Source: Betaproteobacteria bacterium (GTDB taxonomy: Bacteria > Pseudomonadota > Gammaproteobacteria > Burkholderiales > JACQAP01). From it: a stretch of DNA of 37,969 bases. Position numbers and translations under genes: made by a program. Below, one piece after another: positions 1 through 37,969 of this stretch (positions are counted from its first letter, which is position 1; every line of letters starts with the position of its first letter). The notes under the pieces are model-generated. The model saw nothing but the letters and a program-made list of their open reading frames with translations. It did no database searches and was not told the DNA's origin. The stretch spans positions 1 to 37,969 of the forward strand of contig JANXPQ010000539.1 in NCBI GenBank assembly GCA_025357235.1. Reading direction: 5' to 3'.

Positions 1-1
1 C

Positions 2-157
2 GCAGCCCTTGCCGCGATACTCGTTGGCCTCGTGCGCTCGGCCGCCGTTCACTACCGGCCGGAACTCGACCTGTTCAGCATTTACCTGGTCATGGCCGTC
101 GTGCTGATCGTGCGCCCCAAGGGACTGTTCAGCGCGCAGGAGCCCCGCAAGATATGA
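2..157 (+). CDS. livH: Branched-chain amino acid ABC transporter permease, C-terminal fragment (LivH type; 5' end outside window)
   Basis: Frame is open from the window edge and translates to ...IYLVMAVVLIVRPKGLFSAQEPRKI*, a typical LivH C-terminus. Stop TGA 155-157 overlaps the ATG 154-156 of the next permease (ATGA). Confidence 0.7.
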   Translation, partial: AALAAILVGLVRSAAVHYRPELDLFSIYLVMAVVLIVRPKGLFSAQEPRKI

Positions 158-1095
158 AGCGCGACCGGACACTCCCGATTCTCATCGCGGTATCGGTCAT
201 CCTGCTCGCGGTCGGCCCGTTCCTGCCGCGCTGGGCGATGTTCCTGATCAACGTGTCGCTGTGTTACGGCATTGTCGTGCTCGGCATGATGCTGCTGATG
301 CGCACCGGCGTCGTGTCATTCGGCCATGGACTGTATTACTGCCTGGGCGCCTACGCGGCCGGCACGCTCGATCAGGTTTTCAAGATCTCGGACATGGCCG
401 TTATGCTGGTCGCCGCCGTGATCGTGACCGCCCTGGCGTCGGCCGCGATCGGGTTGCTGCTGCGCAAATATCGCGACATCTTTTTCGCCATGCTGTCGCT
501 GGCGTTCTCGATGATCCTGTACGGCTTGCTGGTCAAGACGTCGTCGCTGGGATCGAGCGATGGATTCAACATTGCAGCGTCCAAGATTGCCGGCGTCACA
601 GTGGCGGGCACCTCGGTCGAGCGTTACGTGCGCTATGCATTGACGGTGGTATTCGCCTGTTCCACCGGCATCTTCATGCACCGATATCTGAACTCGCACA
701 TGGGCAGGCTGGCCGAGGCGATACGCGACAACGAACTGCGCGTCGAATACATGGGCGCATCGGTGCGCAATGTCATCCACGTGAACTATGTGATTTCCGC
801 CGTGCTCGCCGGCATCGGTGGTGCGCTTGCGGCGATCGCCGTCGGTCACATCGATCCCGAGATGGCGTACTGGACGACCTCCGGTGAATTCGTCTTCGTC
901 GGCATCCTCTCCGGCACCGGCAGCATTCTGGCGCCATTCCTGGGCGCATTCATATTCGAGACCATCCGCAGCTTTGCCTATGAATATTCGCCGAACACCT
1001 GGCAGATGGCGCTCGGCATCACCATGCTGGTGGTGATCATGTTCCTGCCCGGCGGACTGTGGTCGCTGTTCACCCGCAAACGAAAGGCGGCCTGA
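154..1095 (+). CDS. livM: Branched-chain amino acid ABC transporter permease (LivM type)
   Basis: 313-aa polytopic membrane protein, directly followed by two ABC ATPases. Start is coupled to the upstream permease stop. Confidence 0.9.
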   Translation: MKRDRTLPILIAVSVILLAVGPFLPRWAMFLINVSLCYGIVVLGMMLLMRTGVVSFGHGLYYCLGAYAAGTLDQVFKISDMAVMLVAAVIVTALASAAIGLLLRKYRDIFFAMLSLAFSMILYGLLVKTSSLGSSDGFNIAASKIAGVTVAGTSVERYVRYALTVVFACSTGIFMHRYLNSHMGRLAEAIRDNELRVEYMGASVRNVIHVNYVISAVLAGIGGALAAIAVGHIDPEMAYWTTSGEFVFVGILSGTGSILAPFLGAFIFETIRSFAYEYSPNTWQMALGITMLVVIMFLPGGLWSLFTRKRKAA

Positions 1096-1096
1096 A

Positions 1097-1882
1097 ATGG
1101 CGATCGTTCTCGAAGCGAAGGCACTGAACAAGAGTTTCGGCGCGGTCACGGCCGCCAAGGACATCAACGTGGCAGTCGAGCAGGATGCCATAGTCGGCCT
1201 GATCGGCAGCAATGGCGCCGGCAAGACGACGTTCATCAACATGGTCACCGGTTATCTCAAGCCCAGTTCCGGCACCATCGATTTCGGCGGCCGCGACATC
1301 ACCCCGCTGAGCCCGCGCCAGATCACGCGGCTGGGGATCTGCCGCTCGTTCCAGATTCCGCAACTTTTCAATTCACTGTCGGTTTACGAAAACCTGCTGG
1401 TCGGCATCGGCATCGTCGTATCCGGCGGGAAAAACTGGTCCGATGCGAGCCACCATATCGGCACGCCGGGCGAAGCGGTCGACAGCATGCTGGAGCGCTT
1501 CAGGCTGACTGACTATCGCGACAAGCTGGCGGGGGTTCTGCCCGAAGGCATACGTAAATTGCTCGATATCGCGATGGCGATGGCGGTGAAGCCGAAGATC
1601 CTGTTACTCGACGAACCGACATCCGGCGTATCGGCCGACGAAAAATTCACGCTGATGGACATGGTGATGGAAGCGGTGCGCGCGCAGAAGGTGACCGTGC
1701 TGTTCGTCGAACACGACATGGATATCGTCACCCGCTATACCCAGCGCGTACTGGCCTTCTACGAAGGCCGCATCATTGCCGACGGGTTGCCGGCCGCGGT
1801 GCTGGGAGACATCGAAGTCCGCAAATACGTTACCGGCGAAGTTCAACACGCTGCGGCAGGAGGACAACATGCTGCGCATTGA
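1097..1882 (+). CDS. livG: ABC transporter ATP-binding protein (LivG type)
   Basis: Walker A GSNGAGKTT and Walker B ILLLDEPTSG. Begins 2 nt after the livM stop. Confidence 0.9.
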   Translation: MAIVLEAKALNKSFGAVTAAKDINVAVEQDAIVGLIGSNGAGKTTFINMVTGYLKPSSGTIDFGGRDITPLSPRQITRLGICRSFQIPQLFNSLSVYENLLVGIGIVVSGGKNWSDASHHIGTPGEAVDSMLERFRLTDYRDKLAGVLPEGIRKLLDIAMAMAVKPKILLLDEPTSGVSADEKFTLMDMVMEAVRAQKVTVLFVEHDMDIVTRYTQRVLAFYEGRIIADGLPAAVLGDIEVRKYVTGEVQHAAAGGQHAAH

Positions 1883-2516
1883 AGGGCTCGATGTCTCCAT
1901 CGCCTCGGTGGGCATCCTGCGCGGCGTGAACATGGATGTGCCGACCGGAAAATTCGTCGGCCTCATCGGCCGCAACGGCGCCGGCAAGACCACGCTGATG
2001 CGCTCCGTCATGGGCATCCTGCCGCCGCGCCGCGGGAGCATCAGCTTCGACGGTTCGCCGCTCGGAAAAACACCGGTTCACCAGCGCGCGCGCAATGGCA
2101 TTGGCTATATGCCGGAAGATCGCCGATTGGTACCGTCGCTGACCGTGGAGGAAAACGTGTTGATCCCGGCCTGGTCCGCGGGCGTCGCCGATACGCGTGC
2201 GCGGTTGGCCGACGTCTACCAGATGATTCCCGAGGTCGAGGCGTTCTCCGGCCGCAAGGCATTGCAACTTTCCGGCGGGCAACAAAAGCTGGTCGCGCTG
2301 GCGCGCGCGCTGATGTGCGGCACGAAGCTCCTGCTGCTCGACGAACCGTTCGAAGGCGTCGCGCCGGTGCTGGCCAGACGGCTCGCGGAGGTGATCTCCG
2401 GACTCAAGCAACGGGGACTGTCGATCGTCCTGACGGAATCCGATCTCTCGCATTCACGGGAGATGCTCGACGTGATTTACTCGATCGACCGCGGCGAGGT
2501 TTCGATCGCCGGCTAG
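1869..2516 (+). CDS. livF: ABC transporter ATP-binding protein (LivF type)
   Basis: Internal ATG at 1869 gives MLRIEGLDVS.... Walker A GRNGAGKTT, signature LSGGQQK, Walker B LLLLDEP. 14-nt overlap with livG. Confidence 0.9.
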   Translation: MLRIEGLDVSIASVGILRGVNMDVPTGKFVGLIGRNGAGKTTLMRSVMGILPPRRGSISFDGSPLGKTPVHQRARNGIGYMPEDRRLVPSLTVEENVLIPAWSAGVADTRARLADVYQMIPEVEAFSGRKALQLSGGQQKLVALARALMCGTKLLLLDEPFEGVAPVLARRLAEVISGLKQRGLSIVLTESDLSHSREMLDVIYSIDRGEVSIAG

Positions 2517-2526
2517 ATCCCTTCCG

Positions 2527-2544
2527 CGCTGCCCTTCGGCAGCG
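2527..2544. terminator. Stem-loop (CGCTGCC-CTTC-GGCAGCG) between convergent livF and the feo operon; possible bidirectional terminator
   Basis: Perfect 7-bp GC-rich stem with a 4-nt loop in the 50-nt convergent intergenic region. There is no clean U-tract on either side. Confidence 0.3.
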
Positions 2545-2566
2545 AGCCCGACTTTAGAAAATCCGC

Positions 2567-2815
2567 CTAGCGGCGGTGCAGTTGAATTGTCTTGACCGGC
2601 GAGGCCGCCGGCGCATCCGTCGCACACCCCTTGCATGTACTGCAACCCACGCTTTCGGCCCCGGATTGCAGACGCGCGAACCGGGCGCGCCGGGAGGAAG
2701 GCACGATCGTGATGAGACGGGCAATCAGCCAGCGGCGCATGGCTTGCGGCATGAACAGCCATCCCGCGTAGAAGATTGCGATGGCGACGATGAAATAAGC
2801 GATAAGGGTCTGCAT
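2567..2815 (-). CDS. Small membrane protein with C-terminal CxxCxxC motif, translationally coupled to feoB
   Basis: 82 aa. One N-terminal TM helix (LIAYFIVAIAIFYAGWLFM), a basic linker, then GCSTCKGCA. The ATG lies 3 nt after the feoB stop, with a GGAGG inside the feoB 3' end 8 nt upstream. Confidence 0.7.
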   Translation of the reverse strand: MQTLIAYFIVAIAIFYAGWLFMPQAMRRWLIARLITIVPSSRRARFARLQSGAESVGCSTCKGCATDAPAASPVKTIQLHRR

Positions 2816-2818
2816 GAA

Positions 2819-4690
2819 TCAGCCTCCCGTCAATACCAAGGCCACCCGATAGGTAATAAAGGAAGCCAGGTAGGCCAGCAAAAACAGATAGCCCGCCATG
2901 ATTAACGGATAGCGTATCGAATTGGTTTCACGCCGCACGATCGACAGCGTCGAAATGCATTGCGGCGCAAACACGTACCAGGCAAGCAGGGAAAACGCCG
3001 TCGCCAGCGACCAGCTCTGCGCGATCATCGGCGTCAATTGCGCTGCCACGTTTTCGCCGGTGGCGGAAAGCGCGTACACCGTACCCAGCGCCCCGACTGC
3101 GACCTCGCGAGCTGCCAGCCCCGGTATCAGGGCGATCGAGATCTGCCAGTTGAAGCCTATCGGCGCCAAGACCGTTTCGAGCCCCCGCCCGATCATTCCG
3201 GCAAGACTGTACTGGATCGCCGGTCCGCTGGCGCCGGCTGGTGGCGCCGGGAACGAGGACAGGAACCAGAGCAGGATGGTCAACGACAGGATGATGGTGC
3301 CGACGCGTGCGAGAAAGATTTTTGCCCGCTCGATGAGGCCCATGATGAGATTTCTCGGGTTGGGCCAGCGGTAAGACGGCAACTCCATCAGCAGCGGATG
3401 CAGCATTTTGCGTCCGGCGGCGAGCTTCATGACCCAGGCGACCGCCATGGCGCTCACGATTCCCGCGAGATACAGAACGAAAAGCACTACGCCCTGAAGA
3501 TTGAGGAAACCGAGCACGGTCTTTTGCGGAATGAAGGCGCCGATGATCAGCGCGTAGACAGGCAGCCGCGCCGAACAGGTTGTCAGCGGGGCGATCATGA
3601 TCGTGGTCAAGCGGTCGCGCCAGTTGGCGATGTTGCGCGTGGCCATGATGCCGGGGATCGCGCACGCAAAACTCGACAGCAGCGGAATGAAGGAGCGGCC
3701 AGACAGCCCGACCGTCCCCATCAGCCGGTCGAGCATGAAGGCGGCGCGCGGCAGATAGCCTGAATCCTCCAACGCCAGGATGAACAGAAACAGGATCAGG
3801 ATCTGGGGCAGGAAGACCAGCACGCTGCCCGCGCCTGCGATCACGCCGTCGACAAGCAGGCTTTGCAGGATGCCCGCGGGCAACCACGTCTTCAGCAATT
3901 CACCGGTCGCCTCGACGGCGGCCTTGATCGCATCCATCGGCCACTGGGCCCAACTGAACACAGCCTGGAACATCAAAAACAACGTTACCGACAAAATGAC
4001 GTAGCCCCAGAACGGATGCAGCACAACACGATCGAGCGCGTCGTCCACGCGCAGCTCGTTCGGCGGCTCGCGCACGGCAACGGCAAGGATGCGCCGAACT
4101 TCGCGTTGAGTCGTCGCCACGTCTTCGATGTCGGGCGCCTTCCATGCGGAAACCACAGTCGGCCGGTCCGACACATGGCTCTGGATCGCGTTGATCAGTT
4201 CGTCCGCGCCGCCGCGCCGTACGGCGACGGTCTGTACGACGGGCATGCCGAGTTCCCGCTCGAGCGCATGGACGTCGATTTCCACGCCACGATGCTTGGC
4301 GACATCCGTCATGTTCAACGCCAGCACCATCGGCAGTCCCAACCGCTTGGCTTCGACAACCAGCCGCAGGTTCAGGCGCAAATTGGTGGCGTCGGTCACG
4401 CATACTAGCAGGTCCGGCTTTTCCTCATCCTTCTTCGCGCCGAGCACCACGTCGCGGGTGATGGTTTCGTCGAGGCTCAGTGCATTCAGGCTGTATGCGC
4501 CGGGCAAATCAAGAACACGGATGCGTTGCCCGTCCGGGGTTTCGAACAGTCCTTCCTTGCGCTCGACGGTCACGCCTGCGTAGTTCGCAACTTTTTGCCG
4601 ACTGCCTGTCAGCAGATTGAACAGCGCGGTCTTCCCGCAATTGGGATTGCCGAGCAATGCGATGCGCAGCGCCGCGTGGGAAGCAGTCAT
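2819..4690 (-). CDS. feoB: Ferrous iron transporter FeoB
   Basis: 623 aa. N-terminal G domain (GNPNCGKTALFNLLTG, DLPG) followed by a polytopic membrane domain. Overlaps the feoA stop by 4 nt. Confidence 0.95.
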   Translation of the reverse strand: MTASHAALRIALLGNPNCGKTALFNLLTGSRQKVANYAGVTVERKEGLFETPDGQRIRVLDLPGAYSLNALSLDETITRDVVLGAKKDEEKPDLLVCVTDATNLRLNLRLVVEAKRLGLPMVLALNMTDVAKHRGVEIDVHALERELGMPVVQTVAVRRGGADELINAIQSHVSDRPTVVSAWKAPDIEDVATTQREVRRILAVAVREPPNELRVDDALDRVVLHPFWGYVILSVTLFLMFQAVFSWAQWPMDAIKAAVEATGELLKTWLPAGILQSLLVDGVIAGAGSVLVFLPQILILFLFILALEDSGYLPRAAFMLDRLMGTVGLSGRSFIPLLSSFACAIPGIMATRNIANWRDRLTTIMIAPLTTCSARLPVYALIIGAFIPQKTVLGFLNLQGVVLFVLYLAGIVSAMAVAWVMKLAAGRKMLHPLLMELPSYRWPNPRNLIMGLIERAKIFLARVGTIILSLTILLWFLSSFPAPPAGASGPAIQYSLAGMIGRGLETVLAPIGFNWQISIALIPGLAAREVAVGALGTVYALSATGENVAAQLTPMIAQSWSLATAFSLLAWYVFAPQCISTLSIVRRETNSIRYPLIMAGYLFLLAYLASFITYRVALVLTGG

Positions 4691-5001
4691 GGTTTCGTTC
4701 CGGATTGCGGGGCCGCCGTCACCAGGACATGGTCGGCTTCAAAGCGGCGCAACGCGAAGGTCGTGTTGCCGATGCGCACGGCAATGGGTTCGCGGCCCGG
4801 AAATCCATGTGCGATGACCCGCAGCGATTCGCCCTCGACAAAGCCGAGTTCGAGCAGGCGCAGGCCGATATCTCCGCCTTCGGGCTCGGAAATGCCGGTG
4901 CGGACCTCGCGAATCGTAACAATCTGACCAATGCCAACGCCGCTCAGCGGCATCAACTTGTCCGCTATCGCCACGGTTTCAGGGAAAGTATCCAACGGCA
5001 T
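4687..5001 (-). CDS. feoA: Ferrous iron transport protein FeoA
   Basis: Small FeoA-like protein (...LSGVGIGQIVTIREV...LELGFVEGESLRV...). The internal ATG at 4953 (MPLSGVG...) is a plausible true start and would put the Fur-like box about 70 nt upstream. Confidence 0.85.
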   Translation of the reverse strand: MPLDTFPETVAIADKLMPLSGVGIGQIVTIREVRTGISEPEGGDIGLRLLELGFVEGESLRVIAHGFPGREPIAVRIGNTTFALRRFEADHVLVTAAPQSGTKP

Positions 5002-5020
5002 GCTGGTTCGTAGAACCCGG

Positions 5021-5039
5021 GTTAATGGGAATCGTTATT
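5021..5039. promoter_or_regulatory. Fur-box-like operator upstream of feoA
   Basis: GTTAATGGGAATCGTTATT matches the 19-nt consensus GATAATGATAATCATTATC at 14/19 positions. Lies immediately upstream of the feoAB operon. Confidence 0.55.
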
Positions 5040-5368
5040 ATTATGGGCCATTTTGACAACCTTGGCATCCCGCAAGAGCATTGCGGTGAGGTACGGCCAT
5101 GGATTGATGGGGTTTGGTCAGTCCGCCAGGATCGGAACAGGCATCGAATTCTTTGACTGTACTACAGCGTTTATTCGTTTTCCTGATCTGTGCAAGCAGG
5201 CGCAGTACTTCCGAGTGGATTGGTTAACCAGCCGCTTTCCTCTCGATCCACTGATCCATCCCACGGTAAACTTGCGCGCGCCGCTTGTTGTTGCCCCACC
5301 GGAACGACTGATGGCGCCAGATGTCCGAATTCTGTTTACCGGAATCATTCCGCGAAGGAGAAGCTGCA

Positions 5369-6730
5369 GTGGCCGCGCAACAAGTACTCGATCTGATCGG
5401 AAACACACCGCTGGTCGAGGTCACCCGCATGAATGCAGGTCCCTGCCGCCTGTTCCTGAAAATGGAAAGCCAGAACCCCGGCGGCTCGATCAAGGATCGC
5501 ATCGGCCGCTCGATGATCGAGGCAGCGGAGAAGGACGGCAAGCTCAAGCCCGGCGGCACCATCATCGAGGCCACCGCCGGCAATACCGGCCTGGGGCTCG
5601 CGCTGGTGGCGGCGTTGAAGGGGTACAAGCTGATCCTGATCGTGCCCGATAAAATGAGCCGGGAAAAAATCTTCCACCTGAAGGCGATGGGCGCGCAAGT
5701 CATGCTCACCCGCACCGATGTGGGCAAGGGCCATCCCGAGTACTACCAGGACATGGCCGAGCGCATCTCGAAGGAAACCGGTGCGTTCTTCATCAACCAG
5801 TTCGGCAATCCGGCCAATCCGCTCGCGCACGAGACCACCACCGGCCCGGAGATCTGGGAACAGATGGATCACGACGTGGACGCAGTGGTATTCGGCGTCG
5901 GTTCGTCGGGCACCATGACCGGTCTCGCACGCTACTTCGCCAAGGCGTCGCCGCAGACCGAAATGGTGCTGGCCGATCCGGTCGGCTCGGTGCTGGCCGA
6001 CTATGTCCACACTGGAAAATACGGCGCAGCGGGCAGCTGGATTGTGGAGGGCATCGGTGAAGACTTCATTCCGCCGATCGCCGATTTCTCGCGAGTCAAG
6101 AAGGCTTATTCGATCAGCGACGCGCAATCCTGCTCCACGGTGCGGGAGTTGCTGATGAAGGAAGGCATTCTTGCCGGCTCGTCATCGGGCACACTGATCG
6201 GCGCCGCGCTGCGCTACTGCCGCGAACAGCAAACGCCGAAACGCGTGGTTACTTTCGTCTGCGACAGCGGCAACAAGTATTTGTCGAAGATCTTCAACGA
6301 TTACTGGCTGATCGACCAGGGCCTGCTCCAGCGCGAGCAGTTCGGCGACCTGCGCGACCTGATCACTCGCCACCATGACGAGCACGCTACAGTAACGATT
6401 GCGCCGGAAGACAAGCTGATGACTGCCTATGCGCGCATGAAACTGTATGACATCTCGCAGCTTCCGGTGCTCGACGACGGCAAAGTCGTCGGCATCATCG
6501 ATGAATGGGATCTGCTTACGGCGGCACAGGATAATCCGGTGCGCTTCAGCGATCCGGTACGCACGGCGATGACCCAGCGGGTCGACACGGTCGGACTGAA
6601 GACGCCGTTGCCGAAGCTGCTGGAGGCCTTCAACAAGGGACATGTCGCCATCGTCGTCGACAATGGCAAATTCTATGGCCTCGTCACCCGCATGGATGTC
6701 CTGAACCACTTGCGCAATCGCGCACCCTGA
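5369..6730 (+). CDS. Cystathionine beta-synthase-type PLP enzyme with C-terminal tandem CBS domains
   Basis: Fold-type II PLP motifs (GNTPLVE, GGSIKDR, TAGNTG) plus a C-terminal CBS-pair region. GTG at 5369 is preceded by AAGGAG at 7-8 nt. The ORF-track ATG at 5321 is the alternative start. Confidence 0.85.
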   Translation: MAAQQVLDLIGNTPLVEVTRMNAGPCRLFLKMESQNPGGSIKDRIGRSMIEAAEKDGKLKPGGTIIEATAGNTGLGLALVAALKGYKLILIVPDKMSREKIFHLKAMGAQVMLTRTDVGKGHPEYYQDMAERISKETGAFFINQFGNPANPLAHETTTGPEIWEQMDHDVDAVVFGVGSSGTMTGLARYFAKASPQTEMVLADPVGSVLADYVHTGKYGAAGSWIVEGIGEDFIPPIADFSRVKKAYSISDAQSCSTVRELLMKEGILAGSSSGTLIGAALRYCREQQTPKRVVTFVCDSGNKYLSKIFNDYWLIDQGLLQREQFGDLRDLITRHHDEHATVTIAPEDKLMTAYARMKLYDISQLPVLDDGKVVGIIDEWDLLTAAQDNPVRFSDPVRTAMTQRVDTVGLKTPLPKLLEAFNKGHVAIVVDNGKFYGLVTRMDVLNHLRNRAP

Positions 6731-6740
6731 GCCACCCATC

Positions 6741-7913
6741 ATGAGCGACAAAAAACACGACAAGCAAGGCTTTGCCACCCGCTCGGTCCACGCCGGACAA
6801 GTGCCGGATCCGGCGACCGGCGCGGTAATGACGCCGATCTTCGCCACCTCTACGTTCAAGCAGCACTCGCCCGGTGTGCACACGGGCTATGAATACGCCC
6901 GCTCGCAGAATCCGACCCGGCATGCGTTCGAGCGCTGCATTGCAGACCTCGAGAGCGGGACGCGGGGATTCGCCTTCGCCTCCGGATTGGCCGCCAGCAG
7001 CACGGTGCTGGAGCTGCTGGATGCGGGCAGCCACATCGTCGCAGCGGATGATTTGTACGGCGGATCCTGGCGGCTGTTCGAGCGGGTGCGCAAGCGCTCG
7101 ATGGGCCTGAGAACGAGTTATGCCGATCCGAATGTCGCCGGCTCGCTGGAACAGGCGATCCAGCCCGATACGAAAATGATCTGGGTGGAGACGCCGTCGA
7201 ATCCGTTGCTCAAGATTACCGACCTGGAACAGGTCGCGAAGATCGGCAAGGCGCGCGGCATCCTCACGGTGGTGGACAACACCTTCGCGTCGCCTTACGT
7301 GCAGCGCCCGCTCGACCTGGGCATCGACATCGTGCTGCATTCCGTGACCAAGTACATCAACGGCCACTCCGACATGATCGGCGGCGCCGTCATCGTCAGG
7401 GATCGCGTCGACATCGCGGAGAAGCTGGAGTACATGCAAAACGCGATCGGTTCGATCATGGATCCGTTCTCCAGTTTCCTGGCTCTGCGCGGCGTGAAGA
7501 CGCTGCCGCTGCGGATGAAGCAGCACTGCGGCAATGCCATGCATCTGGCCGCCTGGCTGAAGTCGCATCCGCTGATAGAAAGGGTGATTTATCCCGGGCT
7601 GCCGAACCACCCCCAGCATCTGCTGGCGGCAAAGCAGATGAACGGCTTCGGCGCGATGATTTCGGTTTATCTGAAAACCGATATGGGCGGCGTGCGCCGC
7701 GCGTTGGAGGCCTGCAAGGTATTTACGCTCGCGGAAAGTCTGGGGGGCGTGGAAAGCCTGATCGGACATCCGGTCACCATGAGCCACGGGTCATTGCCGA
7801 TGGAATTGCGTGCGCGTCTGGGCATTACCGACAACCTGGTGAGATTGTCGGTGGGCATCGAAGACATGGAAGACCTGATCGCCGACCTCGATCAGGCAAT
7901 GGGGAAAATCTGA
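6741..7913 (+). CDS. Cys/Met-metabolism PLP-dependent enzyme, cystathionine gamma-lyase/synthase family
   Basis: 390 aa with the family lysine motif HSVTKYINGHSD. Starts 10 nt after the CBS-type gene. The pairing suggests gamma-lyase (reverse transsulfuration), but specificity cannot be read from the sequence. Confidence 0.85.
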   Translation: MSDKKHDKQGFATRSVHAGQVPDPATGAVMTPIFATSTFKQHSPGVHTGYEYARSQNPTRHAFERCIADLESGTRGFAFASGLAASSTVLELLDAGSHIVAADDLYGGSWRLFERVRKRSMGLRTSYADPNVAGSLEQAIQPDTKMIWVETPSNPLLKITDLEQVAKIGKARGILTVVDNTFASPYVQRPLDLGIDIVLHSVTKYINGHSDMIGGAVIVRDRVDIAEKLEYMQNAIGSIMDPFSSFLALRGVKTLPLRMKQHCGNAMHLAAWLKSHPLIERVIYPGLPNHPQHLLAAKQMNGFGAMISVYLKTDMGGVRRALEACKVFTLAESLGGVESLIGHPVTMSHGSLPMELRARLGITDNLVRLSVGIEDMEDLIADLDQAMGKI

Positions 7914-8428
7914 TGAAATTCAACTCGCGCCTGATTTATCTGGCGATCTTCCTGGTCTGCACCGGGCTGATCGGTTTCGCACTTTATCTGCAGCACTCGC
8001 TCGGGCTGGAACCCTGCCCGATGTGCATCCTGCAGCGCTATGCGTTCATCGTGGTCGGCGTGATCGCGCTGGTTGCGGCAATCCACAACCCGGGCCTGCT
8101 GGGGCGCCGCATTTACGGCGGGGTGTTGGTGGTCATGGCCGCGACCGGCGGCGGCGTGGCGATCCGGCATGTCTATCTCGAACACAACCCGCCCAAAATA
8201 TTCGATTGCGGCGCGGATGTCGGCTTCATGCTCGAATCCTTTCCGCTCACGGAAGCGCTGCCGATGATCTTCCGCGGCACCGGCGATTGCACCAAGGTAG
8301 TATGGCAATTCCTCGGCCTGTCGATCGCTGAGTGGTCGCTGGTCTGCTTCGCACTGCTGATCGTCGCCGCCGTCATAGCCGTAACGATAAAACGACGCGG
8401 CTTGTTTCTGCACTCCGGTGCGCGCTGA
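7913..8428 (+). CDS. dsbB: Disulfide bond formation protein B
   Basis: 171 aa, four TM segments, CPMC in the first periplasmic loop and a second Cys pair (FDCG...GDCT). ATG overlaps the preceding stop (TGATG). Confidence 0.9.
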   Translation: MKFNSRLIYLAIFLVCTGLIGFALYLQHSLGLEPCPMCILQRYAFIVVGVIALVAAIHNPGLLGRRIYGGVLVVMAATGGGVAIRHVYLEHNPPKIFDCGADVGFMLESFPLTEALPMIFRGTGDCTKVVWQFLGLSIAEWSLVCFALLIVAAVIAVTIKRRGLFLHSGAR

Positions 8429-9190
8429 TCAGAATTGCGCGCCGCGCGTCAGCGCCCCGTCCACCACCAGATTGCTGCCGGTGATGAAGCTCGCTGCAGG
8501 ACTGGCGATGAATGCCACGGCATTCGCCATTTCCTGCGGCGTACCCATTCTGCCGGTCGGGTTCAGGGCGAGCGCTTCCGCGTAAAGCTTCGGATTGCCG
8601 TCCTTGATCTGGTTCCATACGCCGCCTTCGAAATAAGTATTGCCCGGCGACACGGTATTGGCGCGAATACCCTTGCCGGCCAGCTGAAATGCCAGACCCT
8701 GGGTGTAGTGAATGAGCGCGGCCTTGAACGCGCCATAAGGACCAGCGGCAAAATCGATCTCGCGTCCTGAGACGATGGAAATCGTCACGATTGCGCCGTG
8801 ACGGCTTTTTTCCAGATACGGCATGGCGGCAGCGACCATATTGACCGCCCCCATCATGTCCACCGCGAAGCCTTTGCGCCAGCTCTCTTCGTCGCCGCCG
8901 ACAGCCAGCGCGCTGACGTTGGCCACGATGATGTCGATGCTGCCGAATTCCTTGCCGACGCTGCCGACCCAGGCTTTCAGTGCCGGACCGTCCGCCACGT
9001 CCAGGGCGCTGCCGCTCGCATTGACACCCTTTGCCCGTAGCGCGGCAACGGCACTTTTCACATCTGCCGCATGGCGTGCGCAGATCGCCACGTCGGCGCC
9101 TTCGCTGGCAAGCGTCTCCGCAATGGCACGTCCGATGCCTTTGGTACCGCCGGTCACGACAGCTTTCAACTTCTTGAGCCCGAGATCCAT
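8429..9190 (-). CDS. SDR family oxidoreductase
   Basis: TGGTKGIG cofactor motif and YGAFK (YxxxK). Start chosen at MDLGLKK..., which has AAGGAG 8 nt upstream. Confidence 0.85.
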   Translation of the reverse strand: MDLGLKKLKAVVTGGTKGIGRAIAETLASEGADVAICARHAADVKSAVAALRAKGVNASGSALDVADGPALKAWVGSVGKEFGSIDIIVANVSALAVGGDEESWRKGFAVDMMGAVNMVAAAMPYLEKSRHGAIVTISIVSGREIDFAAGPYGAFKAALIHYTQGLAFQLAGKGIRANTVSPGNTYFEGGVWNQIKDGNPKLYAEALALNPTGRMGTPQEMANAVAFIASPAASFITGSNLVVDGALTRGAQF

Positions 9191-9247
9191 ACCCGTCCGC
9201 TCCTTGTCATGGTTTGAATTTTGCAATCGCGACAGGTGCCCGCCGTG

Positions 9248-10150
9248 TCAGGGCCCGCCGCCTGCAACGGCCGATAGTTCCCGCCAGAATTCGAGCGCCG
9301 TCTGCGTGCGCCATTCCACGTGGCGGCGTAGCGCCTTGGCCACGACCGGACCAAATTTGGAATCGTGTTTGGCAGCCAGCGATTGCGGAATGCCACCGAG
9401 AATTTCCTCGCGCGTGAAGTAGGGAATTTCCTTGAGCATCAACGCCAGCAACAGCAATCCGGTCTGGTAGATGTCCACATGACGCCCGATCGCGCCGAAC
9501 TTTTCGGGCTCGAAGGCCTCCGGCGGTCGCATCCAGTCGGCGAGCAGAGTCTGGAACACCCGAATGTCGGACTCCAGCCGGGTCAGGCCGAGATCGCCCA
9601 CCTTGAAAGACCAAACCTGTTCCTTGATCATCCGGCGCTGGCGCCGCTGCTCTGTGACGAACACATTGCCAGGATGCAAATCCTTGTGCACGTATCCCGC
9701 GGCGTGGATGTAGTCGAGCGCCTGCAGGACATCGCGGGCGACGTAGGGAATCCAGCGGTCGGCATCCAGGCCCAGGCGCGTGATCAGGTGCGACAGCGTA
9801 AAACTGCAACGCTCGATGATGAGATAGAAGGTGTCCTTGAACTCGAAGGCGTCGTAGACGAACGTGATATTCGGATGACGCATGACGAGCAGCTTGCGCA
9901 ATTCATCCTGCCAGACGCGGCGCACTTCGCGGTAAGACTGCTCATGCGGAATCAGGATTTTGGCGACAAGCGGATTGCCCCAGTCATCGGTGCAGTCGTA
10001 CACCATGCCGAAGCCGCCCTGGCCGATCGCATCGCCGATGAAGTAGCGACGGTCGCCGTTGACGAGCACTTCGCCTTTCGCCGGCGGCTGGAACCGCCGC
10101 GGCTGGCGAAGGGCAATATTCCTGATCGCTTCGAGCCGGGGCGACTTCAT
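9248..10150 (-). CDS. Ser/Thr protein kinase (Hanks type), kinase domain only
   Basis: GQGGFGMVY glycine loop, VAKIL lysine, HKDLHPGNVFV catalytic loop, GDLGL in place of DFG, PPE in place of APE. Start MKSPRLE... has AGGAGAGG 8 nt upstream. Confidence 0.85.
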   Translation of the reverse strand: MKSPRLEAIRNIALRQPRRFQPPAKGEVLVNGDRRYFIGDAIGQGGFGMVYDCTDDWGNPLVAKILIPHEQSYREVRRVWQDELRKLLVMRHPNITFVYDAFEFKDTFYLIIERCSFTLSHLITRLGLDADRWIPYVARDVLQALDYIHAAGYVHKDLHPGNVFVTEQRRQRRMIKEQVWSFKVGDLGLTRLESDIRVFQTLLADWMRPPEAFEPEKFGAIGRHVDIYQTGLLLLALMLKEIPYFTREEILGGIPQSLAAKHDSKFGPVVAKALRRHVEWRTQTALEFWRELSAVAGGGP

Positions 10151-10265
10151 CGCCGTGCCTCTCCTGGTTGATTCAGTTGGAACAGGGCAATGCAGGTCGC
10201 TTCGCCGTGCCCACGGACTGGCAATCCGCATTGTACTCAGTGGTCATGGAAATTCGAGCCGGCCG

Positions 10266-10928
10266 TCAGGGCATCGTGGCGAACGTTACCCCGATCATGG
10301 AGTCGCGCGTGACCAGCGCAGCGAGTTTATCTTCCGACCATCCGTCCGTGCCTGCGGGACGCCTGGGTAACACCAGATAACGCATGTCGGCCGTGGAATC
10401 ATGCACCCGCACCACCATGTCATCCGCGATATCCGTGCCGAATTCCTTGAGCACGTCGCGCGGTTCATTGATCACGCGCGATCGGTAGTTGCGGCTTTTG
10501 TACCAATCGGGCGGCAATCCGAGCAGCCAGCGCGGATAGCAGGAACACAACGTGCAGACTATGACGTTGTGCACGTCATCCGTGTTTTCCACGACCACCA
10601 GCTTGTAGATTCCGTCATCTATGCCGAGCGCTTTGCAGGCTGCATTGCCATCGGACAGCAGCAGCTTGCGGTATGCCGGATCGGTCCATGCTTTCGCAAC
10701 AACCCGCGCACCTTGCAACGGCGTACGGTTGTCCATGTCCTCGACCGCGCGGCGCACTTCGTCCGCAGTCAGGATGCCCTTTTCGATCATAAGTCCGCGC
10801 ACGGCTATTTCCATCGCGCGCCAGTAAGTGATGGTGTCATCCTGGTCCGGACGCAGAGGCGGATGCTTGTGCGGCGCGCCGCCGGGGGAATGGGAATGAT
10901 CGTGCGGATGGTCGTGATCGTGAGGCAT
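10266..10928 (-). CDS. Nitrile hydratase family alpha-type subunit, cobalt-type metal site, His-rich N-terminus
   Basis: VCTLCSCYP at aa 124-132 (nt 10539-10556 encode CTLCSC). Thr and Tyr flanking the cysteine claw are the Co-type signature. The first 22 aa contain 8 His (MPHDHDHPHDHSHSPGGAPHKH). Confidence 0.9.
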   Translation of the reverse strand: MPHDHDHPHDHSHSPGGAPHKHPPLRPDQDDTITYWRAMEIAVRGLMIEKGILTADEVRRAVEDMDNRTPLQGARVVAKAWTDPAYRKLLLSDGNAACKALGIDDGIYKLVVVENTDDVHNVIVCTLCSCYPRWLLGLPPDWYKSRNYRSRVINEPRDVLKEFGTDIADDMVVRVHDSTADMRYLVLPRRPAGTDGWSEDKLAALVTRDSMIGVTFATMP

Positions 10929-10930
10929 GA

Positions 10931-11236
10931 TTATCGTTCCGGTTCGAGCCAGTGCTGATAGATTTCGATGTCCACGGTATCGTCGGCTCCGCTGCGATAT
11001 TCCGGCCAGACTTCACGCTGCAGGAATCTCACGCGGTACAGTGGCTGCTTCGGCAGTCCCGGCCGCGCATAAGCAAGTTCTTCCGGATTGCCGTACACGC
11101 CGCACAGCCGTTCGATGATGCCGTGCTTGCCGCGGATGTAGTAGGGCGTGCGGATGTGGCCCAGCGGATAAATCGCGCGTACGGCAACGGCATCGCCGGG
11201 AACGAACCTCGGGGCGGCACGGTCAGTGTTCGCCAT
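10931..11236 (-). CDS. Nitrile hydratase family beta subunit, C-terminal-half protein
   Basis: 101 aa. ...PRFVPGDAVAVR...HIRTPYYIRGKHGIIE...LYRVRF...EIYQHWLE resembles the SH3-like C-terminal half of NHase beta. Stops 2 nt before the alpha ATG. Confidence 0.8.
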   Translation of the reverse strand: MANTDRAAPRFVPGDAVAVRAIYPLGHIRTPYYIRGKHGIIERLCGVYGNPEELAYARPGLPKQPLYRVRFLQREVWPEYRSGADDTVDIEIYQHWLEPER

Positions 11237-11537
11237 TGGCCTGCGCTTTCGCGATGCCCGTGCCGAGTTCGTCGATGGTGATGACGCCGCGCTGGATCAA
11301 TGTCTGCGTGATCGCATAGATCCAGCGCTCGTAATAACTCATCTTGTCGTACGCTTCGGCGCCGAGCGTCTCGATGTTCCGCCGCAGTTCGTCCACCGTC
11401 AGGTGCCCCTTCTTCGACAGCAGCACCATCAGCGCGTCCACGCGTTTTTCCCACAATGCGTAATCGTGCTCGGTCGCCTCGACCTTGCCCGCGGGCAATC
11501 CGCCCATATCGTGAATGCCGCGATAGCTCATCGTCAT
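11223..11537 (-). CDS. Nitrile hydratase family beta subunit, N-terminal-half protein
   Basis: MTMSYRGIHDMGG... is the canonical NHase beta N-terminus (GIHDxGG). Ends QANGEH*, overlapping the next ORF's ATG by 14 nt. ATG choice of 11537 versus 11531 is uncertain. Confidence 0.8.
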   Translation of the reverse strand: MTMSYRGIHDMGGLPAGKVEATEHDYALWEKRVDALMVLLSKKGHLTVDELRRNIETLGAEAYDKMSYYERWIYAITQTLIQRGVITIDELGTGIAKAQANGEH

Positions 11538-11565
11538 CGGATATGCGAAACCTGATTGGGTTGAT

Positions 11566-11592
11566 GCGCCGGCCCCGGATCGGGGCCGGCGC
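11566..11592 (-). other. Perfect GC-rich stem-loop (11-bp stem GCGCCGGCCCC, 5-nt loop) between the MFP gene and the NHase genes
   Basis: Seen directly. No U-tract follows on either strand. A perfect TATAAT (minus strand, 11599-11604) lies just upstream. Confidence 0.5.
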
Positions 11593-11612
11593 AAAAGAAT
11601 TATAGGACGAGC

Positions 11613-12815
11613 TTACTTCGGTTGCTGCGGATTTGCGGCCGGGGCAGCTTTGGCAGGCGGGGCGGCGGCGGACGCGGCCTGTGGCACCGGTGCGGCGGGC
11701 GAAGCGGCCGGATTCACCTTGGCCCCGTCCGGCACCGTGTTCGGGAGGCTGAGTACGACCCGCATGCCCTCTCCGACGCCGCTGGCAATCCTCACTGCCG
11801 CCCCGTCGGTGCCCGCGATTTCGATCGGGGTCAGCTTGATGTGGTTGTCCGCTTCGAGCACCGCAACGAAATTCTTGCGGTCCCGCACCACCAGGGCGGA
11901 TGCCGGCACTTCGATGTAACTCGTCTGCGGCACCATCAGCGCAACGTTGACGAACGAGCCCGGAATGAACGTGGCGCCGCGATTGTCGAAATCGACCTCC
12001 GCCAACAGCGTGCGCGTCCTCGGATCGAGTTCTCCCGCCACGCGGCTGACCTTGGCTTTGACGCGCTGCGTGGGGTTGGCGGTATCGATGATTTCCGCCT
12101 CGATGCCGGGATGCACGAAGCGCGCATCGACTTGTTCGGCGTAGACGCTGACGCGCAATGTCGACGGATCTGCAATGGTGACGACCGGCTGCGACGAAGT
12201 CTGGTTGTTGGCTGCGTTGGTAATCAGCGCGCCCGGATCCACATAACGCCCGGTCACGACTCCGGCATAAGGCGCATACAGGCTGCGATAGCCCATCTGC
12301 GCCCGCAGGATGTCCACGCGGCCGCGCGACGTGCGCACTTCGGTATCGGCATTGTCGAGCGCCTGCTGCGAAAAGAATCCCTTTGCGGCGAGGTCGCGGG
12401 TGCGCTGCGCCTGGCGCTCGCGGTTCTCCATTTCCGACACCGTGCTTTTGTATTCGGCCTCGAGTTCGGGGGCCTGGACCTCGGCGATGAGCTGCCCCGC
12501 ATGCACGCGGTCGCCGACATCCACCGTGATCCTGGACAGGTAACCCCCTACTTTGGAGTACAGCGTGGTCGCCTTGTAGGGCCGCAACTCGCCGGTCAGG
12601 TTGATCTTGCGGGAGGCGGAACCGCGCACGGATTGTCCAACGACCACGGTGGGCCCCGCATCGAGCTGGGCTGCGCGCGTCCTGGCCTCGTCGGCGAGGT
12701 GATTCTGCTTGTTCTGCCAGAACCACCAGACTGCCGCGCTCGCCACGGCCACCAGAACGAAAGCGACTATGTAGAACACCAAAAAGGAATCGCGTCGTCG
12801 CTGCATCGCGGCCAT
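11613..12815 (-). CDS. Efflux RND transporter periplasmic adaptor (MFP) subunit
   Basis: 400 aa. N-terminal TM anchor, lipoyl/coiled-coil region (VDVGDRVHAGQLIAEV...), Ala/Pro-rich tail. Starts 12 nt after the RND permease stop; GAGGAG lies 8 nt upstream. Confidence 0.9.
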   Translation of the reverse strand: MAAMQRRRDSFLVFYIVAFVLVAVASAAVWWFWQNKQNHLADEARTRAAQLDAGPTVVVGQSVRGSASRKINLTGELRPYKATTLYSKVGGYLSRITVDVGDRVHAGQLIAEVQAPELEAEYKSTVSEMENRERQAQRTRDLAAKGFFSQQALDNADTEVRTSRGRVDILRAQMGYRSLYAPYAGVVTGRYVDPGALITNAANNQTSSQPVVTIADPSTLRVSVYAEQVDARFVHPGIEAEIIDTANPTQRVKAKVSRVAGELDPRTRTLLAEVDFDNRGATFIPGSFVNVALMVPQTSYIEVPASALVVRDRKNFVAVLEADNHIKLTPIEIAGTDGAAVRIASGVGEGMRVVLSLPNTVPDGAKVNPAASPAAPVPQAASAAAPPAKAAPAANPQQPK

Positions 12816-12827
12816 TCTCCTTGCTCC

Positions 12828-15800
12828 TCAGGCTTGGCGTCCCTGCGACTCGGCCTCGAAGCGGGCATCGAGCTCGTGCAGGATCGGCATGCTTTTTCTG
12901 ACTAACGTGTAAATCACCGGCACCACGAAAAGCGTGGCGATGGTCGCCATGGCCAGGCCGCCGATCACCGCGCGCCCGAGGGGCGCGTTTTGCTCGCCCG
13001 CCTCTCCCAGTCCCAGCGCCATCGGCACCATGCCGATGATCATGGCCAGCGCGGTCATCATCACCGGCCGCAGGCGCGTCATGCCCGCTTCGATCGCCGC
13101 TTCGACCACACCCAGCTTTTTTTCCACCCTCAGCTCGTTGGCGAAACTCACGACCAGGATCGAATTGGAAACGCCGATGCCGACCGCCATGATCGCACCC
13201 ATCAGGGACATGACGTTGATCGTCGTCCCGCTCAGCGCGAGGATCCACAGAATCCCGATCAGGGCGCCCGGCACCGCCATCATGATGATGAACGGGTCGA
13301 TCCACGATTGGAACAGCACCACCAGCAGCGCATAGACCAGCACGATAGCCAGCAGCAGGCCCCCGATCAGGCTCTCGAAGGATGAGTTCATGACCTGGTA
13401 TTGGCCGCGGATGATGACCTTCGCCGTCGGCGGAAAATCCTTCTCGGCCGTCATTGCGTCGATCTTGCGCTTGATGTCCGAGACGACGCCGCCCAGATCA
13501 CGGCCATCGACGTTGGCCGCGATGTCGAGCACGCGTTGCACGGTGTAATGCGATACCGATTGATAGCTCGTTTCCGGCTTTACCGTGGCGATATTGGACA
13601 GCCGGGTCACCGGCGCGCCAGGCGTGGCATCGAGACGCGCCGTCGCCGAGATATCGAGCACCGGGGTGGAACCGGAGGTGATCGGCGTCGCCATCAAGTC
13701 ATCCACCGAACTCATGCGCTCTATCGGCGTTTGTACCGCGACGGTGTAATTCACGCCGTTCGGATTCAAAAAATAGGAGGGATTGACGATTGCGCTGGAC
13801 GACAGCGATGTCAGCACATTGCTGGCCACGTCGCGTTGCGTGAGTCCGAGCCGGGCCGCTCGCACGCGATCGACCTCCACGCGCAATGCGGGGTAGTTCA
13901 GCACCTGCATCTGCCGCACGTCGACCGCCCCCGGCGTCTCCTCGATGATCTTGAGCACCCGCGATGCGTAGCCCTGCGCCCGGTCGAAGTTCGAATCCTG
14001 GATCTGCACGTCGATCGGGGCCGGCAACCCGAAGTTCAGTACCTGGGTGACGATGTCGGCGTTCTGGAAGTACATGGTCGAGCCCGGGAACTTCGGGGGC
14101 AGTTTCTCCCTGAGTTCGCGCATCCAGTGGGCCGACGGCTGGTGCGGATGCTTCAGCGAAATCAGAATGTCGGCGTCCATGCCGCTGATGTTGTCCGTCG
14201 GCACGAAGGCGAGGTTGAAGAAAAGCGGTACCCCGAGCATGTCGTTGATCGTCGATATTTCCCCGGCCGGAATGATCTTGCGGATCTCCTCCTGGACCTC
14301 GAGCACCAGTTTCTCGGTTTCTTCGATGCGCATGCCCATCGGCGCGCGGAAATGCAGTTTCAGAATGCCGACGTCGGCCGTCGGGAAGAAATCGGTCCCG
14401 ACCACCCGGCCAAGGAAGATGCTGACGCCGCCCATCAGCAGCAGGCACACCAGCACGAAGGGGCGGTGGTGCATGATGACTGTCAGCACACCACCGTACG
14501 TGTTTTGCAGCCATTCCAGGACGTTCTCACGTGCGCGATTCAATCGCGCTGCAATCCCCTGGCCGGTACCGTCATCGTGATGTTCGCCCGCCAGCAGTTG
14601 CCGGGAGAGCATGGGCACCAGCGTAAACGACAGGATGTATGACGCGAGCAACGAGAACACCACGGACAGCGCAAGCGGAACGAACAGGAATTTCGATACC
14701 CCGTACAGGAACGCCACGGGGATGAAAACGATGCAGATCGCCAGCGTGGCCATGGTGCGCGGCACCGCCACCTCGCGGGATCCTTGCAGGATCGCCACTG
14801 TGAGCGGTTGACCCATTGCGCGGTGCCGGTGAATGTTTTCCACCGCAACCGTCGCATCGTCGACGAGGATACCGGTGGCGAGCGACAGGCCGGCCAGCGT
14901 CATCAGATTGATGGTGTTGCCGGTGAAATACAGGCCGAGTATGCCGGCGGCCATTGCGCACGGAATCGAGGTGATCACGACGATGGTATTGCGCCAGGAA
15001 CCGAGGAACAGCAAGACCATGAGCGACACCAGCAGGGACGCGATGACCGCCTCGGAGGCTACGTTCTTGATTGCCGCGCGCACGTAGACCGACTGGTCGA
15101 AATCGAGTTTGACCTCGATGCCTTCGGGGGCAGCCTTCTGGATTTCCGGAAGTATGTCGCGGGTGGCTTCGACCACCGCCAGCGACGAGGCCTCCGAGTG
15201 CTTGAGAATGGTGAGATAAGTCGCGCGGCGGCCGTCGACGTGAACGATGTTGTTTTGCACGGCGTACCCATCCGCAACCTTTGCAACGTCACCGAGCAGC
15301 ACGGGTACGCCGTTCGATATGCGCAGCGGCATCTGGTTGAACTGGTCCACTGTCGGCGGACTCGAGTTCATCATCACGTTGTATTCGGTCGAGCCGATGC
15401 GCGCGGTGCCCGCCGGAACCAGGATGTTCGAACTCTGCAGCGCATTGACGACATCGTTTGGCGAGACGCCTTTGGCCGTCATCAGCTGCGGGTTCAAGTC
15501 CACCATGATCTGGCGCAGACGGCCGCCAAACGGCGCCGGCACGGTCAGGCCCGGGATGGTGAACAGCTTCACGCGCACGAAGTTGAACGCGTGGTCGAAA
15601 ATACGCCCCTCGGGAACCGTCTTGCTCGACAACACCATCTGTACGATCGGCACCGTCGCCGGGTCGTACTGGATGATCACGGGCGGGGTAATGCCCGGCG
15701 GCAGGATGCGCAGGACGGTGCCGTTGATGGCATTGATCTGTGCGATCGACGCGCCGATGTCGGTACCCTGGTGGAAATACACCTTCACCAGTCCGATGCC

Positions 15801-16064
15801 GGGAATGCAGTTGGATTCGATGCGGTCGATGCCGTTGACCGTCGTCGAGTAGGCGCGCTCGCTGATGATCACGACGCGGCGCTCCATTTCCTCGGCCGAG
15901 AGGCCGGGGTAGTTCCAGCCGACGAATACGACCGGGATGTCGATCTTCGGGAAGAAGTCGACCACCATGCGCGTCACCGCGAGGCCACCGAGCAGGAGCA
16001 CGAGCAGCGACAGCACGGCGACCGTGTACGGGCGGCGCAACGCCACCCGCACCAATTCCATCAT
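12828..16064 (-). CDS. Efflux RND transporter permease subunit (AcrB/CzcA superfamily)
   Basis: 1078 aa, 12-TM architecture with two large periplasmic loops. GGAG lies 8 nt upstream of the ATG. Confidence 0.95.
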   Translation of the reverse strand: MMELVRVALRRPYTVAVLSLLVLLLGGLAVTRMVVDFFPKIDIPVVFVGWNYPGLSAEEMERRVVIISERAYSTTVNGIDRIESNCIPGIGLVKVYFHQGTDIGASIAQINAINGTVLRILPPGITPPVIIQYDPATVPIVQMVLSSKTVPEGRIFDHAFNFVRVKLFTIPGLTVPAPFGGRLRQIMVDLNPQLMTAKGVSPNDVVNALQSSNILVPAGTARIGSTEYNVMMNSSPPTVDQFNQMPLRISNGVPVLLGDVAKVADGYAVQNNIVHVDGRRATYLTILKHSEASSLAVVEATRDILPEIQKAAPEGIEVKLDFDQSVYVRAAIKNVASEAVIASLLVSLMVLLFLGSWRNTIVVITSIPCAMAAGILGLYFTGNTINLMTLAGLSLATGILVDDATVAVENIHRHRAMGQPLTVAILQGSREVAVPRTMATLAICIVFIPVAFLYGVSKFLFVPLALSVVFSLLASYILSFTLVPMLSRQLLAGEHHDDGTGQGIAARLNRARENVLEWLQNTYGGVLTVIMHHRPFVLVCLLLMGGVSIFLGRVVGTDFFPTADVGILKLHFRAPMGMRIEETEKLVLEVQEEIRKIIPAGEISTINDMLGVPLFFNLAFVPTDNISGMDADILISLKHPHQPSAHWMRELREKLPPKFPGSTMYFQNADIVTQVLNFGLPAPIDVQIQDSNFDRAQGYASRVLKIIEETPGAVDVRQMQVLNYPALRVEVDRVRAARLGLTQRDVASNVLTSLSSSAIVNPSYFLNPNGVNYTVAVQTPIERMSSVDDLMATPITSGSTPVLDISATARLDATPGAPVTRLSNIATVKPETSYQSVSHYTVQRVLDIAANVDGRDLGGVVSDIKRKIDAMTAEKDFPPTAKVIIRGQYQVMNSSFESLIGGLLLAIVLVYALLVVLFQSWIDPFIIMMAVPGALIGILWILALSGTTINVMSLMGAIMAVGIGVSNSILVVSFANELRVEKKLGVVEAAIEAGMTRLRPVMMTALAMIIGMVPMALGLGEAGEQNAPLGRAVIGGLAMATIATLFVVPVIYTLVRKSMPILHELDARFEAESQGRQA

Positions 16065-16294
16065 GATTTTTCTCCGCCTGGCAGGATGTCAGCGACGTCG
16101 AATCGAAATTCGCGTCATTCTTGTCTCGTTCTCACAGCCGCGGCGGCAATGATAACGCGTAACGCCGCTTCCGTTTATTCTGGCATAGGGAAAAGCATGA
16201 TGGCCTGCGGATTCCGGATTGCAGCGGCGACGTTCCGGAATAAGTCTTATGCTCGCCGAGTATGAGTCGCCGCACGACGATGGACCTTCACCAA

Positions 16295-16324
16295 TAAAAA
16301 AGGCTGGCGCGAGCCAGCCCTTTT
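16295..16324 (-). terminator. Rho-independent terminator after the glutaredoxin gene
   Basis: GGCTGGC-TCGC-GCCAGCC followed by TTTTTTATT on the minus strand. An A/T run on the other side makes it potentially bidirectional. Confidence 0.7.
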
Positions 16325-16338
16325 CAGCCGCAATCCGG

Positions 16339-16647
16339 TTACTTTCCGAAAAGCTTCTGCAATTCACCGGATTGATACATTTCGCGCATGATGTCCGCGC
16401 CCCCGACGAATTCACCGTTTACATACAGTTGCGGAATGGTCGGCCAGTTGGAGAATTCCTTGATGCCCTGGCGGACATCCTGGTCGCTCAGCACGTCGAC
16501 CGTCGCCACGTTCTCGACGCCACAGGCCTCGAGGATCTGCACCGCCGTGGCACTGAAGCCGCACATCGGCGCATCCGGCGTTCCCTTCATGTACAGCACG
16601 ATCGGATTGCCGGTCACCTGCTGCCTGATCTTGTCCTTAGCGCTCAT
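16339..16647 (-). CDS. grxD: Monothiol glutaredoxin (Grx4 family)
   Basis: CGFS active site (PMCGFS) and WPTIPQLYV. Start at MSAKDK..., with GAGG 8 nt upstream. Confidence 0.9.
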   Translation of the reverse strand: MSAKDKIRQQVTGNPIVLYMKGTPDAPMCGFSATAVQILEACGVENVATVDVLSDQDVRQGIKEFSNWPTIPQLYVNGEFVGGADIMREMYQSGELQKLFGK

Positions 16648-16715
16648 GAGCATTACCTCTGGATTAAGTGTGGAAGCCTCCGTCGTGGAACCGCTCCCGT
16701 TGGATACTGCTGATG

Positions 16716-17573
16716 TTAACGATTCGGCGATTTCGACGTCAATAGGCGTCCGCCTGCCACGCGAGGCAATCCGGCTAAATCCGCGCAACTGATGACATCG
16801 CCAAAGCCCGCGTCAAGCAAAAGGTCTCTGCAAATACCGGCCTGGTCATGGCCATGCTCGAACAACAACCAGCCTCCGGCTCGCAGATGCGCCCGCGCCC
16901 CCGCCACTATGACGCGGATATCGGTGAGACCGTCCTTGCCCGAGGTTAGTGCCGTTGCGGGTTCGAAGCGCAGATCGCCCTGCTGCAAATGCGGATCTCC
17001 CGCAGCCACGTACGGCGGATTGGAGACGATCAGATCAAATCGATTCGCTGCCAGCGGTGCGAACCACCTGCCTTGCACAAATTCGACATCCACGCCGATT
17101 GCGACGGCGTTTCTCCGCGCAATATTCAATGCAGCGTTTGATACGTCCACCGCAGTAACGCGCGCGGTGGGCCGCTCATGGGCAATGGTGATGGCAATGC
17201 ATCCGCTGCCGGTGCCAAGATCGAGCACGTCATGCGGCGCGCCCGGCCTCAATTTTTCGAGCGCGCTATCTACCAGCGTTTCAGTGTCCGCGCGCGGGAT
17301 CAATACATCCGGCGTGACATGGAAATCGAGGCCATAAAATTCCCGCTTGCCGACCAGATAGGCAACCGGTTCGCCGGTTCGCCGGCGCCGGATGAGATCG
17401 CGGAAAATGGCAGCGGCGGACGGATCGGCCTTCTCGTCGCCATGCGCCGAAAGCCACGCGCGCGAGACGCCCAGCGCATGCCCGAGCAGTATCTGCGCCT
17501 CCCGCCTTGCCTCGACATCGTTGGCAGGATTGCGCGCGGCTTCTTCGAGCAGACTGTCGACAGTCGGGTTCAC
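16716..17573 (-). CDS. prmC: Release factor glutamine N5-methyltransferase PrmC (HemK)
   Basis: NPPY motif (VSNPPYV) and SAM-binding DLGTGSG. 4-nt overlap with prfA. Confidence 0.9.
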
Positions 17574-18667
17574 GCCTGCGCGGCGAAAGTATCTTCGGCC
17601 ATCGCGGCAAGCAGCTCGGTCTGGTGCTCGGCCATGAGAGCGTCGATCAAATCGTCGAGCGCGCCGTCCATGATCTGGTCGATTTTGTACAGGGTCAGGT
17701 TGATGCGGTGATCCGTTACCCTGCCCTGCGGAAAGTTATAGGTGCGGATGCGTTCCGAGCGATCGCCGCTGCCGATCAGCGATTTGCGCGTCGCAGCCTG
17801 TTTCGCCTGTTGCTCGCGCACCTGCTTGTCCCTGATCCGTGCGGCCAGCACCGACAACGCCTGCGCCTTGTTCTTGTGCTGGGAGCGGTCGTCCTGGCAT
17901 TCGACGACGATGCCGGTGGGCAGATGCGTGACGCGCACCGCGGAATCGGTCTTGTTGATGTGCTGGCCGCCGGCACCTGAAGCGCGGAAGGTATCGATGC
18001 GCAGCTCCGCGGGATTGAGTACGACGTCTTCGATCGCATCCGCTTCCGGCATCACGGCGACCGTGCAGGCACTGGTGTGGATGCGGCCTTGTGTCTCGGT
18101 TGCCGGCACCCGCTGCACGCGATGCCCGCCCGATTCGAACTTCAGTTTCGAATAGACGCCGAAGCCGATGATTTTGGCGATCACTTCCTTGTATCCGCCC
18201 ATCTCTCCCTGGCTCTGCGAAATCAGCTCGACCTTCCAGCCCTGACGCTCGGCATAGCGGAAATACATGCGGAACAGATCGCCGGCGAACAAGGCAGATT
18301 CGTCGCCGCCGGTGCCGGCCCGGATTTCCAGGAAGACGTTGCGTTCGTCGCTGGGATCCTTTGGCAACAATTGTTTCTGGAGCTCGGCCTCGAGATCGAG
18401 CAAACGCTGCCTGCCCTCCCTGACTTCGGCTTCGGCAAGGCCGCGCATCTCCGGATCGCTCGCCATCTCCTGGGCCGCCGCGACGTCGCGCTCGCTTTTG
18501 ACGTAGGCATGGTAGAGCTCGACCGCCGGCGTAATCTCCGCATGCTCGCGGGTGAGCTTGCGGTAATTTTCCAGGTTTTTGGTTACGTCCTCGCTGGACA
18601 GCAGGGCGTTAAGTTCCTCCAATCTGGCGGAAAGTTGCGCCAGCTTGGAGGCGATGGACGGTTTCAT
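17570..18667 (-). CDS. prfA: Peptide chain release factor 1
   Basis: 365 aa with the PAT tripeptide ([10 protein letters not shown]) and GGQ ([10 protein letters not shown]). Single uninterrupted frame. Confidence 0.95.
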
Positions 18668-19917
18668 TCCGGCAGGTTGATCTCGTACAGGCGGGTCAGC
18701 GCGGCAACCAGGGCGTCGCGCTCATTCGTCTGCGCGCTATTGAGCGCCTGCGTCGGCGCATGCAGAAACTTGTTGGTCAGGGAATGCGAAAGCAGTTCCA
18801 GCACCCTGGCGGGATCGTCGCCCTTGGCCAGCATGCGCGCGGCACGCTCCAGTTCGTGGCGGCGCATGTACTCGGCCCTATCGCGCAATGCACGGATGGT
18901 CGGAACGAGCTCCCGGTTCTCCAGCCAGTGCATGAAGGCATGCACGTTGGCGTTGATGATGACCTCGGCTTGTGCAACTGCGGCGTGGCGGGTGTCGAGA
19001 CCTTCCTGCACGATCTTGCCGAGGTCATCCACGCTGTAGAGGAACACGTCGTCAAGCTCCGCCACCTCGGCCTCGACGTCGCGCGGCACCGCGAGATCGA
19101 TCATCAGTATCGGACGATGGCGGCGCGCCTTGATGGCGCGTTCGATCATCCCTTTGCCGAGGATCGGCAGCGTGCTCGCCGTACAGGTGACCACGATGTC
19201 GTGAAGCGGCAGTTGCTCGGGCAGGTCGTTCAACGTGATTACACGGCCCTGGAAGCGGCTCGCAAGCTGTTCGCCACGCTCGACCGTACGATTGGCAAAA
19301 GTCATTTCGCGCGGCTTTTTCGCGGCAAAATGGGTCGAGCACAATTCGATCATTTCACCGGCGCCGACAAACAGGATTTTCTGTCCGGCAATGCTCGGGT
19401 AAATCCGCTCGGCAACCTTGATAGCTGCTGCCGCCATCGAGACCGAGCTGGCCCCGATGTCGGTCCGGGTGCGCACTTCCTTCGCCACTGAAAACGTGGA
19501 TTGGAACAGCTTGTGTAGAACCGTACCGAGTGTGCCGGCGTGCTCGGCGGATTTCACCGCATCTTTCATCTGTCCGAGGATCTGCGGCTCGCCTATCACC
19601 ATCGAGTCGAGCCCGCTGGCTACGCGGAACGCGTGAGTCACTGCCTGCTCGCGCGGCAGAGTGTAAAGAAACGGCTCCAGCGCCGGGGTTTTCAGGTGAT
19701 GAAAACGCGCAAGCCAGTCGATTACGCGGACCGGTTCGGGCGTACTGCAATAGACCTCGGTGCGATTACAGGTGGAAATGATCGCGGCTTCGCGCGCCGA
19801 TTCGTGCGCGACGAGATCACGCAGCGCCGCTTCCAGGTTTTCGGCGTGAAAGGTCACCTGTTCGCGTACCGCGAGCGGGGCCGTATGGTGGTTCATGCCG
19901 AAAGCGAAGAGCTGCAT
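18664..19917 (-). CDS. hemA: Glutamyl-tRNA reductase
   Basis: [19 protein letters not shown]... and the catalytic STCNRTEVY motif. The longer ORF-track start at 19980 adds non-conserved residues. Confidence 0.9.
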
Positions 19918-20028
19918 CGAAGTCCACGGTTGACGAGCGGGGGCGCAAACTCCCGATCGAGGCCCATGATTATAAGCCAAAAGGTCTGCTTCCCCGCGAT
20001 TCGGGGATTTGGCGCGAACCGCGGACGG

Positions 20029-21309
20029 TTACTTGATCTGAGCCGGCAGCCAGATGGTGAGCGGCGGGAAAACGATGGTCAGCCCGAGGACGACGATTGC
20101 CCAGGCAAGGAAAGGCAGGACCTCCCACATGACAGGCCCGAGGCGGATTTTGCCCACGCTGGAAACGACGAACAGCAATAGTCCGATCGGCGGATGCATC
20201 AGGCCGATCATCAGGTTCAGCACCACGACCGCACCGAACTGGATAGGATCGATGCCGACCTGCGCACCGAGCGGAATCAGCAGCGGCAGGAAGATGATCA
20301 TGGCCGGGAGCGGTTCCACGATGCAGCCGATGAGCAGGAGAAATGCGTTGATCATCAGCAGCACGATGATCGGGTTGGTCGAAATGCTCTGGATCGTGTC
20401 GATCACTGTCTGGTTTATCTGGCTCTCCGCCACCAGCCAGCTGAATGGTCCCGCCGCCGCCAGCAGGAACAGGATGAGGGCAGTGGAACGTCCCGCACTG
20501 AAGATGAGCTTGGGAAGCTGCCTGAAGGTAATGCCACGATAGATAAAAAAGCAGACAAACAAGGCATAGAGCACGGCCACCGCGGCGGACTCGGTCACGG
20601 TCAGCCAGCCGAAGCGTATTCCTCCGATGATAATGACGGGCATCATCAGCGCCCAGGATGCTCGACCGGTTGCGCGCAACTTGACCTTGATGTCGGCCGC
20701 TTCCCGCCGGGGATAGTTGCGGTACCTGGCGACGATGCTGCAGATCACCATGAATCCGCTCGCCAGCAGGATGGCGGGGACCACCCCCGCCATGAACAGT
20801 TTGACGACGGACTGGTTGGAGATCTGCGCATAAACCACCATCGGAATCGAAGGCGGCAGGATAGGGCCGAGCAATGCGCCCGCAACGATTACGGCGCCCG
20901 CGAACCCTTCGCCGTATCCTTCCTTGCGCATTGCGGGAATCAGCGGCTTACCGGTCGCCACTGCATCCGCAACGGCGGATCCCGACACGCCCGCCATGAC
21001 GAAATTGGTAATGATCGATACGTGTCCGAGGCTACCCCTGAGCCGGCCCACCAGCGCCATCGCCCATTCGATCAGGCGCATTGTCAGGCCGCCGGAGTTC
21101 ATGAGCTCGCCCGCCAGAATGAACAAAGGCACCTGAACCAGCGCAAAACTATCCACCCCCGACATCATCGACAGCGGCATCATCGCGGCATCGATGAGTT
21201 CGCCCGGCTTGGCCAGGATTCCCAGCCATGCGGAGAACACCATCGAAAAGCCGACGTCGAATCCGATCAGGAGTGCGAGCAGGAACGCGACGAAAAGCAA
21301 TGGGAGCAT
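20029..21309 (-). CDS. TRAP transporter large permease (DctM type)
   Basis: 426 aa from MLPLLFVAF.... ATG overlaps the stop of the small permease (ATGA). The upstream part of the ORF-track frame is not coding. Confidence 0.9.
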   Translation of the reverse strand: MLPLLFVAFLLALLIGFDVGFSMVFSAWLGILAKPGELIDAAMMPLSMMSGVDSFALVQVPLFILAGELMNSGGLTMRLIEWAMALVGRLRGSLGHVSIITNFVMAGVSGSAVADAVATGKPLIPAMRKEGYGEGFAGAVIVAGALLGPILPPSIPMVVYAQISNQSVVKLFMAGVVPAILLASGFMVICSIVARYRNYPRREAADIKVKLRATGRASWALMMPVIIIGGIRFGWLTVTESAAVAVLYALFVCFFIYRGITFRQLPKLIFSAGRSTALILFLLAAAGPFSWLVAESQINQTVIDTIQSISTNPIIVLLMINAFLLLIGCIVEPLPAMIIFLPLLIPLGAQVGIDPIQFGAVVVLNLMIGLMHPPIGLLLFVVSSVGKIRLGPVMWEVLPFLAWAIVVLGLTIVFPPLTIWLPAQIK

Positions 21310-21809
21310 CAGAGTTCCCTGGGCTTCTGAAGCTCGTGGCCCATGAGCCGGACGATGAGCCGCAATCCGACGAAAAGCAGCATGAGCACACAGGAAATCA
21401 GCACGCCCGCGGCCGGAACTGCCGCGGTGAAAACAGTGCCCAGCAGTTCCTGGTCCTTGCCGATGACGATCAGGCGCCAGCTTCCCGGGATCAACACCAC
21501 CAGCAATACAACCAACAAGGCATCGAACGCCATCTCGAGGACGAAACGCACTTTCGCCGGCAAATGCGCGTCGATCAGGTCCACGCGTATGTTCACGGCC
21601 GCGCGCACCGCGACGGCAAATCCGATAAAGGTAAGCCAGACCAGCGCGACTCTCGCGTACTGGTCGGGCGCGGCAATACCGGTATCGATGAAATGACGAT
21701 CGACAAACTGCAGCGCGACAATGAGCACGAGCGAGACCATGAGCGCAACGACCACCCACTCGAGCAGGAGGTCGAGCACGCGCAAAGCGCGATTGAGGCT
21801 ATCGATCAT
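21309..21809 (-). CDS. TRAP transporter small permease (DctQ type)
   Basis: 166 aa, four TM segments, located between the SBP and the large permease. Confidence 0.85.
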   Translation of the reverse strand: MIDSLNRALRVLDLLLEWVVVALMVSLVLIVALQFVDRHFIDTGIAAPDQYARVALVWLTFIGFAVAVRAAVNIRVDLIDAHLPAKVRFVLEMAFDALLVVLLVVLIPGSWRLIVIGKDQELLGTVFTAAVPAAGVLISCVLMLLFVGLRLIVRLMGHELQKPREL

Positions 21810-21837
21810 GGAAAGACGGTGACCCGGATGCCGCTGA

Positions 21838-22827
21838 TTACTTCTGCGCGGCCTTCAGGCGCTCAACCAGGCCGTCGGGCCAGACCTTGCCCTCGTAGCT
21901 CTTGTAGACATCTTTCCAGGCGGTTTCGAAAGCCGCCTTGTCCGGAACGACGTAAGTCACGCCTTGTTTCTTCAACTCCTCCATGCCCTGGCGATCGAAC
22001 TGTTCGCCAAGATCGGTCGCGACTTTGCCGCCCGCCTGTGCAGCACGCTTGAAGAGGTCCTGCTGCTCCTTGGTCATGGACTTCCAGCGACGCTCGGAGA
22101 CGTACCACGCCGCCACATCGTAAACGTGGTCGGTGGCAGACCAATACTTGGAAACCTCATGGAAGCGGAATGTGAGGGTCAAATCGAATCCGTTGTCCTG
22201 GCCGTCGACCTGACCCCGAGAAAGCGCCATGTAAACTTCATTCAGCCCAAGCGGGACGACCTTGACGCCGAGCGACTCGAAGGTTTCGCGAAAAATCGGG
22301 ATCGGCGGAATGCGCAGGCGCATGCCCTTCAAATCCTCGGGCTTGCGAATAGGCCCCTTGGTCGTGACGATTGCGCGCGGCGAACGCGCACCCGCCACGG
22401 CGAAAATCCGCACTCCCGAAGACTTGGCGCAGCTATCGTAGAAATCCTGCATGATCGGACCGTTCAGAACCTGCGTGGCCTTTTCCTTGTTCTTGAACAG
22501 ATAAGGCAGGTAAGCAACGTTGAGGGCTCCGCAATCCTTGAGTTGGCCGGAGTTGCCGACTCCCAAATAAGCCATGTCCACGGTGCCGAGTTGCATGCCG
22601 GCGATCAGTTGCTGGATGTCGCCGATCTGGCTGTCGGCATAGACCTGCACGCGAATCTTGCCGCCGCTTTCCATGTCGACGACCTCGGCGAACTTCTCCA
22701 TGGCCTTGTGCAGGTTGCTGTTGGTGACGAACGGCGTGCCGAAACGCAAGGTCAGTTCTGCCGCATGAGCGATGCATGCGGTCACGGCGAGCAATAGTGC
22801 CAGCAAAGCAGATACGCGGAATTTCAT
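21838..22827 (-). CDS. TRAP transporter substrate-binding protein (DctP type)
   Basis: Start at MKFRVSALLALLLAVTACIAHA (signal peptide), with GGGGAG 6 nt upstream. DctP-like sequence throughout. Confidence 0.9.
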   Translation of the reverse strand: MKFRVSALLALLLAVTACIAHAAELTLRFGTPFVTNSNLHKAMEKFAEVVDMESGGKIRVQVYADSQIGDIQQLIAGMQLGTVDMAYLGVGNSGQLKDCGALNVAYLPYLFKNKEKATQVLNGPIMQDFYDSCAKSSGVRIFAVAGARSPRAIVTTKGPIRKPEDLKGMRLRIPPIPIFRETFESLGVKVVPLGLNEVYMALSRGQVDGQDNGFDLTLTFRFHEVSKYWSATDHVYDVAAWYVSERRWKSMTKEQQDLFKRAAQAGGKVATDLGEQFDRQGMEELKKQGVTYVVPDKAAFETAWKDVYKSYEGKVWPDGLVERLKAAQK

Positions 22828-22898
22828 GTTCTCCCCCAGTGCATTTCTAGTTTTTATCGCCGGCAGATCTTGGCCAGCGTAGCGTTTCAAGGTGCTGA

Positions 22899-22928
22899 AC
22901 TATCGATGCACACGTGCATGGCTGTCAA
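22899..22928 (-). promoter_or_regulatory. Candidate sigma70 promoter of the TRAP operon (TTGACA-N18-GATAGT) with an embedded palindrome
   Basis: Perfect -35 TTGACA (22923-22928) and a 4/6 -10 (22899-22904). The spacer contains the palindrome ATGCAC-GT-GTGCAT (22906-22919). Confidence 0.35.
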
Positions 22929-22971
22929 GCGGCCTCGCGGAGAACGGGAAACGGAAAAATCGAAAGGGGAG

Positions 22972-23047
<76 letters not shown>

Positions 23048-23064
23048 ACGGTACTGCACACAAC

Positions 23065-23234
23065 TGGACCCCAAGGCGGGGCAGGACCTCGCGATCCACT
23101 TCCTTACGATGGCCGATACAAGGATTTTAGCTCCGGCATAGCCTTGCACTCACGTGAAAGGTTAGCCTTCACTGAAACAAGCGATGAAGGCGCTTGTTTG
23201 CAGTCCTCTGCTCTACCGACTGAGCTACTTGGCC
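23065..23234 (-). pseudogene. Second, disrupted tRNA-Phe-derived copy, 17 nt upstream of the intact gene
   Basis: nt 23234-23201 are 34/34 identical to tRNA-Phe positions 1-34. A 72-nt insert follows (23200-23129). Then AAAATCCTTGTATCGG (23128-23113) is 15/16 identical to positions 35-50. The remaining T-arm/acceptor sequence is only loosely similar (...CCGCCTTGGGGTCCA). Confidence 0.6.
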
Positions 23235-23365
23235 CCCGTTTACAGCTCTTATCCGATGGGGAATCGAATCGCTTTTTTGCGTTGCCGGTTGGGAAATCGT
23301 CGGCGCTCGGAAAGCGCGGCATTCTACCCGAAAACACCTGCGGGCGGGCAATCCGGATTGCCCGC

Positions 23366-23400
23366 AAAAGAACAGAAAAGCCCGCATCGGCGGGCTTTTC
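23366..23400 (-). terminator. Rho-independent terminator after the MFS gene
   Basis: GCCCGC-CGAT-GCGGGC followed by TTTTCTGTTCTTTT on the minus strand, about 20 nt after the stop. Confidence 0.75.
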
Positions 23401-23417
23401 TTTAGCAGGAATCTGCT

Positions 23418-25031
23418 TCAGTTCTGATGAATGTCCCTGTCCTTGGTTTCCCTGAGGAATAGGGTCCCTATCACCAACGTGACCACCGCGACGACAATCG
23501 GATACCACAGCCCATAATAGATATCGCCCGTGGCCGCCACCATCGCCGTCGCAGTCAACGGCAGCATGCCGCCGAACCAGCCGTTGCCGATGTGATAAGG
23601 CAGGGACATCGAGGTATAGCGGATCCGCGTCGGGAACAATTCCACCAGGAACGCGGCAATCGGCCCATACACCATGGTCACGTAAATGAGCATGATCACG
23701 AGGATCAGCAGGGTCATGCCATAGTTGACCTTGCTCTTGTCCGCCGGTCCTGGATAGCCAGCCGCTTTCAACGCTTCCTCCACCTTCGCCTTGTCCCAGC
23801 CTTCGAGCGTGACTTCCCCTACTTTGGTGACCACGGCTTTGCCTTCAATTGCGGGAAGCGAAGTGAAAGACAGACCCTGTTTGGTCAAATGGTCCTTCAC
23901 CTGGTCACATTCGGTGAACTTGCTCCAGGGTCCGACGAACAGATGAAAGCCGCAATCGTTCGCGGCCACCGATATCTGCGTCTTCTGCTGAAATTCCTCG
24001 AGCGCCGGATTGACGTTATGGGTCAGTCCGTGGAACAGCGGAAAGTAGGTCAGCGCCGCGATCAGGCAGCCCGCCAATATGATCTTGAGCCGCCCGATCT
24101 TGTCCGACAGCCAGCCGAAGAAAATGAAAAACGGCGTGCCGATCAGCAGTGAAGCGCCGATCAGGATATACGCCGTAAGGTAGTCCAGCTTCAATGTGAT
24201 GATCAGGAAGAACAGTGCGTAGAACTGGCCTGTGTACCAAACCACGCCCTGACCTGCAGTGGCGCCGAGCAGCGCCAGCAACACGAATTTATTGTTCGGG
24301 TAGCGCAGGAAACTGTCCGTCAACGGCGCCTTCGATCCCTTGCCTTCGGCCTTCATCTTTGTGAATACCGGCGACTCTTCCAGCTTTAGCCGGATGTAGA
24401 CGGAAAATGCCAGAAGGATCACCGAGAACCAGAATGGAATCCTCCAGCCCCAATCGGCAAAAACCTTGGCATCCATTTCCAGGCGGCAGGCGCCGATCAC
24501 CAGCAGCGCGAGAAAGAACCCCAAGGTCGCCGTGGTCTGAATCCAGCTGGTGTCGTAGCCGCGCCGATGATTCGGCGCGTGTTCGGCCACATAGGTCGCC
24601 GCACCGCCATATTCACCGCCGAGCGCAAGCCCCTGCAGCAGCCGCAATGACACCAGCAGGATCGGGGCACCCCAGCCGATGGCCTCGTAGGTCGGCAGCA
24701 AGCCGACTGCAAAGGTCGCGCCGCCCATGACAATAATGGTGATCAGGAACGTGTATTTGCGACCCACCAGGTCACCGATACGACCGAACACCAGCGCCCC
24801 GAATGGACGGACCAGAAAGCCGGCGGCATAAGTCGCAAACGCCGAAAGCAGGGCGGCCGTTTCGTTGCCTTTCGGAAAGAACAATGCCGCGAAGAACGGC
24901 GCCAGCGTTGCGTACAGATAGAAGTCGTACCACTCGAAAACCGTGCCCAGCGAGGAAGCGAAGATGACCCGCTTCTCTTCCGGCTTGAAGTCCGGATGAT
25001 GCTTATCGTGGGTCGTTGCGGTTCCGGTCAT
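23418..25031 (-). CDS. MFS transporter, metabolite:H+ symporter (MHS)-like, with a ~100-aa extra-membrane insertion
   Basis: 537 aa with MHS-type motifs (GRIGDLVGRK after TM2, GWLSDKIGRLK after TM8). A hydrophilic segment at aa ~337-436 lies between predicted TM9 and TM10. Confidence 0.9.
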   Translation of the reverse strand: MTGTATTHDKHHPDFKPEEKRVIFASSLGTVFEWYDFYLYATLAPFFAALFFPKGNETAALLSAFATYAAGFLVRPFGALVFGRIGDLVGRKYTFLITIIVMGGATFAVGLLPTYEAIGWGAPILLVSLRLLQGLALGGEYGGAATYVAEHAPNHRRGYDTSWIQTTATLGFFLALLVIGACRLEMDAKVFADWGWRIPFWFSVILLAFSVYIRLKLEESPVFTKMKAEGKGSKAPLTDSFLRYPNNKFVLLALLGATAGQGVVWYTGQFYALFFLIITLKLDYLTAYILIGASLLIGTPFFIFFGWLSDKIGRLKIILAGCLIAALTYFPLFHGLTHNVNPALEEFQQKTQISVAANDCGFHLFVGPWSKFTECDQVKDHLTKQGLSFTSLPAIEGKAVVTKVGEVTLEGWDKAKVEEALKAAGYPGPADKSKVNYGMTLLILVIMLIYVTMVYGPIAAFLVELFPTRIRYTSMSLPYHIGNGWFGGMLPLTATAMVAATGDIYYGLWYPIVVAVVTLVIGTLFLRETKDRDIHQN

Positions 25032-25198
25032 GTTCTCTCCTCCCGTGTGATTGTTGCTGCGGCGGTCGAGTACCGAGGCAGTCTGACCTACAGTTTAATT
25101 GCCGGGCCCGGGCGATTGTCAATGTCATGCTTCATCGCAGTTGCAGCAAACCTGAACGACCCGCCCAGCGGGAGACGTTGACCAACGTCGCCGGCGGC

Positions 25199-25229
25199 AA
25201 AAGAAAAGCCCCGCCGAAGCGGGGCTTTT
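25199..25229 (-). terminator. Rho-independent terminator after groEL
   Basis: GCCCCGC-TTCG-GCGGGGC followed by TTTTCTTTT on the minus strand. Confidence 0.75.
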
Positions 25230-25255
25230 CGACCTGCCGGAGCTTGTTAAAGCTC

Positions 25256-27236
<1,981 letters not shown>

Positions 27237-27279
27237 TTCGACTCTCCTTGTTATGGATAATCAAGAGCAAAAGCTCTCG

Positions 27280-27306
27280 TTAGCACTCAATACTTGAGAG
27301 TGCTAA
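27280..27306. promoter_or_regulatory. CIRCE element (HrcA operator)
   Basis: TTAGCACTC-N9-GAGTGCTAA is a perfect match to the CIRCE consensus. Lies 44 nt upstream of the groES ATG. Confidence 0.85.
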
Positions 27307-27307
27307 T

Positions 27308-27337
27308 AATAAGGGCGGAGAGCCCGGAATTCAAGGG
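27308..27337 (-). promoter_or_regulatory. Sigma32-type heat-shock promoter of groESL
   Basis: Minus strand reads CCCTTGAA-N14-CCCTTATTA (consensus CCCTTGAA-N13-17-CCCCATnTA), ending directly at the CIRCE. Confidence 0.55.
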
Positions 27338-27446
27338 CTTTGATTATTCCAGAGGGCCGGACTAGACCAAATACAATGTAAGCGTGCGCTTACATAACAG
27401 GAACGCTGCGCTCGCTCTGGTTCGACCTTATAGTGCTTATGGGATT

Positions 27447-28079
27447 TCAGTTTATGAGGGGCGATGAGCCCGGAATGCCGAAGCGATAAATCGTTTTTCC
27501 AAGGCCAACTGGCGGCGCCGATTCTAACGGACAGGGCGGGGTCCGCGTGCCATTCGGACCCAACGTAGCATCATCGGCGAATTCCGCCCAGATGCCACGA
27601 TAAACCGGACGGAACATCCACATCAGGTAGCCGCGGCGGGCCGCGAGATTGACCAGATCCCCGACATCGGGCGCTTCCGCGACCACAGCCTGGACATCGT
27701 TGAGTCCGTAGGGAAACGAGCCGAAAGCCTGCAGACATTCCAGCGCTTCGCGCGATTGGGCCCCCGGGCGGGCGCATCCGGCGCGCTCGGCGCGAGCAAC
27801 ATCCCAAGCACCCAGCTCCCAACCCGCCTCCATTGCCGCGCGATCCAGCGTCGCGATGTCACTCCAGCGATGATTGACCTGAAGGGCCGAACTGGGGATT
27901 GGCGTGTACGCCACCGTCTCGGCTTCTTCGAGTTCGATGATTTTTTCCTCGATGAAGCCATGCCAATGCAGCGTCAGGATCACCGGGGTATCCGGACAAG
28001 GGACAGCGGCGACAGTGATCGCTACCAAAGGCAGGGGTTTGGCTACCATGCGCTCGGTGATGGTCTCCAGCAAATTCAT
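27447..28079 (-). CDS. Hypothetical protein, no recognised motif
   Basis: 210-aa ORF from MNLLETITER..., with AAGGAG 7 nt upstream. No TM segment, signal peptide or family motif that I can recognise. Confidence 0.6.
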   Translation of the reverse strand: MNLLETITERMVAKPLPLVAITVAAVPCPDTPVILTLHWHGFIEEKIIELEEAETVAYTPIPSSALQVNHRWSDIATLDRAAMEAGWELGAWDVARAERAGCARPGAQSREALECLQAFGSFPYGLNDVQAVVAEAPDVGDLVNLAARRGYLMWMFRPVYRGIWAEFADDATLGPNGTRTPPCPLESAPPVGLGKTIYRFGIPGSSPLIN

Positions 28080-28255
28080 GCGTGACTCCTTTGCATCGGA
28101 AAGTGGACATCCGATATAAGAGCAAAGCATCAACGATGCCTGATTGTCTGGCAGCCAACGCTGCAGAATGCCAATATCCCCGGCTTGATTCACGGCTTAA
28201 AAAATGCCTTACTGCGCGCGATATCCGGTCGCGCTACTTCCTGCCCTGCATCCCG

Positions 28256-29578
28256 ATGAATTCCAAATTTTCGCGCAATCAGGATCTGCTCTCCCGCAGT
28301 CTGCGCTCCGTATGGCATCCCTGCACGCAGATGAAACATCACGAGGAAATGCCGCTGGTGCCGATCGCGCGCGGCGACGGGATGTGGCTGTACGACTTCG
28401 ACGGCAACCGCTACCTCGATGCGATCAGTTCCTGGTGGGTCAATCTTTTCGGACATGCCAACCCGCGGATTAACGCTGCGTTGACTGACCAACTCCAGCG
28501 GCTCGAGCACGTAATCCTGGCGGGTTTCACTCATGAGCCTGTGGTGCAGCTTTCCGAGCGATTGTCGGCTCTGACCGGGTTGTCGCATTGCTTCTACGGC
28601 AGTGACGGCGCATCTGCAGTCGAGATTGCACTTAAGATGAGCTTTCACTACTGGAGGAACGGCGGGCAGCCCGAAAAAGCGCGGTTTGTCAGCCTGAGAA
28701 ATGGCTACCACGGGGAAACACTGGGAGCGCTGTCGGTGACGGATGTGCCTCTGTTTCGCGATACGTATGCAACGCTGTTGAGGCAGAGTACCCAACTTCC
28801 CTCGCCAGATTGGCGGGATGCGCGTCCCGGTGAAAGTGCCGAAAATGTTGCCCTGCGTGCGACGGGCGCACTGGAGGCTTATCTCGTCGCGGAGCATGCA
28901 CAGACCGCGGCTCTGATCGTCGAACCGCTGGTCCAGGCCGCGGGCGGAATGGCGATGTACCACGCGCGCTTCCTGCAGGAGGCACGGCTTCTGTGCGATC
29001 GCTACGGCGTGCACCTCATCGCCGACGAAATCGCGGTCGGATTCGGACGCACGGGCAGCTTTCTCGCCTGCGATCAGGCCGGCATTCGCGCGGACTTCAT
29101 TTGCCTCTCCAAGGGCATTACCGGCGGTTACCTGCCGCTGTCGGTGACGATGACGACCGACGACATCTACCGGGCGTTCTACGACGACGAAATGGCGCGG
29201 GGCTTTCTGCATTCCCATTCCTATACCGGCAACGCGTTAGCCTGCCGTGCCGCGCTGGCGGTGCTGGACATCTTCAAGGAAGACGACGTGATTGCCGCGA
29301 ACCGGGTGAAGTCCGCGCAAATCTCCGCCCGCTGTCAGAAGATCGTTCAGCATCCCCGTGTCCGGCAGTTCCGCAATACCGGCATGATCTGGGCATTCGA
29401 CGTGGATACGCAGGATGTGTTGTTCCCGCGCAGGTTCTATAGCGCCGCACTGGAACGGGGGTTGCTGCTGCGGCCGCTGGGTAAAACGGTCTATTTCATG
29501 CCGCCGTATGTGATCGAAGAAGACCAGATGGACCTGCTGGTCGACGGGACCTGCGCAATCCTGGACGGTATGAAATGA
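28256..29578 (+). CDS. bioA: Adenosylmethionine-8-amino-7-oxononanoate aminotransferase
   Basis: Class III aminotransferase: SVWHPCTQM, ISSWWVNLFGH, DEIAVGFGRTG, and PLP lysine LSKGITGGYLPLS. Start at MNSKFSR.... Confidence 0.9.
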   Translation: MNSKFSRNQDLLSRSLRSVWHPCTQMKHHEEMPLVPIARGDGMWLYDFDGNRYLDAISSWWVNLFGHANPRINAALTDQLQRLEHVILAGFTHEPVVQLSERLSALTGLSHCFYGSDGASAVEIALKMSFHYWRNGGQPEKARFVSLRNGYHGETLGALSVTDVPLFRDTYATLLRQSTQLPSPDWRDARPGESAENVALRATGALEAYLVAEHAQTAALIVEPLVQAAGGMAMYHARFLQEARLLCDRYGVHLIADEIAVGFGRTGSFLACDQAGIRADFICLSKGITGGYLPLSVTMTTDDIYRAFYDDEMARGFLHSHSYTGNALACRAALAVLDIFKEDDVIAANRVKSAQISARCQKIVQHPRVRQFRNTGMIWAFDVDTQDVLFPRRFYSAALERGLLLRPLGKTVYFMPPYVIEEDQMDLLVDGTCAILDGMK

Positions 29579-29615
29579 CAGAGCGCAGAGCGCGCCATAC
29601 CCGGCCCAGGCCATC

Positions 29616-31034
29616 GTGAAGCTCATGCCTATCCGATTCATGCTCCTGCTGCTCGCCTTGTTGCCAGCAGGCGTTTACGCGACCGCCCTGAACAATCTGC
29701 CCGGCGGCGTAGCTGCCGCCCTCGCGCAGGCGGGCATTCCCGCAAGCGAGGTCGGCATCTATGTGCACGATCTCACGAGCGACCGCGAGGTGTTGTCCTT
29801 CGGCGCCGACAAGGCACTCAATCCGGCTTCCACCATGAAGCTGCTCACCACCTTCGCGGCCCTGGAATTGCTCGGACCGGCATTCACTTGGAAAACCGAA
29901 GCCTGGCTGGATGGCACGCTCGACGGTGACCGGCTCAATGGCAATCTGGTATTGAAAGGTTACGGCGATCCGAAATTCAGCATGGAAAGCCTCTGGCTGT
30001 TTCTGCGTGACCTGCGCAATCGCGGCATGCGCGACATCGGGGGCGATGTGTTACTGGACCGCAGTTTTTTCGCGATCGACAGCCACGACCCTGCGCTTTT
30101 CGACAACGAGCCTTCGCGGCCTTATAACGTCGGTGCCGACGCGCTGCTTATCAACTACAGGACATTCCGGCTCCAGTTCGTCCCGGACGAAAGAAAGCAG
30201 GCAGTCGGTATCTTCGCCGAGCCGGTCCTGCCGCAGACCCTAATAGTGAATGACCTTCGGCTCGGCCCGGGCAGTTGCGATGTCTGGCCGGAGAAGCCGT
30301 CGATCAATGACAACACATTGACATTTTCCGGTGTGTTTCCATCGGGCTGCGGCGAGAAGTTCCGCTATTTCAGCCTGCTCCCCGCGAACGACTATGCGCA
30401 GGCGCTGTTCCGGCAATTCTGGCAGCAAGTCGGCGGCACCTGGTCCGGGAACGTGCGGGACGTCGAGCTTCCCGCAACGGCAACACTGTTCTCCACCTGG
30501 GAGTCCCCGCCGCTCTCCGAACTTATACGTGACGTCAACAAATTCAGCATCAACGTCATGGCACGGCAAATGTTCCTCACCCTCGGCGCGCGCCCGAACC
30601 CGCCGGCCATGCTGGAGAAATCGCAGCGCATTTTGCGTGAATGGCTTGAACGCCGCGGACTCTTCTTTCCGGAGCTGGTGGTCGAGAATGGCGCTGGCCT
30701 CTCGCGTACCGACAGAATAAGCTCGCGACATCTCGCCCAGGTGCTGATCGCAGCCTATCGCAGCCCGGTGATGCCGGAATACATCGCTTCCCTGTCCCTG
30801 ACGGCCGTCGATGGCACGATGAAAAAGCGGTTGAGCAATTCGCCGGTAGCCGGGCAGGCGCACATGAAAACGGGTTATATCGAAGGCGTGCGCGCGATTG
30901 GGGGCTATACCCTCGATACGCGCGGGCGGATGCTCGCCGTGGTCCTGATCATCAACCATCCGGCTGCGCGGAACGCGCAACCCGTGCAGGACGCGCTGCT
31001 GGAATGGGTTTACGCTGGACAGGATTCCCGTTGA
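29616..31034 (+). CDS. dacB: D-alanyl-D-alanine carboxypeptidase/endopeptidase (PBP4 family)
   Basis: Signal peptide, SxxK motif (ASTMK), PBP4-like length of 472 aa. GTG start; an ATG at 29625 is the alternative. Confidence 0.85.
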   Translation: MKLMPIRFMLLLLALLPAGVYATALNNLPGGVAAALAQAGIPASEVGIYVHDLTSDREVLSFGADKALNPASTMKLLTTFAALELLGPAFTWKTEAWLDGTLDGDRLNGNLVLKGYGDPKFSMESLWLFLRDLRNRGMRDIGGDVLLDRSFFAIDSHDPALFDNEPSRPYNVGADALLINYRTFRLQFVPDERKQAVGIFAEPVLPQTLIVNDLRLGPGSCDVWPEKPSINDNTLTFSGVFPSGCGEKFRYFSLLPANDYAQALFRQFWQQVGGTWSGNVRDVELPATATLFSTWESPPLSELIRDVNKFSINVMARQMFLTLGARPNPPAMLEKSQRILREWLERRGLFFPELVVENGAGLSRTDRISSRHLAQVLIAAYRSPVMPEYIASLSLTAVDGTMKKRLSNSPVAGQAHMKTGYIEGVRAIGGYTLDTRGRMLAVVLIINHPAARNAQPVQDALLEWVYAGQDSR

Positions 31035-31110
31035 TACACGATGTACTTGCCCACGGCGACCAACTGCGGAGCTTGTGCGATAATTCCGCGTGTCATCTTC
31101 GTGCGCTCCA

Positions 31111-32481
31111 GTGAAAAAAAACCCGCTCAACGTCGTGATCCTTGCCGCGGGCAAGGGTACGCGCATGCACTCCAATATCCCCAAGGTCTTGCACGAAATC
31201 GGCGGCAAGCCGATGCTGGGTCACGTGCTCGAGCGGGCCGACGCGTTGCAGGCGGATCGCACGGTCGTCGTCTACGGTTACGGCGGCGAGGCCGTTCCGA
31301 CCACATTGGGAAATGCAGCTGTCGAATTCGTCCGTCAGGAACCGCAGCTCGGCACCGGCCATGCGGTTCAGCAGGCCTTGCCTTACTTGCAGGCAGGCGG
31401 AACAACACTGGTGTTGTATGGGGATGTGCCGCTTACGCGTGGTGCCACGCTTATGAATCTCATCTCCAGACCAGGCCTGCGATTGCTTACTGCAACGCTC
31501 GCCAATCCGATGGGATACGGCCGCATCGTGCGCGACAAAACCGGCCGCATTCGCCGCATTGTCGAAGAAAAGGACGCGAGCGCGCCGGAAAAAAGTATCA
31601 ACGAAGTCAATACCGGCATTCTCTGCGCGCCTACTGACATGTTGCACCACTGGCTGTCGAAGTTGAACAACCGCAATGCGCAAAAAGAGTATTACCTGAC
31701 CGACATAGTGCCGCTTGCCATCGATTCGAAAACCGAAGTGACCTCGACCCAACCATCGGACGACTGGGAAATTCTGGGCGTGAACAGCAAGGACCAGCTG
31801 GCCTATCTTGAACGTGTACATCAATTGCAAAATGCCCGCGGGCAGATGTCAAGTGGGGTAACCCTCGCGGATCCGTGGCGCTTCGATGTCCGCGGCCAAC
31901 TTCAATGCGGCAACGATGTGTTTATCGACGTAAACTGCATATTCGAAGGACATGTTCGACTGGCGGACGAGGTCAGGGTCGGTGCGGGATGTGTGCTGAA
32001 GAATGTCGAGCTCGGCGCAGGTACGGTAGTCGCGCCTTATTCCCATCTTGATGGTGTCGTGGCGGGCGCAAACTGCCAAATTGGGCCCTATGCGCGGATG
32101 CGGCCAGGCACGCACTTGGCCAACAATGTGCACATCGGCAACTTCGTCGAGACTAAGGCGACCGAGATCGGTCACAAATCAAAAGCCAACCATTTGAGTT
32201 ATCTCGGCGATACGACCATTGGGCGCGGCGTCAACGTGGGCGCCGGCACCATAGTTTGCAACTACGACGGCGCCAACAAATATCGCACCATAATCGAAGA
32301 CGATGCTTTCATCGGCTCCGACTCCCAGCTGGTAGCGCCAGTAACCATCGGGCGGGGCGCCACGATCGGAGCAGGAAGCACGATAACAAAGGACGTTCCC
32401 GCGGGCGAGCTGACGCTGTCGCGCGCCCGCCAAGTTTCGATATCTGGCTGGAAACGCCCGGTAAAGAAGGAAAAGAAGTGA
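31111..32481 (+). CDS. glmU: Bifunctional UDP-N-acetylglucosamine pyrophosphorylase / GlcN-1-P acetyltransferase
   Basis: [15 protein letters not shown]-terminus and C-terminal left-handed beta-helix hexapeptide repeats. GTG at 31111 gives a 456-aa product. The ORF-track GTG at 31090 is the alternative start. Confidence 0.9.
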
Positions 32482-32553
32482 AGGCAATGTCTATTGATGC
32501 ATAGTTGCAAAGCGCCCGAATCGAACAATTCTTTCCGGTAATTCTCCTAAATC

Positions 32554-34371
32554 ATGTGTGGAATCGTCGGCGCCGCATCGGCGCGTAACATTGTCCCAGT
32601 CCTGCTCGAGGGGCTCAGGCGCCTTGAATACCGGGGTTACGACTCCTGCGGCATCGCCATGGTAGCGAAGGGAGAATTGAGACGGGCACGCAGCGTTCAG
32701 CGTGTCGCAGACCTTTCGGCCCAGATCAGCCAGGACGGTCTGGGCGCTTTTACCGCCGTGGCGCATACGCGCTGGGCGACGCATGGCGCTCCGGTAACGA
32801 GCAACGCGCATCCCCATTTCTCCCGCGGGGAAGTCGCGGTGGTGCATAACGGAATCATCGAGAACTACGAGGAAATCCGCACGGAGTTGCAGCGCGAAGG
32901 CTACATCTTTGAAAGCGCCACGGATACCGAGGTCATCGTACATCTGGTGCACAGCCTTTATGGCGGCGATCTGTTCGAGGCGGTAAAGAAAGCGGTTGCA
33001 CGCTTCAGAGGTGCTTACGCTATCGGCGTGCTGTCGAAATCCGAGCCGGGCCGCGTCGTAGGCGCCCGTCTCGGATCGCCGCTGGTATTGGGCCTCGGGG
33101 TGGATGAGAATTTCATTGCTAGCGACGCCATGGCGCTTGCTGGCATCACCGATCAGATTGTTTTCCTGCAGGAAGGCGACATCGTCGATATCCGGCCGGA
33201 TCGGGTAACAATCGCCGATCGCACGGGCGCGACGGTGCAACGCCCCGTCAAGACCGTGCAGATTGCTTCGGGCACAGTCGATCTCGGCCCATACCGGCAT
33301 TACATGCAGAAGGAAATATTCGAGCAGCCGCGCGCAATTGCCGATACGCTCGAACAGGTCGGCGGCATTGATGCAACGCTTTTCGGGGAAGCCGCGCCTG
33401 CGATATTCGACAAAGTAGATCGCGTATTGATCCTCGCCTGCGGAACCAGTTACTACGCCGGTTGCGTCGCGCGCTATTGGCTCGAGGCCATTGCCGGCAT
33501 TCCCACAACCGTCGAAATCGCCAGCGAATACCGCTATCGCGTTTCGGTTCCGCATCCGGCAACTTTGGTGACGGTCATCTCACAATCCGGCGAGACCGCA
33601 GATACGCTGGCCGCGCTCAAGCATGCCCAGTCGTTGGGCATGACCAGCACGCTGGCGATATGCAACGTCGCGACCAGCGCCATGGTACGCGAATCGGCGC
33701 TGCAGTTTCTCACCCGTGCCGGCGTCGAGATCGGCGTGGCGTCGACCAAGGCATTCACGACACAACTGGTTGCCCTTTACCTCCTTGCCAACGTATTGGC
33801 CAAAAAAAGGGGGCGGCTTTCGAAGGAAAACGAAGTTGGCGTGATTAAATCGCTACGCCATTTACCCGCTGCCGTGCAGAGCGTCCTCGCGCTCGAGCCT
33901 CATGTCATCGCCTGGAGCGAAAGCTTCGCACGCAAGGAAGACGCCTTGTTCCTCGGGCGTGGCTTGCATTATCCCATCGCGCTGGAAGGCGCCTTGAAAC
34001 TGAAGGAAATCAGTTATATCCATGCCGAAGCTTACCCGGCCGGCGAACTTAAGCATGGCCCTCTCGCGCTGGTGACGGAGGACATGCCGGTCATCACTGT
34101 TGCACCAAACGACGTGCTGCTGGAAAAACTAAAGAGCAACATGATGGAAGTCCGCGCCCGCGGCGGCCAGTTGTATGTTTGCGCCGACGCCGACACGCGC
34201 ATTGCCGGTGGCGAGGGCATCCACGTAATCCGCCTGCCCGAGCACTACGGCGACCTTTCTCCGATCCTGCATGTCATTCCGCTGCAGTTGCTCGCGTATC
34301 ACACCGCGCTGGCTCGCGGCACGGACGTGGACAAGCCGAGAAATCTTGCGAAATCAGTAACGGTCGAATAG
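32554..34371 (+). CDS. glmS: Glutamine--fructose-6-phosphate aminotransferase
   Basis: N-terminal MCGIVG (Ntn amidotransferase), two SIS domains, C-terminal KSVTVE. Confidence 0.95.
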
Positions 34372-34477
34372 GTTCTCGCCTTGAAAAGCGCCAGACAGCC
34401 GTCAGCCGAACACATCATCAGCGCGTTTCGGCTTAAATGTACGCTCCAACAATGCTCGGATTACAAGGAAGATGAGA

Positions 34478-34951
34478 ATGCGCACCACGCGTGAATTGCT
34501 GTTCATACTTTTGTTCCCGGTGCTGGCCACGTTCGCGTCTCCGACGCTGGCCAACATGGGTGAGGACGATTCGGCCGGCAGCAAGGAATCGAATTATCAG
34601 GAAGGCAAGAAGGCGGTCGAAGCCCAGGATTGGGACAAAGCGGTCGATCTGCTTTCCAAAGCCGTCCAGAGCGACCCGAAGAACGCGGATGCACATAATT
34701 TCCTCGGCTACGCTTACCGCAAGAAGGGTGTATTCGCGGCCTCGTTCGAGCACTACGAAGAAGCGCTCAAACTCAATCCGAAACATAAGCATGCCCACGA
34801 GTACATCGGCGAGGCCTATCTCCTGACCAACAACCTGCCCAAAGCGGAGCAACACCTGGTCGAGTTGCAGAAAATCTGCTCGCCGATTCCGTGCGAGGAG
34901 TACAAGGAACTCAAGCTCGCCGTGGACGCCTATAAGAAAGCCAAGAAATAG
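34478..34951 (+). CDS. Secreted TPR-repeat protein
   Basis: Signal peptide (LLFILLFPVLATFASPTLA) and TPR-like repeats (AHNFLGYAYRKKG..., AHEYIGEAYLL...). The second ATG was chosen because AGGAAG lies 6 nt upstream. Confidence 0.7.
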   Translation: MRTTRELLFILLFPVLATFASPTLANMGEDDSAGSKESNYQEGKKAVEAQDWDKAVDLLSKAVQSDPKNADAHNFLGYAYRKKGVFAASFEHYEEALKLNPKHKHAHEYIGEAYLLTNNLPKAEQHLVELQKICSPIPCEEYKELKLAVDAYKKAKK

Positions 34952-34953
34952 CG

Positions 34954-35607
34954 ATGCCCAACGCGGCGATACGTGCCGTGCTTTGGGATTTCGGCGGCGT
35001 AATGACCGAAAGCCCGTTCCTGGCGTTTCGTCGTTTCGAGAAGGAACACGGCTTGCCCGCCGATTTCCTGCGCGGGATCAATGCACATAACCACGACAAC
35101 AACGCTTGGGCGCGCTTCGAACGCTCGGAATTGTCGCCGCAGCAGTTCGACGAAGCTTTTGCCGCAGAGACACGGTCTGCCGGCTACGAAGTGCGTGGAC
35201 TCGACGTCATCGATCTGCTTTATGGCGAGGTCCGCCCGGCAATGGTTACCGCGCTGAAGGGGTGCAAGGGCCACTTCACCAATGCCTGCGTCACCAATAA
35301 TGTCAGCGCTGGCCCGGGACGGGGTTTCGCGCGCGATCCCGGGCGCGCCGGCGAATGGAAGGGGATTCTCGGCTTGTTCGATGTCGTCATCGAATCTTCC
35401 AGAATCGGCGTGCGCAAACCCGAGCTTCGATTCTTCGAAAGGACTTGCGAGCAACTCGGCATAACGGCGTCGCAGGCGGTCTATCTGGATGACCTGGGCA
35501 CCAACCTTAAGCCTGCGCGGACCATGGGAATGCACACCATCAAGGTGGAGGATCCGGCGATTGCGATCGCCGAACTCGAGTCGGTGCTGGGAATAGCCTT
35601 GCGCTGA
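34954..35607 (+). CDS. HAD-superfamily hydrolase (subfamily IA-like)
   Basis: Motif I WDFGGV, motif III RKPE, motif IV YLDDLGTN. Starts 2 nt after the TPR gene stop. Confidence 0.8.
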   Translation: MPNAAIRAVLWDFGGVMTESPFLAFRRFEKEHGLPADFLRGINAHNHDNNAWARFERSELSPQQFDEAFAAETRSAGYEVRGLDVIDLLYGEVRPAMVTALKGCKGHFTNACVTNNVSAGPGRGFARDPGRAGEWKGILGLFDVVIESSRIGVRKPELRFFERTCEQLGITASQAVYLDDLGTNLKPARTMGMHTIKVEDPAIAIAELESVLGIALR

Positions 35608-35620
35608 AGACGCTGCCTGA

Positions 35621-36397
35621 TCAACTGGGCGGACGACGCGGCTTGCGCGGCGCGTGCGCGAACAACAGGTCGTATAACGGCCGCGGCAGCCGGCGCAGCA
35701 TCCAGCCGACCAGTGCCATCTGCCAGGGCAGAACATAAAATCGTTTGCGTGTGTCAATCGCAGCGGCCATTTTCGATGCCGCGACAGCGGCATCCATCAG
35801 GAACGGCATGCGATAGGGATTTTTTGCCGTCAGCGGCGTGGCAACGTATCCCGGGCAAATGGTGACGACAGAAACGCCGCTGCCGCGCAATTCAACACGC
35901 AAGCTCTCCAGATACGAGATTGAGGCCGCCTTCGATGCCGAATACGCCGCTGCACCGGGCAAGCCACGAAATCCCGCCACGCTGGCGATCCCCACCAGGA
36001 CACCACTGCGTTCCCGCCTCATCGTCTCGACGAATGGCTGAAATGTCAGCATCATTCCAATCACATTTGTCGAGATCACTTCTTTGAATACGGCGTTATC
36101 CTCTGGGTTGCCCGTAAGCGTACCGGCACTCACGCCCGCGTTCGCAATGACGATATCGGGACATCCTACGCGAGCCGTGAAATCCGCTGCAGCCACCGCC
36201 AGCGAGTGCGCGTCCGTAACATCTACGACATAAGCGTACGAACGAACCGGCAGCGACGATGCCAGTTGGGTGAGCAGATCCCCGCGACGCGCCATCAGGC
36301 CGAGCGTGGCGCCGCGTCCGGCGTATTCGAGTGCAAGCGCCCTGCCTATTCCGCTGGAGGCACCGGTAATGATGATTTTCTGGCCCGGCGCCGTCAT
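35621..36397 (-). CDS. SDR family NAD(P)-dependent oxidoreductase
   Basis: TGASSGIG and YSASK motifs. ATG overlaps the stop of the upstream dsbA paralog (ATGA). Confidence 0.85.
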   Translation of the reverse strand: MTAPGQKIIITGASSGIGRALALEYAGRGATLGLMARRGDLLTQLASSLPVRSYAYVVDVTDAHSLAVAAADFTARVGCPDIVIANAGVSAGTLTGNPEDNAVFKEVISTNVIGMMLTFQPFVETMRRERSGVLVGIASVAGFRGLPGAAAYSASKAASISYLESLRVELRGSGVSVVTICPGYVATPLTAKNPYRMPFLMDAAVAASKMAAAIDTRKRFYVLPWQMALVGWMLRRLPRPLYDLLFAHAPRKPRRPPS

Positions 36398-37050
36398 TTC
36401 AGCCTGTCGGTTGCGCGCGCCTTGTCGATCAGGCCATCGACTATCGGCAATAACGCTTCCAGACTTCCTACCATGCCACCGCTGGTCATGTACCTGCCAT
36501 CAATCACAAATGAAGGCGTGGCGCGGATGCCGTACGCCACAGTGGCATCACGCGCCCGTTGCACCTGCGCTGCGACCAGGTCGGAGTCCAAAGTCTGCTC
36601 GAGCTTGACTCGATCGAGACCGAAGCGCTGCGCCCAGTCGTATAGTTCAGAGGAATTGCCCAGATTCAGGCCGCCGTCATGTACGGCCTGATAGACCTGC
36701 CCATGCAACCTGTCGATTTCCCCGAGTTGTTCGAGGGCGAAATAGACCCGGGCAAGCGGGACCCAGGCCGTGCGCCGGAGGGCCGGCACTCGCCGGAAAG
36801 AAACGTCCGCGGGAAGTGTCTTCAACCACGATTGCAACTGCGGTTCCAGGCGGTTGCAGGATTCACAGCCGTAATAGAAAAACTCGATGACTTCGATCTT
36901 GCCGGGTGTGGCTACCGGCTGCGGCGCGATCAGAACATAGTCCACTTCCTCCATCGGCTCCGCCGCCACAGCAACGGACATCGATAGCGCCAACAGGAAC
37001 CCGGCGGCCATCGACACAGCCGGGCGCAGTACGGTAATAGTCTGTTTCAC
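36394..37050 (-). CDS. DsbA-family thiol:disulfide oxidoreductase with non-canonical CESC active site
   Basis: Signal peptide, FFYYGCESCNRLEP, cis-Pro loop RATPSFVIDG. Confidence 0.8.
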   Translation of the reverse strand: MKQTITVLRPAVSMAAGFLLALSMSVAVAAEPMEEVDYVLIAPQPVATPGKIEVIEFFYYGCESCNRLEPQLQSWLKTLPADVSFRRVPALRRTAWVPLARVYFALEQLGEIDRLHGQVYQAVHDGGLNLGNSSELYDWAQRFGLDRVKLEQTLDSDLVAAQVQRARDATVAYGIRATPSFVIDGRYMTSGGMVGSLEALLPIVDGLIDKARATDRLK

Positions 37051-37068
37051 GATCCCGCCAAAAGCGGG

Positions 37069-37734
37069 TCAGCGCGCACCGCTCTGACTCATGTCGATCA
37101 ACTCGTTCAAGATCTGCATGAGCCGGGCATGATCGACATTGCCGTCGGCGCGCACAGACATCGAAGGGCCGGTCATGTAACGCCCGCCTATGATCAGGTA
37201 GGGCGTGCCAGGTATGTGGTAGTTGCGCGTCATCAGCGCGGCGCGCTGCACCTTGTTGTTCACGCTGAAGGAGTCGAAAGTTGCCTCGAATTTCTTGGTG
37301 TCGACACCCTGGTCCCCCATCCACTTCAGCAGAATTGCGCGGTCTGTCAGATTCAACTGCTGCTGATGGATCGCGTAATAGACCTTGTCGTGCAGTTTTT
37401 CCAGCGATCCCATTTCTTCGAGCGTGTAGTAGATCTTGGCAAGCGGGATCATGCGCTCATTGAATATCGCGGGAACGTAGCGGAACTCCACGTTCTTCGG
37501 CTTGTTCTTCAGCCAAGTCTTCAGGTTCGGCTCGAATTCATAACAATGCGGGCATGCATAGTTGAAAAATTCCAGCACCTCCACGCCCTTCACCGTAGCC
37601 GGCTGGGGCTGCGCCGGGTCGATCAGCTTGTATTCCTTATCCGGAACCGGCTTGGCTGCAACGGCCGTTGCGAGCACGAATCCCAGAATCGTCAGTGCGG
37701 CAAGCAATGTGGGGCGTAGTTGTTTCATGGACAT
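37069..37734 (-). CDS. dsbA: Thiol:disulfide interchange protein DsbA (CPHC)
   Basis: Signal peptide, FFNYACPHCYEFEP, cis-Pro loop PGTPYLIIGG. Confidence 0.9.
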   Translation of the reverse strand: MSMKQLRPTLLAALTILGFVLATAVAAKPVPDKEYKLIDPAQPQPATVKGVEVLEFFNYACPHCYEFEPNLKTWLKNKPKNVEFRYVPAIFNERMIPLAKIYYTLEEMGSLEKLHDKVYYAIHQQQLNLTDRAILLKWMGDQGVDTKKFEATFDSFSVNNKVQRAALMTRNYHIPGTPYLIIGGRYMTGPSMSVRADGNVDHARLMQILNELIDMSQSGAR

Positions 37735-37760
37735 TCCCGTAACGTTATCAATTTCCGAGC

Positions 37761-37969
37761 CTATTCGCGCACCTTGATCAGGTTCGCTTCGAGCTTGTTT
37801 TCCTTCAAAGCAGCGCGTGTCTTGATCAACTCATCCTGATTCGAGAATGGACCGACTCTCACGCGGTGCCATACCTGTCCGTCCGGCAGCGTGGCGGTCT
37901 GGATCTGCGTCTCGATCCCGGCAAGCGCAAGGCGCGCCTTGAGATTGTCCGCGTCGGACGGGCTCTGGA
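37761..37969 (-). CDS. SPOR-domain protein, C-terminal fragment (5' end outside window)
   Basis: Frame open to the window edge. ...NLKARLALAGIETQIQTATLPDGQVWHRVRVGPFSNQDELIKTRAALKENKLEANLIKVRE* is SPOR-like (peptidoglycan-binding). Confidence 0.65.
   Translation of the reverse strand, partial: QSPSDADNLKARLALAGIETQIQTATLPDGQVWHRVRVGPFSNQDELIKTRAALKENKLEANLIKVRE

Follow-up and report, generated by a model that had tools for sequence, protein, structure and literature searches.

Nitrile hydratase and its three-subunit relatives

Classical cobalt-type nitrile hydratases (Co-NHases), such as those from Pseudonocardia thermophila (PtNHase; PDB 1IRE), Bacillus pallidus (2DPP), B. smithii (1V29) and Pseudomonas putida (3QXE), have a beta subunit made as one chain of 220-233 aa, and their operons carry an accessory gene. 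In most accounts, three-polypeptide, activator-free Co-NHases are a Streptomyces curiosity, and thiocyanate hydrolase (SCNase) is the other case. Sangivamycin-type NHase systems have been reported in Streptomyces gene clusters. ToyJKL of S. rimosus, the toyocamycin NHase, is an (alpha-beta-gamma)2 hexamer composed of PF21006, PF02211 and PF02979 subunits, with masses of 10, 11.4 and 21.2 kDa. The AnhD, AnhE and AnhA proteins of S. canus (CGMCC 13662) are 10.4, 11.35 and 21.3 kDa. AnhD, the N-terminal half of beta (betaN), is both a metal chaperone and a swapping chaperone, and the genome is without an activator (PMC7329996).

The SCNase of Thiobacillus thioparus (PDB 2DD4) is encoded by the scn genes, whose surroundings include the activator P15K, an ABC transporter, and sulfur-oxidation or cobalt-uptake genes (PMC5328954). 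One review lists the enzyme as alpha-beta-gamma-activator. As Kataoka 2006 is cited in PMC3511329, functional expression of SCNase is reported to be promoted by P15K. Fused NHases, in which beta and alpha make up a single chain, the reverse of a three-way split, are found in Monosiga brevicollis and other opisthokonts, where they have a His-rich stretch just before the alpha domain and no known activator. According to the citation of Yang 2018 in PMC7193024, the (His)n linker of these fused enzymes is not needed for metal incorporation.

Organization of the locus

The window, meaning the whole stretch of DNA that was analysed (37,969 nucleotides, hereafter 38 kb), carries three NHase genes with the minus strand as their coding strand (Table 1). 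They lie in the order betaN-betaC-alpha, where betaN and betaC encode the two halves of the beta subunit. An earlier note on this DNA had described a beta subunit coded by two ORFs and a closely packed gene set, and these features are all present on the minus strand. betaC begins with an ATG of its own and shares its first 14 nt with the 3' end of betaN, and the alpha ATG lies 2 nt past the betaC stop codon. The note had also likened this gene order to that of SCNase and the toyocamycin NHase; among the known systems, the same order was confirmed only for S. canus anhD-anhE-anhA. The N-terminus of betaN is MTMSYRGIHDMGG. That of alpha is MPHDHDHPHDHSHSPGGAPHKH, a His-rich start with 8 His in 22 residues, as the note had reported.

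Table 1. Positions of the NHase genes and associated features in the window
Feature	Position	Strand	Description
betaN	11223-11537	(-)	104 aa; N-terminal half of NHase beta; Pfam NHase_beta_N 8.1e-20
betaC	10931-11236	(-)	101 aa, 11.7 kDa; C-terminal (SH3-like) half of NHase beta; Pfam NHase_beta_C 1.5e-21
alpha	10266-10928	(-)	220 aa, 24.8 kDa; catalytic, metal-binding subunit; Pfam NHase_alpha 5.6e-81
His/Asp-rich N-terminal tail of alpha, residues 1-22, 8 His	codons 10863..10928	(-)	
Metal-site motif of alpha, C125-T-L-C128-S129-C130-Y-P-R133	codons 10530..10556	(-)	
Candidate -10 box TATAAT	11599..11604	(-)	read from sequence; putative function
Inverted repeat, perfect 13 bp, 3-nt loop	11565..11593	(-)	probable stem-loop

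The candidate -10 box, inside a conserved CGTCCTATAAT box, precedes the betaN ATG by about 62 nt. This box is found upstream of betaN in 19 of the 26 Burkholderiales loci compared, whatever the upstream gene, and a variant, CCTTATAAT, is found in 3 further loci of this set. The conservation of the box suggests that the operon has its own promoter. A consensus promoter scan missed the TATAAT box because there is no good -35. Directly downstream of the box is the inverted repeat, which probably folds into a stem-loop in the operon mRNA, at its 5' end. Hairpins of unlike sequence occur at the same place in related loci (L005-L008, L010 and L011), and the structural conservation is weak because RNAalifold recovers only 1 compensatory pair. 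Rfam identifies no riboswitch or known RNA upstream of the operon, and the only match in the window is a tRNA-Phe elsewhere.

The surroundings are those of a housekeeping region. By Pfam, the 20 other large ORFs of the window are housekeeping genes or transporters, except for two without a match. The 38-kb window contains no amidase-signature ORF and no cobalt-transporter or sulfur-oxidation genes. A search with betaN, 11 accessory-like ORFs from relatives and the classical accessory of locus L040 found no second betaN-like or accessory-like ORF anywhere in the window; the L040 accessory matches the window only at betaN (E 6.7e-6). The earlier observation that no accessory, amidase or aldoxime dehydratase gene is adjacent is supported. 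The genome may still carry an accessory gene outside the window.

The alpha subunit and metal site

The alpha subunit passes the NCBIfam equivalog TIGR01323 (nitrile_alph) with 260.1 bits against a cut-off of 249.85. In a PDB search its closest solved relatives are Co-type NHases (about 1e-63), and it is 56% identical to the alpha subunit of PtNHase, 53% to that of B. pallidus and 44% to ScnC, the catalytic subunit of SCNase. The VCTLCSCY motif read by the earlier note is present as VCTLCSCYPR (C125-R133, minus strand) and contains the Co-type signature Thr and Tyr, and the metal ligands C125, C128, S129 and C130 are all conserved. The assignment to the Co-type NHase family is thus upheld by the Pfam and NCBIfam matches, by the TIGR01323 score and by the motif. 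Alpha also matches the NHLP-leader and Frankia_peptide models, which are derived from NHase alpha. A reading of alpha as a RiPP precursor was rejected because the protein is full-length and has the metal motif.

The residues that complete the active site are found on the two beta halves. betaN keeps Arg52, Tyr68 and Trp72, with the same numbering as in P. thermophila NHase beta, and in the alignment Val48 and Leu51 give it a hydrophobic, NHase-type pocket. Arg29 of betaC, in the sequence GHIR, aligns as the counterpart of PtNHase betaArg157. The catalytic residues (alpha C125, C128, S129 and C130; betaN R52 and Y68; betaC R29) are therefore intact. Classical Co-NHases are the best matches for all three ORFs, including 1v29_B as the top PDB match of betaC (7.2e-15), and share the metal ligands, beta R52, Y68, W72 and R157, and hydrophobic residues at beta 48 and 51. 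They differ in having a single beta chain with a linker that is missing here, in the accessory gene of their operons (seen in L040 and absent from this locus), and in one residue of the metal-site region. Arg133 of alpha aligns with PtNHase alphaTrp116 and with SCNase gammaArg136. With the sequences verified against PDB, PtNHase alpha has CSCYPW116 and SCNase gamma (2dd4_C) has CSCYPR136, and 3vyg_C is identical to the latter except for R136W.

The beta subunit is split throughout a large clade

Against the NCBIfam nitrile_beta profile, betaN scores 70.2 bits over positions 2-102 of 226 and betaC scores 66.3 bits over positions 134-225 of 226. Each half is below the TIGR03888 equivalog cut-off of 152.2 bits, and there is no single beta chain. 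The two halves lie in different frames with a 14-nt overlap, an arrangement that one indel could give, and the earlier note had named a frameshift artefact as a way in which its reading could fail. The same split is found, however, in an independent Logan assembly (L085) that has an identical alpha and beta halves of 104 aa and 101 aa. betaN and betaC are also separate ORFs in 80 of 84 related loci (alpha identities 55-92%), drawn from many samples and from two proteobacterial classes. The remaining 4 loci are 2 cut at contig ends and 2 betaN-alpha fusions, and none of the 84 has a fused beta beside this alpha type. Conservation of both halves is strong (1e-50 or better among Burkholderiales relatives), and in the alignment the ~30-residue linker of classical beta is simply missing from them. 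The split beta is real and kept under selection. Given the independent assembly and the 80 split loci, the readings as a frameshift artefact or as a two-subunit NHase decaying into a pseudogene are extremely improbable and were rejected.

Among species representatives, relatives were found on more than 545 genomic stretches. At the protein level, over 120 clusters (90% identity) share 77-98% identity with this alpha. The clade spans Burkholderiales MAGs, Rhodobacterales, Rhodospirillales and Hyphomicrobiales. The sequence CSCYPR occurs in 120/120 of the nearest protein clusters, and all full-length members of these clusters have 5-12 His within the first 30 residues. The length and sequence of the tail vary among relatives, and it is always His/Asp-rich. 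The split beta, the His/Asp tail and the Arg after CSCYP are inherited, clade-wide traits and are not specific to this genome. The rarity of a split form with a His tail, implied by the earlier note, was not borne out: with 80 of 84 loci split, the operon is real but fairly ordinary, because a split beta is the usual arrangement in a very large clade. In a neighbour-joining tree of alpha (156 sequences, 176 columns, 200 bootstraps), the Burkholderiales group is well supported (98.5% bootstrap). Bootstrap support falls to about 0 at all deeper nodes, those that place ScnC among them, and no claim is made on deeper relationships for that reason.

No clade-wide conserved neighbours that point to a pathway were found. 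The Ser/Thr kinase-like gene downstream of the operon is kept in 23 of 26 Burkholderiales loci and in 0 alphaproteobacterial loci, and in at least 8 loci it is separated from the NHase operon by other genes. A functional link to this gene was set aside and the association treated as lineage synteny. Amidase-signature ORFs are near only 5 of the 84 related loci. In one alphaproteobacterial subgroup, genes judged by eye to be UbiD-like, DapA-like, cupin and MarR-like lie nearby. A literature search found no characterised proteobacterial split-beta NHase and no substrate assigned to any clade member.

Comparison with thiocyanate hydrolase and the Streptomyces enzymes

The earlier note had suggested that the substrate may not be a simple nitrile, naming thiocyanate and a nucleoside nitrile among the candidates. 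The split beta, the His/Asp N-terminus on the catalytic subunit, CTLCSCY and the Arg after CSCYP are common to this enzyme and T. thioparus ScnBAC, which raises the possibility of an SCNase-like or other small-anionic-pseudohalide enzyme in which Arg133 binds the anion. The host order is Burkholderiales according to database titles, and GTDB places Thiobacillus in the same order. ScnC also falls among the CYPR sequences in the neighbour-joining tree, with PtNHase outside, but the nodes that join it to the clade have a bootstrap of about 0. Arakawa reportedly described, in 2007, a positively charged SCNase pocket formed by gammaArg136 and betaArg90. Only one of this pair has a counterpart here: Arg136 corresponds to Arg133, whereas the betaArg90 position is Leu51, and Arg occupies it in 0/16 aligned clade members. 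Alpha passes the NHase equivalog but scores 222 bits against the 291.45 cut-off of TIGR03887 (thiocyan_alph), and it is less similar to ScnC (44%) than to classical Co-NHases (53-56%); betaN and betaC are 30% and 36% identical to their SCNase counterparts. In the alignment, betaN and betaC lack the N-terminal extensions of their counterparts (about 45 aa in ScnB, about 27 aa in ScnA). The insertion and C-terminal tail of ScnC also appear absent, as judged from lengths and spans (alpha of 220 aa and ScnC of 243 aa; query 2-215 matched to chain 4-218). The 38-kb window lacks a P15K-like gene as well as genes for sulfur oxidation, a NitT/TauT ABC transporter, cyanase or cobalt transport, in contrast to the scn surroundings. 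The curated score, the residue at the betaArg90 position, the missing extensions and the gene context led to the rejection of SCNase membership; an SCNase-like activity is very unlikely, and we think that the substrate is not thiocyanate.

The likeness to the Streptomyces systems is in organization. As in AnhDEA and ToyJKL, beta is made as two chains of ~10-12 kDa next to an alpha chain, no accessory gene is present (here, in the 38-kb window), and betaN resembles accessory proteins. PF21006, PF02211 and PF02979 fall on the three ORFs as in ToyJKL, with masses of 11.9, 11.7 and 24.8 kDa, the first value being for a 105-aa translation that has an additional residue at its start. Alpha is larger than AnhA or ToyJ (about 25 vs 21 kDa) because of the 22-residue His/Asp tail. 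The relationship to ToyJKL and AnhDEA suggested here is one of architecture and subunit sizes only. This three-polypeptide architecture, the matching Pfam composition and the missing activator would also suit a ToyJKL-type nucleoside-nitrile hydratase acting on toyocamycin or preQ0-like 7-cyano-7-deazapurines. The host is proteobacterial, however, and the clade sits among housekeeping genes, not in a biosynthetic cluster; neither the 20 scanned window ORFs nor the called genes of L001-L004 include deazapurine genes. A nucleoside nitrile as the substrate is highly improbable.

Probable maturation without an accessory protein

The earlier note had proposed that the His tail replaces the Co-insertion helper. 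The 8 His in 22 residues, the retention of a tail, though variable, in every close relative, and the lack of an accessory both in the window and beside the genes of the cultured relatives L027, L031 and L047 would fit a tail that acts as a built-in metallochaperone and takes over the whole role of the accessory protein. Yet a His/Asp-rich stretch ahead of the alpha domain is common across the family, and it co-occurs with accessory proteins elsewhere. SCNase gamma has a His/Asp tail (MSADHDHDHDHDHDH) plus the activator P15K, and ten tail-bearing relatives have an extra betaN-like, accessory-type ORF. In L040, a classical beta-alpha-accessory operon, a short His/Asp stretch precedes the alpha domain and an accessory-like ORF follows. 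Such a stretch also appears dispensable in the eukaryotic fusion, as the Monosiga (His)17 region is reported to be unnecessary for metal incorporation. Finally, S. canus AnhA matures without an activator, and at 21.3 kDa it would be too small to carry such a tail. The proposal in the note is not supported in this form, and full replacement by the tail is rather unlikely.

By analogy with AnhDEA, a dedicated accessory protein is most likely not needed for maturation, and the better-supported candidate for activator-free maturation is betaN acting as a chaperone, as AnhD does. betaN is weakly matched by the NCBIfam model nitrile_acc (6.9e-5). The L040 accessory scores betaN proteins of the split clade at 22-25 bits and its own partner beta at 26.9 bits, and the classical accessory resembles betaN as closely as it does its own beta. 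Free betaN would be a self-subunit-swapping chaperone, with the His/Asp tail contributing at most to Co2+ capture.

The predicted enzyme

The three genes are quite likely to form a translationally coupled operon with its own promoter that encodes a functional Co-type, three-polypeptide enzyme of the NHase family, as predicted by comparison with the characterised systems. The enzyme joins an already characterised type, the three-subunit, activator-less Co-NHases of Streptomyces (ToyJKL and AnhDEA). Its assembly is probably (alpha-betaN-betaC)2, by analogy with the toyocamycin NHase. From what is known of the family, a non-corrin Co(III) would be held by alpha Cys125, Cys128, Ser129 and Cys130. 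Two of the ligand cysteines would be oxidised to sulfinic and sulfenic acid and hydrogen-bonded by betaN Arg52 and betaC Arg29. The cobalt-bound C-N triple bond would then be hydrated to the amide, with catalysis assisted by betaN Tyr68.

No amidase or nitrile-forming gene lies nearby in the 38-kb window to indicate a pathway. Our guess for the substrate is an organic nitrile that is small or comes from plants or algae, such as indole-3-acetonitrile or a polar or carboxylated nitrile. The gain of NHase has been correlated with marine Rhodobacteraceae and discussed with regard to indole-3-acetonitrile (PMC5437341). The clade-invariant Arg133 could mean that the substrate is unlike classical nitriles. 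A broader reading is that the Arg, the tail and the split beta together mark an uncharacterised class that acts on polar, anionic or pseudohalide substrates with a C-N triple bond instead of classical hydrophobic nitriles, has SCNase as one specialised offshoot, and has a self-contained maturation by betaN and the His tail; this is a speculative reading, and we consider it unlikely.

Significance

For this particular window, the outcome amounts to a correct annotation, not a surprise: a Co-type NHase-family operon in a proteobacterial genome. If such a distinct class does exist, it would be highly abundant among soil Burkholderiales and among marine Alphaproteobacteria. The conserved pocket Arg offers a simple, testable handle on specificity. 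Clade members would make convenient biocatalysts if they prove to mature in E. coli with no helper gene. For the family, the split form is the standard architecture of a very large clade of soil and marine proteobacteria.

A three-polypeptide nitrile hydratase-family enzyme

The window encodes an intact, three-polypeptide, cobalt-type enzyme of the nitrile hydratase (NHase) family. Two beta-subunit halves, betaN and betaC, precede the catalytic alpha subunit. Their Pfam assignments are NHase_beta_N (8.1e-20), NHase_beta_C (1.5e-21) and NHase_alpha (5.6e-81), respectively. The alpha N-terminus, MPHDHDHPHDHSHSPGGAPHKH, has 8 His in 22 residues, and the metal-site motif is VCTLCSCYPR (C125-R133). 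The ORFs, domains and motif bear out the earlier note's description of a split-beta Co-type enzyme with a His-rich alpha tail and place it on the minus strand.

Features of the NHase operon and its immediate surroundings in the window
Feature	Position	Strand	Description	Basis
betaN	11223-11537	minus	104 aa; start MTMSYRGIHDMGG	ORF listing and direct reading
betaC	10931-11236	minus	101 aa; own ATG; first 14 nt shared with betaN end	
alpha	10266-10928	minus	220 aa; ATG 2 nt past betaC stop	
-10 hexamer	11599-11604	minus	TATAAT, perfect; inside conserved CGTCCTATAAT box	
Inverted repeat	11565-11593		perfect 13 bp, 3-nt loop; right after -10 box, between RND adaptor stop and betaN	
Hanks-type Ser/Thr kinase-like gene	9248-10150 (longer ORF to 10231)	minus	~300 aa	Pkinase 4.9e-29
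RND efflux permease and adaptor	11613-16064	minus	1078 aa and 400 aa; immediately upstream of NHase operon	

The alpha subunit scores above the NCBIfam equivalog cut-off for nitrile hydratase alpha (260.1 vs 249.85 bits) and below that for thiocyanate hydrolase gamma (222 vs 291.45 bits). The beta halves occupy positions 2-102 and 134-225 of the 226-position NCBIfam beta model, each under the cut-off, and betaN also matches an accessory-protein model weakly (6.9e-5). The closest solved relatives of all three subunits are Co-type NHases, with thiocyanate hydrolase (SCNase) subunits lower in the ranking. The alpha metal ligands C125, C128, S129 and C130 are kept, as are betaN Arg52, Tyr68 and Trp72, numbered as in the Pseudonocardia thermophila enzyme (PtNHase), and betaC Arg29, the equivalent of PtNHase betaArg157. 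By alignment, betaN Val48, Leu51 and Trp72 retain a hydrophobic NHase-type pocket, and the beta fission point falls in the inter-domain linker, which is itself absent.

The split beta subunit is genuine

A frameshift artefact is ruled out as the source of the two beta ORFs, and the split proposed in the earlier note is genuine. L085, a Logan assembly of an independent run, has an identical alpha preceded by the same 104-aa and 101-aa halves, and the same three genes are found on two MAG contigs at NCBI (96 and 111 kb). When each species was represented by a single genome, scanning gave more than 545 matching stretches, of which the best 80 were retained. Together with loci collected earlier, separate betaN and betaC ORFs lie just upstream of alpha in 80/84 loci, and a fused beta lies there in none of the 84. 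The remaining four comprise two loci at contig ends and two with betaN fused to alpha. Alpha identity to the window is 79-92% in Burkholderiales/Betaproteobacteria MAGs and 55-69% in Alphaproteobacteria, the latter including the cultured Jannaschia faecimaris DSM 100420, Roseovarius salinarum N53 and Roseovarius sp. SYSU LYC5162. In one long-read MAG (L025, 7977-8690), the alpha gene is read as two overlapping ORFs matching query residues 1-53 and 54-220; this break is probably an assembly frameshift.

Promoter region and gene neighborhood

Of 26 Burkholderiales loci, 19 have the CGTCCTATAAT box ahead of betaN (the window, L006-L011, L013 and L015-L025), and three more have a variant, CCTTATAAT. 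No conserved -35 element is visible near it in these loci. The junction upstream of the operon is variable because RND genes, present in only some related loci, alternate there with a glutaredoxin gene or an unannotated ORF (resembling acyl-CoA dehydrogenase by eye only). Since the box is present whatever the upstream gene, it points to the operon having its own promoter. Where the window has its inverted repeat, several relatives have hairpins that differ in sequence; only one compensatory pair was counted, and covariation is weak. No known RNA element was found upstream of the operon.

The kinase-like gene stands alone directly downstream of alpha, with readable GxGxxG, VAK, HxDLxxxN and DLG motifs. 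It is found at that place in 23/26 Burkholderiales loci and is absent from the alphaproteobacterial loci. The window also encodes SDRs, DsbB, cystathionine enzymes, FeoB, ABC and TRAP transporters, PrmC, GroEL, GlmU, GlmS and tRNA-Phe, along with ORFs at the positions held by HemA and PrfA in the related locus L001 (matched by position). No amidase-signature ORF is found in the window, and no neighbor is conserved clade-wide across the loci compared.

Comparison with thiocyanate hydrolase

The SCNase of Thiobacillus thioparus (ScnB, ScnA and ScnC, checked against PDB 2DD4) shares with the window enzyme a split beta, a His/Asp tail, the Co motif and an Arg after CSCYP. ScnC starts MSADHDHDHDHDHDHKP and carries CSCYPR136. 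However, identity to SCNase is 44% for alpha, 30% for betaN and 36% for betaC, whereas classical Co-type alphas share 53-56% with the window alpha. ScnB Arg90 (PtNHase Phe51) is Leu51 in the window betaN, and none of 16 aligned clade members has Arg there. The aligned window halves lack the N-terminal extensions seen in ScnB and ScnA, and alpha apparently lacks the ScnC insertion and C-terminal tail, judging by length (220 vs 243 aa) and match spans. The scn genes are surrounded by ABC transporter, sulfur-oxidation, cobalt uptake and cyanase genes (PMC5328954); this set of neighbors is not found in the window. On the tests applied here (equivalog score, Leu51, extensions and gene context), the window enzyme does not qualify as an SCNase. 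In a neighbor-joining tree, ScnC falls among CYPR sequences and PtNHase outside them, but the deep nodes have ~0 bootstrap support and only the Burkholderiales group is well supported (98.5%).

PDB 3VYG differs from the ScnC of 2DD4 solely by R136W, and PtNHase has Trp116 at this position. The conserved Arg133 is the sole feature that would allow for an unusual substrate.

Accessory proteins and maturation

Every stop-to-stop ORF of the window was compared with betaN, 11 accessory-like ORFs of relatives and a classical accessory from L040, a related contig. The only match in the 38 kb was betaN itself, in agreement with the earlier note, which had seen no adjoining activator gene. Activator-free three-subunit Co-NHases are already characterized in Streptomyces. 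In S. canus, the gene order is AnhD (betaN, 10.4 kDa), AnhE (betaC, 11.35 kDa) and AnhA (21.3 kDa), an activator gene is absent from the genome, and AnhD is a metal and self-subunit-swapping chaperone (PMC7329996). ToyJKL, an (alpha-beta-gamma)2 hexamer, has the same Pfam composition as the window trio. On this comparison, the relation to the Streptomyces enzymes appears to be architectural. Our literature search found no paper characterizing a proteobacterial split-beta member. NHase gain has been correlated with marine Rhodobacteraceae and discussed in regard to indole-3-acetonitrile (PMC5437341).

In ten relatives, an extra betaN-like ORF (~104 aa) adjoins the three genes, and the alphas are still His-tailed. 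Extra ORFs of this kind (~100-115 aa) lie upstream of betaN in L036, L042, L043, L048-L051, L058 and L060-L062 and after alpha in L056, L073 and L077. They occur in a subset of alphaproteobacterial loci and may serve the split enzymes as accessory proteins. L040 carries two NHase loci ~3-4 kb apart (2592-4219 and 7371-8651), so classical and split forms coexist in one genome. The classical operon comprises a 219-aa beta, an alpha bearing CYPWP and an accessory-like ORF of 101 aa; the other locus has split betaN-betaC-alpha with CYPRA and no accessory. The classical accessory scores nearly as high against split-clade betaN (22-25 bits) as against its own partner beta (26.9 bits).

In the most likely mechanism, alpha-bound Co(III) would hydrate a C-N triple bond, and maturation would proceed without a dedicated helper, with free betaN as a putative swapping chaperone. 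The His/Asp tail, which the earlier note suggested might substitute for a Co-insertion helper, would at most assist metal capture. The activator P15K reportedly promotes functional SCNase expression (Kataoka 2006, cited in PMC3511329), and the Monosiga enzyme reportedly does not need its (His)17 region to incorporate metal (PMC7193024).

Traits of the clade

CSCYPR is found in each of the 120 closest clusters at 90% identity (77-98% identical to the window alpha), and every full-length one has 5-12 His within the first 30 residues, in tails of varying length and sequence. The His/Asp-rich tail and CSCYPR are near-universal in the 84 loci; L070 has CYPV. When 1.84 billion 50%-identity representatives were searched, 417 clusters matched at E up to 1e-30. 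Among the best 150 of these, CSCYP is followed by Arg in 62 and by Trp in 14 of the 140 that bear the motif, and His-rich stretches immediately before the alpha domain are common. Many representatives (P0124-P0270) are chains of 310-330 or 450-520 aa with a C-terminal alpha domain preceded by a His-rich stretch, resembling fusions of betaN or beta to alpha. NHase subunits thus seem to undergo fusion and fission often. Opisthokont fused NHases have a (His)n stretch at the same position, before the alpha domain (PMC3323583). In two alphaproteobacterial MAGs, one of them Stellaceae (L029, 7308-8600; L030, 7620-8600), a His/Asp-rich linker joins betaN in frame to alpha, and no betaC ORF was detected nearby.

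The His/Asp tail, the split beta and CSCYPR are traits of the whole clade, and the window enzyme is typical of this very large proteobacterial group.

Follow-up and report, generated by a model that had tools for sequence, protein, structure and literature searches.

A small structured repeat interrupting a tRNA-Phe copy belongs to a family dispersed among Betaproteobacteria

How does a copy of a tRNA gene come to be split within its anticodon by a structured insert, while its 5' half stays identical to that of an intact gene lying immediately downstream? The arrangement occurs on the minus strand of a 37,969-nt stretch of DNA, the whole of which is referred to here as the window (Betaproteobacteria bacterium; assembly GCA_025357235.1, contig JANXPQ010000539.1), where a 170-nt copy of tRNA-Phe ends 17 nt upstream of the intact tRNA-Phe(GAA) gene. 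An earlier note on the window had offered several readings: the relic of an intron-bearing or element-disrupted tRNA rescued by duplication, the scar of an element that recombined in the anticodon loop, or a tRNA-derived leader RNA transcribed together with the functional tRNA. It had also set out in advance that the copy should be regarded as an inert duplication scar if related genomes held a single tRNA-Phe or randomly different debris at this place, the copy gave no stable transcript and the insert did not covary.

Layout and fold of the interrupted copy

The features of the locus are given here from 5' to 3' along the minus strand.

23418-25031, MFS / Sugar_tr gene, upstream of the region holding the terminator-like hairpin and the motif
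23374-23401, minus strand, intrinsic-terminator-like hairpin (12-bp stem, then a T run) at the end of the upstream MFS transporter gene
23314-23329, minus strand, promoter-like motif GGGTAGAATGCCGCGC, conserved among loci and lying 95 nt before the unit, with a -10-like TAGAAT ahead of a GC-rich stretch
23201-23234, minus strand, copy of tRNA-Phe positions 1-34 (acceptor 5' strand, D arm and anticodon stem 5' strand, through G34)
23129-23200, minus strand, 72-nt insert, one copy of the GAAA-loop module defined below (matched by covariance models R1 and R2)
23171-23204, minus strand, P1 hairpin of 13 bp with a bulged C, the outer 4 bp using tRNA nucleotides ACUG (from the sequence and the centroid fold)
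23135-23167, minus strand, P2 hairpin, GGCUAACCUU..CAC-GUGA-GUG..AAGGCUA(U)GCC, base helix with one bulged U (from the family alignment)
23113-23128, minus strand, copy of tRNA-Phe positions 35-50 (rest of the anticodon loop, stem 3' strand and variable region)
23065-23112, minus strand, diverged tail without a T arm, retaining a short trace of the acceptor 3' strand and containing two small hairpins, GGAUC-GCGA-GGUCC and CCCC-GCCUU-GGGG
23048-23064, minus strand, 17-nt spacer, formed by the last part of a canonical tRNA-Phe 5' leader (..TTGTGCAG..AGT type; from leader comparison)
22972-23047, minus strand, intact tRNA-Phe(GAA) (ARAGORN; Rfam tRNA, 71.6 bits)

The description of the copy given in the earlier note proved largely accurate. 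Its first 34 nt (23234-23201) match positions 1-34 of the intact gene (23047-22972) at 34 of 34 places, the insert read directly from the minus strand (23200-23129) is exactly 72 nt long, and the 16 nt that follow (23128-23113) agree with positions 35-50 at 15 places. Within the anticodon stem the junction reads ..ACUG^(72 nt)^AAAAUCC.., which places the insert between G34 and A35, at G^AAAA. The copy is also unable to close a cloverleaf, as the note had concluded: ARAGORN called the intact gene alone and made no tRNA call on the copy, and the Rfam tRNA model RF00005 scored the copy (23134-23234) at 17 bits, against a gathering score of 29 and the 71.6 bits of the intact gene. With its T arm absent, the copy falls short of the complete cloverleaf above the curated threshold that we take to define a functional tRNA. 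Its last 65 nt retain a mere 9/10 remnant of the T-stem and acceptor 3' strand (CCG-CCTTGG); both tail hairpins reported previously are present, and this type of tail is shared with one unit in the related genome G029 (L016_u1). The assembly holds a single tRNA-Phe gene among 32 tRNAs, and the four neighbouring genes encode MFS, DctP, DctM and GroEL proteins.

Of the two hairpins assigned to the insert in the note, the 13-bp helix that pairs ACUG(C)AAACAAGCG with CGCUUGUUUCAGU is real, and no other helix of the insert region survives in the predicted centroid fold; the second, GTGAAGG-CTAA-CCTTTCAC, is an alternative pairing peculiar to the window copy, and gives way in the family to the P2 pairing listed above, with GUGA as its apical loop. 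The fold of the whole unit is not unusually stable (z = -1.56).

A covarying module and its distribution

The 72-nt insert is one copy of a small non-coding structured repeat, which we term the GAAA-loop module, and which forms a dispersed family found also far from tRNAs and in many betaproteobacterial lineages. Copies are about 60-100 nt long and comprise, in order, the P1 hairpin, CAGUGAAG, the P2 hairpin with one bulge, and CCGGAGCUA. In the aligned inserts P1, often capped by a GNNA-type loop, is followed by UUUCAGUGAAG, P2 and GGAGCYA; P2 itself consists of GGCUAAC, a variable hairpin and GUUA(U)GCC, giving a 7-bp base with one bulged base, and a third hairpin is sometimes present at the bulge. 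The module is predicted to fold as a three-way junction whose outer stem is contributed by a hairpin of the host sequence, which in the window would be the anticodon stem.

BLAST searches for the repeat in its own genome gave weak matches only, and covariance models were needed to reveal the family. The first model, R1, was constructed from 20 copies at tRNA loci and scored the window insert at 93.1 bits. The second, R2, was constructed from 51 copies, none from tRNA-Phe loci, and returned 23125-23205 as its only significant match in the window (79.3 bits, E = 1.5e-17, positions 1-80 of 80), a test of membership that is not fully independent, since the R2 seed copies had been gathered with R1. 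We assign the insert to the family on this full-length R2 match together with its compensatory helices and its location at G^AAA(A) of a host loop.

Covariation was evaluated in 82 distinct copies, using shuffles and slid partners as controls. Paired cells made up 80.9% of the total compared with 63.8% in shuffles, both-sided changes occurred in 20 of the 24 pairs, and the covariation score of 0.371 exceeded both the shuffle value of 0.130, with none of 500 shuffles reaching it, and the scores obtained with slid partners (0.063 or less). Both-sided changes affect each of the 10 inner P1 pairs across the family, and the upper P2 stem varies freely in sequence with compensation. In P2, GGC/GCC is replaced by GAC/GUC in 4 of 20 sequences, the 3-bp helix there being 100% paired; these values derive from a hand-checked alignment, the helix being mis-registered in the alignment of 82 copies. 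Alignments fitted to a model favour structure, and we argue that the signal is real because of the slid-partner controls and the freely varying upper P2 stem. G.U pairs outnumber A.C combinations by 84 to 20, and selection therefore acts on the fold of the tRNA-sense strand, either as RNA or as that strand of the DNA.

Known structured RNAs offered no identity for the module. A scan of 22900-23450 with 4227 Rfam families (E-values up to 10) placed no intron, ribozyme or riboswitch family on the copy, the overlapping matches being the sub-threshold tRNA and three weak, sub-threshold sRNA or leader matches; the same search of nine further module loci retrieved only tRNA, 5S rRNA, RNase P RNA and weak unrelated matches, so that in the window and at these nine loci the module is without an Rfam family. 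A group I intron, a known ribozyme and a riboswitch are ruled out by these scans together with the 72-nt size of the insert and its lack of a group I core, and the suggestion of a group I intron relic is thereby set aside. A full-text search, reaching part of the published literature, found no description of the module, and the family is apparently undescribed.

Interrogation of related genomes with R1 revealed the module in 33 of 37 genomes of the same genus (0-33 copies each, four genomes being free of it) and, across the order, in 38 of 151 sampled genomes and 27 of 99 genera. The genus tally includes one unpublished genome (G032) and the order tally another (G062), with the same conclusions when they are left aside; these unpublished genomes also enter into the tallies of relatives and of Y1 transposases given below. 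In the genome of the window itself, R1 located further copies on contigs C436, C19, C567 and others. Public DNA was scanned with two patterns. The looser of them yielded 80 loci, with 65 R1 matches; it is permissive and admits chance matches from unrelated phyla, from which R1 served to separate real copies. The strict core pattern matched at least 121 public stretches, nearly all labelled Betaproteobacteria, the lineages among the matches listed being Gallionella, Sulfuricella, Sulfuritalea, Thiobacillus, Rhodocyclaceae, Nitrosomonadales, Polaromonas and Methylophilaceae. Three viral contigs matched a core pattern, and BLASTN with a 221-nt composite copy gave no match in plasmids. What appeared to be a single odd tRNA pseudogene thus marks a widespread structured element of Betaproteobacteria.

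tRNA-Phe loci in relatives and the choice of target

A BLAST-type search of 60 relatives identified interrupted tRNA-Phe copies in many genomes of the same genus. Among 28 same-genus loci (L009-L038 minus L033 and L036, which come from other families; L037, from the unpublished G032, has no unit), 13 carry interrupted units, arranged one to three in tandem with one to three modules per unit, and the first 34 nt of these units differ from the resident tRNA at 0-3 places. Two more loci (L020 and L021) carry degenerate units, and the other 13 have neither form. Three tandem units occur in G016, and one, two or three inserts may stand in tandem in one anticodon loop (L026, L016, L023). An exact-pattern scan of public genomes detected interrupted tRNA-Phe in 19 stretches, nearly all from uncultured Betaproteobacteria or Burkholderiales MAGs. 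Because the interrupted arrangement recurs in related genomes, a chance origin is excluded. The loci of these relatives hold a recurring unit with compensatory changes in its insert, in place of random debris, and the inert duplication scar that the note had named beforehand does not describe them; its suggestion of an element-disrupted tRNA copy beside an intact duplicate is borne out.

The resident tRNA of G029 carries three derived changes; those located in positions 1-34 recur in both units, which show 0 mismatches to it there. The units thus undergo concerted evolution with the resident gene, probably through unequal crossing-over or gene conversion, which would account both for the presence of one to three units and for the perfect 5' half. 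The leader ending seen in the 17-nt spacer also directly precedes single-copy tRNA-Phe genes at L022, L025, L029 and L030; since the tails and the spacer end like these single-copy leaders, the units have the appearance of duplicates of leader plus tRNA.

The promoter-like motif (up to 3 mismatches) is present at 24 of the 30 loci L009-L038, once per locus, and where units exist it always lies upstream of the first unit and never between unit and tRNA. A promoter consensus scan did not flag GGGTAGAATGCCGCGC; from its -10 element and GC-rich discriminator we infer that it is a promoter. As the assembly has a single tRNA-Phe gene, the unit would then be transcribed whenever tRNA-Phe is made from the shared promoter. 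The idea of a leader co-transcribed with the tRNA therefore agrees with the position of the one motif upstream of the first unit, and transcription itself is probable on the same grounds.

The insertion point recurs in other hosts. Modules occur at G^AAA(A) of tRNA-Phe, both within the genus and in families f8 and f42 (L227, L231), of tRNA-Ser(UGA) at L234, L197, L218, L087, L278 and L294, and of tRNA-Ser(GGA) at L236, where four are arranged in tandem; the tRNA-Phe leader of family f4 (L226) holds two modules, the second running into the AAAATCC of the anticodon stem. GAAA is found in the anticodon loop of three of the 32 tRNAs of this genome, namely tRNA-Phe(GAA), tRNA-Ser(UGA) and tRNA-Ser(GGA). 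In every tRNA case at least one unit, composed of the 5' portion of the tRNA, the module and a brief 3' segment, stands upstream of an intact gene. Beyond tRNAs, the one RNase P RNA gene detected in the MAG G187 (264.8 bits, with a 113-nt insertion) holds a module in its P9 hairpin loop, and further modules lie at tandem repeats of the 5S rRNA 3' end (L228, L229), in the last codons of dksA and pheS, and, on the opposite strand, in the N-terminal GxGxxG region of a Rossmann-fold gene. On contig C567 of the window's own genome, a repeated hairpin is seen both empty and filled with the module. The rule of G^AAA in hairpin loops is unusually sharp for a target: it predicts which tRNAs are struck, and it also brings the module inside essential RNAs (tRNA and RNase P RNA) and beside 5S rRNA.

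In the stable RNAs (tRNA-Phe, both tRNA-Ser types, RNase P RNA and 5S rRNA) the module is in the sense direction in every case; copies antisense to the gene that they interrupt occur at L091, L070 and L118. A search for the exact junction pattern gave 0 stretches for antisense tRNA-Glu(UUC), the loop of which likewise contains GAAA when read in antisense, against 8 for sense tRNA-Phe, a comparison that requires exact matches and in which the tRNA-Phe matches come mostly from one lineage. Relative to neighbouring ORFs the bias is mild (same strand in 34 of 56 upstream and 35 of 53 downstream), these orientations resting on crude longest-ORF calls by which at least one known sense case, L177 (dksA), was mis-called.

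Insertions are often accompanied by local duplication, and tandem arrays of 83-nt units also exist. Of 87 distinct public copies, 30 repeat the 30 nt downstream of the module core within the 110 nt upstream of it (0-3 in shuffled pairings), and 20 have an inverted copy (0-4 in shuffles); many sites, inspected by eye, read as a target copy, a short inverted copy that pairs with it, the module core, AAA, and the target copy again. Either the duplication is coupled to insertion, for example through template switching at GAAA/UUUC microhomology, or insertions into functional sequence persist only when duplicated. Inspection of the junctions showed no terminal inverted repeats at the module ends and no target duplication of fixed length, only A-runs being shared at the junctions. 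A MITE of the DDE type is ruled out on these features.

Mobility, rival readings and known systems

We regard it as probable that the module is a non-autonomous structured repeat, mobile now or formerly, that is recognised as a folded single strand. It would recognise G^AAA in a hairpin loop in this form, which would make the three GAAA-bearing tRNAs recurrent targets. Because tRNA-Phe is essential and present only once, an insertion would be viable only where the gene had been duplicated. At the window locus, tRNA-Phe would have been duplicated with its leader, the upstream copy would have received the module between G34 and A35, and the interrupted copy would then have lost its T arm and become a pseudogene. 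Remaining in the 5' leader of the functional gene, the pseudogene would be transcribed from the shared promoter, and unequal recombination or gene conversion with the intact gene would keep its 5' half identical and expand it to one to three units. No recurrent neighbouring enzyme came to light: an all-against-all BLASTP comparison of the ORFs (70 aa or longer) flanking 64 copies revealed only housekeeping paralogues (ABC ATPases, short-chain dehydrogenases and 2-hydroxyacid dehydrogenases), with no transposase, reverse transcriptase or recombinase linked to the module among them. Among genomes of the order, the Y1 HUH transposase (PF01797) occurs in 28 of the 38 that have the module and in 66 of the 113 that lack it, and gave no match in the module-rich G039, G077 and G016.

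A function for the host could account equally well for the near-perfect 5' half, for the conservation of the junction bases and for the module in a sole RNase P RNA gene. In its full form, a domesticated RNA in which the tRNA 5' half and anticodon stem scaffold one to three modules, and in which the leader RNA released by RNase P, together with modules in other transcripts, binds a conserved factor or ligand, seems to us unlikely. It would suit the nearly invariant junction sequences among covarying stems, the excess of G.U over A.C, the place of the unit downstream of a strong-looking stable-RNA promoter motif, a 5' half held to 0-3 mismatches while the tail diverges, and the persistence of the arrangement in at least four families of the order. 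It is harder to reconcile with the 13 of 28 genus loci that lack even a degenerate unit, the four of 37 genus genomes that lack the module, its patchy distribution across the order, its many unrelated contexts on either strand relative to neighbours (34 of 56 upstream ORFs on the same strand), and a copy number that varies from 0 to 33 as in a selfish repeat. Quite improbable, in our judgement, is a very small intron or self-cleaving ribozyme spreading by reverse splicing and copying back into DNA. Removal of the insert at G^AAAA does restore the exact anticodon loop, and the sense orientation of every stable-RNA insertion, the occupied sole RNase P RNA gene of G187, the arrays of 83-nt units and the conserved unpaired bases at the three-way junction are in keeping with it, as is, weakly, the excess of sense tRNA-Phe over antisense tRNA-Glu(UUC) stretches, given that the former are mostly of one lineage; but excision from units that have no T arm would yield no working tRNA, insertions seem not to pass silently given the target duplications beside 30 of 87 copies, the copies at L091, L070 and L118 run antisense to the interrupted gene, and no ribozyme or intron family is matched. 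Similarly doubtful is an element mobile at the RNA level, whose three-way-junction RNA would dock on GAAA loops of abundant RNAs, insert at G^AAA by reverse splicing or ligation, and return to DNA by template-switching copying. The base of P2 bears what we take to be a likeness to a GAAA-tetraloop receptor, and such an element, if real, would explain the sense orientation, the scar-free junctions, the occupied sole RNase P RNA gene, the arrays of units and both the direct and inverted duplications.

Two readings carried over from the note fare worse. A neutrally decaying tRNA-Phe pseudogene filled with random sequence would explain the lost T arm, the diverged 3' tail and the missing cloverleaf, but is very improbable for an insert that belongs to a covarying family found in hundreds of places and a unit that occurs in tandem and is shared between species. 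Integrases are known to cross over in anticodon loops, which speaks for the scar of an attachment site where an island or phage with an integrase recombined; we hold this to be scarcely credible, as the four neighbouring genes (MFS, DctP, DctM, GroEL) include no integrase, the 5' half of the tRNA is duplicated and not its 3' end, matches comprise three viral contigs and no plasmid, and the module is dispersed at non-tRNA sites.

Interpreted as a probable mobile repeat, the module invites comparison with several known systems. REP/BIME sequences and the Correia elements (NEMIS) of Neisseria are short non-coding hairpin repeats present in few to many copies; like the module they are mostly intergenic or at gene ends and form mosaics with other short repeats, and they are co-transcribed with their neighbours, as the module probably is. 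The module differs from both in its three-way junction, its invariant unpaired junction bases, its strand-specific covariation and its insertion at G^AAA within tRNA and RNase P RNA hairpin loops; it further differs from Correia elements in having no terminal inverted repeats or TA duplication, and from REP/RAYT systems in that the counts of PF01797 given above provide no clear link to a RAYT/Y1 transposase. Rickettsia palindromic elements are likewise small structured repeats tolerated inside functional genes, RNA genes included, but they belong to another lineage, have another sequence and are read through in frame, whereas insertion of the module usually goes with a partial duplication through which one copy of the gene stays intact. 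IS200/IS605 elements and their miniature derivatives insert beside a short fixed motif without target duplication and are recognised as folded single strands; a hairpin with an unpaired base and a distance of about 10 nt from hairpin to element end are features in common. The module nevertheless has two dissimilar hairpins, of which P1 is variable, Y1 genes show no clear link to it, and its flanking direct and inverted target duplications are not an IS200/IS605 feature. Group I introns of bacterial tRNAs share the anticodon-loop position and the restoration of the loop on removal of the insert, but measure about 200 nt or more, against 72 nt here, and the module has no group I core, no Rfam match and a host copy devoid of a T arm.

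Tandem arrays of tRNA genes and pseudogenes, kept uniform through unequal crossing-over, resemble the units described here in their number (one to three in tandem) and in their concerted change with the resident tRNA. The module units are set apart in that each is defined by an inserted structured element and that the arrangement recurs for tRNA-Ser(UGA) and tRNA-Ser(GGA). The module offers an explanation for the half-tRNA tandem arrays upstream of tRNA-Phe and tRNA-Ser genes that confuse the annotation of MAGs, a naturally occurring example of a foreign RNA fold borne on a tRNA scaffold, and a tractable system in which to study the movement of a gene-less element of about 70 nt and the origin of its direct and inverted target copies. 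By eye, GGCTAAC..GTTA(T)GCC and the repeat-rich contig C567 also bear a resemblance to integron attC sites.

Modules in and beside stable RNA genes

Insertion of the GAAA-loop module extends to genes for stable RNAs, of which the RNase P RNA gene of G187, a metagenome-assembled genome (MAG) of ~2 Mb, provides one example. Coordinates of that gene and of the leader of the interrupted tRNA-Phe copy in the window:

G187, contig C66, 4791-5272 (locus L384:1501-1982): RNase P RNA gene with module
Window, 23235-23313, minus strand: leader running from the promoter-like motif to the interrupted tRNA-Phe unit

A 113-nt insertion containing the module occupies the P9 hairpin loop of the G187 gene, which nevertheless covers the full RNase P RNA model (264.8 bits) and is the only such gene detected in that genome. 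Downstream of each of two 5S rRNA genes on contig C1 of G116 (L228 and L229), a 169-nt unit occurs three times, made up of the 3' end of 5S (from AAAGTAGG on), a terminator, the same 5S end in inverted copy, and the module. Two interrupted tRNA-Phe units occur at L231 in G077; the first (L231:40-290) carries an extra D-loop insertion of ~90 nt, and after every module comes a 3' piece that forms a palindrome of the 3' strand of the anticodon stem. Two alternative types of tRNA-Phe leader are seen in the genus. The one present in the window holds the conserved hairpin TCGAT-TCCCC-ATCGGA, with ..GTAAACGGG after it.

Modules in protein-coding genes

The last codons of dksA-like genes constitute a repeated module site across several lineages (L048, L103, L177, L215/L224, L240), with six to seven modules arranged in tandem at L048 with a period of 83 nt. 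At three further loci (L091, L070, L118) a Rossmann-fold gene holds the module in antisense orientation within its N-terminal coding region, and the gene's first 33 nt, which are interrupted, occur in duplicate. An ATGA overlap joins the end of the remnant ORF to the new start codon at L091, an arrangement that would allow translational coupling.

Flanking repeats and a repeat-dense contig

Subfamilies of the module are distinguished by their surroundings. One is always lodged between runs of the CGTGAC repeat, with a conserved AUGCGG..CCGCAU hairpin after the module:

L170, L199-L205, L213, L216, L222; in the window's own genome, L040, L041, L044: CGTGAC-flanked modules

A second is flanked by AAGGATGA repeats (L171-L183), and a third occupies the loops of long hairpins of the type CCCTTCTCCCC / GGGGATGAGGG.

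The MAG containing the window is fragmented into 582 contigs, with a completeness of 92.7%, contamination of 6.25% and only 32 tRNA calls, none of them tRNA-Glu; statements about copy number or absence in this genome are therefore soft. Its contig C567 (L167:300-6600) is dense in repeats and its ORFs are small. A long composite repeat, exceeding 150 nt (155- and 187-nt families) and centred on the hairpin GGTYACCTTTCTTG..CAAGAAAGGTAACC, occurs there at four sites spaced 1.4-2.9 kb apart; two copies bear the module inserted at CAAGAAA^GG, one of the two doubled or nested. The contig looks cassette-like. It also contains arrays of short repeats, the TTATGG-hairpin and CTCGTCAC.
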